Assembly (NCBI GenBank): GCA_934183305.1
Contig: CAKPSF010000002.1
Coordinates: forward strand, 145,395-209,394
DNA length: 64,000 nucleotides
Direction of reading: 5' to 3'
Source of the DNA: an uncultured Clostridia bacterium
Lineage (GTDB): Bacteria > Bacillota > Clostridia > TANB77 > CAG-508
Within the stretch, counting starts at the first letter, position 1. Each line of letters starts with the position of its first letter. The notes under the pieces were generated by a model. The model saw only the letters and a program-made list of their open reading frames with translations. It was not told the DNA's origin and ran no database searches. Positions 1 through 64,000 of the stretch are shown one piece after another. The position numbers and the translations under genes were made by a program.

Positions 1-516
1 TTTATCAAAAGCATGTGCTATTCCACTTTCTAATATCCAATATCCTATATAAATATTGTCTATATATAATGGAAAGAATATAGCTGCTTTCGCTCTTCCA
101 AACTCTAGTTTTTGATATGGCAATCTTTCATTTTCATTATTTACAGTTATATATTTAGGAGTTGCAGTCGTTATACTATCTTTAAATATATCTTCGTTTT
201 GTAAATTTCTTAATGTGTCCCAGTGTTTTTCATTAACATTAGTAGCTTTTATAACATATTCTGCTCCATCAAAAACAACTATTGTAGAATATTTTATATC
301 ATATTTTTCTATTAAAATATTATTTATCTTAATAATCTTGTTATCAACAGTTTCTTCTTCTCCTATTGTACTCATAAATTCTTGAAGTACATTTAAGCTA
401 GTAACTTTTTGATTTACATTATTCAAATTTTGCACTTTTTTATTTATACTAATATTATATACTACAAGAATTACTACTACTATTATTAGTACAATAATTA
501 AGAATATTGCTCCCAA
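1..516 (-). CDS. partial CDS (C-terminus runs off window): N-terminally membrane-anchored protein, function unknown
   Basis: TTG start at 514-516 (rc) with GGAG 10 nt upstream. N-term LGAIFLIIVLIIVVVILVVY is one TM helix followed by a soluble domain. Open to the window edge; absent from the ORF track because truncated. Confidence 0.5.
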   Translation of the reverse strand, partial: MGAIFLIIVLIIVVVILVVYNISINKKVQNLNNVNQKVTSLNVLQEFMSTIGEEETVDNKIIKINNILIEKYDIKYSTIVVFDGAEYVIKATNVNEKHWDTLRNLQNEDIFKDSITTATPKYITVNNENERLPYQKLEFGRAKAAIFFPLYIDNIYIGYWILESGIAHAFDK

Positions 517-546
517 TGTTTTTTCACTCCTTATTTATTATTTTTA

Positions 547-2823
547 TTAATATCTATTTTTCATTTGTTCCAAAGTATTATTCATGTTAGGAGAAAATTT
601 ATTGTTTGATGAATAATCTCCCATTGGTTTGTATTTATTTCCAATTAACGGATACACCATATTAGCAACTTCTTTTAATTTAGCATTAAAAAATTTTGAA
701 TATCCATTTATTGAAATTTCGCAATCCATAACTCCTTCTAGATATCTAGAACACGCATCTTCATCAAAAGGAACAGAGCAGTATTTTACACTATCTTTAT
801 TGAATAATTCAGTCATAAACGACATAGCCGGATCATTATAGAATGCTAGTCCACCAATTATTGCTTTTGGTGTTAATCCTCTAACTTTCATTTCTTTATT
901 TATAATAATTTTAATTTTTTCAGGTCTTAAAATATCTTTAGCTTTTAGATCTCTCAAGAATGCTGTCATTGGTTGAATTGTAAGAATATCCATAGTTTGA
1001 ACAACGTACAATTCTTGTGCAACTCCAAAATACTCAACTGGCGAATTAAAATCACAATCCATCAAAACGACTGAATAATTTTGAGTTAAAGTTGATATTA
1101 TTCCGTCAACCTCTTCTAATGGCAATCTGTCTCCCGGAAGTGCTGTATATACATCTAAATATTTGTCTACATTTATTCCGTTTGTGATTCCGCTTCTTAG
1201 TTTTTTTATCGATTCAAATGCTATATTTCTTAAGTTTTCCTCATTCTTTGTATAAATATAATATGAATTTCTATTTGTAGTCAAATCTAAAATAGCGGTT
1301 TTAATGCCCATTGAAGATAAACATTTAGCAACATTGTTTACCAAAAATGATGTTCCATTTTTTGTTGTTCCAACAAAGCTAACTATTTTTTTATCTTTAG
1401 ACAATACTCCGGACATATTCGTTATTGAGTCATAATTAATATTAGAATTATAATTTGTAACTGCATTATTATACTTATCTTTTTGAACTTCCGCTCTAGT
1501 TGATTGATTTGATAGATTTCCAACATTGTCAAATCCAGGTAATACCATATCCTCATCATCGCTTATTGCATCAAATCCTGGTAATGTTTGTGTTTCATCA
1601 ACTTTATCAAAACCTGGTAAAACATTTTCGTTTTGCTCTTCATTATCAAATCCTGGTAATATTGAATCTAGATTATTTTCTACTTCGTCAAAACCCGGTA
1701 GAACAGTCTCTTCCTCTGGCTCTGTTTCAGTGGCTGTAACTTTTTTAGGTCTGCCTCTTCCTCTTTTTACCGTATTTACATTAGGTTGTTCTGTTTCAAC
1801 AACAACCTTCTTAGGTCTGCCTCTTCCTCTCTTTACTGCTGTCGCCTCTGGTTCTTCTTTTAATATAGGTTCATTTATTTCAGTTTCATTATCGACTTCT
1901 TCGAATCCAGGTAAAGTTGTTTCTTTTTCAATTTGTTTTGGTTCAACTTTTTCTTCTATTTTACTTTTTATTGTTCCAGTCATTTTTTTAGTTGCTACTT
2001 TTTTTATTGCCGTAGGAACAATTACTGGTTTTACCGGTCTATTAGAAGTAGAATTATTTAAAAATCCAATTTTCAGTCCTTCTTCTTCTTTTTGTTTTTT
2101 CATAGCATTAATTGTTGATGGTGCATCTCCAAATGTCATAACAGATTGATACTTAGGTGATCTTTCTTCTAGTACCGCTTTAACATTTAGAGGTAGAAAC
2201 TTAGTTATTATTCTTAATTGTGCATCATTATATTGTGCTGCTATGTTATTAAAACTCTCTATATATCTATCTTCATCTTTTCCAAGTCTTCTATAATGGT
2301 TTAAAATATTTTTTATTTCTGCTTCACTAACATTTTCTTCGCTTTCGCTTTTGTAATTTACTTCATCAGATTCTATTTTATAATAAATCTTAGCCTCTTT
2401 TTTACTACGAGGTTTATTTAATAATGTACATACATTAGCAGTACTTCTATCTTGCCCTAGCAGTGCATTATATATTCCTATTCCAAATAATTTTACTAAT
2501 ATTGGTTCAGACTTTGTTCTTCTATCTGTTGCAATTAATATAATTGGTATATCTTCTCCATTTATTCCTGTTGCTTCGTCACTTATATTATCTAATTTTT
2601 CAAATAGAAATTTATCTATTGCATCATAATTATTGTTAGCAAATGGTTCTAAGTCCTCGCTAATAACAATTCTATCATATGTTTTATCTCTTTGTAATTC
2701 TTTAACAATTGCATTGAAATAGTACATATTTTTATATGAAATTATTTCTTTATAATCTTTTTGATATTTTTTAACTATTTGTGTTGATATATTCTCGTTA
2801 CTTACAGCAAACAGAACTTTCAT
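547..2823 (-). CDS. ParA/MinD-superfamily (CpaE/TadZ-like) ATPase with receiver-like N-domain, two AT-hooks and six LPGF(D/E) repeats
   Basis: 758-aa ORF with GGAGGGG RBS. C-terminal IVSFVGTTKNGTSFLVNN...VVLMDCDF resembles the deviant Walker A/B of MinD/ParA/CpaE. The central region has KRGRGRPKK x2 and LPGF[DE] x6. Confidence 0.7.
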   Translation of the reverse strand: MKVLFAVSNENISTQIVKKYQKDYKEIISYKNMYYFNAIVKELQRDKTYDRIVISEDLEPFANNNYDAIDKFLFEKLDNISDEATGINGEDIPIILIATDRRTKSEPILVKLFGIGIYNALLGQDRSTANVCTLLNKPRSKKEAKIYYKIESDEVNYKSESEENVSEAEIKNILNHYRRLGKDEDRYIESFNNIAAQYNDAQLRIITKFLPLNVKAVLEERSPKYQSVMTFGDAPSTINAMKKQKEEEGLKIGFLNNSTSNRPVKPVIVPTAIKKVATKKMTGTIKSKIEEKVEPKQIEKETTLPGFEEVDNETEINEPILKEEPEATAVKRGRGRPKKVVVETEQPNVNTVKRGRGRPKKVTATETEPEEETVLPGFDEVENNLDSILPGFDNEEQNENVLPGFDKVDETQTLPGFDAISDDEDMVLPGFDNVGNLSNQSTRAEVQKDKYNNAVTNYNSNINYDSITNMSGVLSKDKKIVSFVGTTKNGTSFLVNNVAKCLSSMGIKTAILDLTTNRNSYYIYTKNEENLRNIAFESIKKLRSGITNGINVDKYLDVYTALPGDRLPLEEVDGIISTLTQNYSVVLMDCDFNSPVEYFGVAQELYVVQTMDILTIQPMTAFLRDLKAKDILRPEKIKIIINKEMKVRGLTPKAIIGGLAFYNDPAMSFMTELFNKDSVKYCSVPFDEDACSRYLEGVMDCEISINGYSKFFNAKLKEVANMVYPLIGNKYKPMGDYSSNNKFSPNMNNTLEQMKNRY
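1528..1914 (-). repeat. in-frame coding repeats: six LPGF(D/E) units plus a 66-nt duplicated AT-hook unit
   Basis: The motif ccaggtaa (rc TTACCTGG = LPG) recurs six times. ttaggtctgcctcttcctct occurs at 1745-1764 and 1811-1830 (rc encodes RGRGRPKK). Confidence 0.85.
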
Positions 2824-2826
2824 TTG

Positions 2827-3228
2827 TTAACCCCTCCAACTTTTTACAACTATTGCAAATATAAGTGGTAATACCTGAGCAATTACAAATATTGTAATAA
2901 ACCCAATCATTAAAATTAAACCTCTATCTCTTACATCTATTTTTCTTACACCTAAAATATATTGATAAATTGCAGCAATTGCAACTCCAATAAAGCAACA
3001 TGGTATGCTGTATATTCTAACTTTATTTAGCATATATGCTGTAAATCCGTAGCTTTCAGAGCCATATGCTTCTGTGTAATCTTTTATTTCTTTTAATTCT
3101 TTATCTTTAATTTCTACAAGTTGACTACTTGTTTTATTGTCCATTATTTGAGTAGTGCTAGTTGCATGAACTGAATAAACAGAAAACAAGCAAATTAATA
3201 TAAAAAATATTGCTATAACTTTTTTCAT
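2827..3228 (-). CDS. small membrane protein with signal peptide (unknown function)
   Basis: 133-aa ORF with GGGGAGAAAG RBS. Has an N-terminal signal-like helix and C-terminal TM helices. Lies 3 nt upstream of the ParA-like gene. Confidence 0.7.
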   Translation of the reverse strand: MKKVIAIFFILICLFSVYSVHATSTTQIMDNKTSSQLVEIKDKELKEIKDYTEAYGSESYGFTAYMLNKVRIYSIPCCFIGVAIAAIYQYILGVRKIDVRDRGLILMIGFITIFVIAQVLPLIFAIVVKSWRG

Positions 3229-3340
3229 AACTCTTTCTCCCCTAGATATTATATATTCAATAATTATACTATATTATCATACACTACAATAAAAAAAAAT
3301 ACAAGGTTTATTTGAAATTTTTTACCACTTTTTCTAACAA

Positions 3341-3379
3341 AATCCCAAAATTAAAGAACGCTTAATTTGCGTTCTTTAA
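3341..3379 (-). terminator. intrinsic terminator after the GH73 gene
   Basis: TTAAAGAACGC / GCGTTCTTTAA 11-bp stem, followed on the minus strand by TTTTGGGATTTT. Confidence 0.8.
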
Positions 3380-3381
3380 TT

Positions 3382-4644
3382 CTATAATCTGTTATATAAA
3401 TATTTCATCCAAGTATAAATACTATTGGCCCATTTTTTATCTGTTGCATATTTTTTATTTACTCCGGCTAATGTAGCGCCATTATAGTATTTTCCAGTGG
3501 CTACTTCTCCACCATATATGCTTGTTCCTTTAGGATTTAAATAATGTTTTACTAACACTCTAGCAATCATATCTATACTTGCTGAGCATCCATCGTAAGA
3601 ATAAGCACTTGAATACGCACTATTGTCATATGCTCCGTATCCGAATAAATTTTTCTTATTTGTAGCTATCTTAGAAGTTCCCCATGCACTTTCGTGAATA
3701 CCTATTGCCGCAACAAATACTCCATTTATTCCATATGATTGTTCTATATAATAGAAATATTTTGCATTTTCTTTAAATATACCATTTTTATCTTTTGATT
3801 CGTTTTCAAATATCTTTTCAAATTGTTCTAATGTTAATCCACTTGGTTTGCTTAAGTCCATACTTTTACTAAGTTTCTTTAATAATTCTTCTTTAGAATA
3901 TTTTTCATTATTATTGTTTCCTTTAATTTCCACGTTTGGTACTATGTATGTTACACAATCTGATTCTACCCATCCATAATATGTATCATATTTAACGTAA
4001 TACCAGCTTCCATTTTTCTTTTCTATCTTTAGTTTCGAATTTTGATTAATTTTTATTATAACCTCTGCATTTTTATCATTTTCCGTCCTAATATCTAATT
4101 CATATGGTGTTGCATATACTGTATCTCCTATTTTAATTTTATGTTTATTATAATATTTAGACGTACCAACTTCAACAATTCTTTTTATAGAAGGTTTTAA
4201 GATCTTTCTTCCTATCTGTTCATCTTGTATTAACTCTTCGCCTTTATATTGTTTTTTTATAATTAATTCTTGTTTTCCATCTTGTCCTTGTTGTAATACT
4301 TGAATTGTACCTTTAGGAAGTTTACTATTATTTTGATATTCTGTTTCATATTCAAGTTCAACATCCATAGTTTCAATTACTTCTCTTATTTCATCATTTT
4401 TATTTTGATTAATAATATCATTAATATCTATTGTTCCTTCATATTCTTGGTCTAGCCATTCAATTTCTTGATTTTCTGTTTTATAGCTATCAGCAACAAT
4501 TATTTCCTTTTTTATTCTAGATTTAATTACAAATCTGCATATTAATACAACTATAAATAAAGTAGCAATTATGCTTCCAATTATTATTAATATATTTCTT
4601 TCACTATGGTCATTTATCTTTATTTTATTATTATTATTTTTCAT
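3382..4644 (-). CDS. membrane-anchored peptidoglycan hydrolase: G5 + SH3b + GH73 N-acetylglucosaminidase domains
   Basis: KLPKGTIQVLQQGQDGKQ...IVEVGT (G5-like), GSWYYVKYDTYYGWV (SH3b-like), GIHESAWGTSKIA...LFGYGAYD (glucosaminidase). ATG at 4644 has a GGTGA RBS; the track start at 4689 is the TTG of the promoter -35. Confidence 0.8.
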   Translation of the reverse strand: MKNNNNKIKINDHSERNILIIIGSIIATLFIVVLICRFVIKSRIKKEIIVADSYKTENQEIEWLDQEYEGTIDINDIINQNKNDEIREVIETMDVELEYETEYQNNSKLPKGTIQVLQQGQDGKQELIIKKQYKGEELIQDEQIGRKILKPSIKRIVEVGTSKYYNKHKIKIGDTVYATPYELDIRTENDKNAEVIIKINQNSKLKIEKKNGSWYYVKYDTYYGWVESDCVTYIVPNVEIKGNNNNEKYSKEELLKKLSKSMDLSKPSGLTLEQFEKIFENESKDKNGIFKENAKYFYYIEQSYGINGVFVAAIGIHESAWGTSKIATNKKNLFGYGAYDNSAYSSAYSYDGCSASIDMIARVLVKHYLNPKGTSIYGGEVATGKYYNGATLAGVNKKYATDKKWANSIYTWMKYLYNRL

Positions 4645-4660
4645 AAGTTTCACCAATATT

Positions 4661-4689
4661 ATTTTAAATATAAAAAGTTTTTTTGTCAA
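4661..4689 (-). promoter_or_regulatory. sigma-A-type promoter (TTGACA-17-TAAAAT)
   Basis: rc of 4684-4689 is TTGACA and rc of 4661-4666 is TAAAAT, with a 17-nt spacer. Confidence 0.6.
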
Positions 4690-4753
4690 TTATTTAATAA
4701 ATATTGATTTTAATAAAATATTATAATAATATTATGATTATAAGGAGAAAATT

Positions 4754-5590
4754 ATGAGAAGAACAAATTTACGTAAGAAAAAAAGAGTAATGATACAAGA
4801 ATCAAATAAAAAGAGTTTAAAAATCCTCTTTGCATTAACTGCAATTATAATTTTAGCATTAATTGTTTATGTGTTTTTTATTCAAAACATATTCATAAAA
4901 AGCAACTTTGAAAAAGATAATATCGAGATTGCAAGCTTAAATGAAAATATACCTTTTTCTATTAAAAAAATAATACTATTCAGTAGTGCTACTGCAAATG
5001 CTGAAAATGTTAATCAATCTTTATTAAATTTAGATATATCACAATATTGTGATATTGGAATTTATTTAAATAATTCAGATATAGACAACAATATAATTCA
5101 AGCCTTATACATAGACAACATATCAATTTCAACCCCCGAGCTTGGTAGCCCTTGTTTATATATGAAAAGAGTCACAGACTTAGGAAAATGTAGTTTTGAC
5201 GAGAAAAATATTATAAATCAGAAACTAGATTTTAATATAATAGATATTAATTCAGATATTAATTACGATAATCTAGAAATGTATAGCAATGCTTCCACTC
5301 CAATCTCAATTGGCTTTTACAATAGAAGTATAAAAAAAGATTATTTAACAGATTTAAGAGAAATTGTATATAACGGTACATTATTAAAGAAAGCAGCCAT
5401 ACCAGTAAAAAGCCTAGAATGTAACGTTTCATTTACAATTAATATTATAACTACTTCAAACGAACATTATATTTGTAACATTAGTTTTGATGTTCCTCTT
5501 CAAGACGGGGAAGGCTCAATTGCAGACACAGGTTACGCAACAATGGAAATCAACACAGCAAACTCATATAAGTTTTTAAGGATAAAATAA
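4754..5590 (+). CDS. membrane-anchored hypothetical protein
   Basis: 278-aa ORF with AAGGAG RBS, one N-terminal TM helix and its own terminator. Confidence 0.75.
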   Translation: MRRTNLRKKKRVMIQESNKKSLKILFALTAIIILALIVYVFFIQNIFIKSNFEKDNIEIASLNENIPFSIKKIILFSSATANAENVNQSLLNLDISQYCDIGIYLNNSDIDNNIIQALYIDNISISTPELGSPCLYMKRVTDLGKCSFDEKNIINQKLDFNIIDINSDINYDNLEMYSNASTPISIGFYNRSIKKDYLTDLREIVYNGTLLKKAAIPVKSLECNVSFTINIITTSNEHYICNISFDVPLQDGEGSIADTGYATMEINTANSYKFLRIK

Positions 5591-5597
5591 ATTAAAG

Positions 5598-5627
5598 ACC
5601 AGGAACGAAACTCCTGGTATTTTTTTA
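5598..5627 (+). terminator. intrinsic terminator
   Basis: ACCAGGA-acgaaac-TCCTGGT followed by ATTTTTTT. Confidence 0.85.
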
Positions 5628-5654
5628 TTTCCTAAGTTGTTAATAAGTTGTTAA

Positions 5655-5710
5655 AATTTAAAAAACACCAGCTTTTCAAATCCTTGAATCAGGCTTGAAA
5701 TCTAGTGTTT
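5655..5710 (-). terminator. probable terminator of the tRNA operon (long imperfect hairpin + T-run)
   Basis: AAACACTAG...CTGGTGTTT outer stem with an inner imperfect stem, then TTTTTTAAATTTT on the minus strand. Confidence 0.5.
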
Positions 5711-5717
5711 CGGATTA

Positions 5718-5793
<76 letters not shown>

Positions 5794-5822
5794 ATAGTAT
5801 TTTATACTATATAATAAAAAAA

Positions 5823-5899
5823 TGGCGACCTGGAACGGGCTCGAACCGTCGACCTCTAGCGTGACAGGCTAGCGTTCTAACCAACTGAACTACCAGGCC
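5823..5899 (-). tRNA. tRNA-Asp (GTC)
   Basis: rc GGCCTGGTAGTTCAGTTGGTTAGAACGCTAGCCTGTCACGCTAG...CCAGGTCGCCA. Anticodon loop CTGTCAC. Confidence 0.95.
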
Positions 5900-5908
5900 G
5901 TAAAAAAA

Positions 5909-5984
5909 TGGTGGGCGCAACAGGGCTCGAACCTGTGACCTCCTGCTTGTAAGGCAGATGCTCTCCCAGCTGAGCTATGCGCCC
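5909..5984 (-). tRNA. tRNA-Val (TAC)
   Basis: rc GGGCGCATAGCTCAGCTGGGAGAGCATCTGCCTTACAAGCAGG...TGCGCCCACCA. Anticodon loop CTTACAA. Confidence 0.95.
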
Positions 5985-6006
5985 ATCTTTCTTATCGACG
6001 AAATCT

Positions 6007-6035
6007 AGTATACTAAATTTTTAGAAAGATGTCAA
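6007..6035 (-). promoter_or_regulatory. promoter of the Val-Asp-Phe tRNA operon (TTGACA-17-TATACT)
   Basis: rc of 6030-6035 is TTGACA and rc of 6007-6012 is TATACT. About 20 nt upstream of tRNA-Val. Confidence 0.7.
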
Positions 6036-6114
6036 GACATTTTTTTGATTTTTTTGATTTTTTTGAAATTAATACATATATTTAAAAATCCAATAAATAA
6101 AAACTATGGTACTA

Positions 6115-6150
6115 ATTTAAAAAGGTGAAAGAAAAAATCTTTCACCTTTT
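6115..6150 (-). terminator. intrinsic terminator after the ATP-grasp gene
   Basis: AAAGGTGAAAGA / TCTTTCACCTTT 12-bp stem flanked by A/T runs. Confidence 0.8.
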
Positions 6151-6168
6151 GCTGTACTTTGAAATTTG

Positions 6169-7107
6169 TTATTCGAACATTGCTTGCAAGGCTTTTCTGA
6201 ATATATCTTTTACCATATCATAGCCACCATCTACAAGTTCTGTAAAAATAGTAGCCCCAACACCCGAATTAACCTCTAAAACATAGAGTTCATCATCAGT
6301 TGTTTGGATTATATCAATAGTAGCGAAATTAATATTCATTGCCTTTCCAGCTGTAACAGCTAATTGAGCTATCTTCTCATAAAGCTCACTGCCTTTTTCA
6401 AAAACTGTTGGTATTGCCCCTCCACTTAAATTATGCTTCCAAGATATTTCAAATTTTTCCCCTTTCGCAGGAACATATTCCATATCTAAAAGCTTTAAGT
6501 TTTCAGTTACAACAGATTTTTCTGGCAAATTAATGCCATCGATTAATGAGCGTAAGTTGGAAACTCCGTCTCCAATAACATATGGCTTAGTTTTTCCATA
6601 TATCAAATGCACCTCTCCATTCAAATAAAATGTTCTGTATTCAGTAACAATATTATAGTATGGACAAATGCTCACAGACGATTGGCTAGCAAAAAGTTTT
6701 TGCAAAGCCTTTTCGATTTCCTTCATATTATGGCAAAGCGTCACGCCTTGTCCCTCACACCCATTATTGGGCTTAACGACAACTGTTCCATGCTTCATAA
6801 GCTCAGAAATAACCGTTAAGGATATTCCTGCATCGCTAATGCACCCGCTCCTTGTAGCCGGATTAAATATCATTGTGTGTTCAATTATAGGCACATTTTG
6901 AGATTTTAATACCTCATATGTTGCATATTTATCACACGCAATATCTCCCGCTGCTTCAGGGTTAATGTCAAAGCGATTACCTACCACATGTCTAACCTTG
7001 TTGCCTTTTGAAAGTTGAAGAATCCAATCATATGAAAGTTTCTTCATCTCTATGCCCATTTCAGAGCACAACTCTCGCATCAAAACGTGAAAAGACCTTT
7101 CTTCCAT
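6169..7107 (-). CDS. ATP-grasp family ligase (RimK / cyanophycin-synthetase-N-like), monocistronic
   Basis: 312-aa ORF. DKYATYEVLKSQNVPI...VVVKPNNGCEGQGV...YVLEVNSGVG fits the ATP-grasp fold. Has its own promoter and terminator. G+C is visibly higher than in neighbours. Confidence 0.65.
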   Translation of the reverse strand: MEERSFHVLMRELCSEMGIEMKKLSYDWILQLSKGNKVRHVVGNRFDINPEAAGDIACDKYATYEVLKSQNVPIIEHTMIFNPATRSGCISDAGISLTVISELMKHGTVVVKPNNGCEGQGVTLCHNMKEIEKALQKLFASQSSVSICPYYNIVTEYRTFYLNGEVHLIYGKTKPYVIGDGVSNLRSLIDGINLPEKSVVTENLKLLDMEYVPAKGEKFEISWKHNLSGGAIPTVFEKGSELYEKIAQLAVTAGKAMNINFATIDIIQTTDDELYVLEVNSGVGATIFTELVDGGYDMVKDIFRKALQAMFE

Positions 7108-7171
7108 AAGTATACTCCTTTCGTAGTATAGGTTCTTTGTTTAGATGACCGTTTATTTGTACAACATTTAT

Positions 7172-7200
7172 ATTATACCTCTTTTCATTTATTATGTCAA
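7172..7200 (-). promoter_or_regulatory. consensus sigma-A promoter (TTGACA-17-TATAAT)
   Basis: rc of 7195-7200 is TTGACA and rc of 7172-7177 is TATAAT. Confidence 0.7.
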
Positions 7201-7221
7201 CTTTAATGTATTCTACTTTTG

Positions 7222-7806
7222 CTAAAAATTCTTCCCTTTTGAAATCAATGCTTCATCCATCTGCTCTGTTCTTTTTATTATTCCAATAAAATAAACACCC
7301 ATACTATGTTTTATATTTCTAATATTCACTTTTAAATTTTTTGAAGTATATACATTTTTCATATCTAACAATTCTCTTTTTAATACCTCTATCACTGACC
7401 AAGATATCAAAAGTACACTTTCAATCTCTTCCAAATTAACATTAAACAACGCCAATGGTTTGCATAACTTTTTGATTATGTTAGTAATACTCGTAGCAGT
7501 ATTAATCGAAGAATATGTATATGTAATAATACATACTATAAAAAATTTAAACATTATCCAACATGCATCACTAATATTACTAATTACAATATTAATTAAA
7601 AAAGTAAGAATAATATATGGAATTATTTTTTTGATTTTTTTTATGATTTTTTTCAAGGATATCTTAAATATAATTATTAAACATATATTTCCAAACACAA
7701 TTATTGAGAATAAAGCCACTGAATTAGGTAAGAAAAATATAGAAGTTACTATTGTTACAAATAGCAAAAAACTAATCAATTCCACATTAAACTCCTTTTC
7801 TTCCAC
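7222..7806 (-). CDS. ecfT: ECF transporter transmembrane (T, CbiQ-family) component, unusually short
   Basis: 194-aa polytopic ORF overlapping the ATPase gene by 20 nt. The C-terminal RTEQMDEALISKG resembles the EcfT coupling-helix region. Confidence 0.6.
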   Translation of the reverse strand: MEEKEFNVELISFLLFVTIVTSIFFLPNSVALFSIIVFGNICLIIIFKISLKKIIKKIKKIIPYIILTFLINIVISNISDACWIMFKFFIVCIITYTYSSINTATSITNIIKKLCKPLALFNVNLEEIESVLLISWSVIEVLKRELLDMKNVYTSKNLKVNIRNIKHSMGVYFIGIIKRTEQMDEALISKGKNF

Positions 7807-8608
7807 TTGTCAAATTTAAAGTTAGTTTATTTATTAATGTATCTACTGTTAACTCTTCATTATTGAAATCTAAAGATATACCTTGAGATTTTAATTTTAC
7901 TAAAATTTCTAATATTATAGGGATTTTTATTTCGTTCTCTTCAAATCTTTTAGCCTTTTCTATCAATTCGTTTCTTTTTATTTCTTCTACTACTTGACCA
8001 TTATTTAGTATTATTGTTTTATCTGCTAATAATATTTCATCTGCTAAGTTTGTAATGCATATAATGGTATATCCAGCTTTCTTTAATTTTAATATTAAAT
8101 TATATATTTTCTCTTTTCCTACACTATCTATCATCGTAGTAGGTTCATCTAGGACAATATATTTGGGTTTTCTAGCCAGAATTTCTGCAACCATTATTCG
8201 TTGTTTTTGCCCTAATGATAAATAGTACAAGTCACTATCTTCACAGCCAAGCATATCAACACATTCTAAAGCCTCATTTATAACATTAATATCATCAGTA
8301 ATATATGAGAACTCATCTTTTATATTATTAAAAATTATCTGGCTATCCGGATTTTGAAATACTATACCAACTTTTGAATTTATAATTTTTCTGTTTTGCT
8401 TTTTAGATATATCAATATCATCAATTAAGATCTTTCCTTCTTTTAGTTTTATTATTCCTGAAATCAATTTTCCTATCGTTGATTTTCCAGACCCATTTTT
8501 TCCTACAATAGCAACAATCTCTCCCTGTTTTACAGAAAAATTTATATTTTTCAATACATATTTACTATCTTTATATTTATATGATACATTTTCTAAATTA
8601 ATCATCAT
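7787..8608 (-). CDS. ecfA: ECF transporter ATPase component
   Basis: Walker A GKNGSGKST, signature LSLGQKQR, Walker B IVLDEPT. Confidence 0.85.
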   Translation of the reverse strand: MMINLENVSYKYKDSKYVLKNINFSVKQGEIVAIVGKNGSGKSTIGKLISGIIKLKEGKILIDDIDISKKQNRKIINSKVGIVFQNPDSQIIFNNIKDEFSYITDDINVINEALECVDMLGCEDSDLYYLSLGQKQRIMVAEILARKPKYIVLDEPTTMIDSVGKEKIYNLILKLKKAGYTIICITNLADEILLADKTIILNNGQVVEEIKRNELIEKAKRFEENEIKIPIILEILVKLKSQGISLDFNNEELTVDTLINKLTLNLTSGRKGV

Positions 8609-9134
8609 TATTCCTCAAATACTTCCAATATGGTTTTCTTAAAACTTTTTCTAAGAATAAAGTAACACTTATATGTATTGGAATCATAATTAACTGTTTT
8701 ATTATTCTTGTTGTAAATAAAACTATAAATGCCTTTCCTGTTGTAATGCTTGTCCACAATGTATTCAGCCCCATATTTACTATTACAGCAACCAAGATTG
8801 TTGCAATAGTAACCCTAACCGCAAATTGTTTATCAGAATATGAATTTTCGTTCTCTTTATACATTATAGTTCCATATATAAAAGCTGCAATTGCAGTACT
8901 TATGGTATATCCTACAAAATATGGTCCAGTTGGGAATAAGATTGCTCCTATTATATCTCCAAATACATTCACTAAAACTGTCCACTTAGGTCCTAGCCAA
9001 ATAGCGCAAAGCATAGTTGGAATAAATGCAAAACTAATCTTTACTACCGGAGTTTTTATTGATAAAATTCTTGACAGTATTATTAATAGTGCTAAAAATA
9101 TTGCTGATAGTATTATTTTTTTATTTTTTGACAT
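8598..9134 (-). CDS. folT: ECF transporter substrate-binding (S) component, folate (FolT) family
   Basis: 178-aa six-TM ORF. SFAFIPTMLCAIWLGPKW...FGDIIGAILFPTGPYFVGYT fits the FolT family. Preceded by a THF riboswitch. Confidence 0.65.
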   Translation of the reverse strand: MSKNKKIILSAIFLALLIILSRILSIKTPVVKISFAFIPTMLCAIWLGPKWTVLVNVFGDIIGAILFPTGPYFVGYTISTAIAAFIYGTIMYKENENSYSDKQFAVRVTIATILVAVIVNMGLNTLWTSITTGKAFIVLFTTRIIKQLIMIPIHISVTLFLEKVLRKPYWKYLRNNDD

Positions 9135-9204
9135 ATAAAAAACTCCCTTTCTTTTTTCCGCAACAAAAGAAAAGAAGTTTTAAAATGCTTCTCAAAATTC
9201 TTTT

Positions 9205-9309
9205 ATTAGCGGAATGCGAAAATAAATAAGCATAACAATTTAACTTTTATTTGCCCCAATAACAACTTCCCGTTTATTGAGTCTTTACTATTTATTTTCT
9301 ACTCTAATT
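9205..9309 (-). promoter_or_regulatory. THF (folT-motif) riboswitch aptamer
   Basis: Minus strand reads AAUUAGAGUAGAAAAUAAAUAG...ACGGGAAGU...CUUAUUUAUUUUCGCAUUCCGCUAAU. P1 is AUUAG/CUAAU. P2 is a 12-bp stem, GAAAAUAAAUAG/CUUAUUUAUUUUC. The GAGUAG, GGGAxG and GCAUyCCGCU blocks match the THF-I consensus as I recall it. A downstream UUUCUUUU/AAAAGAAA hairpin abuts the SD. Confidence 0.7.
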
Positions 9310-9322
9310 GAAACTTATGTAC

Positions 9323-9351
9323 AGTTTAACATATATATCATTTATCTTCAA
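9323..9351 (-). promoter_or_regulatory. promoter of riboswitch-folT operon (TTGAAG-17-TAAACT)
   Basis: rc of 9346-9351 is TTGAAG and rc of 9323-9328 is TAAACT. Confidence 0.45.
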
Positions 9352-9362
9352 GTAATATTTCG

Positions 9363-10874
9363 TTAAATTTTTTTCGTTATATTTAAATCAAAATAAAATT
9401 CAACACCATTTGTTTTATTAATAACTCCATATTCATTATTATAATTATTCATTATGGCTTTTACTAAAGATAACCCGATTCCTGTACCTCCCATTTCTCT
9501 ATTTCTTGAAGTATCTTCTTTATAAAATCTATTCCAAATTCTTTGCATATTTTCTTTGCTGATATTTTTTCCAGTATTAAATACCGAAATTCTAATTTTG
9601 TCTTCAATAATTTTAAATGAAATTTTTATGTATTTTTCTTTATTGATTTTCTCTGCATTTTTTATAGCATTACTTAAATAATTATTTACTATTTGTTCTA
9701 CAAAATTGTTATCAGCATATACGTATACTGGTTCTTTTAAATCAAACTTAGTTTCTATGTTATTTTCATTTAAAAGTACAGTATATTTTCTTAATTCTTC
9801 ATTTATTAATTCTGTAACATTAAATAATTCATCATTGAATTTTTTTGCTCCATACTCAAGTTTCATTAACTCTAGCAATTCCTTAACCATTTTATCCATT
9901 TTGTTTGCTTCATCTTGTATAACCTCTGCATAAAATTTTCTACTCTCTTCATCTGAATTAACATTTTCAATAAGCCCTTCAGAATACCCTTGAATTAATG
10001 CAATTGGTGTTTTTAACTCATGTGATACATCAGAAATAAATTGTTTTCTCATTTCATCAATTTTTGATTTTTCTTCAATATCTTTTTCCAATTCAGAATT
10101 ATTTTTTTGCAATTTTGTTATTGTTTCTTCAAGTTTGTCAGACATTTTGTTTATGCTTTTTCCTAAATTGTCTATCTCATCTTCTGAATCTTTTATTCTA
10201 TACTTTTGGCTAAAATCTAAGTTTGACATTTTATTTGCTATATTACTTAATTCTGTTATTGGTTTAGTAAATTTTTTTGAAATTATTAATATAGCTATTC
10301 CACTTATAATTACAGTAATAACTCCAAGTGAATATAAAAAGTTATTAGATATTTTAACACTATCTTTTATAGATGATATTGGCATTCTAATATATACAAT
10401 ATTATCATTATCTAATACTCCTGCAAGCATTAGAAAGTTTATTTCACTTTTTGTGTCTTTAGCTTCTACAATATATGCATTATCTGTTTTATATAATATT
10501 TTGCCTTTCTCAATTTTTTCTTGTCCTTGTAAATATTCTTTAAATTCTTTATTAGAATTATATATAACAAAATTGCTATTGCTTGTTATTAGGATATTAA
10601 GGTTATTGTTAATTGCTAATTTTTCTAGTTCTAATTCAGCATTTGCACTAGATATATTATTTGATGTTAAATATCTATTAATTTTATAAAATGATTGCAA
10701 AATTGTCTCTTTTTTATAATACAAATAGTAAGACTCAACTATAATACTATTCACCAATACAAGTGCTAATACAATAGCCATTATAGTTATAGTCATTATT
10801 AAAAATAATTTTGTTCTAAGTGATTTATTTAAGTTTTCTTTTTTGTTTTTAAAAAACTCTTTAATTTTTCTCAT
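9363..10874 (-). CDS. sensor histidine kinase (two TM helices, HAMP, HisKA, HATPase_c)
   Basis: H-box FISDVSHELKTPI and G-box GGTGIGLSLVKAI. 503 aa. Confidence 0.9.
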   Translation of the reverse strand: MRKIKEFFKNKKENLNKSLRTKLFLIMTITIMAIVLALVLVNSIIVESYYLYYKKETILQSFYKINRYLTSNNISSANAELELEKLAINNNLNILITSNSNFVIYNSNKEFKEYLQGQEKIEKGKILYKTDNAYIVEAKDTKSEINFLMLAGVLDNDNIVYIRMPISSIKDSVKISNNFLYSLGVITVIISGIAILIISKKFTKPITELSNIANKMSNLDFSQKYRIKDSEDEIDNLGKSINKMSDKLEETITKLQKNNSELEKDIEEKSKIDEMRKQFISDVSHELKTPIALIQGYSEGLIENVNSDEESRKFYAEVIQDEANKMDKMVKELLELMKLEYGAKKFNDELFNVTELINEELRKYTVLLNENNIETKFDLKEPVYVYADNNFVEQIVNNYLSNAIKNAEKINKEKYIKISFKIIEDKIRISVFNTGKNISKENMQRIWNRFYKEDTSRNREMGGTGIGLSLVKAIMNNYNNEYGVINKTNGVEFYFDLNITKKI

Positions 10875-10882
10875 TTTTGCTC

Positions 10883-11566
10883 CTAATCATTTTTTGTTTC
10901 GAATTTATATCCTACTCCTCTTATTGTTTTTATATATTTTCCTTTTTTACCTAGTTTGTGTCTAATCTTCTTTATATGACTATCTATTGTTCTAGAATCT
11001 CCATAATAATCATAATTCCACACATTATTTAATATTTTTTCTCTTGATAAGGCAATTCCTTCATTTTCTAGCAAATAAGTTAATAATTCATATTCTCTTA
11101 AACTTAACTCAATATCTTTTCCATCGCAACTTACAGTTCTTCCATCGTAATCCACAATTATTCCTGAGTAATCTGTTTTATTTTCTTTTTTAGTTCTAGT
11201 TCTATTAAGTAATGCCTCTACTCTAGCAACTAAAATTTTAGGACTAAAAGGCTTTGCAATATATTCATCAGCTCCAAGCTCAAAACCAAATAGTTCGTCT
11301 TGTTCTTCTCCTCTTGCTGTAAGCATTATTACTGGTACGTTTGAAGTTTGTCTAATTTTTCTAAGTACAGACCATCCATCAAATTTAGGCATCATAACAT
11401 CAAGCAATATTAAATCTATTTTATCTTTACGTTCCTCAAATAAATCAATTGCTACCTCTCCATTTTCTGCTTCTATTACCTTAAAATTTTTTTGAAGCAA
11501 AAAATCCTTAACTAATTTTCTCATTCTAGATTCATCATCAACTATCATTACTGTTGTTTCACTCAT
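10883..11566 (-). CDS. OmpR-family response regulator
   Basis: Receiver domain with IDLILLDVMMP, and a C-terminal winged helix ...IKTIRGVGYKFE. Confidence 0.9.
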   Translation of the reverse strand: MSETTVMIVDDESRMRKLVKDFLLQKNFKVIEAENGEVAIDLFEERKDKIDLILLDVMMPKFDGWSVLRKIRQTSNVPVIMLTARGEEQDELFGFELGADEYIAKPFSPKILVARVEALLNRTRTKKENKTDYSGIIVDYDGRTVSCDGKDIELSLREYELLTYLLENEGIALSREKILNNVWNYDYYGDSRTIDSHIKKIRHKLGKKGKYIKTIRGVGYKFETKND

Positions 11567-11631
11567 ATTTATTTCTCCTTATAATTTTTCTATAACAATT
11601 ATAATTTAATAATGTGTTTTATTTGTGAATA

Positions 11632-11668
11632 AAATGTAAAAATGGACATTCTTTAATTAGATGTCCAT
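11632..11668 (-). terminator. intrinsic terminator overlapping the stop of the 111-aa gene
   Basis: ATGGACAT-ctaattaaaga-ATGTCCAT followed by TTTTTACATTTT (minus strand). Confidence 0.7.
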
Positions 11669-11988
11669 CTTAACACTCTTATATCTTTATATTTATTAAG
11701 TACCTCCATATATTTAGAATACTCCTCTTCCCACAACATATCTGGTACCTTATCAAATGCACTAAAAACTTTTTCCGCCTCTGCTAAAAAAATCACCTGT
11801 TCTTGAGGACTAAGTTTTTCATATCTTTTTGAGAATTTGTACAATTTATCCAATGTTTCATTTGCTTTAATAAATGTCCAAAAGTCTTTTACTTTCATTC
11901 CTGCTGATTTTATTTGAAATACCGCAAATACAATTAGATAAAATATTACTAATATTAATATATATATTATAACAAGTGCTAATGACAT
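11653..11988 (-). CDS. small membrane protein, hypothetical
   Basis: 111-aa ORF with AAAGGAG RBS and an N-terminal TM helix. Confidence 0.65.
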   Translation of the reverse strand: MSLALVIIYILILVIFYLIVFAVFQIKSAGMKVKDFWTFIKANETLDKLYKFSKRYEKLSPQEQVIFLAEAEKVFSAFDKVPDMLWEEEYSKYMEVLNKYKDIRVLRWTSN

Positions 11989-12052
11989 TGTTTTGTTATT
12001 TCTCCTTTGTTTATATATTCTATTTTAAACATACTATTATTTTATATGTTAT

Positions 12053-14485
12053 TTATTTGATTGTCAAGTTTTCTGTTATTTTGCTTTGTATTTTATTATC
12101 TTCTAAATAAAATTTTATTTTGCTGCCTTCTTTTAATTTTCCCTCAACTATTTCACTGGCTATCTTATTTTCTATAATTTCTTGAATTTTTCTTTTTAAT
12201 TGTCTTGCCCCATAATTTGAATCAATTTCATTTTCAACTATATAATTTTTAACATCACTAGATACTTCTAGCTTTATCTGCTTATCTAATAGTCTTTCTT
12301 GCACATTTTCCAATATGATATCTATTATTTTTATTAAGTCCTTATTATTTAATTTATTGAAAATTATTATATTATCTATACGATTTATAAATTCTGGTTT
12401 AAATTCTCTTTTTAACTCGTTCATTATAGTTTTGTTATTTTCCTTAGTATCTTCACTTCCAAATCCTAGTTTTCTTTCTTTTATTATCTTATCTGCTCCT
12501 AGATTAGAAGTCATTATTATTATTGTATTTTTAAAATTAATTTTTCTTCCACTTGAATCTGTTAATATTCCTTCGTCTAATATTTGTAACAAAATATTTA
12601 ATACATCTGAATGTGCTTTTTCTATTTCATCAAATACTATTATAGAATATGGATTTTTTCTTACCTTTTTAGTTAAACTAGTTTCTTCATCGAATCCAAC
12701 ATAACCAGGAGGTGCACCAATTATTTTTGAAGTTGAAAACGCTTCCATATATTCGCTCATATCCAATTTTATAACATATTTATCACTTCCAAATAAATTA
12801 TACGCAAGTTCTTTTGTTAATTGTGTTTTTCCAACACCTGTTGGCCCTAAGAAAAGAAACGAACCTAATGGTTTACATGGATCATTTATTCCAACTCTTC
12901 CTCTTATTATTGCTTTAGTTATTTTAGATATTGCCTCATCTTGCCCTATTATTTTTTCTTTTAATTTATTTTCCAAATTCGAAAGTTTATTGTTTTCTGT
13001 ATTTGATATTTGTGTTATTGGAATATTAGTTAAATTTGCAATTACTTCTCTTATATCCTCTACATTAATAATTGCTTTTGTTTTAATATTTTTATTTCTC
13101 CACTCTTCTTGTTTCTTAGCTAATTCATTTTCTTTATCAATTTCATTATCTCTTAGCCTTGCTGCTGTTTCAAACTCTTGATTTAAAATAGCCTCTTCTT
13201 TTTTACTTTTCACTTTATTTATTTCTTCTTCCAATATTTTTATATCATCTGGAACAGTATATGTTTTCATTCTAACTTTAGATGCCGCTTCATCTAATAA
13301 ATCTATTGCTTTATCTGGCATGTATCTATCGTAAATATATCTATCTGATAACTTAACACATTCGCAAATCACTTCATCACTTATCTCAACATTGTGATGT
13401 TTTTCATATTTATCTTTTAGTCCCTTCAAAATTTGTATTGTTTGCGAAATATTAGGCTCATCTACAACAATTGGGCAAAACCTTCTTTCTAAAGCTGCGT
13501 CTTTTTCTATATATTTTGTATATTCATCAATTGTTGTCGCTCCTATTAACTGTATTTCTCCTCTTGCTAATATTGGTTTTAAAATATTTGCCGCATCTAT
13601 TGCTCCTTCGGCTGCACCTGCGCCCACTATTGTGTGAATTTCATCTATAAATAATATAATATCATCATTTTTCTTTACTTCATTTAAACATTTTTTTATC
13701 CTCTCTTCAAAATCTCCTCTATATTTTGCTCCAGCAATTATAGAAATTAAATCCAAATTAAAAATCGTTTTATTTTTCAACATTTCCGGCACTTCTTGAT
13801 TGGCAATTCTTTTTGCTAGGCCTTCCACAATAGCTGTTTTTCCTACTCCTGGTTCACCAATCAAACAAGGATTATTCTTTGTTCTTCTAGATAATATTTG
13901 TATTACCCTGTCTATTTCTTTATCTCTTCCTATAACAGAATCAATTTTATCCTCTAGAGCTAACTTATTTAAATCTGTTCCATATTGATTTAAAACACTA
14001 TTTCCACTTTGAGATTTATTTTTTGTTTTTTTATCTCTATTTAATTCTTCAAGTCCTGCTATTACTTTAAAGATTTCTTCATACATTTTTTCTATATCTG
14101 CGTTCAATTCAATTAATATTTTGTACGCCATATTATCTCTATCATTTAAAATACTAAGAAGCATTGTTTCTGTTCCAATACTCGCTAATAAATTTTTTTC
14201 TGTTTCTTTAAATGAATTTTCTATTATTTTTTTAGTTTTCGGAGTAAAACCATCTGTTTTATTTAAAATTATATTTCCTTCTCCAAGAATTTCTTTAATC
14301 TTAGACAATATTTTGCTTGCTTCAATTTTTTGTTTTTTTAATATTTTATATCCAACGCCTTTTTCTTCAATTGATATTGCATATAAAATATGCTCTGTTC
14401 CAATAAAATTGTGGCCCAATTCCATTGCAACTTTTTCTGCACTTTCTAAAACTTTTTTAGATGCTTCACTAAATTTATATATCAT
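12053..14485 (-). CDS. clpC: ATP-dependent Clp protease ATP-binding subunit ClpC
   Basis: Clp_N repeats, GEPGVGKT and GPTGVGKT Walker A motifs, UVR-like linker. 810 aa. Confidence 0.95.
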
Positions 14486-14518
14486 TATTTTTCTCCTTAA
14501 AATATATTCATATATATT

Positions 14519-14677
14519 TTATTCTTTATCTTTATCTGTTATGTCTGCCAATTTATCCACAATACTTTTTTGCTCATCAAGCGTTTTCCAAGCAAAATAT
14601 GATGATATAAATTCTCCATATTTACTAGCATCTTCTTCCATTATGTTTTTATCTTTTTTATTTTTATCGTTCTTCAT
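14519..14677 (-). CDS. 52-aa hypothetical protein upstream of clpC (below ORF-track cutoff)
   Basis: GAGGTGAGAG RBS 4 nt before the ATG. MKNDKNKKDKNIMEEDASKYGEFISSYFAWKTLDEQKSIVDKLADITDKDKE. Confidence 0.4.
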   Translation of the reverse strand: MKNDKNKKDKNIMEEDASKYGEFISSYFAWKTLDEQKSIVDKLADITDKDKE

Positions 14678-14740
14678 ATACTCTCACCTCTAAAAAGAGT
14701 ATACCTATATTTTTTATTTCTAATACAATTTTTATTTAAA

Positions 14741-14780
14741 CCAAAACAAAAAATCCAGCTTGTTAAACAAACTGGATTTT
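14741..14780 (-). terminator. intrinsic terminator after the beta-helix surface gene
   Basis: AAAATCCAG / CTGGATTTT stem, then TTTGTTTTGG on the minus strand. Confidence 0.75.
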
Positions 14781-14797
14781 ATTTAAAATTTATTTTT

Positions 14798-15715
14798 TTA
14801 TCTTTTATATTCTTCATTTGTAAATTCTACTCTGTCTGCACTTGATACATTTGCTGTTGTTATATTTGTTCCTTTTCCTACAAATAATTTTTGATTTTCA
14901 TCTATCCTTGCTGTTTTTCCACTTTCCATTGTTGAATTACTTATATATAATTGATTATTTGTTTCTCCAGCTGAGCCTCTTAATACTAAACCTGCTGAAA
15001 GCAATGTGCATCTATCCATATACACTTTATTGTTTGAATCGTTTGCTTTACTTCCGCCTCCTATATATAAGCATCCCCAATTTCCATCGCCAACACTTTC
15101 TCCATGTTTTCCTTTATATGGTCCACTTTGTAATGTTGCATTTTCTACATATGCTTCTCCATTTTCTCCTTGTGCAAAATATATTCCTCCATGCACATAT
15201 CCATCAAATGTTCCTCCATATACATACAATTTTGCCCCAGCATTATTTTGTAATCCTGAATGTACTCCATAAACACTTCCAGAATAAAATCTCATTTCTC
15301 CACTATTACTAATTCCTATAGAATACACTTCAGCAACATGTCCACTTGAGGCATCAGCAAATACATTTGTATTTGTAATACTCATTGTGGCACCTGTTCC
15401 ATTCTCAATTCCATATGCATTGTTTTCATCAGAATTAACATTTATTTGGGTATTTGTAATAGTAGCTGTAGAGCCTTCACCTGCCTCATTATAAATTCCA
15501 TGTGCATCTTTTTTCTTAGAATCGACATTTATATTAGTATTTGTAATACTCATTGTAACATCAGTCCAATTATTAATGCCATATGCCTCGTTTTCATCGG
15601 AATTAGCATTTATATTAGTGTTTGTAACAGTAATTTTAGAGTTCGTATAATTTACTACTGTTTGTACTATTCCTTCTTTTGAATCTCCAGTTACTTCTGC
15701 TTTTTCTATATTCAT
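14798..15715 (-). CDS. C-terminal piece of frameshift-split pseudopilin-anchored beta-helix repeat protein
   Basis: Repeats ITNTNIN(A/V)xSDENxAYGI x4. Its frame is open upstream of the annotated Met and continues the upstream ORF after a +1 shift near 15747-15758. Confidence 0.7.
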   Translation of the reverse strand: MNIEKAEVTGDSKEGIVQTVVNYTNSKITVTNTNINANSDENEAYGINNWTDVTMSITNTNINVDSKKKDAHGIYNEAGEGSTATITNTQINVNSDENNAYGIENGTGATMSITNTNVFADASSGHVAEVYSIGISNSGEMRFYSGSVYGVHSGLQNNAGAKLYVYGGTFDGYVHGGIYFAQGENGEAYVENATLQSGPYKGKHGESVGDGNWGCLYIGGGSKANDSNNKVYMDRCTLLSAGLVLRGSAGETNNQLYISNSTMESGKTARIDENQKLFVGKGTNITTANVSSADRVEFTNEEYKR

Positions 15716-16649
15716 TATTCCATAATTTACTATTGAAAAGCATATTCCGTTTATTTGCAGTACATTTTACTGTAGAATTTTTAATTTGCATATTAGGTAA
15801 TGGTGTGGATTTTGATATTTTTACCCCTTGAACATTTCCATCTGCACTACTATTTGCTTCTATTACAGAACTTTCAATATTTGCATTACTTGCTTGCACT
15901 TGTAATCCATACGCATGTTTACTATTTTCAGCATATACTTCACATTTTCTCATGTAAAATTCATTACTTATTTTAACCTTTATTGATAATACTGTTCCTG
16001 AACTATTAATATTATTTACATATTCTCCACCTATCAAATTAAAGTTTTCTCCTTCTGCATCTATCAATATAAAGTTCGAAGTTATAGCATCATTAATTTT
16101 GGATTCTATTTTACTTCCTTGTAACATTCCATTTATTGTTGCTGTTGTTGATGCTCCAAAAACTATACCTGAAGTACTTGTTGTAAAGCTTAATGTATTT
16201 CCACCTAAATTTAATTCTACATTTTTATTTATTGTTAATTTATTTGCTTCTTCTGTGTTTTTTAGTAACACAACAACCACATTGTTATTTTCATCTTTAT
16301 ATATTCCTGCTACTGCATTTTCTTTTGTTGAATCTGCATTTGCTGTTGTTTCTCCGTTCACATCAGCTATTGCTTTACTTAAGGTTGTATAATATGAAAA
16401 TTCATATTTTTCTTGTAACTCTGCTACTGTTGGCATTATTTCTTGTGTATCTAGTACACCTTCATAATATTTTAATAAATCTTCTTCTCTTTTAGTCGCA
16501 TCTATATAATCTTTTTGGGCGTTTCTCGCATGCGCTATTATTCCATCTCCTGTTATTGCATTTATTGCTACTACTGCTAATATTAATAACACAACAATTG
16601 TTATTATTAATGCAATTAAGGTAATACCTTTATTCTTTTTTCGTTCCAT
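15636..16649 (-). CDS. N-terminal piece of the same split gene (pseudopilin-like N-terminus KNKGITLIALIITIVVLLILA)
   Basis: AAAGGAGGAG RBS and a strong promoter. The last ~40 residues (NKRNMLFNSKLWNNEYRKSRSNWRFKRR...) look out of frame. Confidence 0.7.
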   Translation of the reverse strand: MERKKNKGITLIALIITIVVLLILAVVAINAITGDGIIAHARNAQKDYIDATKREEDLLKYYEGVLDTQEIMPTVAELQEKYEFSYYTTLSKAIADVNGETTANADSTKENAVAGIYKDENNNVVVVLLKNTEEANKLTINKNVELNLGGNTLSFTTSTSGIVFGASTTATINGMLQGSKIESKINDAITSNFILIDAEGENFNLIGGEYVNNINSSGTVLSIKVKISNEFYMRKCEVYAENSKHAYGLQVQASNANIESSVIEANSSADGNVQGVKISKSTPLPNMQIKNSTVKCTANKRNMLFNSKLWNNEYRKSRSNWRFKRRNSTNSSKLYEL

Positions 16650-16678
16650 ATTTTTCTCCTCCTTTGATTTCTATTGAA

Positions 16679-16707
16679 ATTGTATAACAATTTGTTTTAT
16701 ATGTCAA
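16679..16707 (-). promoter_or_regulatory. promoter (TTGACA-17-TACAAT)
   Basis: rc of 16702-16707 is TTGACA and rc of 16679-16684 is TACAAT. Confidence 0.65.
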
Positions 16708-16857
16708 TTACTTTTTTCTAAAGCAACAAGTTTAAGTTACCTTGGTCAGTGTATATTTGTTAAGTCACTTTTCTTATATTATTCACAAAGTTTTTTATTT
16801 TAATCTTTTTTAACTTTGAATTGTTCGGAATAACTCCAAAACAAAGCCAAAATTTAA

Positions 16858-16878
16858 ACGCAAAAACGAGAGACAGTA

Positions 16879-16892
<14 letters not shown>
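16858..16892 (-). terminator. intrinsic terminator of the (CA)12 micro-gene
   Basis: CGAGAGA-tgggtaatactg-TCTCTCG followed by TTTTTGCGTTT (minus strand). Confidence 0.7.
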
Positions 16893-17001
<109 letters not shown>

Positions 17002-17037
17002 TTATTTTCTCCTTTGTTTTTATATTTTTACAATATT

Positions 17038-17066
17038 ATTTTATATTTAATTTAATGCATTGTCAA
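17038..17066 (-). promoter_or_regulatory. promoter of the micro-gene (TTGACA-17-TAAAAT)
   Basis: rc of 17061-17066 is TTGACA and rc of 17038-17043 is TAAAAT. Confidence 0.6.
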
Positions 17067-17146
17067 GAAATTTTAGTATCTTTTAGGATAAGACTTATTC
17101 ATATATAACCAACAAAACATATTGTTATTTTTCTTTTTTAATAGAA

Positions 17147-17177
17147 AAAATAGCTTAACATATAGTTAAGCTATTTT
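17147..17177 (-). terminator. original terminator of tRNA-Met, now separated from the gene by the prophage
   Basis: AAAATAGCTTAAC / GTTAAGCTATTTT 13-bp stem directly abutting the tRNA 3' fragment. Confidence 0.7.
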
Positions 17178-17222
17178 TGGTAGCGAAGGGGAGATTCGAA
17201 CTCTCGACCTGCCGGGTATGAA
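17178..17222 (-). repeat. att repeat copy 1: 45-bp 3' fragment of tRNA-Met
   Basis: tggtagcgaaggggagattcgaactctcgacctgccgggtatgaa is identical to 23661-23705. Confidence 0.95.
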
Positions 17223-17350
17223 TTTTGTAATTCGCAGTAGTGTATCTAAAAAGCAAATACCTAAATTGTGTTTTAAAAAATTCTTACCATATTTCTTTAC
17301 CATATTAAAAGGGTAGCCCGTAGGGTGCGGACAGCCATACGGCGCTTGAG

Positions 17351-17470
17351 TTATTTGTTAAGTTCATTGCTTACTTTATTTGTAAAATCGGTTTCTAAGT
17401 ATCTATATGTAAGTAAAATAGATAACATTAATGCTATTATAAGTACTGATATAAATAAAAGTTTTTTCAT
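17351..17470 (-). CDS. 39-aa membrane peptide downstream of the phage repressor
   Basis: GGAG RBS. MKKLLFISVLIIALMLSILLTYRYLETDFTNKVSNELNK. Followed by a GC-rich hairpin at 17305-17346. Confidence 0.4.
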   Translation of the reverse strand: MKKLLFISVLIIALMLSILLTYRYLETDFTNKVSNELNK

Positions 17471-17483
17471 CATTTTCTCCTTT

Positions 17484-17702
17484 CTATTTTGCTGGGTATT
17501 GCTTTTTTATATTAGTAATTTTTGCTATATAATCTATTGAAACTTTATAATATTCAGCATAAATTTTTATTACGTCTAAAGGCGGAACTCTTTCCCCATT
17601 TTCATATCTTATGTATGAGTTTTTTGATATATATGCTATTTTTGAACATTCTTCTTGTGTCATATCTTTATCTTCTCTTAAATCTCTTAATCTAGTTTCC
17701 AT
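17484..17702 (-). CDS. XRE-family HTH repressor (phage cI/Cro-like)
   Basis: 72 aa. LRDLREDKDMTQEECSKIAYISKNSYIRYENGERVP is an HTH_3 pattern. GAGGTG RBS. Divergent from the phage operon. Confidence 0.85.
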   Translation of the reverse strand: METRLRDLREDKDMTQEECSKIAYISKNSYIRYENGERVPPLDVIKIYAEYYKVSIDYIAKITNIKKQYPAK

Positions 17703-17732
17703 TTTTACACCTCAAAAAAATTATACAAAATT

Positions 17733-17774
17733 ACTCCATTTGGGGTTGACAAAATACCCCATTTGGAGTATTAT
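17733..17774 (+). promoter_or_regulatory. phage early promoter (TTGACA-17-TATTAT) bracketed by operator half-sites
   Basis: ACTCCATTTGGGG (17733-17745) and CCCCATTTGGAGT (17757-17769) flank the -35 at 17746-17751. The -10 is at 17769-17774. Confidence 0.65.
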
Positions 17775-17806
17775 TATTTTAGATTTTTTTATAGGAGTGT
17801 TTTATT

Positions 17807-18091
17807 ATGAAATTAAGTGAAGATTTTAAATTTTTAAATTTAAACGCAATCAGAAGAAAAGATGCTGAAAAATTAAAGCCAGAAGAACAATTTTTTTATA
17901 CTGTTAATTTATTAGACCATGATAATAATCCAGTAAGATTTTTCAGCTTTGATAATGCTGTAAATATCAGTTTAATTAAAGCTATAAACGAAGGAAAACT
18001 AAAAGGCTTACAAGATTGTCTAGTTCATTTTGAATTAGCTTTTTCTAATAACAATTGGGTAGTAAGGCTTTTAAATATAGAATTTGAATAA
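17807..18091 (+). CDS. phage hypothetical protein (position compatible with ssDNA-binding g5p-like role)
   Basis: 94-aa ORF with AGGAG RBS. First gene of the rightward phage operon. Confidence 0.6.
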   Translation: MKLSEDFKFLNLNAIRRKDAEKLKPEEQFFYTVNLLDHDNNPVRFFSFDNAVNISLIKAINEGKLKGLQDCLVHFELAFSNNNWVVRLLNIEFE

Positions 18092-18149
18092 AATTAATTG
18101 CTTTTAAGTTTGTGCTTCAAACAAGCTTTACTAAAGAAAGGAGTCAAAT

Positions 18150-18281
18150 ATGAACGAAATTGAATTATTAACCGCAATACACAGTCAATTAGGTTACATT
18201 TGTACCTTTCTTGTTTTCTTTATCATAGTTCTTTTATGCTACTTTGCATATAAGTTCTTTGATATGTTCTTTCACATTTAA
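18150..18281 (+). CDS. 43-aa phage membrane peptide
   Basis: AAAGGAG RBS. MNEIELLTAIHSQLGYICTFLVFFIIVLLCYFAYKFFDMFFHI. Confidence 0.5.
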   Translation: MNEIELLTAIHSQLGYICTFLVFFIIVLLCYFAYKFFDMFFHI

Positions 18282-18302
18282 CAAAAGAAAGGAGCTGAGC
18301 AT

Positions 18303-18476
18303 ATGGAAGAAACTGCAGCATCTACTATTTTATCTGAAATAGTAACATCTAAAATGCTTCAAGGTGTTTTAAATGAGATTACTGGTTTATTACCTATTGT
18401 TATACCTGTTATGATTTCATTCATAGCAATAAGAAAAGGTATAGCATTTGTGCAAAGTGTTTTGCATTCTGCTTAG
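18303..18476 (+). CDS. putative major coat protein (g8p-like), copy 1
   Basis: 57 aa with AAAGGAG RBS. ...KMLQGVLNEITGLLPIVIPVMISFIAIRKGIAFVQSVLHSA has one TM helix and a basic tail. Confidence 0.55.
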   Translation: MEETAASTILSEIVTSKMLQGVLNEITGLLPIVIPVMISFIAIRKGIAFVQSVLHSA

Positions 18477-18523
18477 TTTAAGAAACTAACAAAAGAAACT
18501 AACAAAAGAAAGGAGTGATTGGT

Positions 18524-18673
18524 ATGTTATCTTCAATAGTAACAGCTGATATGCTAAAAGGTGTTTTAAATGAAATTACTGGTTTATTACCTATCGTTAT
18601 ACCTGTTATGATTTCATTCATAGCAATAAGAAAAGGTATAGCATTTGTACAAAGTATTTTACACGCTGCTTAG
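18524..18673 (+). CDS. putative major coat protein (g8p-like), copy 2 (tandem paralog)
   Basis: 49 aa with AAAGGAG RBS. The core GVLNEITGLLPIVIPVMISFIAIRKGIAFVQS is identical to copy 1. Confidence 0.55.
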   Translation: MLSSIVTADMLKGVLNEITGLLPIVIPVMISFIAIRKGIAFVQSILHAA

Positions 18674-18750
18674 TATATTTTTATTCTAATCCCCCAGGGC
18701 TACATTATAAATATTTTGTAGTCCTTATTTTTTTAAGAAAGGAGAATTTC

Positions 18751-19350
18751 ATGAAGAATAAAATTTTAACTGTTTTTCTCATTGTTATATTAATTAGTTT
18801 TTGTTTCATTGGTAATAGTGCATTTGCTAGTTCAACTTTTACTTTTACTGATAGATTTGGAAACGAAAGAACTGTTCCTTCTTTTCCTGAGAGTGATATT
18901 ATTAGTAGTTCTAATTCTTTTGCTGTTGTAAATACTGGTAACTATAAAAACACTTTGTATGTTGCTACTGGTGATGGTTTTTTCTATGGTGGTGGAAGTG
19001 TTTTTTGTTCTACACCTTGCTATATGATTTATCTTGTTAATGGCGAATACGTTATTCAACCGAACACATGCACCGCTAATGCTCGTTTGTGTTCTGCTAG
19101 TGAATTATGCTATTTTTCTACTGGTTTATATGCTGACAAAGATAAATCTAGTGTAATTGTTGAACCTGGTGGAGATTTTTTTCATCTGGCTCCACTGACC
19201 CTGGAACCAATCCTGGAGAAGGTGGAGATGACTCAGGAGATAACAACAACGATAGCTGGTTTAGCAAAATTGTTAATTCCATTACTAGTTTGCCTAGTAG
19301 GATTTTGGAAGGCTTGGCAAGCTCTTTCGAAGTTATTACACAAGGCATAA
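18751..19350 (+). CDS. phage g3p-like adsorption/minor coat protein, N-terminal part (frame 0)
   Basis: Signal peptide MKNKILTVFLIVILISFCFIGNSAFA. The frame continues into 19290..19937 after a -1 shift at the T7 run 19176-19182. Confidence 0.6.
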   Translation: MKNKILTVFLIVILISFCFIGNSAFASSTFTFTDRFGNERTVPSFPESDIISSSNSFAVVNTGNYKNTLYVATGDGFFYGGGSVFCSTPCYMIYLVNGEYVIQPNTCTANARLCSASELCYFSTGLYADKDKSSVIVEPGGDFFHLAPLTLEPILEKVEMTQEITTTIAGLAKLLIPLLVCLVGFWKAWQALSKLLHKA

Positions 19351-19937
19351 AGGGATTAGCTGATTTACTTAAATATATTAATCCCTTTGATGAAAATTTT
19401 ATTTTAAAAGGTATTATTGAAACTATTGGAAATATTTTAAGTTATATTAATCCATTTAGCGAGAACTTTTTTGGTTGGAAATTAATTGAGCTTTTTGGAA
19501 ACTTACTACAAAAGCTTTTTATTCCTTCAGAAGAGTCTGTAAATAATCTTGTTGATAGCGTTAAATCTAAATTTGCCTTTATTGATTATATTAAAAGTTC
19601 TGTTAATGACATTAATAGTATTTTAAATGGTAGTGTTCCTGCTCCATCTTTAACAATTCATGTTTCAGATAGTTCTTTTACTACTGCTCAAGATATAAAA
19701 GTTTTAGATTTAACCTGGTATAAACAATTCAAAGAATTTGGAGATAAAATTATTACTGGTTTTATTTATGCTTTATTTATCTGGAGGATTTATATTGGAT
19801 TGCCAAATATTATTTCTGGTGCTGGTAGTACTATAAATGATGTTCCGGCCGAGGTTAGTGATATTCAAGCTTATGCTAAATTTGGATTTGGTCGTGCTAC
19901 TACTACAAAACGAGGAAAGGGGAATTTGAGAAATTGA
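19290..19937 (+). CDS. phage g3p-like protein, C-terminal part (-1 frame)
   Basis: The -1 frame is open from 19182 and reads SSGSTDPGTNPGEGGDDSGDNNNDSW (Gly/Ser/Asp linker), then a C-terminal domain with a TM helix. Confidence 0.6.
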   Translation: MPSRILEGLASSFEVITQGIKGLADLLKYINPFDENFILKGIIETIGNILSYINPFSENFFGWKLIELFGNLLQKLFIPSEESVNNLVDSVKSKFAFIDYIKSSVNDINSILNGSVPAPSLTIHVSDSSFTTAQDIKVLDLTWYKQFKEFGDKIITGFIYALFIWRIYIGLPNIISGAGSTINDVPAEVSDIQAYAKFGFGRATTTKRGKGNLRN

Positions 19938-20185
19938 TAGTTAATGGTATTTTATTAATTTTACAGGGTATTGTTAATATTTTATTAACTCCCCTTACGC
20001 CTTTGAATTGGCTTGCTGATACAGCAGTAAAAATATCTGTAATTTCGGATTTTATTAATATTGTTGCTTTTGTTTTACCTTGGAAGAATATTTTACCTAT
20101 ATTTATTTTTATATCAGCAGCATTCTTGTTTAGAGCCATTGTAGCTTTAATAAAAACTATTTGGGATTTATTACCTGTTTTATAA
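19934..20185 (+). CDS. phage minor coat/membrane protein (g6p-like)
   Basis: 83-aa hydrophobic ORF. Its TTG start overlaps the upstream TGA (TTGA). Confidence 0.55.
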   Translation: MIVNGILLILQGIVNILLTPLTPLNWLADTAVKISVISDFINIVAFVLPWKNILPIFIFISAAFLFRAIVALIKTIWDLLPVL

Positions 20186-20197
20186 TTGGAGTTTATT

Positions 20198-20353
20198 ATG
20201 TTTATTTTTATTATTATATTTTTTATTATTTTTGTTATTAGTTTTGTTTATTTTTTTTATAAAATTAAGATGTTAGAGGATGATGTTGAAAGCTTATATG
20301 ATAATTATATTCGTTACATAGAAAATAGCTTTAGGAGGAATAAAAATGCTTAG
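20198..20353 (+). CDS. 51-aa phage membrane peptide
   Basis: GGAG RBS. N-terminal MFIFIIIFFIIFVISFVYFFY. Overlaps the Zot-like gene start. Confidence 0.45.
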   Translation: MFIFIIIFFIIFVISFVYFFYKIKMLEDDVESLYDNYIRYIENSFRRNKNA

Positions 20354-21215
20354 TATATTTTTTACAGTATTAGAAGGTATTTTTCTTATGTTAAAATGGC
20401 CTTTATATATTTCACTTTCTTGTTTTGCTTTGTTTTTAGTTTTATGTGCCTTTTGGTTTTTATTTTATACATTTAAAGGAAAAAGATTAAAAAAAGGTTC
20501 TAGAAGATTCATTAAACAAGATGGATTTTTTAAGAAGATTTTTTATAAATTACCCAAACAAATAGTTGAAGATATATACGATAAAAATCCTGATTATTTT
20601 AACTATCAAGGTGTAATTATCTTTGAAGGTGTTCAAGGCTCTGGAAAAACTATGTCTATGATTGAATTTGCTATGCGTATTCAAGAAGAATATCCTAAAT
20701 GTCTTTGTACATCTAATTTAGCTTATAAACATGAAAATGTTCCTTTAGAAGATTGGAAAATGTTATTGAATTATAAAAATGATATATATGGTGTATTGGT
20801 TTTAATTGATGAACTACAAAATTGGTTTTCAAGTAATGACAGCAAAAATTTTCCGCCTGATATGCTTTCTATTATAACTCAAAACCGAAAAAATAGACGT
20901 ATTATATTAGGAACTTCACAGGTTTTTAGTATGTTAGCAAAACCTATTAGAACCCAAACCACCGAGCTACGTAGGTGTACTACGTTGCTCGGTGTACTGA
21001 CTATCGTTAGAAGATTTAGGCCAATTTTTGATAGTTCTGGAGAATTAAAAGAAATTAAAAGATTAGGTTCGTATTTTTTTATTCAAAATAAAAAATTAAG
21101 AGAAGCTTACGATACTTATAAAGTAATTGATAGACTTTCAGAGGTTGGCTTCCAGGAACTTAAAAACTTAATTGAGAATAATACTATTAATTTAATTAAT
21201 TATGGAAAGAAGTAG
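20346..21215 (+). CDS. Zot/g1p-like phage assembly ATPase
   Basis: Two N-terminal TM helices, Walker A GVQGSGKT and Walker B VLVLIDELQNWF. AGGAGG RBS. Confidence 0.75.
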   Translation: MLSIFFTVLEGIFLMLKWPLYISLSCFALFLVLCAFWFLFYTFKGKRLKKGSRRFIKQDGFFKKIFYKLPKQIVEDIYDKNPDYFNYQGVIIFEGVQGSGKTMSMIEFAMRIQEEYPKCLCTSNLAYKHENVPLEDWKMLLNYKNDIYGVLVLIDELQNWFSSNDSKNFPPDMLSIITQNRKNRRIILGTSQVFSMLAKPIRTQTTELRRCTTLLGVLTIVRRFRPIFDSSGELKEIKRLGSYFFIQNKKLREAYDTYKVIDRLSEVGFQELKNLIENNTINLINYGKK

Positions 21216-21223
21216 GTGTTTGT

Positions 21224-21412
21224 ATGTTAAATCCTTATTTTAGAATTTTATTGTTTTTTGGTTTTATGTCTTTTATTGATATTTTTGTTGATAGCCTTTG
21301 CCAACATTTATCTGCCAAACGTGCTCATTATAATTGTTCAAAATGTAGTAATTGGCGTTGTATGAGTTGTTATTGTAAAAATAAAGAAAGGAATTATAAA
21401 AATGAAAAATAA
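21224..21412 (+). CDS. phage small Cys-rich membrane protein
   Basis: 62 aa with a TM helix, then CSKCSNWRCMSCYC. AGGTG RBS. Confidence 0.5.
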   Translation: MLNPYFRILLFFGFMSFIDIFVDSLCQHLSAKRAHYNCSKCSNWRCMSCYCKNKERNYKNEK

Positions 21413-21596
21413 AGATTTTATAAATTTAGTTTTATATGGTTTAGGTATTTGTGTATTAACTTTTATATTTAATTATATTTTTAACATTTATGGAGTAAAA
21501 ACATTGCATAGATGTATTTGTATGTTAGCTATTGGTTTTTCAATTTATTTATATGTACCTTTTTATAAGTTATTTTTTAAAGAGTTACATAAATAA
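21402..21596 (+). CDS. phage small membrane protein
   Basis: 64 aa with two TM helices. Overlaps the upstream gene by 11 nt. Confidence 0.5.
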   Translation: MKNKDFINLVLYGLGICVLTFIFNYIFNIYGVKTLHRCICMLAIGFSIYLYVPFYKLFFKELHK

Positions 21597-21600
21597 AAAT

Positions 21601-21628
21601 TCGGAGGGTTCTTAGTAACACCCTCCGA
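21601..21628 (+). other. GC-rich hairpin upstream of rep (candidate replication origin / packaging signal)
   Basis: TCGGAGGGT-tcttagtaac-ACCCTCCGA, a 9-bp stem with no T-run after it. A second imperfect hairpin lies at 21630-21647. Confidence 0.4.
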
Positions 21629-21674
21629 GAGTTCCACCAGTGAAACTTTTTACAAAAATTTGGAGTAAAAATAT

Positions 21675-22703
21675 ATGATTGATACTATTAAAATTTATAC
21701 TATGATTAATAAAAATACATATGATAAAATTTACAACAATTCTATTATAAAGTCAAGTTATAATAAAAAAGATGGAGAAATTTATTACGAAATTGTAAAC
21801 GATAAATTAGAAGGTTCTTATAGCTCTAGTTTGTCGGTTCGTGTTGGTTCTGGTGTTAAATATAGATTTGTAAATATGTATTATTTAGAAATTGAAGGAA
21901 GTTATCACAAAATTATTAATGGCTATAATTCTCATAATGGCTATTATAATTTGCAAAGTATTGTTAAATGGCTTATAGGTGCTGTTGAGAATTCTTATAA
22001 TATTTCTTTGCCAAAATTTAATCATTGGTTCTTACAACGTCTTGATGTAGCTGTTTGTTTTGATTTAGAAAATAATGATACTGTTCGTAAGTATATTAAT
22101 AACTTGGCTTTATGTAGTTATGCTCGTCGTAATATTAAACATTATCAGGACGAAAGTATTTATTGTTCTGGTTCAACTACTACACTAAAGATATATAATA
22201 AGTTGTTAGAATTTAAAAAGCACGATATGAAAAAATTTTTCAATTCAAATTTTAATATTGATAGCTATATCAATAAAATAAAAGGCTTTATTAGATTTGA
22301 ATGTGAAATTAAAAAGAAAAAATTAGAAGATATTTATAATAAAAAATATATTAGAATTAAAAATGTAAGATATGAAGATTTTTATGAAATTTGGAAGTGT
22401 GAGTTTATGAAATTATTAAATTTTTTTGAAAGTGATTTAACGATTGTTAGAAATAAAGAAGATATTAAAAGAAGATTATATACTTGTTATGGAAATAGAA
22501 AAGCTAATATACTTTATACTTTTTATAGCTCTATTATTTTAGACGGTATTACAGAAGTTAAGAAAAATGTTCCTAAAGTAACATTTTATAGACATATTAA
22601 AGATTTGAAAGCTTGTAATATTGATTTATCACAAAAATATACTTTAACTGCTGTTAATGATACTATTGACTTTAATCCATTTGAGTGGAAAGAGGTTGTA
22701 TAA
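21675..22703 (+). CDS. rolling-circle replication initiator (Rep_trans / RstA-like)
   Basis: 342 aa. WFLQRLDVAVCFDLE, TLKIYNKLLEFKKHD and FIRFECEIKKKKL fit the Rep_trans motif pattern as I recall it. Confidence 0.7.
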   Translation: MIDTIKIYTMINKNTYDKIYNNSIIKSSYNKKDGEIYYEIVNDKLEGSYSSSLSVRVGSGVKYRFVNMYYLEIEGSYHKIINGYNSHNGYYNLQSIVKWLIGAVENSYNISLPKFNHWFLQRLDVAVCFDLENNDTVRKYINNLALCSYARRNIKHYQDESIYCSGSTTTLKIYNKLLEFKKHDMKKFFNSNFNIDSYINKIKGFIRFECEIKKKKLEDIYNKKYIRIKNVRYEDFYEIWKCEFMKLLNFFESDLTIVRNKEDIKRRLYTCYGNRKANILYTFYSSIILDGITEVKKNVPKVTFYRHIKDLKACNIDLSQKYTLTAVNDTIDFNPFEWKEVV

Positions 22704-23630
22704 ATGAAATGTTCTCAAGTTTTAGATAAATTCATTATGCAAAAAAGTGTTGAGGGAGATACTCTTGCTACAATTAGGCATTATTCTACCCATATTCAAT
22801 TTTTTATTAACTTTTATGGTGACAAAGATATAAATAATATTACTTATAAAACTTATCAGGAGTATATCTTCTATCTAAAAAATAAAGAAAAAGCTTCTTC
22901 TGGTTTTATTGGTAAAGGTTGCAAATTATCTAGTAGAACTATTAAAACATATGCTTCAGCATTAAAAACATTTTTAAGTTGGGCATATACTAATAAATAT
23001 TTGTATTTTAATATTGCAGCAAATATAAAAATGCCTAAATATAGCAAAAAAGTAATTACTATTTTATCTATTAATGATATTGATTGCTTAATTAATCATT
23101 TTGATACTACTACATATATTGGCATTAGGGATTTATTTATTGTTTCACTAATGTTAGACGCTGGTCTTAGATTAAGTGAGGTTGCTTATTTACACGTTTT
23201 TGATTTTGATATTGGTAAGAATGTTATAAAAGTATTTGGTAAGGGGCAAAAAGAAAGATATGTGCCTTTAACTCCATTTATTTTAGATTGTTATAAAAAG
23301 TACAAAAAAGCTTTTATTAATTATTTTAATAGATACCCTGAGTATGATGAAATAATATTTAAAAATATTGACGGTACTGATATAACTAGCAATGGTATTT
23401 CTTTAATGTTTAGACGTCTTAGACATAATATGAAAAACAAATTACATCCACACTTATTAAGACATACATTTGCGACATATTTTCTATTAAATGGCGGTGA
23501 TATTGAAACACTTAAAATTATTCTAGGTCATACAACTATATATATGAGCGAACAATATTTACATTTGGCCAATCAACTAAATTTACAAAATATGTCCCGT
23601 TTTTCTCCATTATCTAATATGAATAAATAA
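22704..23630 (+). CDS. tyrosine recombinase / phage integrase
   Basis: GLRLSEV (Arg), HPHLLRHTFATY (H-x-x-R) and LGHTTIYMSEQYLH (His...Tyr). Adjacent to the att/tRNA. Confidence 0.9.
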   Translation: MKCSQVLDKFIMQKSVEGDTLATIRHYSTHIQFFINFYGDKDINNITYKTYQEYIFYLKNKEKASSGFIGKGCKLSSRTIKTYASALKTFLSWAYTNKYLYFNIAANIKMPKYSKKVITILSINDIDCLINHFDTTTYIGIRDLFIVSLMLDAGLRLSEVAYLHVFDFDIGKNVIKVFGKGQKERYVPLTPFILDCYKKYKKAFINYFNRYPEYDEIIFKNIDGTDITSNGISLMFRRLRHNMKNKLHPHLLRHTFATYFLLNGGDIETLKIILGHTTIYMSEQYLHLANQLNLQNMSRFSPLSNMNK

Positions 23631-23631
23631 A

Positions 23632-23658
23632 AAAAGTCCTATTTTTAGGACTTTTCTT
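23632..23658 (+). terminator. terminator after integrase
   Basis: AAAAGTCCT-attttt-AGGACTTTT. Confidence 0.7.
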
Positions 23659-23660
23659 AT

Positions 23661-23737
23661 TGGTAGCGAAGGGGAGATTCGAACTCTCGACCTGCCGGGT
23701 ATGAACCGGATGCTCTAGCCAACTGAGCTACTTCGCC
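23661..23737 (-). tRNA. tRNA-Met (CAT); could be Ile2 if lysidinylated
   Basis: rc GGCGAAGTAGCTCAGTTGGCTAGAGCATCCGGTTCATACCCGG...CTTCGCTACCA. The 3' 45 nt (23661-23705) is att repeat copy 2. Confidence 0.9.
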
Positions 23738-23755
23738 ATATAAAAGACAAATACT

Positions 23756-23784
23756 ATTATAATGGTTTTATATGTATTTGTCAA
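23756..23784 (-). promoter_or_regulatory. consensus promoter of tRNA-Met (TTGACA-17-TATAAT)
   Basis: rc of 23779-23784 is TTGACA and rc of 23756-23761 is TATAAT. Confidence 0.75.
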
Positions 23785-23842
23785 GAAATTTTACAAAATA
23801 TTTTAAAGGTCGCAAGTTAATAGCGACCTTTATATATTTTAA

Positions 23843-24136
23843 TTATCTTTCTTCTCTTGAATTGTCTTCTTTATCTTTTATAACTTCATTATACATTTGT
23901 CTCATAGCTGCTTTAGTTTCAGGGTTAATTTTCTTTGCAAACCCTGTTTTATTATTGCTTTGTTTGCCTGAAACAATTGCTTGTTGAATTTTATCTTCAT
24001 CTCTTTTCAAATCAGATAAAGCTTTTCTTAAATCTTCTGGTAATTCCACTTCTTGTTCATAATATTCATTATTAGTTCCAAACATTTCTTTCAACGCCAT
24101 AATGAAATTGCTTCTTTTTTTAGTTGTTGTACTCAT
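23843..24136 (-). CDS. 97-aa charged hypothetical protein downstream of dnaE
   Basis: ORF followed by the hairpin AAAGGTCGC...GCGACCTTT (23806-23832). Confidence 0.6.
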   Translation of the reverse strand: MSTTTKKRSNFIMALKEMFGTNNEYYEQEVELPEDLRKALSDLKRDEDKIQQAIVSGKQSNNKTGFAKKINPETKAAMRQMYNEVIKDKEDNSREER

Positions 24137-24223
24137 TTTTTATCAATTCCTTTTCAAAATTTAAACAATACTATATTAATATTAACATAAATTTACAGAA
24201 AAAGCAAGTACTTTTAGAATTTG

Positions 24224-27200
24224 TTAACAGAAGTTCACTCTTTCTTGTCCCATTAGCTCTTTAAATTCTTCTAATATTTCTTTATTCAATAATATTGTTC
24301 CACAGTCTAGTACCTTTTCTCCATCTATTACTTGTACTTTTGTATTGTTTCTTTCTCCATTAAAAAATTTAAGTGCACCACGTAGTTTTGCTTTTTCGTG
24401 TTCATCTAAATTTGTAATATTAATTTGCAATATTTTATTACGTGTTGTATCTTGATTTATATCTTCTATATTATCACTTAATTCTGTTATTTCTCTTGCA
24501 ACAATTTTTACATCTTCATCTTCTCTTATACTTAGGCGTCCATCTACTAAAACTACATTATCCACCATTAATAAGTTTGCAGCTTTTTGATACGCATTTT
24601 CAAACACAATTATTTCAGCTGTTCCATACAAGTCTTCTATTGTAACAAATGCCATAAGTTTATTACTTTTTGTATATTTCTTTTTTATGCTTGATATTAT
24701 TCCCGCATATTTTACAAATTGTCCATCCTTATATCTTGTACTTTCACCTGTTGTATCCACTTCTTCTTTTATTTCTGCCATTTTCATTGTATCGATGTTT
24801 GTAGACTTTATTATTTTCTCTCTAATTTTTTCTAATGGGTGACCTGAAATATATATACCAAGCATTTCTTTTTCCATTGAAAGTAGCTCTTTATCTTCAA
24901 ATTCTGGCTGTTCTGAAAAATTATATTTTAACTCTTCTTTATCGTTTTCTTCCATACTGTCTAGATCAAACATGCTTACTTGTCCCTTTAAATTCTTTTT
25001 TGCTGAATCTTGTATTGTATCAATTATTCCTTCAAAAGATTCTAAAAGTGTTCTTCTTGTTTGTCCAAATTCGTCAAATGCTCCTGCTTTTATTAAACTT
25101 TCAATACATTTTCTATTTACAGATTCCTCTTGTATTCTTTCACAAAAATCTGTAAAACTTAAATATTGTCCATTTTTTTCACGCTCTGCCACTATGCTGT
25201 CTACTACTGCTATTCCAACATTCTTTATGCTTCCTAGACCAAATCTAATTTTTCCACCATCAACAGTAAATTTAGTTAAGCTTCTATTTATATCTGGCTT
25301 TAGAATCTCAATATTCATTCTTCTACATTCGTCTACATATAACGGAATTTTATCCAAATTTCCCAAATAACTATTAAGTGTCGCAGCCATAAATTCTTCT
25401 GGATAATATGCTTTTAAATATGCTGTTCTATATGATACAACAGCATATGCAGCTGCATGAGATTTGTTGAAAGCATATTTTGCAAACTCTGCCATTTCAT
25501 CAAATATTTTATTTGCAGATACTTCGTCTATTCCGTTTCTTACACAGCCAGGTACTACAACATTACCATTTTCGTCCACTTGACCATGTATAAATATTTC
25601 TCTTTCTTTAGCCATTATATCTAGCTTTTTCTTTCCCATAGCACGACGAACTAAATCTGCTCTTCCTAATGAATAACCAGCTAAATCTCTAACTATTTGC
25701 ATAACTTGCTCTTGATAAACCATACAGCCATATGTTACTTTAAGTATTGGTTCTAGTGATGGATGTGTATATACTGCATGTTCTGGATCCAATTTATTTT
25801 GTATATATCTTGGTATTTGATCCATAGGTCCTGGACGATACAAAGAAACACCGGCTATAATATCTTCTAGACTATCTGGTTTTAATTCTTTCATAAAGTT
25901 AGTCATACCAGCACTTTCGAACTGGAATATACCAATTGTTTTTCCTTCTCCCCAAAGTTTAAATACCTTTGGATCGCTCATCTCTTTATCAAATTCTGCG
26001 TCTATTCCTCTATTTTTCTTTACTAAGTTTATTGCATCTTGAATAACTGTAAGAGTTCTTAGCCCTAAGAAGTCCATTTTTAACAATCCTAGTTGTTCTA
26101 GAATTGTCATTGTATATTGTGTTGATATAGCTCCATCATTTACATATAAAGGTACATATGTATCTACTGGGTCTTTTGTTATAACTACACCACACGCATG
26201 AGTTGATGCTTGTCTTGGCATTCCTTCCAATCCCATAGCTATATCTAACAATTTGTGTATTTCTTCATTGTTTTCATATAATTCTCTTAATTCTCTATTT
26301 TGTTCCATTGCTTTGGCTATTGTCATATGAATTGCAAAAGGAACCATTTTTGCAAGTTTATCTGTTTCTGCATATGGAAAATCTAATGCTCTTCCAACAT
26401 CACGAATAACCATTCTTGCAGACATTGTTCCAAAAGTTATAATTTGAGAAACGTGGTCTCTTCCATATTTTCTTGCAACATAATCTATAACCTCTTGTCT
26501 TCTTTCATAACAAAAATCAACGTCAAAGTCTGGCATGCTTATTCTATCTGGATTTAAAAATCTCTCAAAAAGCAAATTATATTTTATTGGGTCTATATCT
26601 GTAATTTCAATAGCGTATGCAACAATAGAACCTGCACCAGAGCCACGTCCTGGTCCAACTGGTATACCATTTGATTTGGCCCAGTTTATGAAATCCCAAA
26701 CAATTAAGAAATAATCTACATATCCCATTTTTTTAATTACAGATATCTCATATTCCATTCTGTCTAGTATTTCTTTTGGTGGCACTTCTCCATATCTTTT
26801 TCTGATACCATCATCACACAATTTCTTAAAGAAATCATAATGTGTTGGAAACTCTGCTGGCACTTCATAATTTGGAAGTATTGTATGTCCAAATTCAAAT
26901 TCAACATTACATTTTTCAGCAATTTTAACAGTGTTTTCTAATGCTTCTGGTAAATTTGGAAAAAACTCTTTTACTTCTTCTGGACTCTTTATATAAAAAT
27001 CATCTGTTTCAAATTTCATTCTATCTATATCAGACATTTTTTTGCCTGTTTGAATACATAAAAGTACTTCGTGATTATATGCATCTTCTCTTCTTGTATA
27101 ATGCGCATCATTTGTGGCAACTAATGGTATATTTAGTTTTCTAGATAGTTCAACCATTTTTTGATTAACTAATGCTTGTTCTTTCAAAGTATTTGTTTGA

Positions 27201-27721
27201 ATTTCTAAATAATAATCTTCGCCAAATAAATTTTTATACCATAGTGCTGTCTCCTCTGCTTTTTGCATATCTCCTGAAAGTATTGCTTGTGGCACACTTC
27301 CTGCTAAACAAGCACTACAACAAATTAAACCTTCATGATATTTTTCCAAAGTTTCTAAGTCTATTCTTGGTTTATAATAATATCCTTCTGTAAAGCCTAT
27401 TGAAACCATTTTACTTAAATTTTTATATCCATTATTATCTTTTGCAAGTAATATTAAATGGTTATATTTATTATCAATTCCTGCTTCTTTATCAAAACGA
27501 GTACGTGGAGCAACATACACTTCACAACCAATAATAGGCTTTATACCCTCTTCTTTACAAGCTTTATAGAACTCTATTGCTCCATACATAACTCCATGGT
27601 CCGTAATTGCAATAGCATCCATTCCAAGCTCTTTTGCAACTTTAGGTAACTCTTTTATTCTATTTGCTCCATCAAGCAAGCTATACTCACTATGTATATG
27701 TAAGTGTACAAAATCTCCCAT
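24224..27721 (-). CDS. dnaE: DNA polymerase III alpha subunit (DnaE type, N-terminal PHP domain)
   Basis: MGDFVHLHIHSEYSLLDG PHP motif. About 1165 aa. GGGAGA RBS before the ATG at 27721; the track start 27751 is TTG. Confidence 0.95.
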   Translation of the reverse strand: MGDFVHLHIHSEYSLLDGANRIKELPKVAKELGMDAIAITDHGVMYGAIEFYKACKEEGIKPIIGCEVYVAPRTRFDKEAGIDNKYNHLILLAKDNNGYKNLSKMVSIGFTEGYYYKPRIDLETLEKYHEGLICCSACLAGSVPQAILSGDMQKAEETALWYKNLFGEDYYLEIQTNTLKEQALVNQKMVELSRKLNIPLVATNDAHYTRREDAYNHEVLLCIQTGKKMSDIDRMKFETDDFYIKSPEEVKEFFPNLPEALENTVKIAEKCNVEFEFGHTILPNYEVPAEFPTHYDFFKKLCDDGIRKRYGEVPPKEILDRMEYEISVIKKMGYVDYFLIVWDFINWAKSNGIPVGPGRGSGAGSIVAYAIEITDIDPIKYNLLFERFLNPDRISMPDFDVDFCYERRQEVIDYVARKYGRDHVSQIITFGTMSARMVIRDVGRALDFPYAETDKLAKMVPFAIHMTIAKAMEQNRELRELYENNEEIHKLLDIAMGLEGMPRQASTHACGVVITKDPVDTYVPLYVNDGAISTQYTMTILEQLGLLKMDFLGLRTLTVIQDAINLVKKNRGIDAEFDKEMSDPKVFKLWGEGKTIGIFQFESAGMTNFMKELKPDSLEDIIAGVSLYRPGPMDQIPRYIQNKLDPEHAVYTHPSLEPILKVTYGCMVYQEQVMQIVRDLAGYSLGRADLVRRAMGKKKLDIMAKEREIFIHGQVDENGNVVVPGCVRNGIDEVSANKIFDEMAEFAKYAFNKSHAAAYAVVSYRTAYLKAYYPEEFMAATLNSYLGNLDKIPLYVDECRRMNIEILKPDINRSLTKFTVDGGKIRFGLGSIKNVGIAVVDSIVAEREKNGQYLSFTDFCERIQEESVNRKCIESLIKAGAFDEFGQTRRTLLESFEGIIDTIQDSAKKNLKGQVSMFDLDSMEENDKEELKYNFSEQPEFEDKELLSMEKEMLGIYISGHPLEKIREKIIKSTNIDTMKMAEIKEEVDTTGESTRYKDGQFVKYAGIISSIKKKYTKSNKLMAFVTIEDLYGTAEIIVFENAYQKAANLLMVDNVVLVDGRLSIREDEDVKIVAREITELSDNIEDINQDTTRNKILQINITNLDEHEKAKLRGALKFFNGERNNTKVQVIDGEKVLDCGTILLNKEILEEFKELMGQERVNFC

Positions 27722-27767
27722 CGCTATTCTCCCTATATAATTTTCAAACAAATTATATTACATTTGC

Positions 27768-27797
27768 ATAAAAAAAGCAAGAGTTCACACTCTTGCT
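27768..27797 (-). terminator. terminator between the mini-gene cassette and dnaE
   Basis: AGCAAGAG-tgtgaa-CTCTTGCT followed by TTTTTTTA. The 3' arm doubles as a TTGCTT -35 for a TATAAT 17 nt downstream. Confidence 0.8.
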
Positions 27798-27897
27798 TTG
27801 GTCACATCTTATAAATGAAATATGATAATGTTTTAAGTAATGAAATAGGAAAATGTCCCAACTTAAAAATATTGCATCTCCAATAATATGACAATTA

Positions 27898-28155
27898 TTA
27901 TTTAAGCTCTAAAATCTCAAGCTTATTTAAAACTACACCTTCCAGCTTCATACTTCCTTGTATAAAAATTAACATATTATTTTGCAATTTACTATAACAA
28001 TAATCTGCATTTTCATTGTATGCTTTTACTGTTACTATTCCTGCATTATTTAATAATTCCAAATCAAATATTGCAACAGAATAGTTTGAACCTTCTACAA
28101 TGAATTCAAATTTTATATTACTACAAACTTTTCCTAATAGAAAACATATATTCAT
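27898..28155 (-). CDS. 85-aa OB-fold/SSB-like mini protein
   Basis: AAGGAGAG RBS. FLLGKVCSNIKFEF...VAIFDLELLNN...VTVKAYNENADYCY...IFIQGSMK resembles a minimal SSB-type OB-fold pattern (by eye). Confidence 0.55.
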   Translation of the reverse strand: MNICFLLGKVCSNIKFEFIVEGSNYSVAIFDLELLNNAGIVTVKAYNENADYCYSKLQNNMLIFIQGSMKLEGVVLNKLEILELK

Positions 28156-28241
28156 AGTCTCTCTCCTTATATAATATACATAAGATACATATATTCAAAT
28201 ATTTACTAATATGTATCTTATTGATTCATTTTTACCTATAA

Positions 28242-28421
28242 TCAGGAAGGAATAAATCTCTTTAATACTAATACTTTACTGTATGCATTCCTTAAATTTA
28301 ATAACTGATTTAATAATAACGCATCTTTTCCTCTTGCAATGTAGAAACTTCCAGCATTAACTAATACTATGCTACCTTTACTTTTTATTTGTAACAATCC
28401 AAGCATTTTACTAAATCCCAT
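28242..28421 (-). CDS. 59-aa MutS-domain-I-like mini protein
   Basis: AAAGGAGG RBS 7 nt before the ATG at 28421. IVLVNAGSFYIARGKDALLLNQLLNL parallels the MutS N-terminal segment [29 protein letters not shown]. Confidence 0.5.
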   Translation of the reverse strand: MGFSKMLGLLQIKSKGSIVLVNAGSFYIARGKDALLLNQLLNLRNAYSKVLVLKRFIPS

Positions 28422-28471
28422 TTTAAGCCTCCTTTGGTATTTATAGAGGCGCATTTTTGTGCTGAAAGCAC

Positions 28472-28497
28472 AAAAAAATGCGCCCCGTTAGGGGCGC
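28472..28497 (-). terminator. GC-rich intrinsic terminator after pilin-FGE gene A
   Basis: Minus strand GCGCCCC-UAAC-GGGGCGC followed by AUUUUUUU. Confidence 0.8.
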
Positions 28498-28666
28498 CCC
28501 GTTAGGGTAATTTTTAATATCTTCGCAAAATCTATTATCATAGATTTTGTGTGATTTTAAAAATTACCTTTTTAACGTATTGCATTCGTTAAAATCTCTC
28601 GACTTTAACTTTTCTATTTAAAATTACTTCCAGCAAAATATAGTATTTCGCCCTCAGCGTTCAGTC

Positions 28667-29941
28667 CTACATATATAAAAGTGGACGGAAAGAAATGCCA
28701 ACGTTAGCACTGGTCGTGAAGATGCCGCCACGATAGCTCGTATAGTAGCGGCTGAAGTTGTAAAAACCACCACGTTGAGTGCAAGGAGAGTTGGAAAGGC
28801 TAGAGGTTTCTGTTGACCATTCAATACAATTGCTTGCCATATCATATACATTACATATTGTATCTTTTGTTCCACTATAACTTGTTCCTGATGTTCCTGT
28901 ATTTGCTAAACTACTATTTACACTTGTTTTACTTGCATATGTGCTATTATCTCCAAATTCTTGGAAAAAGATTATTGCTGTATCCCATGCATAACTATTT
29001 ACTAAATCACTTTCATATGGTTTATTTGTATACATATTTTGGCATCTCTCTGATGCTTGTAATTGTGTTACACAATTCCATACTTGTGAATTTGCTTTAC
29101 TTACTAACTTTAGTTTTTTTCCACTTTCTGCTACATATCCTGTCCAATCTATAGAACTACTACTATTTGATTTACTTATATTTGAAGCGTCATAATTTTC
29201 TACTCTTGCTTCATATCTTGCTATATAATAACCCCCACTTGTATTTGCTTTTGTACAAAATTCTGCTATATTTTTTGCTATTGCATTACTTTGGGTTGTA
29301 TTATATTCCGTATAGTTATAAGAATTCCTCATTATAGAAGTTGGGGTTGCATATGCACTCGCATTTTGTGCTACTGTATACGTTCCATCCTCATTTTTAG
29401 TAAAATTTTCATATCTTCCCAAATTTATTGTTTTTGCATTTGCTTCTGTTTTTGCTACATCTGTATATATTTTTTCTACTGGTATCCATACAAATTGATT
29501 GCCTGCTGTTTCTACTTGTGTATCTTCTACTACTATTCCTTTTGTTACATCTATATCATCTGCTGTATAACTAGTTGTACTATCTACTAATATTTTAAAT
29601 CCTGCTGGTAACATTATTTTATTTCCATACTCGTCTGTTAATGGTGTATTATCTGTTGTACTTAATACTTTATTTAAGCTATCTTTTAATGTTTTTGCTC
29701 CTGAACCTCCACCATTTATTTTTGAACTTTCTGTATCTAAATATTCTGAATATTCATCTAATCTTGCTTGTTCATTTGTTTGTGCTTCTGAATATTTTGT
29801 CTTTGCATTTTGTGCATGATTTAGTATTCCATTTCCACTTACTGCACTTATTGCTACTACTGCTAAGATTAATAACACAATTATTGTGATTATTAAGGCA
29901 ACTAGTGTAATACCTTTGTTCTTTTTTAGTTTTTGTTTCAT
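28667..29941 (-). CDS. pseudopilin-like N-terminus + FGE-sulfatase/C-type-lectin-like C-domain surface protein (paralog A)
   Basis: MKQKLKKNKGITLVALIITIIVLLILA. C-terminal GGYYIARYEAR, ICNVYDMASNCIEWSTE and RGG...ISFRPLLYM fit the FGE/SUMF1 pattern. 424 aa. Confidence 0.75.
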   Translation of the reverse strand: MKQKLKKNKGITLVALIITIIVLLILAVVAISAVSGNGILNHAQNAKTKYSEAQTNEQARLDEYSEYLDTESSKINGGGSGAKTLKDSLNKVLSTTDNTPLTDEYGNKIMLPAGFKILVDSTTSYTADDIDVTKGIVVEDTQVETAGNQFVWIPVEKIYTDVAKTEANAKTINLGRYENFTKNEDGTYTVAQNASAYATPTSIMRNSYNYTEYNTTQSNAIAKNIAEFCTKANTSGGYYIARYEARVENYDASNISKSNSSSSIDWTGYVAESGKKLKLVSKANSQVWNCVTQLQASERCQNMYTNKPYESDLVNSYAWDTAIIFFQEFGDNSTYASKTSVNSSLANTGTSGTSYSGTKDTICNVYDMASNCIEWSTETSSLSNSPCTQRGGFYNFSRYYTSYRGGIFTTSANVGISFRPLLYM

Positions 29942-30156
29942 TATTTTTTCTCCCTTCTTTTGTTTTTAGTTTGATAGTTAATCCATCTCTAAATTTTTTC
30001 TGTTTTTATTTTGTGTTTCTTTTGATTTTTTTAATCATTCTTTTCACAATTTTTTACTATTTCTATAAATAGCTTTTTAGCCTTTTATTTCAACAAAGAT
30101 ATATCATTTTCAAGGTTCTTTTTCTCTATTTATAAAAATAGTTTTATTCATTTTGC

Positions 30157-30185
30157 ATAATATATCAATCTATTTCTTTTGTCAA
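30157..30185 (-). promoter_or_regulatory. promoter of paralog A (TTGACA-17-TATTAT), ~210-nt leader
   Basis: rc of 30180-30185 is TTGACA and rc of 30157-30162 is TATTAT. Confidence 0.55.
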
Positions 30186-30377
30186 TATATTGTTAGAATT
30201 TTTTAGGACATTTTCAAAAATCATTGACAGAATACCTAGTTCGTAAACAAGAATTATTAAAGCAATCAATAAATATGGATTAACAAATATCTTACTTATT
30301 ATAACCTTTATTGATTTCATATTGTCATAAATTTATAAAAATACTGTAATAAAAAAGCACAATAAAGGTCTTTGCCT

Positions 30378-31097
30378 CTATTGTACTTTTTTTACTGCAG
30401 TCATCATTTGACTCATTCTACCATATACTAAGTCTACCCATGTTGATGATGGACAGAATTTCTTTTTAACTCCTGCTAATGTCTTACCTCCGTAGAATCT
30501 TCCTCCTGGTGTTAAATAATTGTTGTGTAATTTCTTAGCTGCAACTTCAAGTCCTTCTTCTACTGAAGAATAATGGATTAATTTTCCTTTTGACATTAAA
30601 CTTATATAGTTATGTGTTTTTCTGTGGTTTCCAGCAATATTCCATCCAGATTCTGCTGATATAAGTCCACAGAAAAATATTTCATTTATTTGATATTCTT
30701 CACATAAATCGTATATTGTATCTGCATTGTTGTAAAAGAATTTTGATGTATCTTGTTTCAAATTTTTTACAACTTTTTTAAAGTCTTGTTTTGATAAACC
30801 TGTTCTTACTGTTAAGTCCATATTTTTGCTTATTTTTACGTCCTTAATTTCTTTGTATTTTTTTGTTTCTTGCTCTTCTTGTTTGTTTTGTGTTCTATCT
30901 ACATCACCTCTTGATGTAGTAGTCTTAGCTGTTTCTCTTGTGTAATATTTAACTGTGTTTGATTCTTTATTTCTTATTAACTTATCAATATTTACATCTT
31001 CAATAACTTTAATTTCTTTAATTCTATCTTTCGTAGCCTCTACACTATTGCTAGCGTATGTTGTATTACCAAACATTGTAATTCCTAAAATCGCCAT
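30378..31097 (-). CDS. secreted GH73 N-acetylglucosaminidase-domain protein (true start probably non-AUG at ~31151)
   Basis: FFCGLISAESGWN...YLTPGGRFYGGKTLAGV. The frame is open to 31157, and AAAGGAGG at 31159-31166 (rc) is followed 7 nt later by ATA, giving a full signal peptide. Confidence 0.8.
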   Translation of the reverse strand: MAILGITMFGNTTYASNSVEATKDRIKEIKVIEDVNIDKLIRNKESNTVKYYTRETAKTTTSRGDVDRTQNKQEEQETKKYKEIKDVKISKNMDLTVRTGLSKQDFKKVVKNLKQDTSKFFYNNADTIYDLCEEYQINEIFFCGLISAESGWNIAGNHRKTHNYISLMSKGKLIHYSSVEEGLEVAAKKLHNNYLTPGGRFYGGKTLAGVKKKFCPSSTWVDLVYGRMSQMMTAVKKVQ

Positions 31098-31185
31098 AGG
31101 TATTATAATTAACCCTTTATTTGATAATACACTTTTTAGTTTTAACTCTATAATAATTCCTCCTTTTTTCTAGAGCAACTATTTA

Positions 31186-31214
31186 ATTATAGCATACATT
31201 TTTAAAATTGTCAA
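31186..31214 (-). promoter_or_regulatory. consensus promoter (TTGACA-17-TATAAT) for the GH73 gene
   Basis: rc of 31209-31214 is TTGACA and rc of 31186-31191 is TATAAT. Confidence 0.7.
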
Positions 31215-31306
31215 ATTTTAGGTGGTTTTTGCATTTCTAACCTTGAATATATTTTATTATTATGCTATTATATTTATGTTAGAATTTAAGAAATGAGGTA
31301 ATTTAT

Positions 31307-32230
31307 ATGGAAAAAATACTAGTTTTCGGACATAAGAATCCAGATACAGATACAATATGTTCATCTTTAGTAAAATCAATTTTAGAAAAGAAAAAAAATA
31401 ATAAAGAAGTTATTGCAGCAAGACTTGGTAATGTAAATAAAGAAACTCAATTTGTTTTAGATTACTTAAAAATTGATGCTCCAGTTTTAATAGAAAAGGT
31501 GGAAAAAGACCAAAAAGTTATTTTAGTGGACCACAATGAATTTGCGCAAAGTGCAGATGGAATTGAAGATGCCAAAGTAATTGAAGTTATAGATCACCAC
31601 AGAATATATGGTTTTCAAACAACAGAGCCACTTTATTATACTGCAAAGCCATATGGTTGTACTTGTACAATTCTTTATAACATGTTTAAAGAAGAAAATA
31701 TTGAAATAGAAAAATTAGAAGCAACATTAATGGCTAGCGCAATAATATCTGATACATTACTTTTAAAATCACCTACTACTACAAAAAAAGATGTTGAAGC
31801 TTTAGAAGCTTTAGCAAAAATTGCTAACATAGATATAAATACATATGGTTTAGATATGTTAAAAGCTGGAACAGACCTATCTTCTTTTTCAATAAATGAA
31901 ATTTTAAATTTAGATGCTAAAAAAGTAGATATTAAAGGAAAAAATGTTATAGTTAATCAAGTAAATACAGCTTCAATACCTGATGTTATGAAAATGAAAG
32001 AAGACTTAGAAGCAGGTATGAATGAAATAATAGAAAAAGAAAATTTAGACTTATTCTTATTATTAATAACAGATATAGTAAATAGTAACTCTCAGGCAAT
32101 TGTATTAGGAAAAGAATCTGAATTAATAGAAAAATCATATAATGTTAAATTAGAAAATAACACCGCTTTATTAAAAGGAATAGTTTCAAGAAAAAAACAA
32201 GTTATTCCTGTATTAACTGAAAATGCATAA
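31307..32230 (+). CDS. ppaC: manganese-dependent inorganic pyrophosphatase (family II, DHH)
   Basis: FGHKNPDTDTICS, ILVDHNE and VIDHHRI motifs. 307 aa. Confidence 0.9.
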   Translation: MEKILVFGHKNPDTDTICSSLVKSILEKKKNNKEVIAARLGNVNKETQFVLDYLKIDAPVLIEKVEKDQKVILVDHNEFAQSADGIEDAKVIEVIDHHRIYGFQTTEPLYYTAKPYGCTCTILYNMFKEENIEIEKLEATLMASAIISDTLLLKSPTTTKKDVEALEALAKIANIDINTYGLDMLKAGTDLSSFSINEILNLDAKKVDIKGKNVIVNQVNTASIPDVMKMKEDLEAGMNEIIEKENLDLFLLLITDIVNSNSQAIVLGKESELIEKSYNVKLENNTALLKGIVSRKKQVIPVLTENA

Positions 32231-32233
32231 AAC

Positions 32234-32265
32234 AAAAGAAACAGCATATGCATGCTGTTTCTTTT
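32234..32265. terminator. bidirectional terminator between convergent ppaC and mnmA
   Basis: AAAAGAAACAGCAT-atgc-ATGCTGTTTCTTTT, a 14-bp stem. Confidence 0.85.
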
Positions 32266-33331
32266 ATATTATTTTTCCTCCACCAATGACTACATCATCA
32301 ATATAAAAAACTAATGATTGTCCTGGTGTTACTGCTCGTTGTGCTTCTTCAAATACAAATTTTGCTTTTCCATTTTCTAATGGATATAAAACTGCTTTTG
32401 CTGGTTTTGCTCTATATCTAACTTTAGCCTCTACTTCTATTTTTTTGTTTTCTAAACTTGGCACTAAATAGTTTAAATCTTCTGTAAAAACTTCTTTTGT
32501 ATATAGTTCCTTTTCTGTACCAACTATAACCTCATTTTTATCTTTGTCTAGTTTTAAAACATATAATGGTTCACTATATGATATTCCAAGTCCTTTTCTT
32601 TGCCCTACTGTATAGTTTATAATTCCATTATGTTTTCCCAAAACTTCACCATTTTTTAAAACAATATTTCCTTCTCTTATTTTTATATTAGAATGTTCTT
32701 TTATAAATTTTACATAGTTATCATCTGGTATAAAGCAAACTTCTTGACTTTCTTTTTTTTCTGCTACCGGTAATTCATTTTTTCTTGCAATTTCTCTTAT
32801 TTGTTCTTTATCTGTGTAATTTTCTAATGGAAATATTATTTTCGATAATACTTCTGTTGGAATCCTATATAAAAAATAAGATTGGTCTTTTGCTGTTGCA
32901 TCTGCTCTTTTCAAAACATATTGATTATATCTTTCACTATATTCAACTTTTGCATAATGCCCTGTTGCAATATAATCGCATTCTAATTCCATTGCCTTTC
33001 TATAAAAAGCTCCAAATTTTAGATATTTATTACATTCAACACATGGATTTGGTGTTTTTGCATTATCATAGCAATTAATAAAATCATCTACAACACATTT
33101 TCTAAATTCTGCTTTGCAATTAACTACATAGTGTGGTATATCTAGCTTGTCGCACACTCTTTTAGCATCGTTTACAGCACTATATGAACAACAAGATTTT
33201 TCAGTTGCTCTTTCATCTTGCCATAATTCCATTGTTGCTCCTATTACTTCATAACCCTGATTTTTAAGTAATACTGCTGATGTACTGCTATCCACACCTC
33301 CACTCATTCCTAATAAAACTCTTTTACTCAT
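32264..33331 (-). CDS. mnmA: tRNA-specific 2-thiouridylase MnmA
   Basis: LLGMSGGVDSS PP-loop. The ATG at 33331 has an AAGGGA RBS; the longer ORF to 33358 is also possible. Confidence 0.9.
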   Translation of the reverse strand: MSKRVLLGMSGGVDSSTSAVLLKNQGYEVIGATMELWQDERATEKSCCSYSAVNDAKRVCDKLDIPHYVVNCKAEFRKCVVDDFINCYDNAKTPNPCVECNKYLKFGAFYRKAMELECDYIATGHYAKVEYSERYNQYVLKRADATAKDQSYFLYRIPTEVLSKIIFPLENYTDKEQIREIARKNELPVAEKKESQEVCFIPDDNYVKFIKEHSNIKIREGNIVLKNGEVLGKHNGIINYTVGQRKGLGISYSEPLYVLKLDKDKNEVIVGTEKELYTKEVFTEDLNYLVPSLENKKIEVEAKVRYRAKPAKAVLYPLENGKAKFVFEEAQRAVTPGQSLVFYIDDVVIGGGKII

Positions 33332-33347
33332 CTTTTTCCCTTTACTA

Positions 33348-33524
33348 TTATTTTGCATCTAAACTTATTTCTATTAATTCTTCTTCTGAAAAATTATATT
33401 TTTTCTTACACTTTGGGCAAACAACTTCTGCTTTTTTATCCTCTTTTATTATAACATTTAATTGTTCTTTTCCCAATGATTTTAATGCATTTTTTACTTT
33501 TTCTGTATTACAACATTCTCCCAT
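33348..33524 (-). CDS. stand-alone Hsp33 C-terminal zinc/redox-switch-like domain (58 aa)
   Basis: MGECCNTEKVKNALKSLGKEQLNVIIKEDKKAEVVCPKCKKKYNFSEEELIEI parallels the Hsp33 C-terminal pattern CxC...LG..EL....ED...E..CxFC..Y.F..eEL. GGAG RBS. Confidence 0.5.
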   Translation of the reverse strand: MGECCNTEKVKNALKSLGKEQLNVIIKEDKKAEVVCPKCKKKYNFSEEELIEISLDAK

Positions 33525-33542
33525 AAATATTTTCTCCAAATA

Positions 33543-33579
33543 ATATGAAAATAGGAACGGTCATAAATATTCCGTTCCT
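33543..33579 (-). terminator. terminator after rpmA
   Basis: AGGAACGG-aatatttatga-CCGTTCCT followed by ATTTTCAT. Confidence 0.75.
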
Positions 33580-33595
33580 AAACATTTTTAATATA

Positions 33596-33856
33596 TTAGT
33601 CTTCTACTGGATAAACACTAATTTGTTTTTTATCCTTACCTAATCTTTCAAATTTAACTTTACCATCTACTAATGCATATAAAGTATCATCGCTACCTTT
33701 ACCAACATTAGTACCTGGATGCATTTTTGTTCCTCTTTGTCTAAACAATATATTTCCTGCTAGAACGAATTGACCATCTGCTCTTTTTACACCAAGACGC
33801 TTAGATTCACTATCTCTACCGTTCTTAACACTACCTTGCCCTTTTTTATGTGCCAT
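33596..33856 (-). CDS. rpmA: 50S ribosomal protein L27 (no N-terminal propeptide)
   Basis: [25 protein letters not shown]... 86 aa. Confidence 0.95.
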
Positions 33857-33916
33857 GCCTTAAGTCACTCCTTTCAACTTTTAAAGTTTCTCTATTAACT
33901 ATTATTATTCTTATAA

Positions 33917-34342
33917 TTAAGCTTCTACTTTTTCAGCTTTAGCTGCTGATGTTTTAGTTGCAGCTTTTTTTGTTGTAGTTTTAGCTGCTGTTTCAACTGT
34001 TTTTTCTTCAGCTACTTCTTTTTTAGCTGTTGGAAGTTTTATAGCTGTTATCTCAACTTTAGTATATGGTTGTCTATGACCTTGTTTTCTCTTATAGTTT
34101 TTCTTAGCTTTATATTTGAAAACAATTATCTTTTTACCTTTACCATGAGCAACTACTTTACCTTCAACTTTAATACCTTTTACGTAAGGAGCTCCTACTT
34201 CTACTTTTCCTTCATCTGATAATAAAACAACTTTATCAAAAGTTACTTTTTTACCTTCTTCTACGTCTAATTTTTCGAAGAAAACTACATCTCCTTTAGT
34301 TACTTTGTATTGTTTTCCACATGCTTCGATTACTGCGTACAT
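33917..34342 (-). CDS. rplU: 50S ribosomal protein L21 with Lys/Ala-rich C-terminal extension
   Basis: [14 protein letters not shown] start at 34342 with a GGGAGGTG RBS. The track ORF extends into the leader. Confidence 0.9.
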
Positions 34343-34445
34343 ACGAAAGCACCTCCCTTTTCTTGTATACTCGCTAACCTTAAACTTTAGGTATCTAAAC
34401 TTAATTAGACTTTTTGAACCTTGAATTATGCGGTTGACAAAAGTC

Positions 34446-34475
34446 ATTATAACATAAAAAATAGCTGTTTGTCAA
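34446..34475 (-). promoter_or_regulatory. promoter of rplU-rpmA (TTGACA-18-TATAAT) with ~100-nt structured leader
   Basis: rc of 34470-34475 is TTGACA and rc of 34446-34451 is TATAAT. The leader has an 8-bp hairpin GACTTTTG...CAAAAGTC, possibly an L21-leader-type element. Confidence 0.6.
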
Positions 34476-34500
34476 CACTTTAACAGCTATTTTTATTATT

Positions 34501-35682
34501 TTAATTCATATAATCTTTTAATTTTTTGCTTCTACTTGGATGTCTTAGTTTTCTTAATGCTTTTGCTTCAATTTGTCTTATTCTTTCACGAGTTACATCA
34601 AATTCTTTTCCTACTTCTTCTAGTGTTCTTGCTTTTCCGTCTTCTAGTCCAAATCTTAATTTCAATACCTTTGCTTCTCTTGGTGTTAATGTGTTCATTA
34701 CTTCTTCTAATTGTTCTTTTAACATTGTATATGCTGCTGCATCTTGTGGAGCTGGTGAGTCATCATCTTGTATGAAGTCTCCTAAATGGCTATCGTCTTC
34801 TTCCCCAATTGGTGTTTCTAATGATACTGGGTCTTGTGCTATTTTTTGTATTTCCATTACTTTTTCAACTGGCATTTCTAGTTCTTCTGCAATTTCTTCT
34901 GGACTTGGTTCTCTACCTAGTCTTTGAAGAAGTAATCTAGATGTACGAATTAGTTTATTTATTGTTTCTACCATATGAACTGGTATTCTTATTGTTCTCG
35001 CTTGATCTGCTATTGCTCTTGTTATAGCTTGTCTAATCCACCATGTTGCATAGGTACTAAATTTGTATCCTTTTGTATAATCAAATTTTTCCACTGCCTT
35101 TATTAATCCCATATTTCCTTCTTGGATTAAATCTAAGAATAACATTCCTCTACCTACATATTTTTTAGCTATACTAACAACTAACCTTAAGTTAGATTCA
35201 GATAATTTCTTTTTGGCTTCTTCGTCGCCTTCTAATACTTTTTTTGCAAGTTCTAGTTCTTCATCGTATGTAAGAAGTGGAATCTTTCCTATTTCTCTTA
35301 AATACATTCTTACAGGGTCATCAATGTTCATTCCTTCAAAGCTTGTTAAATTAATGTTTTGTAAGTCTTCAACCTCTTCAATATCTTCTAGGTCTTCAAC
35401 ATCTGGTTCTGCTTCAAAGTCATCTTTTAATATGTCTACTCCCATTTCTTCAAACTTATCAAAAACTTTATCTATTTGTTCCGGATTAATATTATCTAAT
35501 TTTGTAGCAAGTTCAGCATATGTCATATTTCCATCCTTAGCTTTTTCTACAATGTCTTTTACTTCATCCTTTACTTGATCATCTGTTACAGTTTTTTCTT
35601 TATTTTGTAGTTCTGGATTATTTTCTTTTTGATTTGTAACTTCTATTTTTTCTTCAATATCCTCGTTTTTCTTTTTTCCCAT
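34501..35682 (-). CDS. rpoD: primary RNA polymerase sigma factor (SigA/RpoD)
   Basis: [27 protein letters not shown] (region 2) and a region 4 HTH. Acidic N-terminal region. Confidence 0.95.
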
Positions 35683-35698
35683 TTAAACTTCATACCTC

Positions 35699-36229
35699 CT
35701 ACTTAAATTTTGCAAGTTTAATTATTGTTTCACTTAAACTATTTTCTAAACTTGCTATTTCTTCCTTAGTCAAATCTTTATTTTCCAAATCACTTAAAAT
35801 TTGTTTCTTTTTATTTTGTAATTTTTCCTTTTGATATATGTTAATTATGTCTAATATTGCTTTGTCCATGTCTTTGATGTCATAATCATCAGCCATTATT
35901 TTTGTTATCTGTGCCAACTCGTTTTCATCTTTTATTTGGTCTAAAACATTATTAGTATTACTATTTCCTTTTTCAAATTCATCATACAATTTTTTTAATA
36001 TTTGTTTGTTTATTTCATTTTTGAAATCTTCTGCTACTATTATATCTTTTATTTTTTCATATGCTTTATCACCAGCATTTAATAATATTGCTATTACTGT
36101 ATTTTCAGTTCTAATTGTATCCTCAGCATTTGAATTTTTTTCTTTATCTATTGTCTTTGGTATTATCTTCTTTTCTAAAACTTTTTCTCCGTGCAGAATT
36201 TGAATATTGTAGTTTATTAGTTTGAGCAT
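35699..36229 (-). CDS. dnaG: DNA primase C-terminal (DnaB-interaction) part, in +1 frame relative to the N-terminal part
   Basis: ORF 35699..36250. The internal ATG at 36229 is preceded by AGAGG 6 nt upstream. Overlaps the N-terminal ORF by ~86-107 nt. Confidence 0.6.
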   Translation of the reverse strand: MLKLINYNIQILHGEKVLEKKIIPKTIDKEKNSNAEDTIRTENTVIAILLNAGDKAYEKIKDIIVAEDFKNEINKQILKKLYDEFEKGNSNTNNVLDQIKDENELAQITKIMADDYDIKDMDKAILDIINIYQKEKLQNKKKQILSDLENKDLTKEEIASLENSLSETIIKLAKFK

Positions 36230-37490
36230 ATATTGCCTCTTTAGACACATTATACTCTTTCGAAATTCTTTCTATATATATTTCTTTTTCAATATTATTA
36301 TCTACTTTAGATAAAATTTTAGAAACTTCATTTAAGAACTTAATCTTATCACTTGTGCTATTTATAGATAAAGATTTTTTTAACATTTTAACTTTAAATT
36401 CTACTAATGATATTGCTTTATCTGCACATAAGTTAAATCTCCCACTTCCATTTTTCAAAACATACTCGTCTGGATCTTTAACATCTGGATCGTCTAGTTG
36501 CAGTATTCTAACATCATAACCTAAATTTTGTAGTATTTCCAATCCTCTCATTGTAGCAGCTTGCCCTGCGCCGTCTGAATCGTAAGATATTATTATTTTA
36601 TTAGCATATCTTCTAAGTAAACGCCCTTGTGATTCTGTAAGTGCTGTTCCAAGAGATGCAACAACATTGGTTATGCCTCTTTGATAAAGTGAAATTGCAT
36701 CCATATATCCTTCTACAATTATGATTCTATCCATCGGTTCTCTTTTAGCAACATTAAGTCCAAATAAATTTCTTCCTTTGCTATACACAATGTTTTCTGG
36801 TGAATTAATATATTTAGGCTTAGAGTCATCTAAAACTCTACCTCCAAATGCAATAACCCTTTCTTTTACATCTTTTATTGGAATCATAAATCTTTTTCTA
36901 AACCTATCAACATATGTACCATCTTGATTTTTTATAACCATACTAGAAGCTAGAATTTCTTCTTCTTTAAAGCCTTTTTTTATAAGTTCTTGATATAGTT
37001 CATTATATCTTCCTGCATATCCAATTTGAAATGCCTTTAAAGTTTTATTGTCCAACTTTCTCTTTTTTACATAGTCTTGAGCAGGTTTTGATGTTGGTTT
37101 GTATAAATTTTCATGATAGAACTGAGCTGCAATTTCATTTATTTCATATACTTTAGACTTTAAAAATTGTTTTTTACTATCCTCGTTATTATCTAAAGTT
37201 GGAAGCGCAATTCCAGCTCTATCTGCTAGGACTTGCATGCTTTCTATGAAATTCATATTTTCGATTTTGCTTATAAAATGGAATACGTTTCCACCAGCTC
37301 CACAACCAAAACAGTGAAATATTTGTTTATCAGGCGAAACAGAAAAAGAAGGCGATTTTTCTTTGTGAAATGGACATAGTCCAAAGTAATTTCTACCGCT
37401 TCTTTTTAATACTACATATTGTGATATTATATCTACTATATCGTTACTATTTCTAACTTCTTCGATTAATTCCTCACTGTATCGTACCAT
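36144..37490 (-). CDS. dnaG: DNA primase N-terminal part (zinc-binding + RNA polymerase + TOPRIM domains)
   Basis: CPFHKEKSPSFSVSPDKQIFHCFGCGAGG and IIVEGYMDAISL. The tail ...SARRKSFRKEDNTKDNR looks out of frame. Confidence 0.85.
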   Translation of the reverse strand: MVRYSEELIEEVRNSNDIVDIISQYVVLKRSGRNYFGLCPFHKEKSPSFSVSPDKQIFHCFGCGAGGNVFHFISKIENMNFIESMQVLADRAGIALPTLDNNEDSKKQFLKSKVYEINEIAAQFYHENLYKPTSKPAQDYVKKRKLDNKTLKAFQIGYAGRYNELYQELIKKGFKEEEILASSMVIKNQDGTYVDRFRKRFMIPIKDVKERVIAFGGRVLDDSKPKYINSPENIVYSKGRNLFGLNVAKREPMDRIIIVEGYMDAISLYQRGITNVVASLGTALTESQGRLLRRYANKIIISYDSDGAGQAATMRGLEILQNLGYDVRILQLDDPDVKDPDEYVLKNGSGRFNLCADKAISLVEFKVKMLKKSLSINSTSDKIKFLNEVSKILSKVDNNIEKEIYIERISKEYNVSKEAIYAQTNKLQYSNSARRKSFRKEDNTKDNR

Positions 37491-37574
37491 TTTTACAAAC
37501 CTTTCTTAATATATTATACTATTCGACAGATATTATTCAAATCCTTCTTTATGTACACTAGTTTAAATGCGACA

Positions 37575-37603
37575 AAAAAGAGAATTGAAACAATTCTCTT
37601 TTT
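37575..37603 (-). terminator. terminator after the carD-like gene
   Basis: AAAAAGAGAATTG-ttt-CAATTCTCTTTTT. Confidence 0.85.
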
Positions 37604-37613
37604 GTATTTCATC

Positions 37614-38177
37614 TTAATTATTATTTTCCTCATTAAATGGAATAAATTTATTTACCACATTTGTTAATGGTGATTCTTCATCTAATCTAAATTCTTTAAA
37701 TGATTGATTTATTTTGTTATCTACTATATATTCCATTTCTTCATATGAAGAATGTTCTGCAAGTACTAATTCGCTTACTAAAATTTGTTTTGCGTTATTT
37801 AGCATTTTCTTTTCGCCTGTTGAAAGTCCTTTTTCCTTTTGTTTAAAACTTAAGTTTCTTACAACATCAGCTACTTCATATATATCTCCGCTCTTCATTT
37901 TATCCATATTGTCTCTATATCTTTTATTCCAGTTCATAGCCATTTCTGTTTCGTCTTCTTCTAATATTTCAAATACTTTTTCAGCAGATGTTTTATCTAT
38001 TATACTTCTAACGCCTATTTGTTCTGCCTTTTCGGTTGGAACCATAACTTTAACTTCACCTGGCATTTTTAAAATATAATATGATTGTTTCTCTCCTAAA
38101 ATATCTTTTTCTTCTATTGCATCTATTGTTCCTGCCCCGTGCATTGGGTATACTATAAAATCTCCTACATTAAACAT
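37614..38177 (-). CDS. CarD/CdnL-family RNA polymerase-binding transcription factor
   Basis: MFNVGDFIVYPMHGAGTIDAIEEKDILGEKQSYYIL. AAGGAG RBS before the ATG at 38177. Confidence 0.85.
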   Translation of the reverse strand: MFNVGDFIVYPMHGAGTIDAIEEKDILGEKQSYYILKMPGEVKVMVPTEKAEQIGVRSIIDKTSAEKVFEILEEDETEMAMNWNKRYRDNMDKMKSGDIYEVADVVRNLSFKQKEKGLSTGEKKMLNNAKQILVSELVLAEHSSYEEMEYIVDNKINQSFKEFRLDEESPLTNVVNKFIPFNEENNN

Positions 38178-38295
38178 GCAAGTCTCTCCTTTCAAAAGAT
38201 ATAGTTTAGGACTAAAAAAATAAGATTCTTTGCGAACATGAAGTTAGTTTTTATATGTACTAGAATCATATTTTCCTTCGTTTCCAACTGTATTA

Positions 38296-38324
38296 ATTAT
38301 ACTACAAATTTTGGCAAAAGTCAA
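38296..38324 (-). promoter_or_regulatory. promoter (TTGACT-17-TATAAT)
   Basis: rc of 38319-38324 is TTGACT and rc of 38296-38301 is TATAAT. Confidence 0.7.
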
Positions 38325-38363
38325 AAGATTTGGAAAAGAATTTTTTATTTTTTATGAAATATT

Positions 38364-39632
38364 CTACATATATAAAACCGGGCGAAAACCAAGGTTGTCG
38401 TAAGCATCGTACGTTTTGTTACTGCGACGAATACTCGTGTAATAAGAGGCATTGTAGCAAAAGCCTCCACGTTTATTTGAAGGGCTTTCTGAAAAACTAG
38501 ATGTTTCTGTTGACCACTCATAGCAATTGCTTCCCATATCATAAACGTTACATATTACATCTACTTCTCCAGTATAAATTGTTCCAGATGTTCCTGTGAC
38601 AGCTAAATAATTATTCACACTTTTTTTGCTCGCATATGCTGCATTGTCTCCAAATTCTTGGAAGAATATTATTGCTGTATCCCACGCATAACCATTCACT
38701 AAATCACTTTCAAAAGGCTTATTGGTGTACATAGTTTGACATCTTTCTGAAGCTTGCGGTTGTGTTACATAATTATACACATAATTATCTGCTTTTAATG
38801 TCACTTGAGCTAATTCATCATTTTTAGATTTTCTTTCTGTTTCAGTTCCTACTCTTGCTTCATATCTTCCTATATAGTAACCTCCACTTGCATTAGTTTT
38901 GGTGCAAAATTCCCCTATGTTTTGGGCTATTACATTGCTTTGAGGTGTAGTATATTCTGTATAGTTGTAAGATCCATTATTTATAGGAATTATTTTTTCA
39001 TATTCATTTGCATTTTGGGCTACTGTATATTCTCCATTTGTTTTAGTAAAATTTTCATACCTTCCCAATGTTATTGTTTTGGCATTCTCTTCTGTTTTTT
39101 CTGTATCTGTATATATTTTTCCTACTGGTATCCACACAAATTGATTGCCTGCCGTTTCTAGTTGTGTATCTTCTACTACTATTCCTTTTGTTATATCTAT
39201 ATCATCCGCTGTATAATTTGTTGTGTTATCTACTATTATTTTAAAACCAGCAGGTACTTTTATCTTATTTCCAAAGTCATCTATCAACACTATATTTTCA
39301 CTTGTACTTAACACCTTATTCAAATTATCTTTTACTCTTGCCACATTATTTATTTTTGAGTTTTCTCTGTCTAGCTTTTCCAAATATTCGCCTAATTGTG
39401 TGTGTTCATTTATTTGTGAACCTGAATATTGGCTTCTTGCATTACTTGCATAGTTAAGCATTTTATTTCCTGTTACTGCGCCTATTACTACTACTACCAA
39501 TATTAATAATACAATAATTGTAATTATTAAGGCAACTAATGTCATGCCTTTATTGCGTGCAGGCAAAAAGCCTGTCTCTTCATATTTATTGTTTTTTGAA
39601 TATATAGACTTTCTTTTTAGTTTTTGATTCAT
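38364..39632 (-). CDS. pseudopilin-like N-terminus + FGE-sulfatase/C-type-lectin-like C-domain surface protein (paralog B)
   Basis: ...ARNKGMTLVALIITIIVLLILV. GGYYIGRYEAR, ICNVYDMGSNCYEWSTE, RGG...LGFRPVLYM. 422 aa, about 75% identical to paralog A outside the C-terminal 30 residues. Confidence 0.75.
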   Translation of the reverse strand: MNQKLKRKSIYSKNNKYEETGFLPARNKGMTLVALIITIIVLLILVVVVIGAVTGNKMLNYASNARSQYSGSQINEHTQLGEYLEKLDRENSKINNVARVKDNLNKVLSTSENIVLIDDFGNKIKVPAGFKIIVDNTTNYTADDIDITKGIVVEDTQLETAGNQFVWIPVGKIYTDTEKTEENAKTITLGRYENFTKTNGEYTVAQNANEYEKIIPINNGSYNYTEYTTPQSNVIAQNIGEFCTKTNASGGYYIGRYEARVGTETERKSKNDELAQVTLKADNYVYNYVTQPQASERCQTMYTNKPFESDLVNGYAWDTAIIFFQEFGDNAAYASKKSVNNYLAVTGTSGTIYTGEVDVICNVYDMGSNCYEWSTETSSFSESPSNKRGGFCYNASYYTSIRRSNKTYDAYDNLGFRPVLYM

Positions 39633-39738
39633 TTTTTCTCCTTCTTTTGTTTTTTAGTTTTGCATGTACAAAACCCACCATTAAATTCTCTATACTCTTA
39701 TTTTATGTTGTCAAAAAACTCCGTCCTGTATTACATTT

Positions 39739-40971
39739 TTAGCCTATTTTTGCAATATAGTGATTCTTTTTTCCTCTTTTTATAATAAGATATATATCGT
39801 TAATTAAATCGTCTTCTGTTATTGTCTTTTCTATGTCTGTAACCTTTTTTCCTTTTATTTCAATACTATTATTTGAAATAAATTCTCTTGCTTCTCTTTT
39901 ACTTGATGCAGCATTCATTTGTATAAGTACATCAATAATATTTTGCCCCAATTCTACTGTTTTTATTTCTTTACCTTTAAATGCTTCTTCCAATTCATCT
40001 TTGCTTAGATTTTCAAATTCACCTTTAAATAGACTTTCAGTTATTCTTACTGCTTTGTTATATGATTCTTCACTATGAATAAATTTTATTACTTCTTCTG
40101 CTAAACGTTTTTGTGCAATTCTTAAATGTGGTGCTTCATTATGTTCTTTCATAATGCTTTCTATTTCTTCTTTACTTAAAAAAGTATATTTCTTCAAATA
40201 TTCTTCCATCATTACATCTTCAAAGTTTAATATGTATTGATACATTTCATAACTTGAGGTTTTATTTTCATCAAGCCACAAGGCATTTCCGTAGCTTTTT
40301 CCTAGTTTTTTACCTGTTGAATCAACAATTAAAGGAACTGAGAATGCATATACTTCTTCGTTATTAAGTTTTCTTATTATTTCTATTCCTGTTGTCAAAT
40401 TTCCCCATTGATCTGAACCACCAAATTGAAGTGTAGCACCATAATTGTCATGAATATATTTAAAGTCAAATCCTTGTATTAACATATATGAAAATTCAGC
40501 ATATGAAATTCCCACTTCCATTTGTCTTTTTACTAGGTCTTTATTAATCATATATGCAACATTTACATATTTTCCAACATCTCTTAAAAAATCTATGTAA
40601 TTATAGTTTTTGAACCAATCGTAATTATTAACTACTAATGTGTCTTCTCCAAATAGTTTTTTCATTTGAGCTTGAATTTTTGTAAAATTACTTTCTATAA
40701 CTTTTATATCTGCTTTTTCTCTTTCACCTGTTCCTCTTGGGTCTCCTACACGTCCAGTTGCCCCACCAACTAATATTATTGGTTTATGTCCTGCTCTTCT
40801 TAATCTTTCCGCAACTAAAAATGTTGGAAATTGTCCTATATGAAGGCTTTCTGCTGTTGGGTCCGCTCCTATATAAAAAGTCATACCACCATTATTTAAT
40901 TTTTCTTCTAATTCTGGAGATGTAACATCTTTTATTAACCCTCTCCATTTTAAATCTTCATACAAATTCAT
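39739..40971 (-). CDS. tyrS: tyrosine--tRNA ligase
   Basis: HIGH-type AESLHIGQF, KMSKS-type KLGKS and a C-terminal S4 domain. AAAGGAGG RBS before the ATG at 40971. Confidence 0.95.
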   Translation of the reverse strand: MNLYEDLKWRGLIKDVTSPELEEKLNNGGMTFYIGADPTAESLHIGQFPTFLVAERLRRAGHKPIILVGGATGRVGDPRGTGEREKADIKVIESNFTKIQAQMKKLFGEDTLVVNNYDWFKNYNYIDFLRDVGKYVNVAYMINKDLVKRQMEVGISYAEFSYMLIQGFDFKYIHDNYGATLQFGGSDQWGNLTTGIEIIRKLNNEEVYAFSVPLIVDSTGKKLGKSYGNALWLDENKTSSYEMYQYILNFEDVMMEEYLKKYTFLSKEEIESIMKEHNEAPHLRIAQKRLAEEVIKFIHSEESYNKAVRITESLFKGEFENLSKDELEEAFKGKEIKTVELGQNIIDVLIQMNAASSKREAREFISNNSIEIKGKKVTDIEKTITEDDLINDIYLIIKRGKKNHYIAKIG

Positions 40972-40990
40972 TTTTATTCCTCCTTTTAAC

Positions 40991-41220
40991 AAAATAGCTA
41001 GTTCATCCTTATTAAAGGACGAGACTAGCTACTCGTGGTACCACCTTTATTCATAATACTTTTATAGTATTACCTTATTTTTCTTTACTTACGTTTGTTA
41101 CTATAAGAATTGTAATTCATAATTTAATGCTTAATAATTTTCACCAACCATTATCTCTCTTTACAAGCCACTTTTAAATTACTACTAGGTTTCTTTTTAA
41201 AACATAACAAAATTCAATTG
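40991..41220 (-). promoter_or_regulatory. T-box riboswitch leader (Tyr)
   Basis: T-box sequence AAAGGUGGUACCACG (rc of 41031-41045). Terminator UAGCUAGU...ACUAGCUAUUUU. AGAGAGA box. Candidate UAC specifier in GAAUUACAAU. Confidence 0.85.
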
Positions 41221-41225
41221 TAAAT

Positions 41226-41254
41226 ATTGTATATTGTTTTTTTTATTTTGTCAA
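41226..41254 (-). promoter_or_regulatory. promoter of the T-box-tyrS unit (TTGACA-17-TACAAT)
   Basis: rc of 41249-41254 is TTGACA and rc of 41226-41231 is TACAAT. Confidence 0.7.
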
Positions 41255-41260
41255 CACATA

Positions 41261-42376
41261 CTATACAAATTCTTCCCATACTATATTTGCAAGGTCTAGT
41301 CCTTTGTTTGTTAATTTTATATAATCGCCATTAATTAAAATTAGTTTTTCTTTTGAGAGCTTATTTAATTCATTTCTAAATAAGAATATTGGGTTTTCTC
41401 CAAATTTATTTTTAAATTCTTGAATACTAACTCCTTTTATTTTCCTAAGCCCTAGTAGCATATATTCTTTTTGCATATCAGCTATTTCTTGTTCTTCATG
41501 AACTACTTTTATAAGTTTTTCAAATTTGTTTTTGTTATCTGCCTCATATGAATATCTTGTTCCATTTATATATGAATGTGCTGCTAAACCAAATCCTAAA
41601 TATTCTTTTTGATTCCAACAGTCTAGATTATGTTTTGATTCATATCCAGTTTTTGCAAAGTTTGATATTTCATAGTGTATATATCCATTTTGTTCTAATG
41701 TATTTTTTACATACCAATACATATTTCTTTCTAATTCTTCACTTGGTAGCTCAATTTCTTTGTTTATATATTTTTCGTAAAGTGGTGTATTTTCTTCTAA
41801 TATTAGTGAGTATACACTGATATGTTCTGGATTTAATTTTATTATTTTTTCTAAGTTTTCTTTTATATTTTGTATTCTCTGATTTGGAAGTCCAATCATT
41901 AAATCTACATTTATATTTTTAAATCCTAATTCTCTTGCCAAATTATATGTATCCAAAAATTCTTCATAAGTATGGATTCTGCCTATTTGTTTTAATAAAT
42001 TGTTATGTGTTTCTTGAAGTCCTATACTTAATCTATTAATACCTGCCTTTTTATAGTCTTCTAATTTTTTCTCTGTAACCGTACCTGGATTTAATTCAAT
42101 TGTTATTTCTGCATTTTCAATTTTGTAAGAATTATTATTAATAGTATCTAGCAATTCTAAAATATATTTAGAATTAATATAAGAAGGTGTACCACCTCCT
42201 ATATAAATCGTTTTTATATTGTATTTATCTTTTTGTAATTCAGTTTCTATTTCTTTTTTTAAAGTTTCAATATATTGCCTAATATATTCATCTTTATTGC
42301 AGTAAGATATAAAGTCGCAATAATCACATTTTTTCCTACAAAATGGAATGTGCACATAAATTCCTATATTTTTCAT
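41261..42376 (-). CDS. hemW: radical SAM heme chaperone HemW (HemN-like)
   Basis: YVHIPFCRKKCDYCDF CxxxCxxC motif. 371 aa. Confidence 0.85.
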   Translation of the reverse strand: MKNIGIYVHIPFCRKKCDYCDFISYCNKDEYIRQYIETLKKEIETELQKDKYNIKTIYIGGGTPSYINSKYILELLDTINNNSYKIENAEITIELNPGTVTEKKLEDYKKAGINRLSIGLQETHNNLLKQIGRIHTYEEFLDTYNLARELGFKNINVDLMIGLPNQRIQNIKENLEKIIKLNPEHISVYSLILEENTPLYEKYINKEIELPSEELERNMYWYVKNTLEQNGYIHYEISNFAKTGYESKHNLDCWNQKEYLGFGLAAHSYINGTRYSYEADNKNKFEKLIKVVHEEQEIADMQKEYMLLGLRKIKGVSIQEFKNKFGENPIFLFRNELNKLSKEKLILINGDYIKLTNKGLDLANIVWEEFV

Positions 42377-42396
42377 TTTATTTTATCCTTTAGTAA

Positions 42397-42425
42397 TTGA
42401 CAAATTAAATTTATTTTTATATAAT
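42397..42425 (+). promoter_or_regulatory. perfect consensus sigma-A promoter (TTGACA-17-TATAAT) with no plus-strand ORF downstream
   Basis: TTGACA at 42397-42402, 17-nt spacer, TATAAT at 42420-42425. Confidence 0.65.
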
Positions 42426-42430
42426 AATTA

Positions 42431-42512
42431 TAGGAAATGAAAAACCACAAATGTGGTTTACCGGTTATGTAAAAAACACATCTAACCTGCAAGTTACAGA
42501 TGTGTTTTTTTA
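42431..42512 (+). ncRNA. candidate ~80-nt sRNA (type I antitoxin-like), ends approximate
   Basis: Promoter, then hairpin AAACCACAaaTGTGGTTT, then terminator ACACATCT...AGATGTGT plus T7. Convergent with and overlapping the 3' end of the 36-aa peptide mRNA. Confidence 0.5.
42471..42510. terminator. bidirectional intrinsic terminator shared by the sRNA and the peptide gene
   Basis: A6-CACATCT-(14 nt)-AGATGTG-T6. Confidence 0.85.
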
Positions 42513-42516
42513 TTCT

Positions 42517-42627
42517 TTATTTGCTTAAAATTATAAATAATATAATTAAGGCAAATACTATAATAGTTTCAGCAATCAAGCTAAATAAAAGCAAGTACAC
42601 TATTTCTAACAAAAAAGATTCTATCAT
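42517..42627 (-). CDS. 36-aa hydrophobic peptide (type I toxin-like)
   Basis: GGAGGTGG RBS. MIESFLLEIVYLLLFSLIAETIIVFALIILFIILSK. Below the ORF-track cutoff. Confidence 0.55.
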   Translation of the reverse strand: MIESFLLEIVYLLLFSLIAETIIVFALIILFIILSK

Positions 42628-42710
42628 AGCACCACCTCCAATCTCACAATTTATATTGTGGAATAAAAGTGGTAAAGCACATCTGCTTATTCTCATCTCC
42701 TATGTGTTAT

Positions 42711-42739
42711 AATATACTACACTTTTTACAAAAAAGCAA
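42711..42739 (-). promoter_or_regulatory. promoter of the peptide gene (TTGCTT-17-TATATT), ~77-nt 5' UTR
   Basis: rc of 42734-42739 is TTGCTT and rc of 42711-42716 is TATATT. Confidence 0.45.
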
Positions 42740-42756
42740 GTATTTTGTTTTAATTT

Positions 42757-43395
42757 TTAAGTTAAATCTTTTGCTATTGTTGAAATTTTTTTTAGTCTAT
42801 GGTTAACTCCTGATTTTCCTATTGGTTCTTTTAATAATTTTCCTAGTTCTACTAATGACAAGTCTGGGTTTTCAATTCTTAAATTTGCTATTTCTTGCAA
42901 GTTTTCTGGCAAAGCTGCAAACTTTCCTTTAGCTTTTATAAGTTTTATATCTTCTATTTGTTTTACTGCTGCATTTATTGTTTTGTTTAAGTTGGCTGTT
43001 TCGCAGTTTACTAATCTATTTATATCGTTTCTTTTTTCTTTTATTACTCGTACTTCTTCAAATTTTAAAACTGTATTATTGGCTCCAATTAACGCAAGAA
43101 ATTGTGATATTTCTTCTCCATCTTTTAGATATAGCATATAGTTATTTTCTTTTTTTATTATTCTTGGATGGATATAAAAGTTTTCAAGTAGTTTTTGCAT
43201 TTCTTCTGCTTTCTTTTTAGTTTTAAACATTATTTGCAAGTGGTATTTTTTATTAGGGTCATTCATAGAACCAGATTTAATAAAGGCTTCTCTTATACAC
43301 AATCTTGCAATTTGTTCATCTTGTTTCATTTGTGCATTAGTATCCCACATTTTTAATGATAATAATTCTTCTTTTAAATCACTGGCAAATGACAT
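42757..43395 (-). CDS. whiA: DNA-binding protein WhiA, short form (212 aa)
   Basis: MSFASDLKEEL..., NRLVNCETANLNKTINAA and KSGVNHRLKKI HTH. Lacks ~100 residues of the first LAGLIDADG-like lobe compared with ~315-aa WhiA. Confidence 0.8.
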   Translation of the reverse strand: MSFASDLKEELLSLKMWDTNAQMKQDEQIARLCIREAFIKSGSMNDPNKKYHLQIMFKTKKKAEEMQKLLENFYIHPRIIKKENNYMLYLKDGEEISQFLALIGANNTVLKFEEVRVIKEKRNDINRLVNCETANLNKTINAAVKQIEDIKLIKAKGKFAALPENLQEIANLRIENPDLSLVELGKLLKEPIGKSGVNHRLKKISTIAKDLT

Positions 43396-43429
43396 TTTTA
43401 TTCCTTTCTATATTGTCGCAACAACTACT

Positions 43430-44245
43430 CTATCGTTTCCGTCCCAAATCTTTTTTACAATATATATCTTTATATTTTCCTGTTTTACTTAGCAAATCAA
43501 TTACTTTTTCTTTTTGATTGTATCCAATTTCTATAGCTAGAATACCTTCTTCTTTCAGATATTTATATGCTTCATTTGCTATTATTCTATAAAAGTCTAG
43601 TCCATCAAATCCACCATCCAATGCGATTATCGGTTCACTTTGTACTTCTTTAGGTAAAATTTTTATTTCTTCAGATTCAATATATGGTGGGTTTGAAACA
43701 ATTACATCATATTTACTATATATGTTTTCAAACATATTTGAAACAATAAGCTCGCATCTTTCTTCAACTTTATTTTTTGTTATATTTCTTTTGGCAATTT
43801 CTAATGCCTTTTCAGATACATCTGACATATATATTTTAATATTTTCAGTGTTTTTGGCTAAAGCTATCCCTATTGCTCCACTTCCAGTGCATAAGTCTAA
43901 TATTTTCTCTTGTTTATTAATCTTACTAAGAACTTCTTCAACTAAAATTTCTGTATCTGGTTGAGGTATTAAAACATTTTCATCCACATAGAAACTCAAT
44001 TCCATAAATTCTTGTTTATTAGTAATGTATTGTATTGGCATTCCATTATCTAATAATTGAATAGCTGATTGAAAAAAATCAAAAATAAATGGTTTTACTT
44101 CTTCCTCGCCATTTATAATTAAATAAGTATCATCAACTTTAAGAAAATGTTTTGCAAGCATTTTTGATAATATGTATGCATCTTCTTTTTTTATTAAATT
44201 CTTTTTTCCATATTCTATCATTTCTTTTATTTTCATATTATACAT
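43430..44245 (-). CDS. prmC: peptide chain release factor N5-glutamine methyltransferase
   Basis: ILDLCTGSGAIGI SAM motif and VSNPPYI. Confidence 0.9.
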   Translation of the reverse strand: MYNMKIKEMIEYGKKNLIKKEDAYILSKMLAKHFLKVDDTYLIINGEEEVKPFIFDFFQSAIQLLDNGMPIQYITNKQEFMELSFYVDENVLIPQPDTEILVEEVLSKINKQEKILDLCTGSGAIGIALAKNTENIKIYMSDVSEKALEIAKRNITKNKVEERCELIVSNMFENIYSKYDVIVSNPPYIESEEIKILPKEVQSEPIIALDGGFDGLDFYRIIANEAYKYLKEEGILAIEIGYNQKEKVIDLLSKTGKYKDIYCKKDLGRKR

Positions 44246-44261
44246 TTTAACATTTTAAATA

Positions 44262-44302
44262 ATAAATAGCAATAGAGCACTTTAAATAAAAGTGCTCTAT
44301 TG
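44262..44302 (-). terminator. terminator after the beta-helix gene
   Basis: CAATAGAGCAC / GTGCTCTATTG 11-bp stem. Confidence 0.75.
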
Positions 44303-44310
44303 TTTTAGGA

Positions 44311-44892
44311 TTAGTAATTGATTTCCGACTGACCAACCAATATTGAATAACCATTAGTGTTAATGCCACCATAGCATTCAAATTTCTGGCCCACTATTAC
44401 CTGGCATGTGTTGGCTCTGTTGTAGCAACTCCAATTTTGTGTTACTACAACCTGGCAAGAATCAATTTCTTTCTGGGTTACAAAATTTCTTACAACAAAT
44501 ATGTCGCCTGCATTTATATACCCATATGCATTGAAATTCTCACCAACAAAAATGTTACCACTGCAGATATTCTCGTATAACACTAGGTCACCGCAGACTT
44601 CAAGGTCTCCATCAATATTTATGTTGCTTTTAGAATACAGGCTTCCATTAATAATTAATCTATTAATGTTTCGCCAAGTATTTGGCTTATAATTGCCCAA
44701 TATCCACAAGTTTCCATAAATTGAGACTTCTGTTATCGGCATATCAGTTAGTAGCACACTTCCGTCATCGATCAAACTGCCATTAATAACAATGTCGCCG
44801 TCAAAACCAGGTGAGAAAAGCTTTCTGAGTTCCTCGAAAGTTACATCTCTGTCAAAAAAGACTACGCAATCATCAATTACTTTCCGTTCCAT
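44311..44892 (-). CDS. beta-helix-repeat protein (bactofilin/polymer-forming-like?), monocistronic, high G+C
   Basis: 193 aa. Recurrent G(D/N)(I/L)xVxGxL-type repeats (INIDGDLEVCGDLVLYENICSGNIFVGENF...). AGGAGGG RBS, with its own promoter and terminator. Confidence 0.6.
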   Translation of the reverse strand: MERKVIDDCVVFFDRDVTFEELRKLFSPGFDGDIVINGSLIDDGSVLLTDMPITEVSIYGNLWILGNYKPNTWRNINRLIINGSLYSKSNINIDGDLEVCGDLVLYENICSGNIFVGENFNAYGYINAGDIFVVRNFVTQKEIDSCQVVVTQNWSCYNRANTCQVIVGQKFECYGGINTNGYSILVGQSEINY

Positions 44893-44950
44893 TTGGGAAG
44901 CCCTCCTAAAAAAATATAAAATTACAAACCGTTTTCCGGTATGCTCTTAT

Positions 44951-44979
44951 ATTATATCACATTTTTATGTATACTGCAA
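44951..44979 (-). promoter_or_regulatory. promoter (TTGCAG-17-TATAAT)
   Basis: rc of 44974-44979 is TTGCAG and rc of 44951-44956 is TATAAT. Confidence 0.6.
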
Positions 44980-45057
44980 CTAATGCATAGAAAATGCACC
45001 TTAAAACATTAGATTGTTGGTCTAACATTTCGCGGTGCACTTCATTTTTTACTATAA

Positions 45058-46746
45058 TTATCTTTTTATTTTATTTGTTGTTGTTTTATTAAATTCTGTT
45101 TTTCTTATTTCAATACTTTGAATATGTTTATATGAAGGTAATTCCCTGGTTGCCTTTGAAATATCTTTCTTTAATTGTTCTTCTATGTTTTCGCAATCCA
45201 TTTCATCAACAATTTCTTTATTTAAAAATACTTCTGCACATAAAGAAACTTCTTCTCCATTTTCATTTTTAGATGATTTTACAATTACTTCTTGAACGTA
45301 TGGAATACTTGAAATATAATTTTCTATTTCTTCTGGATATATATTTTTTCCATTACTTAATACTATTACATTTTTCTTTCTACCATTAATAACAAGTTGA
45401 CCTTTATCGTTTATTCTTCCATAATCTTCTGTATTAAACCATCCATCTACTAAAACTTTTGCTGTCTTTTCTGGTTGTTTATAATATCCCATCATAACGA
45501 TATCACCTTTAACCCAGATTTCTCCATCGCCTTCTTCATTTTTATCTCTTATATCAACTTCACAGCATGGAAGAATTACACCAACAGTTGCGGGATCATT
45601 ATTGTAATTTTTTCTATTAACACTAACAAGTGGAGAACATTCTGTTATTCCATAGCCATTTAATAGCATTATTCCTATATCATTAAAGAATTTTCCTATT
45701 TCTGGTCTTATTGGTGCTCCTCCAACTACTAATTGGTATAAGTTTCCACCAAATGCTTCATGTATTGATTTAAATAGTTGTTTTCTTTTGTCTATTCCTA
45801 ATTTTCTTAAGAAATTGCTTAATCCAATTAAGAATTTAAGTCCACCTTCTTTTCCTTCTTTACGTACTTTGTTCCATATATTTTTATAAAACACTTCTGT
45901 AAAAGCTGGAACTAAATAAATATAATCTGGTTTATATAATTGTAGGTTTTTTAAAACATTTTTTAAACTATCATTTATACATATTGTTACATGATAATGA
46001 ATACCAACTAATATTCCTGAAACTGCTTCGTATGTATGATGATAAGGAAGAACTGATAAACATTTGGTTTCAACATCTGCAACTTGAAGCCCATAATATA
46101 CACTACTTACTAGGTTATGTTCTGAAAGCATAACTCCTTTTGCAACTCCTGTTGTTCCTGATGTATATACTAACATTCTTAAATTGTTTGTTCCTTCACT
46201 TTTTAGTTCTACATATGATTTGTTTCCTGCTTCATATTCTTTTTTGCCTAATTCTTTAAATTTATTATATGATAAAACATTATCTTCATCTTCTTCTCTA
46301 TTTAAACCTATGAAGTATTTTATATTTGGCAAATCTTTTTTAAATTGTTCTATGTATTTTTCATATTTTTCACCATAGAATAATACTTCACTATCACTAT
46401 TACTTAATAAATTAACCATATCTTTATATGGAAGTTCTTTATCTATTGGAACAAAAACTCCATTTGTTTTTAATACAGTTAAATATACTGTTATCCATTT
46501 ATAACTATTATCTCCAACTATTGCAATATGATTTTTTAACATATTAATTTTTGATAATGCTGTTCCTAAATAAAATGTATCTTCTTGAAATTCTTTATAT
46601 GTAGCTTTAATTATATTATCTTTATTTTTCTCATCTCTATATTCAAATGCTATTTTATCACCTGCTTGTTCTACTGCAAGTTCCATCATTTCTCTAATAC
46701 TATCAAACTTTTGAATTTTATTGAATTCGCAAATATCTTTTTTCAT
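45058..46746 (-). CDS. AMP-dependent synthetase/ligase (long-chain fatty-acid--CoA ligase-like)
   Basis: LVYTSGTTGVAKGV AMP-binding motif. 562 aa. Confidence 0.85.
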   Translation of the reverse strand: MKKDICEFNKIQKFDSIREMMELAVEQAGDKIAFEYRDEKNKDNIIKATYKEFQEDTFYLGTALSKINMLKNHIAIVGDNSYKWITVYLTVLKTNGVFVPIDKELPYKDMVNLLSNSDSEVLFYGEKYEKYIEQFKKDLPNIKYFIGLNREEDEDNVLSYNKFKELGKKEYEAGNKSYVELKSEGTNNLRMLVYTSGTTGVAKGVMLSEHNLVSSVYYGLQVADVETKCLSVLPYHHTYEAVSGILVGIHYHVTICINDSLKNVLKNLQLYKPDYIYLVPAFTEVFYKNIWNKVRKEGKEGGLKFLIGLSNFLRKLGIDKRKQLFKSIHEAFGGNLYQLVVGGAPIRPEIGKFFNDIGIMLLNGYGITECSPLVSVNRKNYNNDPATVGVILPCCEVDIRDKNEEGDGEIWVKGDIVMMGYYKQPEKTAKVLVDGWFNTEDYGRINDKGQLVINGRKKNVIVLSNGKNIYPEEIENYISSIPYVQEVIVKSSKNENGEEVSLCAEVFLNKEIVDEMDCENIEEQLKKDISKATRELPSYKHIQSIEIRKTEFNKTTTNKIKR

Positions 46747-46768
46747 ATAACTAATCTCCTTTTTACCA

Positions 46769-46814
46769 ATCTAGTTTGCAAAACTAGATTATCATTTTTT
46801 CAATACTTTGTCAA
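46769..46814 (-). promoter_or_regulatory. promoter (TTGACA-17-TAATCT) overlapped by a perfect palindromic operator
   Basis: ATCTAGTTT-GCA-AAACTAGAT at 46769-46789 overlaps the -10 (rc of 46786-46791). The -35 is rc of 46809-46814. Confidence 0.6.
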
Positions 46815-46933
46815 TCATATTAATTAAATATTTTTAAAAATGTAAAAATATTACAGTAAGTGTTTTTCTTATGCAATAAAAAAACATTAGAAATTAATGC
46901 CCAAATAGATAAAAAGTTGTTAATTATAAAAAT

Positions 46934-46972
46934 AGAGTATCAAGATTATTTTTTTGTAATCATTGATACTCT
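46934..46972 (-). terminator. terminator after tRNA-Glu
   Basis: AGAGTATCAA / TTGATACTCT 10-bp stem, then ATTTTTAT on the minus strand. Confidence 0.7.
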
Positions 46973-46987
46973 AATTTTTTATGTTTT

Positions 46988-47062
46988 TGGTGACCCCTAC
47001 GGGAATCGAACCCATGATTCCACCTTGAGAGGGTGGCGTCTTAACCGCTTGACCAAGGGGCC
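46988..47062 (-). tRNA. tRNA-Glu (CTC)
   Basis: rc GGCCCCTTGGTCAAGCGGTTAAGACGCCACCCTCTCAAGGTGG...GGGGTCACCA. Anticodon loop CTCTCAA. TTGACA promoter at 47106-47111 (rc). Confidence 0.9.
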
Positions 47063-47157
47063 GTTATTTTTGGTACTTATATATATTAGCAATTTTTTTT
47101 AGCTTTGTCAATACTATTAACTTAAGAAAAATGACTTGTTTTTGCCCCGTCCCCAAA

Positions 47158-47544
47158 TCATTCTTTTTTTAGTTCTAAGGATTTTTTTAGTATTTCTTCT
47201 AGTCTTTCTTTTTGATTTGTTAAATATAAATACCCAATTAGTCCTTCAAATGCTGTTGCATACATATATTCTTGTATTGTTGCATTTTTAGGTAAATGAT
47301 GATTTTCTGTGTTTCTTGCTCTTCTAACAATTTCTTTTTCGTCGTCAGAAAGTTCATTTTCTAGTTTCTGTAATATATATGCTTGTGCAGAAGCTTTTAC
47401 AAGTTTTGTTGCTTCTATATGTAATTTATGTGGTTTATATTTTGTATTTGTTACCAAATATTCTCTTATATATTTTTCATAAATGCAATCTCCCATATAT
47501 GCCCATGTAAGTGGAGACATTTGATTCACATCTATTTCTTCCAT
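47158..47544 (-). CDS. mrnC: Mini-ribonuclease 3
   Basis: LTWAYMGDCIYEKYIREYL. 128 aa. Its start overlaps the rbgA stop. Confidence 0.85.
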   Translation of the reverse strand: MEEIDVNQMSPLTWAYMGDCIYEKYIREYLVTNTKYKPHKLHIEATKLVKASAQAYILQKLENELSDDEKEIVRRARNTENHHLPKNATIQEYMYATAFEGLIGYLYLTNQKERLEEILKKSLELKKE

Positions 47545-48443
47545 TATTTTTCCACCTTTTCTAATGTTATATTTCCTAGTTTTCCTGTTCTATAATCATC
47601 TAATATTATATTTGATACTTTGTCGTCATCAACATTTCCACCAGATACAATGCACCCTCTTTTTTTGCCTATTAAGCACATTATATCATAAATCTTAAAG
47701 TTTTCTGGATTGTCACTATTTAATATTTCTTGGATTACAGTTTCATCTAATTTATATCTTTCTAAAACATTAGAATTATAGTTTTCAATTAAAAATTTTA
47801 ATAATCTATATGCTATTTCAACTTTAGGTAAAATTTCATCTTTAATAGTTCCCGTAAAAGATAAATTAAGAGCTACTTTTTCATTTTCAAATTTAGGCCA
47901 TAAAACACCTGGAGTATCTAGTAGTTCAATATTATTTGATAATCTAATCCATTGTTTTTGTTTTGTAACACCTGGCTTATTTCCAACTGCCATTGTTGTT
48001 TTTTTAGAAATTCTATTTATAAATGAAGATTTTCCTACATTTGGGATTCCTAAAACTAATACTCTTATTGGTTTGCCTGTTCTTCCTTTTTGGCTGTTTT
48101 TTTCTTGTTCTTCTTGCACTAGGTTTAATATAGCTTTTTCAACTTTGTTAATTCCTTTACCTGAATTTGAGTCGCAACTAATTGCAACAGAATTTGCAGT
48201 TCTAAACTTATTTTCCCATTTTAAAGTTTCTTTTTCGTCTGCCAAATCGCATTTATTTAATATATATATTTTTTTCTTATTTTTCGTTAGTTCCCTCATA
48301 TCCGGGTTTTGGCTAGAAACTGGAATACGTGCATCTAAAACTTCAATTACCACATCAATTAATTTTAAGTCTTCAGCTATTTGTCTCTTCGTTTTTGCCA
48401 TATGGCCTGGATACCAGTTAATATTTGTTTTATTTTCATTCAT
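47544..48443 (-). CDS. rbgA: ribosome biogenesis GTPase A (YlqF)
   Basis: INWYPGHMAKTKRQI, circularly permuted GTPase motifs NKCDL ... GIPNVGKSS. AAAGGTGA RBS before the ATG at 48443. Confidence 0.9.
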   Translation of the reverse strand: MNENKTNINWYPGHMAKTKRQIAEDLKLIDVVIEVLDARIPVSSQNPDMRELTKNKKKIYILNKCDLADEKETLKWENKFRTANSVAISCDSNSGKGINKVEKAILNLVQEEQEKNSQKGRTGKPIRVLVLGIPNVGKSSFINRISKKTTMAVGNKPGVTKQKQWIRLSNNIELLDTPGVLWPKFENEKVALNLSFTGTIKDEILPKVEIAYRLLKFLIENYNSNVLERYKLDETVIQEILNSDNPENFKIYDIMCLIGKKRGCIVSGGNVDDDKVSNIILDDYRTGKLGNITLEKVEK

Positions 48444-48543
48444 ACTTTTCACCTTTTTATATTTTAACATAAACATAAATGTTTTTCAACTAATGGCTTA
48501 TATCTAAGCCATTTGCATTTTTTATTTATGTCTACTTTCAAAA

Positions 48544-48572
48544 TTGACTTTTTGCAGTAAAATTGGTATAAT
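48544..48572 (+). promoter_or_regulatory. promoter with extended -10 (TTGACT-17-TGgTATAAT)
   Basis: TTGACT at 48544-48549 and TATAAT at 48567-48572, preceded by TGG. Confidence 0.7.
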
Positions 48573-48659
48573 GTCTATATAAGCACCTTTTGCAAATCCC
48601 CCTGGTGTTTATCAATTCCAATATCCACATCAAATTAATTAATTTACAGGAGGTAACTT

Positions 48660-48896
48660 ATGCCAAACAGAAAAAATCATTATAAGGATATGGAGAAATA
48701 CAAAAAAACACGTGATTTTCAAAAATATCGTTATTACGCCAAGACAGCAATATATGAACCCAGTCGTTGGACTTATGAGCAAGACGAAATGGTTTTACAG
48801 CATACTATTACTGACACTGAATTATCAGCCAGAATAAATCATTCAGTCAAAGCCATTCAAATACGCCGGTGTAGGCTAAAAAAAGGAGAGGTTTAA
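48660..48896 (+). CDS. small SANT/Myb-like HTH protein
   Basis: 78 aa. WTYEQDEMVLQHTITDTELSARINHSVKAIQIRRCRL fits a Myb-type helix pattern. AGGAGG RBS. Confidence 0.6.
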   Translation: MPNRKNHYKDMEKYKKTRDFQKYRYYAKTAIYEPSRWTYEQDEMVLQHTITDTELSARINHSVKAIQIRRCRLKKGEV

Positions 48897-48915
48897 TAAC
48901 CTCTTTTCTTTTTGG
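48887..48915 (+). terminator. intrinsic terminator
   Basis: AGAGGTT-taat-AACCTCT followed by TTTCTTTTT. The stop codon lies in the loop. Confidence 0.8.
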
Positions 48916-48934
48916 TTGAAAATTCAAAACGCTA

Positions 48935-49537
48935 TTATAAAATTTCTTTGCAAAGAAATTCTATAACATCATCTTCATTTTCTTGAATTTTTTCGTTGTC
49001 TTCTTCTGTTATATCTGTAAAGTATTTATTCAACTTTTTATTTATAGATATTGTGTTTAATGGATAACCTGGATTAATCTTATTTGAGGGTTTATCTACT
49101 ATATAAAAATCATTCTTACTCCAGGTATAAGTTGATTCTTTGCCATTATTTATAACAGCAATACCGTAAACCCATCTACAAGTTAATCTTCCATTTTTCC
49201 CATATGTATGGGCTAAATTAGAATAGTATTCTATCATTTCATCATCGTTTAATCTTTTTCCATTAACTCTTCTTACATACATTCCTGGTTGTTTTTCTTC
49301 TGGTATTCCTTCAATATATAAATTATCATCCATAGCGAATACTGGCAAATCGCATACATCTGCATATGTTCTTGCTTTTATTAAAGCATTTTCTATTGCG
49401 TTTTTTCCGTTCTCTATAATTTCTACTTTTGCATCTATATTATTTAATGTGATTATTTCAATATCATTTTCTAATAATCCACTCTTAAATCTTTTAACCT
49501 TACTTTCATTACCTGTTGCAAATAATACTTTTTTCAT
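48935..49537 (-). CDS. Ham1/RdgB-family non-canonical purine NTP pyrophosphatase-like
   Basis: FATGNESKVKRF, ENGKNAIENALIKAR and PVFAMDDNLYIEG parallel the Ham1 motifs. Confidence 0.6.
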   Translation of the reverse strand: MKKVLFATGNESKVKRFKSGLLENDIEIITLNNIDAKVEIIENGKNAIENALIKARTYADVCDLPVFAMDDNLYIEGIPEEKQPGMYVRRVNGKRLNDDEMIEYYSNLAHTYGKNGRLTCRWVYGIAVINNGKESTYTWSKNDFYIVDKPSNKINPGYPLNTISINKKLNKYFTDITEEDNEKIQENEDDVIEFLCKEIL

Positions 49538-49558
49538 TTTTTCTCCTTTTATATGTTA

Positions 49559-50065
49559 CTATAAAATAAATTCATTTTTTGTCTCAATTAAATTTACTAT
49601 TTTATTAATTGATAAGTTAGTTGTATCTAATATGTTTTGTTGATTAAATTTCTTATTTTTAAAACTGTTTAACAGTGTAATACAGCGTTCTTTCATTTGG
49701 CATTCTTCGGGACGTTCTCTATCTCTTGAAAGTAATGCATTTTCATCTGCTAACAATACAATAAATTTTATTTCATATTCTTTAAACTCTTTTTGTATAA
49801 TTTCCAAACTTTCTGCATTAACTATATAATTAAATATAACATCATATCCATTTCTCAAGTATATTCTTATTGTATTTATACATACTTTCCAAAAAGTTTC
49901 TAAATGATTTCCATTTTTCCAAGCTTGAACATATCCACCAATAACTTGATGATAAATATCATCGCCTTCTATTAAAGCTGATTTACTTTTTAACTTTGCT
50001 ATTTCTTTAGAAATTGTACTTTTACCAACTCCCGCCGGTCCAGTAATTATATATAGTTTTGGCAT
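49559..50065 (-). CDS. P-loop kinase-like ATPase (AAA_33-type)
   Basis: ITGPAGVGKSTISKEIA Walker A. 168 aa. Confidence 0.6.
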   Translation of the reverse strand: MPKLYIITGPAGVGKSTISKEIAKLKSKSALIEGDDIYHQVIGGYVQAWKNGNHLETFWKVCINTIRIYLRNGYDVIFNYIVNAESLEIIQKEFKEYEIKFIVLLADENALLSRDRERPEECQMKERCITLLNSFKNKKFNQQNILDTTNLSINKIVNLIETKNEFIL

Positions 50066-50083
50066 TTTTCTACCTCTTTTATT

Positions 50084-50557
50084 TTATAATGTTCTATAAT
50101 TATTTTTATCGGCTCTATCATCGTATTTTCTATCATATGCTTCGTTTTTATAAAAGAAATCTGTTTTTTTATCAACTGGTCTTTTTTCTTGTTCTTTTGC
50201 AAATGCAATTATGAAGAATGCAAATATTGGTATAACTATACCAATTACAGAAACAAGTAATTGTATTGCTGTATTTATACTCATAACAGAATTTGATAAA
50301 TTTGTTAGTCTAGTTAATAAATCTGGTCCATAGTATGCGATTGAGCTTATTACTAATATAATTGGTCCTAGTAATTTGTTTTTACTCATTAATATAATAC
50401 TTATTATCATTATAAATAATAAGCCTATTTCAAAATTTACATTTAATGGAGTAACTGCAAATTCTATTCCCATTGTAAATGTAAAGACTACCACCAATCT
50501 AAATATAAACAACAAAACTGATAGCATTATTATTAAATAATTTGCCATTGTTCTCAT
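50084..50557 (-). CDS. polytopic membrane protein, hypothetical
   Basis: AAGAGGTGG RBS before the ATG at 50557. Four predicted TM helices. Confidence 0.65.
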   Translation of the reverse strand: MRTMANYLIIMLSVLLFIFRLVVVFTFTMGIEFAVTPLNVNFEIGLLFIMIISIILMSKNKLLGPIILVISSIAYYGPDLLTRLTNLSNSVMSINTAIQLLVSVIGIVIPIFAFFIIAFAKEQEKRPVDKKTDFFYKNEAYDRKYDDRADKNNYRTL

Positions 50558-50599
50558 TTGTACCACCTCTTGTTCTAATTTTAACATTTTATATTTTTA

Positions 50600-50633
50600 A
50601 AAGCAAGAAAAAAGACCATTTTATTGGTCTTTT
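50600..50633 (-). terminator. terminator after divIVA
   Basis: AAAAGACCA-ataaaa-TGGTCTTTT followed by TTCTTGCTTTT. Confidence 0.8.
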
Positions 50634-50636
50634 AAA

Positions 50637-51086
50637 TTAATCTCTATTCATTTCTTTTAATATTTCTAATTGTGATATTAAAAGTGATTCCATTTTTGCT
50701 TTATATACGTCAAATTGTTTTTGAACATCATCAAGTTCTTTTTGTTTAATAGCAATTTGATTTGTAAGGCTATCAACCTCTTTTTGAGCATTAGCCTTTG
50801 CTTCATTAACTATTTGTTCTGCTTGTTCTCTAGCAACATTTTTTACCTCTTCTGCTGTTGTTTGTGCCATAACTAATGTGCTTTGAAGTGTAGTTTCTAT
50901 CGCTTTATAATGTTCCATATCTTCTTTTAGTTTTTCTACTTGTGATTTATATTCTGAGTTTTCTTTAAATAATTTTTCATATTCAACAGTTAAATCATCT
51001 AAAAAATCATCGACTTCATCAACACTATATCCATTTACCATTTGTTTAGCAAATTTTTTATTTTCAATATCAAGAGGTGTAATCAT
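50637..51086 (-). CDS. divIVA: DivIVA-domain cell-division protein
   Basis: ITPLDIENKKFAKQMVNGYSVDEVDDFLDDL followed by coiled coil. Confidence 0.9.
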   Translation of the reverse strand: MITPLDIENKKFAKQMVNGYSVDEVDDFLDDLTVEYEKLFKENSEYKSQVEKLKEDMEHYKAIETTLQSTLVMAQTTAEEVKNVAREQAEQIVNEAKANAQKEVDSLTNQIAIKQKELDDVQKQFDVYKAKMESLLISQLEILKEMNRD

Positions 51087-51163
51087 AACAACTCATTCCT
51101 TTCTTATTTGAAAAAATTAGGACAGACAGCTTCTTTGTCCGCCCTATATATTATATCTAATTA

Positions 51164-51625
51164 TTATCCATTTTTCAACCATGAAACTGAAAGTTTATTT
51201 TTAATTTCATCTCTAGCCATTTCTGTTGAGATTTCATAGTATGTAGGTGCTATTAAGAATATTGAATTAGATATTTTCTGAATGTGTCCATCAAGTGCAT
51301 GAACTGCTCCACTCATAACATCTACTATTCTTCTAGCAACATCTTTATTAACATATTCCAAATTAACAATTACAGATTTTCTATTTTTTAAGTATGTGCA
51401 TATTTCCTCAGCTTGTTCAAATGTTGTTGGTTGAGAAATAACCATTCTAACTTGTTGAGTATTTGGCATATTTACTACTTTTCTTCTATTAAAAAATCCT
51501 CTCTCTTCTGGTTCACCAGCTTCTTCATCCATAACTTCTTCATCTATATATTCTTCTTCGTTATTATCATCGTTTTCTGGTATACCAAACATTTCCATAA
51601 ACTTATTTACAATAGCTCCTGCCAT
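51164..51625 (-). CDS. sepF: cell division protein SepF
   Basis: C-terminal VVISQPTTFEQAEEICTYLKNRKSVIVNLEYV...IFLIAP. Confidence 0.9.
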   Translation of the reverse strand: MAGAIVNKFMEMFGIPENDDNNEEEYIDEEVMDEEAGEPEERGFFNRRKVVNMPNTQQVRMVISQPTTFEQAEEICTYLKNRKSVIVNLEYVNKDVARRIVDVMSGAVHALDGHIQKISNSIFLIAPTYYEISTEMARDEIKNKLSVSWLKNG

Positions 51626-51752
51626 TTACAAAACCTCCTAAAAAATCATTAGTAATTTAATTCATTTATAGTATCTTACTTTTCCAATTCAATGTCAAGC
51701 TTTTTTAAATAACGTAATTAATTTTTAATATTGTTGTAACATTGTCGTAACA

Positions 51753-52994
51753 TTATTGTGTTGGTTTTATTATTATTTCATCATATAATGCTATATTTTT
51801 CATATTTCTAATTTCTTCTGTCGAATACCCAAGTTCTTTTAATTCTAAGTTTGTATAATTTTCTATTATACTGTAATCTCCTGATGTTTTTAGTACTTTT
51901 ATTAAGATATTATCTGTATATCCTATTCTTTTTCTAACTATATATTTTTTGCCATCTTTTTCTATAATAGATGAATTTGGAACTTTTAGTCCAGTAGCTT
52001 TCCACCATATTATTTCAAAAGAAATCTTTCTATAATTAATAAGTTTTTCTACACAGTCTGTTATTTTGAAAATCACTAGTTTCTTTCCGCTATTCTGTTC
52101 TGCAGTATATTCGATTGTTGCTTTTATTTCATCGCCAGTAGACAGTAAAATCTGAACAGTATTATTAACTTCAGCATCTTTTGCTTGTTCAGAGCTTAAA
52201 ATAGTAGCAATGTAGCAATAATAATTATTAACTATTTTTCCACTTTCGTTGCTACTAGGAACCATTTGTCCTGTTTTGATTTTTAAGCTTGATAAATACT
52301 CTTCTGTTATATCTGAAAAACTATTTGGTGTAAGAGTTTCTTCAAGCCCATCAATTTTATATGATACAAGTCCACTTACAGTTGCTTCAATATATTCTGA
52401 ACCTGAATTTAATTGTTCTTCATATTTACTTCTTTTAGAAACCAATTCTTTTATATATGAACCTGCTGGGCTAGACTCTCCTGTTAGTTTGGCTTTCTTA
52501 GTAAGAGAATTACTTATTTCTTTTTTTATTTCTAATATGTCACTTTTCTTATTTAGCTTAGAAATATCCATCAACTTCTCTTCAATTTGTTTATCTATTG
52601 ATGCAATATCACTAGAATAAACAGTTTTGTTCTGATCTAATGCATCTTGGATTTGTAGGTCTAATTCAGCTATTTTCTTAGTTATATTTTCTTCATTATT
52701 TGTGTAATATCTAAATATTGGATCTCCTTTTGCAACTCTTTGTCCTTCTGTTTTTATTTGAGATATTCCATTTTTATAGTTATTACCTTGAAATACTTTT
52801 TCTTCTCTTATTAAATATCCTATACTTTCTTCAGTACATGAAATCTTTCCATTGTCAATCATAAAAGTATCTGTTGGGTTTAAAAATAAAGCTATAATAT
52901 TATAGGCAAAACATATTAAAAATACCAAAATAATAAATATTGCTACTAATAATTTAATATTTAATTTTATTTTTTGATTTTTTCCTCTAGCCAA
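51753..52994 (-). CDS. membrane-anchored HlyD/membrane-fusion-like protein
   Basis: TM anchor, a lipoyl-like KTEGQRVAKGDPIFRY hairpin and coiled coil. Probable TTG start at 52994, 7 nt after GGAGGAA. Confidence 0.55.
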   Translation of the reverse strand: MARGKNQKIKLNIKLLVAIFIILVFLICFAYNIIALFLNPTDTFMIDNGKISCTEESIGYLIREEKVFQGNNYKNGISQIKTEGQRVAKGDPIFRYYTNNEENITKKIAELDLQIQDALDQNKTVYSSDIASIDKQIEEKLMDISKLNKKSDILEIKKEISNSLTKKAKLTGESSPAGSYIKELVSKRSKYEEQLNSGSEYIEATVSGLVSYKIDGLEETLTPNSFSDITEEYLSSLKIKTGQMVPSSNESGKIVNNYYCYIATILSSEQAKDAEVNNTVQILLSTGDEIKATIEYTAEQNSGKKLVIFKITDCVEKLINYRKISFEIIWWKATGLKVPNSSIIEKDGKKYIVRKRIGYTDNILIKVLKTSGDYSIIENYTNLELKELGYSTEEIRNMKNIALYDEIIIKPTQ

Positions 52995-53913
52995 TATTTG
53001 ATTCCTCCATAATCTTTTCAATGTTGTCTTCTATATTTGCTTGTCCATTTATCCATATTGTTTGTTTATTTTTTCTAAACCAGGTAAATTGCCTTTTAGC
53101 ATATCTTCTTGATTCTTGCTTTATTTTTTCTATCATTTCGTCTTTAGAAAGTTCACAATCTAAATATTGTTTTACCTCTTTATATCCTAAACCTTGCATA
53201 GAAGTTGGAAACTCATTATATTTTTTTAGCAGATTCTTTACTTCGTCTATTAAGCCTTTTTCTATCATTATATCTACTCTTTTATTAATTCTTTCATAAA
53301 GCTTTTCTCTATCGTAATCTATTGCAAAAACTTTATAATCATAAGGTATTTCGTTAAGTCTAGATTCTGCCTCTTGTTGAGTTTTATTTTTTCCAGTTGC
53401 TTCATAGATTTCTAAAATTCTTGTTATTCTTTTATAATCATTTGGGCTAATTTTTTTCATAGCCTCTGGATCTATTTCTAAAGCTTTTCTATATAAAACT
53501 TCTAAGCCTTTTTCTTTCTTAATTTTTTCTAACTCTTTTCTATAGTTTTCATTTATTTTAATATCTTTATATTCTATCTCGTATATTAAAGCATCTATAT
53601 ATAGTCCAGTTCCTCCAACAACAATTGGGACTTTGCCTTTTTTTAATATTTCTTCAATAGCTGCTTTAGCATCTTTTTTATAATTTGCTACGCTATATCT
53701 TTCATCTGGAGAAACGCAGTCAATAAGATAATGCTTTATGCCATCTGCTTCTTCAGGAGTAACTTTGGCACTACCTATATCCATATCTTTATAAATTTGC
53801 ATTGAATCTGCTGAAACAATTTCACCATTAATTCTTTTTGCAAGTTCAATTGATAAAGCAGTTTTTCCAGACGCCGTGGGTCCACAAATTACAATAACTG
53901 TTGGTTTTTTCAT
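52987..53913 (-). CDS. miaA: tRNA dimethylallyltransferase
   Basis: VICGPTASGKTALSIELA...SADSMQIYKDMDIGSAK. ATG at 53913 with a GAGGAAA RBS. Confidence 0.95.
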   Translation of the reverse strand: MKKPTVIVICGPTASGKTALSIELAKRINGEIVSADSMQIYKDMDIGSAKVTPEEADGIKHYLIDCVSPDERYSVANYKKDAKAAIEEILKKGKVPIVVGGTGLYIDALIYEIEYKDIKINENYRKELEKIKKEKGLEVLYRKALEIDPEAMKKISPNDYKRITRILEIYEATGKNKTQQEAESRLNEIPYDYKVFAIDYDREKLYERINKRVDIMIEKGLIDEVKNLLKKYNEFPTSMQGLGYKEVKQYLDCELSKDEMIEKIKQESRRYAKRQFTWFRKNKQTIWINGQANIEDNIEKIMEESNIG

Positions 53914-53979
53914 AAAGATTTCCTCACTATTCAAATCTAATTTAAGTTTTCCAATGCAATACAAAGTTTTTCATCGCTC

Positions 53980-56139
53980 TTACTTTCTACGAGCGAACTT
54001 TTTCTCAATATCTTTCTTATCCATCTTAATTGCAGTTGGTCTTCCATGAGGGCAAGTAAATGGATTTGGCAATACTAATAGTTTGTCCATTAAACTTTCC
54101 ACCTCTTGTTTATCCAAAGACATTTTTGCTTTTACAGCTGCTTTGCATGCAACTGTTTCTATAAATCTTTCTTCTATTTCTTGTTTTGCAGTTCTTGCAA
54201 CAGTATTTATTTCATCAAGTGTTTCTAAAAATAATTCTTTTGTATCTAGGTCATAACATACTGTTGGAACTCCATTAAGTTTTATTGTGTTTTCGCCAAA
54301 TTCCTCAATGTCAAATCCTGCTTTTTCGAATATTTCCATATTATCTCTTGCTATATCCATTTCTTTATGTGTTAAAGTTATAACGTCTGGTAATAGCAAT
54401 AGTTGAGATTCTTTTTCATCTTTAGAATAATAATTCTTCTTTATTTTTTCATACATAATTCTTTCATGTGCTGCATGTTGGTCTATTATGTACATTTCAT
54501 CTTTTATTTCAATTATTATATAAGTTGAAAATGCAATTCCTATAAATTTATAATTTGGTTTTTGTTTATATTCTTCTAGTTCTTCAAACACAGAAACATT
54601 ATTGTCTTTTATTAAATCATAAGCATCAATTTCCTTTTTATCTTGTGCAATTTTTTCTTCTGTTGATGCTGGTATTTTACCAAAAGTTTTTTCATACATT
54701 GTGTCAAAGCTTTCTGCAACTTTTAAATTATCCAATTCACTCACTTTGTTGTTTACTGCAACATTATCTTGTACATTTAATTGCTCTGGTATATCTACTT
54801 CATCTTGTATGTTAGCCTTTATTTTTGCTAAGTCCACTAATATATTTCCTATTGAGGTTGTATCACTTTTTATCTGTTCTTGAGCAGATAAAGTTTTTAC
54901 ATTTTTATTTATATTCTCTTCTTCGTTTTTCAAATTTTCTTTTATTTCTTCTGTACTTACTACTTGAGTTTTTTCTAATTCTGCACTATTTTTTGCATTG
55001 TACATTTCTTCTATTATATTTGGTTTTATTTCTGTTTTTAAAGGTTCATTTTCTTTTCTGTTAAACAAATTACTAAATACATTATTCTTTTTTATTTCTT
55101 CAACAGCATCTTTATTATCTTCTATTTCTCTTTCTGGCGAAGAAACAAGCTCTGCTTTTAATAATGTTTCTTGTATAGCATGATACACACATTTAAATAT
55201 ATTATTTTCTTCTGCAAACCTTACCTCTAGCTTCGCTGGATGTACATTAACATCAACTTTTGCTGGATTCATTTCTATATTTAAAACTACGAATCCATAT
55301 TTTCCTATTGGTATCATTCCTTTAAAAGCTTTTTCTGTAGCTCCTGTTAAAACTTTATCTTTTATATATCTTTTATTTACAAAAAACATTTGATTACTTC
55401 TGTTGCTTCTTGCAATTTCAGGTTTACCAACTACACCTGTTATACGAATATCTTCAAATTTATAATCCACATCAAGCACACTGCTTGCAATATCTTTTCC
55501 ATAAATTGAATAGATTACATCTTGTAAATTTCCATTACCACTCGTTTGAATTACTGTTTTTCCTGTGTTTACTAATTTAATTGCAATGTCTGGGTTTACT
55601 AATGCTATTCTTGTTATAACATCTTCTATATATCCAGCTTCCGTGAAATCTTTTCTTAAGAATTTATATCTAACTGGTGTGTTAAAAAATAGATTTTTTA
55701 CAGTTATACTCGTTCCAACAGGGCAACCTGTTTCATTGAATTCTAATACCTTTCCTGCTTCTACAACTATTCTATTTCCTACTTGTTCATCTTTATATTT
55801 TGAAACCATTTCTACATTTGCAATAGCTGCAATACTAGCTAAGGCCTCACCTCTGAACCCCATAGACTTTATTGTATCTAAGTCACTTGCTTCTCTTATT
55901 TTACTTGTTGCGTGTCTTTCAAATGCTATTTCCATATCATCTTTTTGTATACCTTTTCCATTATCAGATACACGAATATATGATATTCCACCATTTTTTA
56001 TTTCTACATTTATATTTGTAGCTCCTGCATCTATTGAATTTTCAACCATTTCTTTTATTACAGATGCTGGTCTTTCTATAACTTCACCGGCTGCTATTTT
56101 ATTTATTGTTAAATCATCTAATAAAACTATATTTCCCAT
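53980..56139 (-). CDS. mutL: DNA mismatch repair protein MutL
   Basis: INKIAAGEVIERPASVIKEMVENSIDAGA GHKL N-terminus. C-terminal ...CPHGRPT. 719 aa. Confidence 0.95.
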   Translation of the reverse strand: MGNIVLLDDLTINKIAAGEVIERPASVIKEMVENSIDAGATNINVEIKNGGISYIRVSDNGKGIQKDDMEIAFERHATSKIREASDLDTIKSMGFRGEALASIAAIANVEMVSKYKDEQVGNRIVVEAGKVLEFNETGCPVGTSITVKNLFFNTPVRYKFLRKDFTEAGYIEDVITRIALVNPDIAIKLVNTGKTVIQTSGNGNLQDVIYSIYGKDIASSVLDVDYKFEDIRITGVVGKPEIARSNRSNQMFFVNKRYIKDKVLTGATEKAFKGMIPIGKYGFVVLNIEMNPAKVDVNVHPAKLEVRFAEENNIFKCVYHAIQETLLKAELVSSPEREIEDNKDAVEEIKKNNVFSNLFNRKENEPLKTEIKPNIIEEMYNAKNSAELEKTQVVSTEEIKENLKNEEENINKNVKTLSAQEQIKSDTTSIGNILVDLAKIKANIQDEVDIPEQLNVQDNVAVNNKVSELDNLKVAESFDTMYEKTFGKIPASTEEKIAQDKKEIDAYDLIKDNNVSVFEELEEYKQKPNYKFIGIAFSTYIIIEIKDEMYIIDQHAAHERIMYEKIKKNYYSKDEKESQLLLLPDVITLTHKEMDIARDNMEIFEKAGFDIEEFGENTIKLNGVPTVCYDLDTKELFLETLDEINTVARTAKQEIEERFIETVACKAAVKAKMSLDKQEVESLMDKLLVLPNPFTCPHGRPTAIKMDKKDIEKKFARRK

Positions 56140-56328
56140 ATTTTTCTCCCTTGTTTATATCTAAATTATTCTAGTCGAATTATATCATTTAATTAATAAT
56201 TTGTGTACCCATTTTCCAAAGAATTTACAATTTGTTTTGTGTAACCATTTTTTTATATCTTGAATACTATATATCATATACAAAAGAACAAAGATTTTAA
56301 GAAATTTCACATAGGGAGGTCTGCTAAT

Positions 56329-56433
56329 ATGGGAAATTGTTGTGGCTGTAATAGTGAATTTTTATGGTTCATTATACTTTTCATACTACTTTTCTGTTGC
56401 GGATGTGGCAATAGATGTTGCTGTAATAACTAA
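56329..56433 (+). CDS. 34-aa tiny Cys/Gly-rich transmembrane protein (YjcZ-like sporulation family?)
   Basis: GGGAGG RBS. MGNCCGCNSEFLWFIILFILLFCCGCGNRCCCNN. Confidence 0.6.
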   Translation: MGNCCGCNSEFLWFIILFILLFCCGCGNRCCCNN

Positions 56434-56485
56434 TTGCCCTAGACAAGAAAAATGTACATTTTTAAGTTGAAAGGGGGGAATTTAG

Positions 56486-56611
56486 ATGCCTGAAAACAGA
56501 GGATGCGGATGTGGCGGTTTCGGTTTTGGTGGAGATTGCTGCTGGATAATCATATTAATAATAATACTTTTCTGCTGCTGCGGATGTGGTAACAACGGTT
56601 GCGGTTGCTAG
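56486..56611 (+). CDS. 41-aa tiny Cys/Gly-rich transmembrane protein (paralog)
   Basis: AAAGGGGGG RBS. MPENRGCGCGGFGFGGDCCWIIILIIILFCCCGCGNNGCGC. Confidence 0.6.
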   Translation: MPENRGCGCGGFGFGGDCCWIIILIIILFCCCGCGNNGCGC

Positions 56612-56626
56612 TATTTAAACACATAA

Positions 56627-56660
56627 AAAATCCTGACCTAAATAAATAAGTCAGGATTTT
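56627..56660. terminator. bidirectional terminator
   Basis: AAAATCCTGAC-(12 nt)-GTCAGGATTTT between convergent genes. Confidence 0.85.
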
Positions 56661-56663
56661 GCT

Positions 56664-58556
56664 TTATTTTATATCTTTATATTTTCCATATTTAACTTTT
56701 GAAATTATTGCAACAACTAATATTGCTATTCCAATTATTGACATGAACGCAATACCCGTTTGTGGTAATTTGCTATCGTTTTTAATTGTGGTATCATCGT
56801 CTTTATCTGTTGTTTTATCAATTTCGTCTGACGCATTGGTTGATTTTCCACTTCCATCCATTGTGTAAACTTCTGCCTCATATACTGTTTTAGTATCCAT
56901 TACTAGTTTTCCCCATAACGCAAATTTCTTTGTTCCTGTAAACTCAGATAAGTCTTTTTCAAATTTTCCATCTGTTGTTTCTATCCAATTTGCATCATTA
57001 TATTGTGGCAATATTTGTTTATATCTTGTTAAAAATTCAGCATATGTTATTTCTGAATTTTGATATTCTTCTTTTAGTGCTGTTAATTGGCTATATTGTT
57101 CATCAGTTACTTCTACAAATTGATAGTATAGTTGATAACTTCCATTATAGTTCTTTACAGTTATACTTGATTTTCCATTAAATATTATAAATGGGAAAGA
57201 TAAGTATTGTGTTGTGTCTTCGTTTTGTTTGTCATCTACGTTTGCACTTGTTCCATTTGCATAGGCATATGCCTCACTAAGATATTGTACATATAATGTT
57301 TTACAACTTAATTCTGCTTTATTTCCTGCGTTATCTGTAATATTTCCGCCCTCATAGCTCACAGAAGTAATAGCTCCAACATCTCCTTTTTGTATTGTAT
57401 AATCATATACAATATCTTTTCCAGAAACTGCTCCACTTTTTATTGTTCTTTCTTCTCCATCTCCACATTTTATTTTTAATGTAGGAGCTGTTCCTTTTAT
57501 ATCTTCACTAAACGTTACTATTATTTGTATTTTTCCACCTGTTGGTATGCTATATTTATTAGTTGTTTTATCCCAATAATTTAAAACACTACTATATTTT
57601 ATTACCATTGATTCTACTTTAGGAGCTGTTATATCTGTTCCACTACTTGCTTTATTCCAGTTAGCTATATAATCAAATTTAATTTTATTATCTTCTGCAT
57701 ATTGTTTTGATACTTGACCATCATTACCGTAAATGGTTAATTTAGGGCACTCCCAAAAAACTCCCGCTTCTATTGTTGCTACTGTGTCAGGTATAAGAAT
57801 TTTTGTTAGATTACTGCATCCTCTAAAAGCCCCATCTATTGAATAACTTGCTTTTAGAGTTGTAACCGTTTTCGGCAATTTAACACTTGTTAGTCCTGTG
57901 CAATCTTTAAATGTGCTATCATTAATAATAGAAATATTATTAGATAATGTTAGCGTAGTAACTCCTGAACATCCTGCAAAAGCATAGCTTCCAATACTTG
58001 TAACATTATTTGGTATTATTAATTGTTTTAAACCTGTGCATTTTTGAAAAGCGCCAGATCCTATGCTTGTTACTCCTGTTCCTATTGAAAGCGTAGTAAC
58101 TCCTGAACATCCTGCAAAAGCATAGTTTCCAATGCTTGTAACATTATTTGGAATTGTAATATCTTTTAATCCTTTGCAATTATCAAAGGCACTGTTACCA
58201 ATTTCTTTAATTGTATTTGGAATTGTAACTCCTTGTAATCCATAACATGCTTCAAATGTTCCTTCACCATAATATTTATTAGTATGGTCATAACTAACTG
58301 CTCCTAGTTTTTTTACTGTATATCCATCTATGGTTGATGGTATTGATAAAGTACCTGTAATATCTGCCTTATTAGAACACATTAAAGTTACTATTTCATT
58401 ATTGCTGTCTAATTCATATTCCCATTTCACATCAACTCCTGTTGAGGTCTTTGTGGTTTCTGTTGCTTGAGTTGCTTTTGCATTTACAATACTTGGAATT
58501 AGAAGTAATGCGGTTACTACAATAAGCATTAATAAAATTCTTTTGTTTTTTAACAT
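56664..58556 (-). CDS. LPXTG-anchored surface protein with BspA-type leucine-rich repeats
   Basis: Signal peptide. Repeats IPNNVTSIG(N/S)YAFAGCSGVTTL. C-terminal LPQTG + TM + KYGKYKDIK. A 62-nt internal DNA repeat at 57952-58013 and 58090-58151. Confidence 0.85.
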   Translation of the reverse strand: MLKNKRILLMLIVVTALLLIPSIVNAKATQATETTKTSTGVDVKWEYELDSNNEIVTLMCSNKADITGTLSIPSTIDGYTVKKLGAVSYDHTNKYYGEGTFEACYGLQGVTIPNTIKEIGNSAFDNCKGLKDITIPNNVTSIGNYAFAGCSGVTTLSIGTGVTSIGSGAFQKCTGLKQLIIPNNVTSIGSYAFAGCSGVTTLTLSNNISIINDSTFKDCTGLTSVKLPKTVTTLKASYSIDGAFRGCSNLTKILIPDTVATIEAGVFWECPKLTIYGNDGQVSKQYAEDNKIKFDYIANWNKASSGTDITAPKVESMVIKYSSVLNYWDKTTNKYSIPTGGKIQIIVTFSEDIKGTAPTLKIKCGDGEERTIKSGAVSGKDIVYDYTIQKGDVGAITSVSYEGGNITDNAGNKAELSCKTLYVQYLSEAYAYANGTSANVDDKQNEDTTQYLSFPFIIFNGKSSITVKNYNGSYQLYYQFVEVTDEQYSQLTALKEEYQNSEITYAEFLTRYKQILPQYNDANWIETTDGKFEKDLSEFTGTKKFALWGKLVMDTKTVYEAEVYTMDGSGKSTNASDEIDKTTDKDDDTTIKNDSKLPQTGIAFMSIIGIAILVVAIISKVKYGKYKDIK

Positions 58557-58589
58557 TTTTATCTATCTCCTTTTATATTTTTCAACTAT

Positions 58590-58618
58590 ATTTTATATAA
58601 AGTGATTTTTTTTGTCAA
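58590..58618 (-). promoter_or_regulatory. promoter (TTGACA-17-TAAAAT)
   Basis: rc of 58613-58618 is TTGACA and rc of 58590-58595 is TAAAAT. Confidence 0.65.
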
Positions 58619-58654
58619 TAAATTTACTGTCTTTTAATATTACATTTGTATTAC

Positions 58655-58694
58655 AAAAAAGTCTGAAGTGAGTTTTTTCACTTCAGACTTTTTA
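58655..58694 (-). terminator. terminator after groEL
   Basis: AGTCTGAAGTGA / TCACTTCAGACT 12-bp stem flanked by A/T runs. Confidence 0.9.
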
Positions 58695-58700
58695 TATTTT

Positions 58701-60369
<1,669 letters not shown>

Positions 60370-60390
60370 TGAATTTCAGTGAATAATTAA

Positions 60391-60684
<294 letters not shown>

Positions 60685-60695
60685 TTAAAATAGTT

Positions 60696-60722
60696 TTAGC
60701 AGTCTTTTTTATTGACTGCTAA
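60696..60722 (-). promoter_or_regulatory. CIRCE operator (HrcA binding site)
   Basis: TTAGCAGTC-N9-GACTGCTAA, versus the consensus TTAGCACTC-N9-GAGTGCTAA. Confidence 0.85.
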
Positions 60723-60723
60723 A

Positions 60724-60752
60724 ATTGTATATCTTTTATTAATATAAGTCAA
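60724..60752 (-). promoter_or_regulatory. groESL promoter (TTGACT-17-TACAAT)
   Basis: rc of 60747-60752 is TTGACT and rc of 60724-60729 is TACAAT. Abuts CIRCE. Confidence 0.7.
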
Positions 60753-60866
60753 TATATATTTTTCATATTTCACACACTTTTCACATTTATATATATTAAA
60801 TTATATGCTTTCAGAAATTAGTTTAGAACAAAAATAGATATGCAAAATCACATATCTATTCTCACA

Positions 60867-62468
60867 CTAATTATCTTTTTTTGCTGCTTTAACCAATCCT
60901 ACAAATAATGGTGATGGTCTATCCGGTCTAGATTTAAATTCTGGATGGAATTGTCCTGCTATAAAATATTTATGTGTAGGTATTTCTACTATTTCTACAA
61001 GTCTTCCATCTGGTGATGTTCCTGAACATATTAGTCCTGCTTTTTCTAGTTTTTCTTTGTAGTCGTTGTTATATTCAAATCTATGTCTATGTCTTTCAGA
61101 TATTTCTTTGGTTCCATATAGTTTATATGCTAAACTATCTTTTTTTAATATACATGGATATTTTCCAAGTCTCATTGTTCCACCTTTTTTGTCTACTGTT
61201 TTTTGGTCATCCATTATATGTATTACCTGATTTTTGCACTTGGTATCAAATTCTTCTGAATTTGCATCTTTAAGTCCTAAAACATTTCTTGCAAATTCTA
61301 CTACTGCCATTTGCATTCCTAAACATATTCCCAAAAATGGTACATTATTTGTTCTTGCATATTCTACTGTATTTATTTTTCCTTCTATACCTCTATTTCC
61401 AAATCCACCTGGAACTACTATTCCATCTAATTCTCCAAGTAATCTTTGTGCATTTTCTCTTGTAATTGTTTCACAGTCTATGTACTCAACGTTTACTTTT
61501 ACATTATTAGCAAATCCAGCATGGTGTAAACTTTCTGTTACTGATAAATATGAATCTTCTAGTCTTACATATTTTCCAACTATACCAATTGTTACTTCTC
61601 CATCTTTAACTTTTCTAATGTTTCCTATCATCTCATCCCATTTTTCGTTATGAGGTTCAATATTAGAAAGTTTTAAATGTTTACATACTTGTCTTGCTAG
61701 TCCTTGATTTTCAAGCATTAATGGTACTGCATATAAATTATCTGCGGTTAAGTTTGCTATAACATTTTCTTTTTTTACATTACAAAACAATGATAGTTTC
61801 TCTTTTATTTCTTCTGGTATTGTTACATCGCTTCTACATACTAATATATCTGGTTTAATTCCTAAAGATTGCAACTCTTTTACAGAGTGTTGAGTTGGTT
61901 TTGATTTTATTTCATTTGAGCCAGTTATATATGGAAGTAAAGTTACATGTATATACATTACATCTTCTGCATCTTTTTCTATTCCAACCTGACGTATTGC
62001 TTCTAAAAAAGCTAAACTCTCTATGTCTCCAACTGTTCCGCCAAGCTCTGTTATTACAATATCTATATCTTCGTCTTCAAAACTATATATGTTTTGTTTA
62101 ATTTCGTTTGTTATATGAGGAATTACTTGAACTGTTTTTCCTAGGTAATCTCCTCTTCTTTCTTTATTTATAACATTTTGATAGATTTTTCCAGATGTAA
62201 CACTAGAATTTTTAGTTAAGTTTTCATCTATAAATCTTTCATAATGTCCCAAATCTAAATCCGTTTCTGCTCCATCATCTGTAACAAAAACCTCACCATG
62301 TTCATATGGACTCATTGTTCCTGGATCTACATTTATATAAGGATCAAATTTTTGTATTGTTACTTTATATCCTCTATTTTTTAATAATCTTCCTAATGAT
62401 GCAGCAGTTATTCCTTTTCCAAGTCCTGATACTACTCCACCTGTTATAAATATGTATTTTGTATTCAT
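60867..62468 (-). CDS. pyrG: CTP synthase
   Basis: [17 protein letters not shown] and the GATase GICLGMQ. 533 aa. Confidence 0.97.
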
Positions 62469-62556
62469 AAACTCCTCCTAAATAAGAACAGTGGCTTTGC
62501 CACATGTGTGTTTTGCTTTGCAAATATGCACAGTTCAATGTAACTTAACCTTATTA

Positions 62557-62611
62557 AATAAAAAATAGATTTAAAAAATACTTTCCGAAAAACGGGGTTT
62601 TTTTTAAATCT
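62557..62611 (-). terminator. hairpin + U-run in the pyrG upstream region (attenuator or terminator of the upstream gene)
   Basis: AGATTTAAAAAA...TTTTTTAAATCT 12-bp outer stem with an inner CCG/CGG pairing, then ATTTTTTATTT. A TTGCAA-17-TATTAT promoter-like pair at 62620-62648 sits immediately upstream. Confidence 0.55.
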
Positions 62612-62670
62612 ATATCATTATAATAACATTTTATTTTGGGCTTTGCAATATCTTTTAAAAAAATATTAAA

Positions 62671-63549
62671 TTATCTTTCATGATCTTCTTCAGCTTTGAC
62701 TTCTTTAAGTTCATCTCCATCAACTTCTAAATCTTTTTTTTCCGAAAATTTTCTTGCTTTCATTAATGTTTTTATTAAATCTCTTCTACTCCTAGCACTT
62801 GTAGCCTCTTCAATTATCGATGTTATTCCTTTACTTTTCAAAGTATTTCCTATATTAATTGGTGAGCGTAAATCTTGTTCGGCCTTATAAGTAACATCTC
62901 CAGCAATTACTTCTGTTCTTATTAGTTCTGAATCAGGATGAGAATGCCATAATTTTATGTGCTCTTTACTTTCTTGGGTAGCATCTGAAACTTCTTGTTT
63001 TAATATATCAATAATCTCATCTTGTATCTCATCATCTGTTAATTCTTGCACCTCTTTAGCAACATTTTCGTACTCTATATTTTTATCTATTATATGTGCG
63101 AATTCGCCTATTGAACCCGCAATTAGTATGGCAAATAACATAGCTTTAAGTCTTGTTCTCTTTTTTCCGCTATATTTTTTAGGCATTTTTTTCTTTTGCC
63201 TTGATGGATTAGGTCTCCTGATTTCTTTCTTTTCTATTGCGTGATGTTCTTGGTGTGGACTTTTTCTATTAGGATTAACATAATGAACATTATTGTTGTT
63301 TTTTCTTCTTTGAGCAAATATTTTGTCAACGGCTTCTTCTGTTTCTTTATTGTATTGTTCTTCTCTAGCCTTTTTTTCTTTTAACATATCTTGAATTTTT
63401 TCATTATACTGTTCATATAAGTCTTCTGGCAAATAATAATGATTTTTTCCTTTATACACTCTTGCCTTAATATCTTTATTTTTACTTTTTCGTACTACTA
63501 TTTTTTCTTGAGTACCTTTTTCCACAAAATATTCCAATTCATCTTTCAT
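62671..63549 (-). CDS. Lys/Glu-rich protein with one central TM helix, hypothetical
   Basis: 292-aa ORF with AAAGGAG RBS. Confidence 0.7.
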   Translation of the reverse strand: MKDELEYFVEKGTQEKIVVRKSKNKDIKARVYKGKNHYYLPEDLYEQYNEKIQDMLKEKKAREEQYNKETEEAVDKIFAQRRKNNNNVHYVNPNRKSPHQEHHAIEKKEIRRPNPSRQKKKMPKKYSGKKRTRLKAMLFAILIAGSIGEFAHIIDKNIEYENVAKEVQELTDDEIQDEIIDILKQEVSDATQESKEHIKLWHSHPDSELIRTEVIAGDVTYKAEQDLRSPINIGNTLKSKGITSIIEEATSARSRRDLIKTLMKARKFSEKKDLEVDGDELKEVKAEEDHER

Positions 63550-63674
63550 AATAAATATCTCCTTTTTTATTATAAATTTATTATATCAAAACAAAAAAAT
63601 AAATGCAACATGTTCATTTTTTTATTTATATTCATATAATATTTATAGTAAAATTATAATTTATGGAGGTTTTT

Positions 63675-64000
63675 ATGTGTGGCTATTCTGGTTTTTGTAA
63701 TTTAAATAGTGATATATCAACAGCTAACAATATTGATATATTAAAAAAGCTAACTAAAGCTTTAACGCATCGTGGTCCAGATGAAGAAGGATATTTTACA
63801 CAAGAACACATTAATTTAGGACACAGAAGATTAATAATTATAGATGCTGAAAATGGTAAACAACCTATGAGTTTTAAATATAATGATAATATTTATACTA
63901 TAGTATATAATGGTCAGCTTTATAATGCAAAAGATATAAGAGAAAATTTAATTGCTGCTGGTTTTGACTTTAATGGTTATTCAGATACAGAAGTTATTTT
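63675..64000 (+). CDS. asnB: asparagine synthase (glutamine-hydrolysing), 5' partial
   Basis: MCGYSGF... Ntn class-II amidotransferase start, RGPDEEGY, HRRLIIID. GGAGG RBS. Runs off the window. Confidence 0.85.
   Translation, partial: MCGYSGFCNLNSDISTANNIDILKKLTKALTHRGPDEEGYFTQEHINLGHRRLIIIDAENGKQPMSFKYNDNIYTIVYNGQLYNAKDIRENLIAAGFDFNGYSDTEVI

What the first reader, a model, noticed from the sequence alone, without database searches (positions are those of the whole stretch)
42397..42739. Type I toxin-antitoxin-like module: 36-aa hydrophobic peptide gene convergent with a promoter+terminator-only sRNA
Minus strand: a TTGCTT-17-TATATT promoter, a ~77-nt 5' UTR, a GGAGGTGG RBS and the ORF MIESFLLEIVYLLLFSLIAETIIVFALIILFIILSK.
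Plus strand: a perfect TTGACA-17-TATAAT promoter (42397-42425) that drives no credible ORF. Only an 11-codon frame is present, and its SD abuts the ATG. The transcript would carry the hairpin AAACCACAaaTGTGGTTT.
The two transcripts converge on one bidirectional terminator (A6-CACATCT...AGATGTG-T6, 42471-42510), so their 3' ends must overlap. This is the layout of par/fst, txpA-ratA and bsrG-SR4 type I systems.
In addition, the terminator-arm sequence AAAACACATCTA (42473-42484) recurs as AAAGCACATCTG (42674-42685) inside the toxin 5' UTR. That gives the sRNA a second, distal complementarity and gives the mRNA a potential 5'-3' lock.
The module sits between whiA and hemW, outside any obvious mobile element.
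Basis: partly seen in the sequence, partly recalled or inferred. Interest (0 to 1): 0.65.

Follow-up and report, generated by a model that had tools for sequence, protein, structure and literature searches.

The report
New gut-Clostridia type I toxin-antitoxin-like family
The finding is real: a roughly 375-base insertion carries a tiny membrane-peptide gene and a convergent small RNA, and it belongs to a widespread, unannotated family in uncultured gut Clostridia built like the par/Fst type I toxin-antitoxin system, though no transcript or toxicity has been shown.

Summary
The plus-strand promoter is one of four perfect TTGACA-17-TATAAT sites in 64 kb, against 0.08 expected.

The whole 42377-42756 segment is an insertion. 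In the three closest relatives, whiA and hemW lie 1-15 nt apart.

Nearly all are uncultured gut Clostridia MAGs, and some carry tandem copies. Conserved parts:
- a weak mRNA promoter;
- a leader whose anti-SD strand sequesters the Shine-Dalgarno (SD) site;
- a 33-40 aa hydrophobic peptide;
- a bidirectional terminator;
- a near-consensus promoter driving an ~82-nt two-hairpin sRNA.

Both sRNA helices covary.

Decayed copies have lost the ORF but kept the sRNA.

Nothing matches Pfam, NCBIfam, PADLOC, PHROGs, PDB or Rfam.

Best reading (0.7): a new type I TA family with par/Fst-like layout. The sRNA would pair with the mRNA 3' terminator, and the mRNA is translationally silent by itself.

Transcripts and toxicity are untested.

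The parts
42377..42756 (.). Inserted segment between the whiA stop and the hemW start. It holds the whole module.
   Evidence: L001, L002 and L003 (hemW 94/70/69% identical, whiA 96/82/78%) have the whiA stop 1-15 nt from the hemW ATG. Only 1 of 80 related hemW loci (L014) carries an sRNA copy nearby, and there it is at a different spot.
42711..42739 (-). Putative toxin-mRNA promoter, TTGCTT-17-TATATT
   Evidence: Read from the sequence. Family consensus is cTTG..N17..TATA.TA at the same distance from the leader start, with lower information content than the sRNA promoter.
42628..42703 (-). 76-nt 5' leader. It comprises a conserved 5' end ATAGGAGATGAGAATAAGC, a small hairpin AAGCA-GATG-TGCTT, the anti-SD strand ACCACTTTTA (42673-42664), a variable hairpin (42661-42643), and SD GGAGGTGG (42639-42632).
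   Evidence: The MFE and the centroid both pair ACCACUUUUA with UGGAGGUGGU; z-score -4.9 for the 236-nt mRNA. Across the family, SD pairing probability is 0.92 against 0.52 for upstream-shuffled controls, and is higher in 68 of 69 leaders. There are 41 distinct anti-SD/SD helix variants, including CCGCC:GGCGG and CCUCC:GGAGG, and at least 8 different stems for the enclosed hairpin.
42517..42627 (-). 36-aa hydrophobic peptide ORF (candidate toxin) including the stop codon
   Evidence: Homologous 33-40 aa ORFs with an SD are present in 87 of 97 full-length modules, giving 77 distinct peptides. Indels are in frame. Codon position 2 changes least (991 changes, against 1982 and 2146). There are 12 unnamed clusters among 1.84 billion representatives.
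42471..42510 (.). Bidirectional intrinsic terminator (A6, 13-nt arms, T7) shared by both RNAs. This is the ~40-nt region of perfect sRNA/mRNA complementarity.
   Evidence: (I3). All 11 stem pairs show compensatory changes across 78 distinct family members. The apical loop motif C-U(2-4)-G, read in mRNA sense, occurs in 54 of 69 loops against 13% in random sequences of the loops' base composition.
42397..42425 (+). sRNA promoter, perfect TTGACA-17-TATAAT
   Evidence: It is strongly conserved across the family.
42430..42511 (+). Candidate antitoxin sRNA of about 82 nt: a single-stranded 5' end AUAGGAAAUGAA, hairpin 1 (42442-42459), a spacer, and the terminator hairpin
   Evidence: Fold -21.6 kcal/mol, z-score -3.5. 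Covariance model R1 scores it 88.6 bits, and it is the only strong hit in the window. R1 finds 81 hits in the 100 sources searched (the window itself and L081-L179). In those, 93% of cells are paired, 15 of 18 pairs show double changes, and 0 of 500 shuffles reach the observed values. The ATG and reading frame are not conserved (ATAGAG and ATTGAG variants; loop indels of 1 nt), so it is non-coding.
42430..42462 (.). Inverted-repeat arm, paired with 42671-42703. The first 33 nt of the sRNA and of the mRNA are about 76% alike.
   Evidence: I1. The same resemblance holds family-wide (ATAGGAAATG.AGAA...GTGGTTTGCC in both RNAs). The leader gives a weak R1 hit of 12.2 bits.
42671..42703 (.). The second inverted-repeat arm, at the 5' end of the mRNA leader
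   Evidence: I1.
42674..42685 (.). Leader copy of the direct repeat, AAAGCACATCTG. Its partner is the terminator arm at 42473-42484.
   Evidence: D4, I6. In RNA terms, leader GCAGAUGUG can pair with CACAUCUGU of the mRNA's own terminator 5' arm (-14.1 kcal/mol), or over 7 bp with the sRNA arm.

Best explanation
This is one copy of a previously unannotated, widespread family of type I toxin-antitoxin-like modules in uncultured gut Clostridia. It was inserted between whiA and hemW.

Shown by sequence and comparison:
- Two convergent transcription units share one bidirectional terminator.
- The minus-strand unit encodes a conserved 33-40 aa single-helix hydrophobic peptide behind a leader whose anti-SD strand pairs with the Shine-Dalgarno (SD) sequence.
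- The plus-strand unit has a near-consensus promoter and makes a non-coding ~82-nt RNA with two covarying hairpins.

Inferred:
- The peptide is a membrane-active toxin.
- Its primary transcript is translationally inert because the SD is sequestered.
- The abundant sRNA pairs with the ~40-nt terminator region at the mRNA 3' end. Pairing probably starts by loop-loop contact at the conserved CUU(U)G loop. The result would be either duplex-dependent decay of the mRNA or a stable silent complex.
- Secondary contacts may tune this. One candidate is the sRNA hairpin-1 5' arm with the leader segment GUGGUUUGCC. Another is the leader with the mRNA's own terminator arm.
- When sRNA supply drops, the mRNA would be activated and the peptide would damage the membrane.
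For: Architecture in the window.

Family size and conservation:
- 87 of 97 full-length modules have an SD plus a hydrophobic ORF, followed by the terminator, a TTGACA-17-TATAAT promoter and the conserved sRNA.

sRNA structure: 93% of cells paired, 15 of 18 pairs with double changes, 0 of 500 shuffles as good, and slid controls at 35-52% paired.

SD sequestration: pairing probability 0.92 against 0.52, higher in 68 of 69 leaders. There are 41 helix variants, including a compensatory CCGCC:GGCGG.

Coding signal: codon position 2 is the most constrained, indels are in frame, and the peptide frame is open in all 85 unique modules kept for having an ORF (by selection), against 0 and 28 of 85 for the other two forward frames.

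TA-like population behaviour:
- Insertion polymorphism.
- A different insertion site in L014.
- Three tandem modules in L090, and several MAGs with two loci.
- Decayed copies in which SD and ORF are deleted or frameshifted while the sRNA stays intact: L110, L199, L103 and L142.

Promoter asymmetry: the sRNA promoter is near consensus and the mRNA promoter is weaker.

The layout equals that described for par/Fst: convergent promoters, bidirectional terminator, SD-sequestering 5' stem-loop and a loop motif (PMC7472228). As in Fst/RNAII and SprA1, the sRNA does not overlap the ORF (PMC8594479).
Against: - No expression data.
- Toxicity and neutralisation are untested.
- The window's peptide has almost no charged C-terminal tail (it ends LSK) and carries three glutamates. 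This is atypical for type I toxins, which usually have a charged tail (PMC6563280).
- There is no detectable homology to any known toxin or antitoxin family.
- Outside the terminator, sRNA-mRNA complementarity is short, does not cover the translation start, is not clearly cognate-specific, and is weak in the window itself at -3.2 kcal/mol.
- Family members were collected through an exact 19-nt leader match, so conservation of those 19 nt is by construction.
- The covariation alignment was fitted to the model.
Confidence: 0.7

Rival explanations
1. It is a non-toxic small membrane protein gene, for example a modulator of a transporter or a stress protein, whose expression is tuned by a cis-antisense sRNA and an SD-sequestering leader. 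It would be the same two-RNA module without addiction or toxin function.
For: The window's peptide lacks the usual charged tail and matches no toxin family. The architecture alone does not prove toxicity.
Against: The following are typical of type I TA loci and unusual for housekeeping small proteins:
- Patchy, insertion-like distribution at unrelated loci.
- Tandem arrays of diverged copies (L090).
- Repeated loss of the ORF with the sRNA retained.
- Tight double repression, by SD sequestration together with a consensus-promoter antisense RNA.
Confidence: 0.15
2. It is a small selfish or mobile cassette whose main effect is on its neighbours. A promoter, bidirectional terminator and promoter unit inserted into operons would insulate or re-drive flanking genes such as hemW, with the peptide being incidental.
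For: - It interrupts a formerly contiguous whiA-hemW pair.
- It has 33-nt inverted-repeat ends within the transcribed core.
- Copies often lie beside tRNA or tmRNA genes.
- No separate hemW promoter was found downstream of the terminator.
Against: - The peptide ORF, its SD and the anti-SD helix are conserved with compensatory changes, which an incidental ORF would not show.
- There is no transposase, no clear target-site duplication, and no copy in plasmid, phage or IMG/VR collections.
- Both promoters point inward, not at the neighbours.
Confidence: 0.07
3. The plus-strand RNA is an independent trans-acting regulatory sRNA that merely shares a terminator with an unrelated small ORF.
For: It has a strong consensus promoter and a conserved single-stranded 5' end and hairpin beyond what terminator overlap requires.
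Against: The sRNA and the peptide gene co-occur in nearly every locus, in fixed arrangement and spacing. The sRNA 5' region co-varies with the leader of the adjacent mRNA across subfamilies.
Confidence: 0.05

Closest known systems
par (Fst / RNA I - RNA II) of Enterococcus faecalis pAD1 and the Fst/RNAII family, including the SprA1/SprA1as homologues
   Same: - Convergent promoters.
- One bidirectional intrinsic terminator, whose complementary stem-loops are the shared region.
- The sRNA lies 3' of the ORF and does not overlap it.
- An intramolecular 5' stem-loop sequesters the SD.
- A conserved pyrimidine-U loop motif in the toxin-RNA terminator loop.
- A small single-helix peptide.

These features are as described in PMC7472228 and PMC8594479. 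Here they were seen.
   Different: - No sequence match to the Pfam Fst model, to Fst or PepA1 chains in the PDB, or to any Rfam model, antitoxin sRNA families included.
- The window's peptide lacks the Trp plus charged-tail signature and the P/D/S/TxxxG motif.
- There is no DRa/DRb-type complementarity to the start codon or SD. The extra complementarity maps to the leader, upstream of and including the anti-SD.
- The sRNA is longer and has its own conserved 5' hairpin.
- The first 33 nt of the two RNAs are inverted repeats, so the two RNAs begin alike.
Bacillus subtilis TxpA/RatA, BsrG/SR4, BsrE/SR5 and YonT/SR6
   Same: Gram-positive type I systems with convergent transcription and 3' overlap of the antisense RNA with the toxin mRNA, and hydrophobic toxins under 60 aa.
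   Different: - There the antisense RNA also overlaps the 3' part of the ORF (PMC8594479). Here the overlap stops 7 nt short of the stop codon.
- Those loci are mostly in prophage regions (PMC6563280). This family was not found in phage or viral collections.
- The TxpA/BsrG families did not appear in the Pfam or NCBIfam scans.
Clostridioides difficile type I TA (CD2517.1-RCd8, CD0956.2-RCd10 and relatives)
   Same: Clostridial systems with convergent, overlapping toxin and antitoxin genes and small membrane toxins (PMC6563280).
   Different: The C. difficile toxins are 34-53 aa with lysine-rich C-termini, and they sit next to CRISPR arrays or in prophages (PMC6563280). None of that is seen here. 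Direct sequence comparison with those toxins was not done.
hok/sok and Helicobacter aapA1/IsoA1 (fold-back inhibition through long-distance 5'-3' pairing)
   Same: The leader segment (nt ~15-30) is complementary to the mRNA's own 3' terminator arm: 9 bp and -14.1 kcal/mol in the window, family mean -15.8 kcal/mol. This resembles a 5'-3' lock that keeps the full-length toxin mRNA inert; that comparison rests on my own knowledge of those systems.
   Different: The pairing competes with a very stable terminator hairpin and is not in the predicted MFE. Specificity across subfamilies is only partial. No 3' processing is known here.

Membership tests
Type I toxin-antitoxin system (general) | Small (<60 aa) hydrophobic peptide with one predicted transmembrane helix | tested here: met
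   The 36-aa peptide is almost wholly hydrophobic. It has 77 distinct homologues of 33-40 aa.
Type I toxin-antitoxin system (general) | Charged residues at the C-terminus of the toxin (PMC6563280) | tested here: inconclusive
   The window's peptide ends ...ILSK, with one Lys. Other subfamilies end SKQK, SKSK, HRQ, WTNKE or NWVDKQLHK.
Type I toxin-antitoxin system (general) | A cis-encoded antisense RNA complementary to the toxin mRNA | tested here: met
   By sequence only. A predicted 82-nt RNA from a perfect promoter shares about 40 nt of perfect complementarity with the mRNA (terminator 42471-42510). It is conserved and covarying. Transcription was not shown.
Type I toxin-antitoxin system (general) | The peptide is toxic when expressed, and the RNA neutralises it | not testable with these tools
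   This needs expression experiments. The only indirect hint is ORF-specific decay with the sRNA retained in L110, L199, L103 and L142.
Type I toxin-antitoxin system (general) | Both transcripts exist in vivo | not testable with these tools
Fst/RNAII (par) family | Convergent promoters with a shared bidirectional intrinsic terminator, and an sRNA that does not overlap the ORF | tested here: met
   The stop codon is at 42517-42519 and the terminator ends at 42510.
Fst/RNAII (par) family | Intramolecular 5' stem-loop sequestering the SD | tested here: met
Fst/RNAII (par) family | Direct repeats (DRa/DRb) that make the sRNA 5' end complementary to the toxin translation-initiation region | tested here: not met
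   The best non-terminator duplexes fall in leader nt ~15-37, not at the SD or AUG. The window's direct repeat (42473/42674) lies in the 5' UTR. In the window, the sRNA arm pairs with the leader at only -3.2 kcal/mol.
Fst/RNAII (par) family | [quoted passage not shown] | tested here: inconclusive
   The 5' end is paired in the MFE but not in the centroid structure.
Fst/RNAII (par) family | [quoted passage not shown] | tested here: not met
   Both are absent from the window's peptide. A Trp plus charged tail occurs only in the WTNKE and NWVDKQLHK subfamilies. No P/D/S/TxxxG was seen there on reading the alignment; no motif scan was run.
Fst/RNAII (par) family | Sequence or profile match to Fst toxin or RNA II models | tested here: not met
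   No Pfam or NCBIfam hit at E <= 10 to any toxin family. No PDB chain matched at E <= 10. No Rfam antitoxin family matched at E <= 10.
TxpA/RatA and BsrG/SR4-type systems | The antisense RNA overlaps the 3' part of the toxin ORF (PMC8594479) | tested here: not met
   The predicted sRNA 3' end is at 42511, and the ORF stop codon occupies 42517-42519.
RAGATH-12 RNA (Rfam RF03149) | Score at or above the family gathering threshold (75 bits) | tested here: not met
   18.2 bits, E 2.4, at 42419-42492. The hit was absent in a narrower search, and there was no hit in 18 family loci at gathering thresholds.

The most novel reading that the evidence does not exclude
The family uses a regulatory logic not described for type I systems. 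The antitoxin sRNA would be an inverted paralogue of the toxin leader: the first 33 nt of both RNAs are alike, and the segment GUGGUUUGCC co-varies in the same sense in both across subfamilies.

On this reading, the sRNA 5' arm (with its SD-like GGAG) and the mRNA's own terminator arm compete for one leader segment next to the anti-SD. This three-way arm exchange, rather than simple 3' antisense pairing, would decide whether the SD opens.

In addition, the ~375-bp unit moves between chromosomal sites without any recognisable mobility gene.
Probability: 0.2. Interest if true: 0.7.

Novelty: new variant of a known kind. Interest (0 to 1): 0.55.

Why it matters
Type I toxin-antitoxin systems are badly under-annotated, and they are essentially unknown in the uncultured, low-GC gut Clostridia (CAG-type lineages) that are common in human and animal guts.

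It is unannotated: the protein clusters carry no names, and there is no Pfam or Rfam model. It comes with a ready covariance model and clear peptide subfamilies.

If the peptides are toxic, the family would add:
- a new toxin family and a new antitoxin RNA family;
- markers of recent genome insertion in these bacteria;
- a compact system of about 375 bp for studying how SD sequestration, a shared terminator and paralogous RNA 5' ends combine to control a lethal peptide.

It also shows that such modules can split conserved operons, here whiA-hemW.

Tried and rejected
- RNAalifold on a plain MAFFT alignment of 70 sRNAs predicted no pairs, because the subfamilies were misaligned. I replaced it with a covariance-model alignment.
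- The weak RAGATH-12 hit was rejected at 18 bits against a gathering score of 75. The other sub-threshold hits in the region (azaaromatic, AbsR25, mir-142, SurA) reflect only the terminator hairpin.
- Seven IMG/VR matches to the leader 19-mer are chance matches in unrelated sequence, mostly inside or between phage ORFs, with no module. L096 and L137 (Peribacillus) also show no module downstream of the 19-mer and look like chance matches.
- There was no match in the plasmid or phage collections.
- A cognate versus non-cognate duplex test of the sRNA 5' half against the whole leader did not discriminate: -18.4 against -17.9 kcal/mol.
- A weak R1 hit at 5542-5626 is an ordinary terminator after an ORF.
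- The 59-aa extended ORF from the upstream ATG was rejected. It is in frame only in part of one subfamily and is interrupted by stops in others.
- The 11-codon sRNA frame was rejected, because neither the ATG nor the frame is conserved.
- The 70-aa plus-strand ORF (42500-42712) was rejected. It starts inside the terminator without an SD and is simply antisense to the peptide gene.
- I found no convincing hemW promoter inside the module end. The TTGTCA-17-TAAAAT site overlaps the hemW ATG.
- I found no clear target-site duplication at the AT-rich junctions.
Full report

On the minus strand:
- -35 TTGCTT at 42739-42734, a 17-nt spacer, and -10 TATATT at 42716-42711.
- A leader starting at about 42703 (ATAGGAGATGAGAATAAGC...).
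- SD GGAGGTGG at 42639-42632 and ATG at 42627.
- A 36-codon ORF ending at TAA 42519-42517.

On the plus strand:
- TTGACA-17-TATAAT at 42397-42425, a 12/12 match.
- The hairpin AAACCAC-AAAT-GTGGTTT at 42442-42459.
- The A6/13-nt-arm/T7 terminator at 42471-42510 (I3).

The perfect promoter is one of only four in the 64-kb window, where 0.08 are expected. The direct repeat 42473-42484 / 42674-42685 is real (D4). The predicted RNAs are about 82 nt and about 236 nt. Both fold better than shuffles, with z-scores of -3.5 and -4.9.

**The segment is an insertion.** The hemW protein retrieved 80 loci from related genomes, all uncultured gut Clostridia MAGs or 'Clostridium sp. CAG' assemblies. In the three closest (hemW 94, 70 and 69% identical; whiA 96, 82 and 78%), the whiA stop is 1-15 nt from the hemW ATG. 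In nearly all the others the two genes also abut. So 42377-42756, about 375 bp, was gained in the window's lineage, and it splits a formerly contiguous gene pair. Only one of the 80 loci, L014, has a related module. It lies elsewhere, between a rubrerythrin-like gene and prmC.

**A large family.** The window and L014 share the first 19 nt of the leader. Nearly all are uncultured Clostridia MAGs from human, rabbit, chicken, goat, deer and mouse guts.

Of 97 modules with enough flanking DNA, 87 have the following parts in fixed order:
- an SD (GGAGGTGGTG or GGAGGTGAGG) and a 33-40 aa hydrophobic ORF;
- a bidirectional terminator;
- on the other strand, a near-perfect TTGACA-17-TATAAT;
- a conserved RNA start, ATAGGAAATGGAGAAACCACAAACGTGGTTTGCC.

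Only the leader 19-mer was imposed by the search, so conservation of everything else is independent evidence.

Other observations on the family:
- L090 carries three tandem, diverged modules.
- Several MAGs have two loci.
- At least ten of the MAGs that supplied hemW loci also supplied module loci. This ties the family to the window's wider lineage.

**The peptide.** I found 77 distinct peptides that form clear subfamilies. Examples are MIEAVLLEIIYLLLF..ILSK (the window's type), MVETILL..LLHRQ, MVEIQTLIAT..ILSKSK, MIEFLMFLII..QWTNKE and MVKVILFF..NWVDKQLHK.
- Length differences are in-frame.
- Codon position 2 changes least: 991 changes against 1982 and 2146 in 307 within-group pairs. These pairs are not independent.
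- The peptide frame was open in all 85 unique modules examined, though they were selected for having an ORF. The other two forward frames were open in 0 and 28.
- The upstream ATG that yields a 59-aa product in the window is in frame only in part of one subfamily.

No library recognises the peptides:
- Pfam, NCBIfam and PADLOC;
- PHROGs;
- PDB sequences searched with a profile.

An exhaustive phmmer search of 1.84 billion cluster representatives found only 12 clusters, and none carries a name.

**The sRNA.** No Rfam family matches, either in the window or in 18 family loci. An 18-bit RAGATH-12 hit is noise.

I built a covariance model from 18 close members with two helices.
- It scores the window's copy at 88.6 bits, the only strong hit in 64 kb.
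- It finds 81 sites in the 100 sources searched, the window plus 99 family loci.

On that alignment of 78 distinct rows:
- 93% of cells are paired, against 77% in shuffles and 35-52% when partners are slid.
- 15 of 18 pairs show changes on both sides.
- All 11 terminator pairs and 4 of 7 hairpin-1 pairs covary.

One caveat applies: the alignment was fitted to the model.

The ATG and the reading frame in the sRNA are not conserved, so it is non-coding.

The terminator's apical loop keeps a C-U(2-4)-G motif, read in mRNA sense, in 54 of 69 modules against 13% in random sequences of the loops' composition, even though the stems differ. This recalls the YUNR loop motif that nucleates RNA I-RNA II pairing in par (PMC7472228).

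**The mRNA leader.**
- In the window, ACCACUUUUA (42673-42664) pairs with UGGAGGUGGU across a small hairpin, in both the MFE and the centroid.
- Across 69 leaders, the SD pairing probability is 0.92 against 0.52 when the upstream part is shuffled. It is higher in 68 of 69.
- The SD is paired in every MFE, through 41 distinct helix variants: CCAC(U/C)UU:(A/G)AGGUGG, CCUCC:GGAGG, CACC:GGUG, and a compensatory CCGCC:GGCGG in L138.
- The enclosed hairpin uses at least eight unrelated stems.
- So the primary transcript is predicted to be translationally closed, as in par and other type I toxin mRNAs.

**Extra complementarities.**
- The first 33 nt of the two RNAs are inverted repeats on the DNA, 76% matched (I1). 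The two RNAs therefore begin alike.
- The segment GUGGUUUGCC changes in parallel in both RNAs across subfamilies.
- Because that segment is the 3' arm of sRNA hairpin 1, the sRNA 5' arm, together with an SD-like GGAG, is complementary to the leader just upstream of and into the anti-SD. The cognate mean is -10.6 kcal/mol against -5.8 for shuffled arms. In the window itself this pairing is weak, at -3.2 kcal/mol.
- Across the family, this leader segment pairs better with the mRNA's own terminator 5' arm (mean -15.8 kcal/mol) than with the sRNA arm (-10.9). Specificity by subfamily is partial.
- This favours a possible 5'-3' lock or refolding element over a second sRNA contact. The pairing is not in the MFE, so I treat it as a hypothesis.
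- A broad cognate versus non-cognate test was uninformative.

**Behaviour as a genetic element.**
- True copies are absent from 2.9 million viral contigs; the seven hits are chance matches.
- Copies are also absent from the plasmid and phage record collections.
- No mobility gene accompanies the module.
- About a tenth of copies are decayed. L110, L199 and L100 have internal deletions that remove the SD and most of the ORF. L103 and L142 have frameshifts.
- In L110, L199, L103 and L142 the sRNA gene remains intact.
- Several copies lie next to tRNA or tmRNA genes.

**Interpretation.** The shared layout with par/Fst-RNA II and SprA1 (PMC7472228, PMC8594479) is strong. It includes convergent promoters, a bidirectional terminator as the overlap, no overlap with the ORF, an SD-sequestering stem-loop and a loop motif.

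Membership of that family is not supported, for three reasons. There is no profile match. The Fst peptide signature is missing in the window's subfamily. There is no repeat-based pairing to the translation start.

I therefore read this as a new family of type I toxin-antitoxin-like modules that works like par. My confidence is 0.7. The main rival is a non-toxic small membrane protein under antisense control (0.15). Transcription, toxicity and neutralisation remain to be shown.

Noticed in passing
window 28180-28321 (-): Rfam RT-14 RNA (RF02921) scores 83.1 bits against a gathering score of 48.1. I did not check what gene lies next to it.
   Followed up: no
window 41012-41201 (-): A T-box leader lies upstream of the ORF at 39739-40992, which I take to be the tyrosyl-tRNA synthetase gene from its translation (no family scan run). 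It scores 66.4 bits, below Rfam's gathering score of 93, but with E 1.9e-13 and full model coverage. It is probably a divergent but real T-box.
   Followed up: no
window 9205-9308 (-): THF riboswitch aptamer, 58.1 bits against a gathering score of 36.
   Followed up: no
window 7172-7200 (-), 23756-23784 (-), 31186-31214 (-): These are the other three perfect TTGACA-17-TATAAT promoters in the window. The one at 23756-23784 sits just upstream of the tRNA gene at 23664-23737. I did not examine what the other two drive.
   Followed up: no
window 42377-42470 (-) and hemW 41261-42376: After the insertion, hemW is separated from whiA by a bidirectional terminator. No convincing sigma-70-type promoter lies between the terminator and the hemW ATG; the only candidate, TTGTCA-17-TAAAAT, overlaps the ATG. 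How hemW is transcribed here is unexplained. Read-through of the terminator is one possibility.
   Followed up: partly
window 42757-43395 (-) versus L014:2142-3002: The whiA homologue is only 212 aa in the window and its closest relatives, but 286 aa in L014. Several other relatives align only from about residue 20-35 of the window's protein, with extra upstream sequence. The N-terminal region of WhiA appears shortened in this lineage.
   Followed up: no
L090:4593-6208; also L085, L110, L125, L146, L199: Modules often sit next to tRNA or tmRNA genes. In L090, two tRNAs at 4593-4740 are followed by three tandem modules. In L085, tmRNA lies at 2179-2540 beside the module. L110 and L199 have a tRNA-like sequence just past the sRNA promoter. 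This suggests a preferred type of insertion site.
   Followed up: partly
L119 and L191 leaders: Two modules carry about 70 extra nt inside the leader (GGAGTAGAGCCCACGAAGAAC...GTAATAAGCAG), flanked by a repeat of ATAAGC(A/G)G. Something has inserted into or duplicated within the leader.
   Followed up: no
L140 (module at about 2814-2832, minus): This is a collapsed copy. The leader start is joined directly to the inverted sRNA start (…CAGATGTGGATTTGTCATTTCCTAT…). It looks as if recombination between the two inverted-repeat arms deleted the ORF and the terminator.
   Followed up: no
L008:2746-3000: In this relative, the whiA-hemW spacer holds a different insert of about 255 nt, with repeated TTGCCTTAAC-like units and no similarity to the module.
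   Followed up: no
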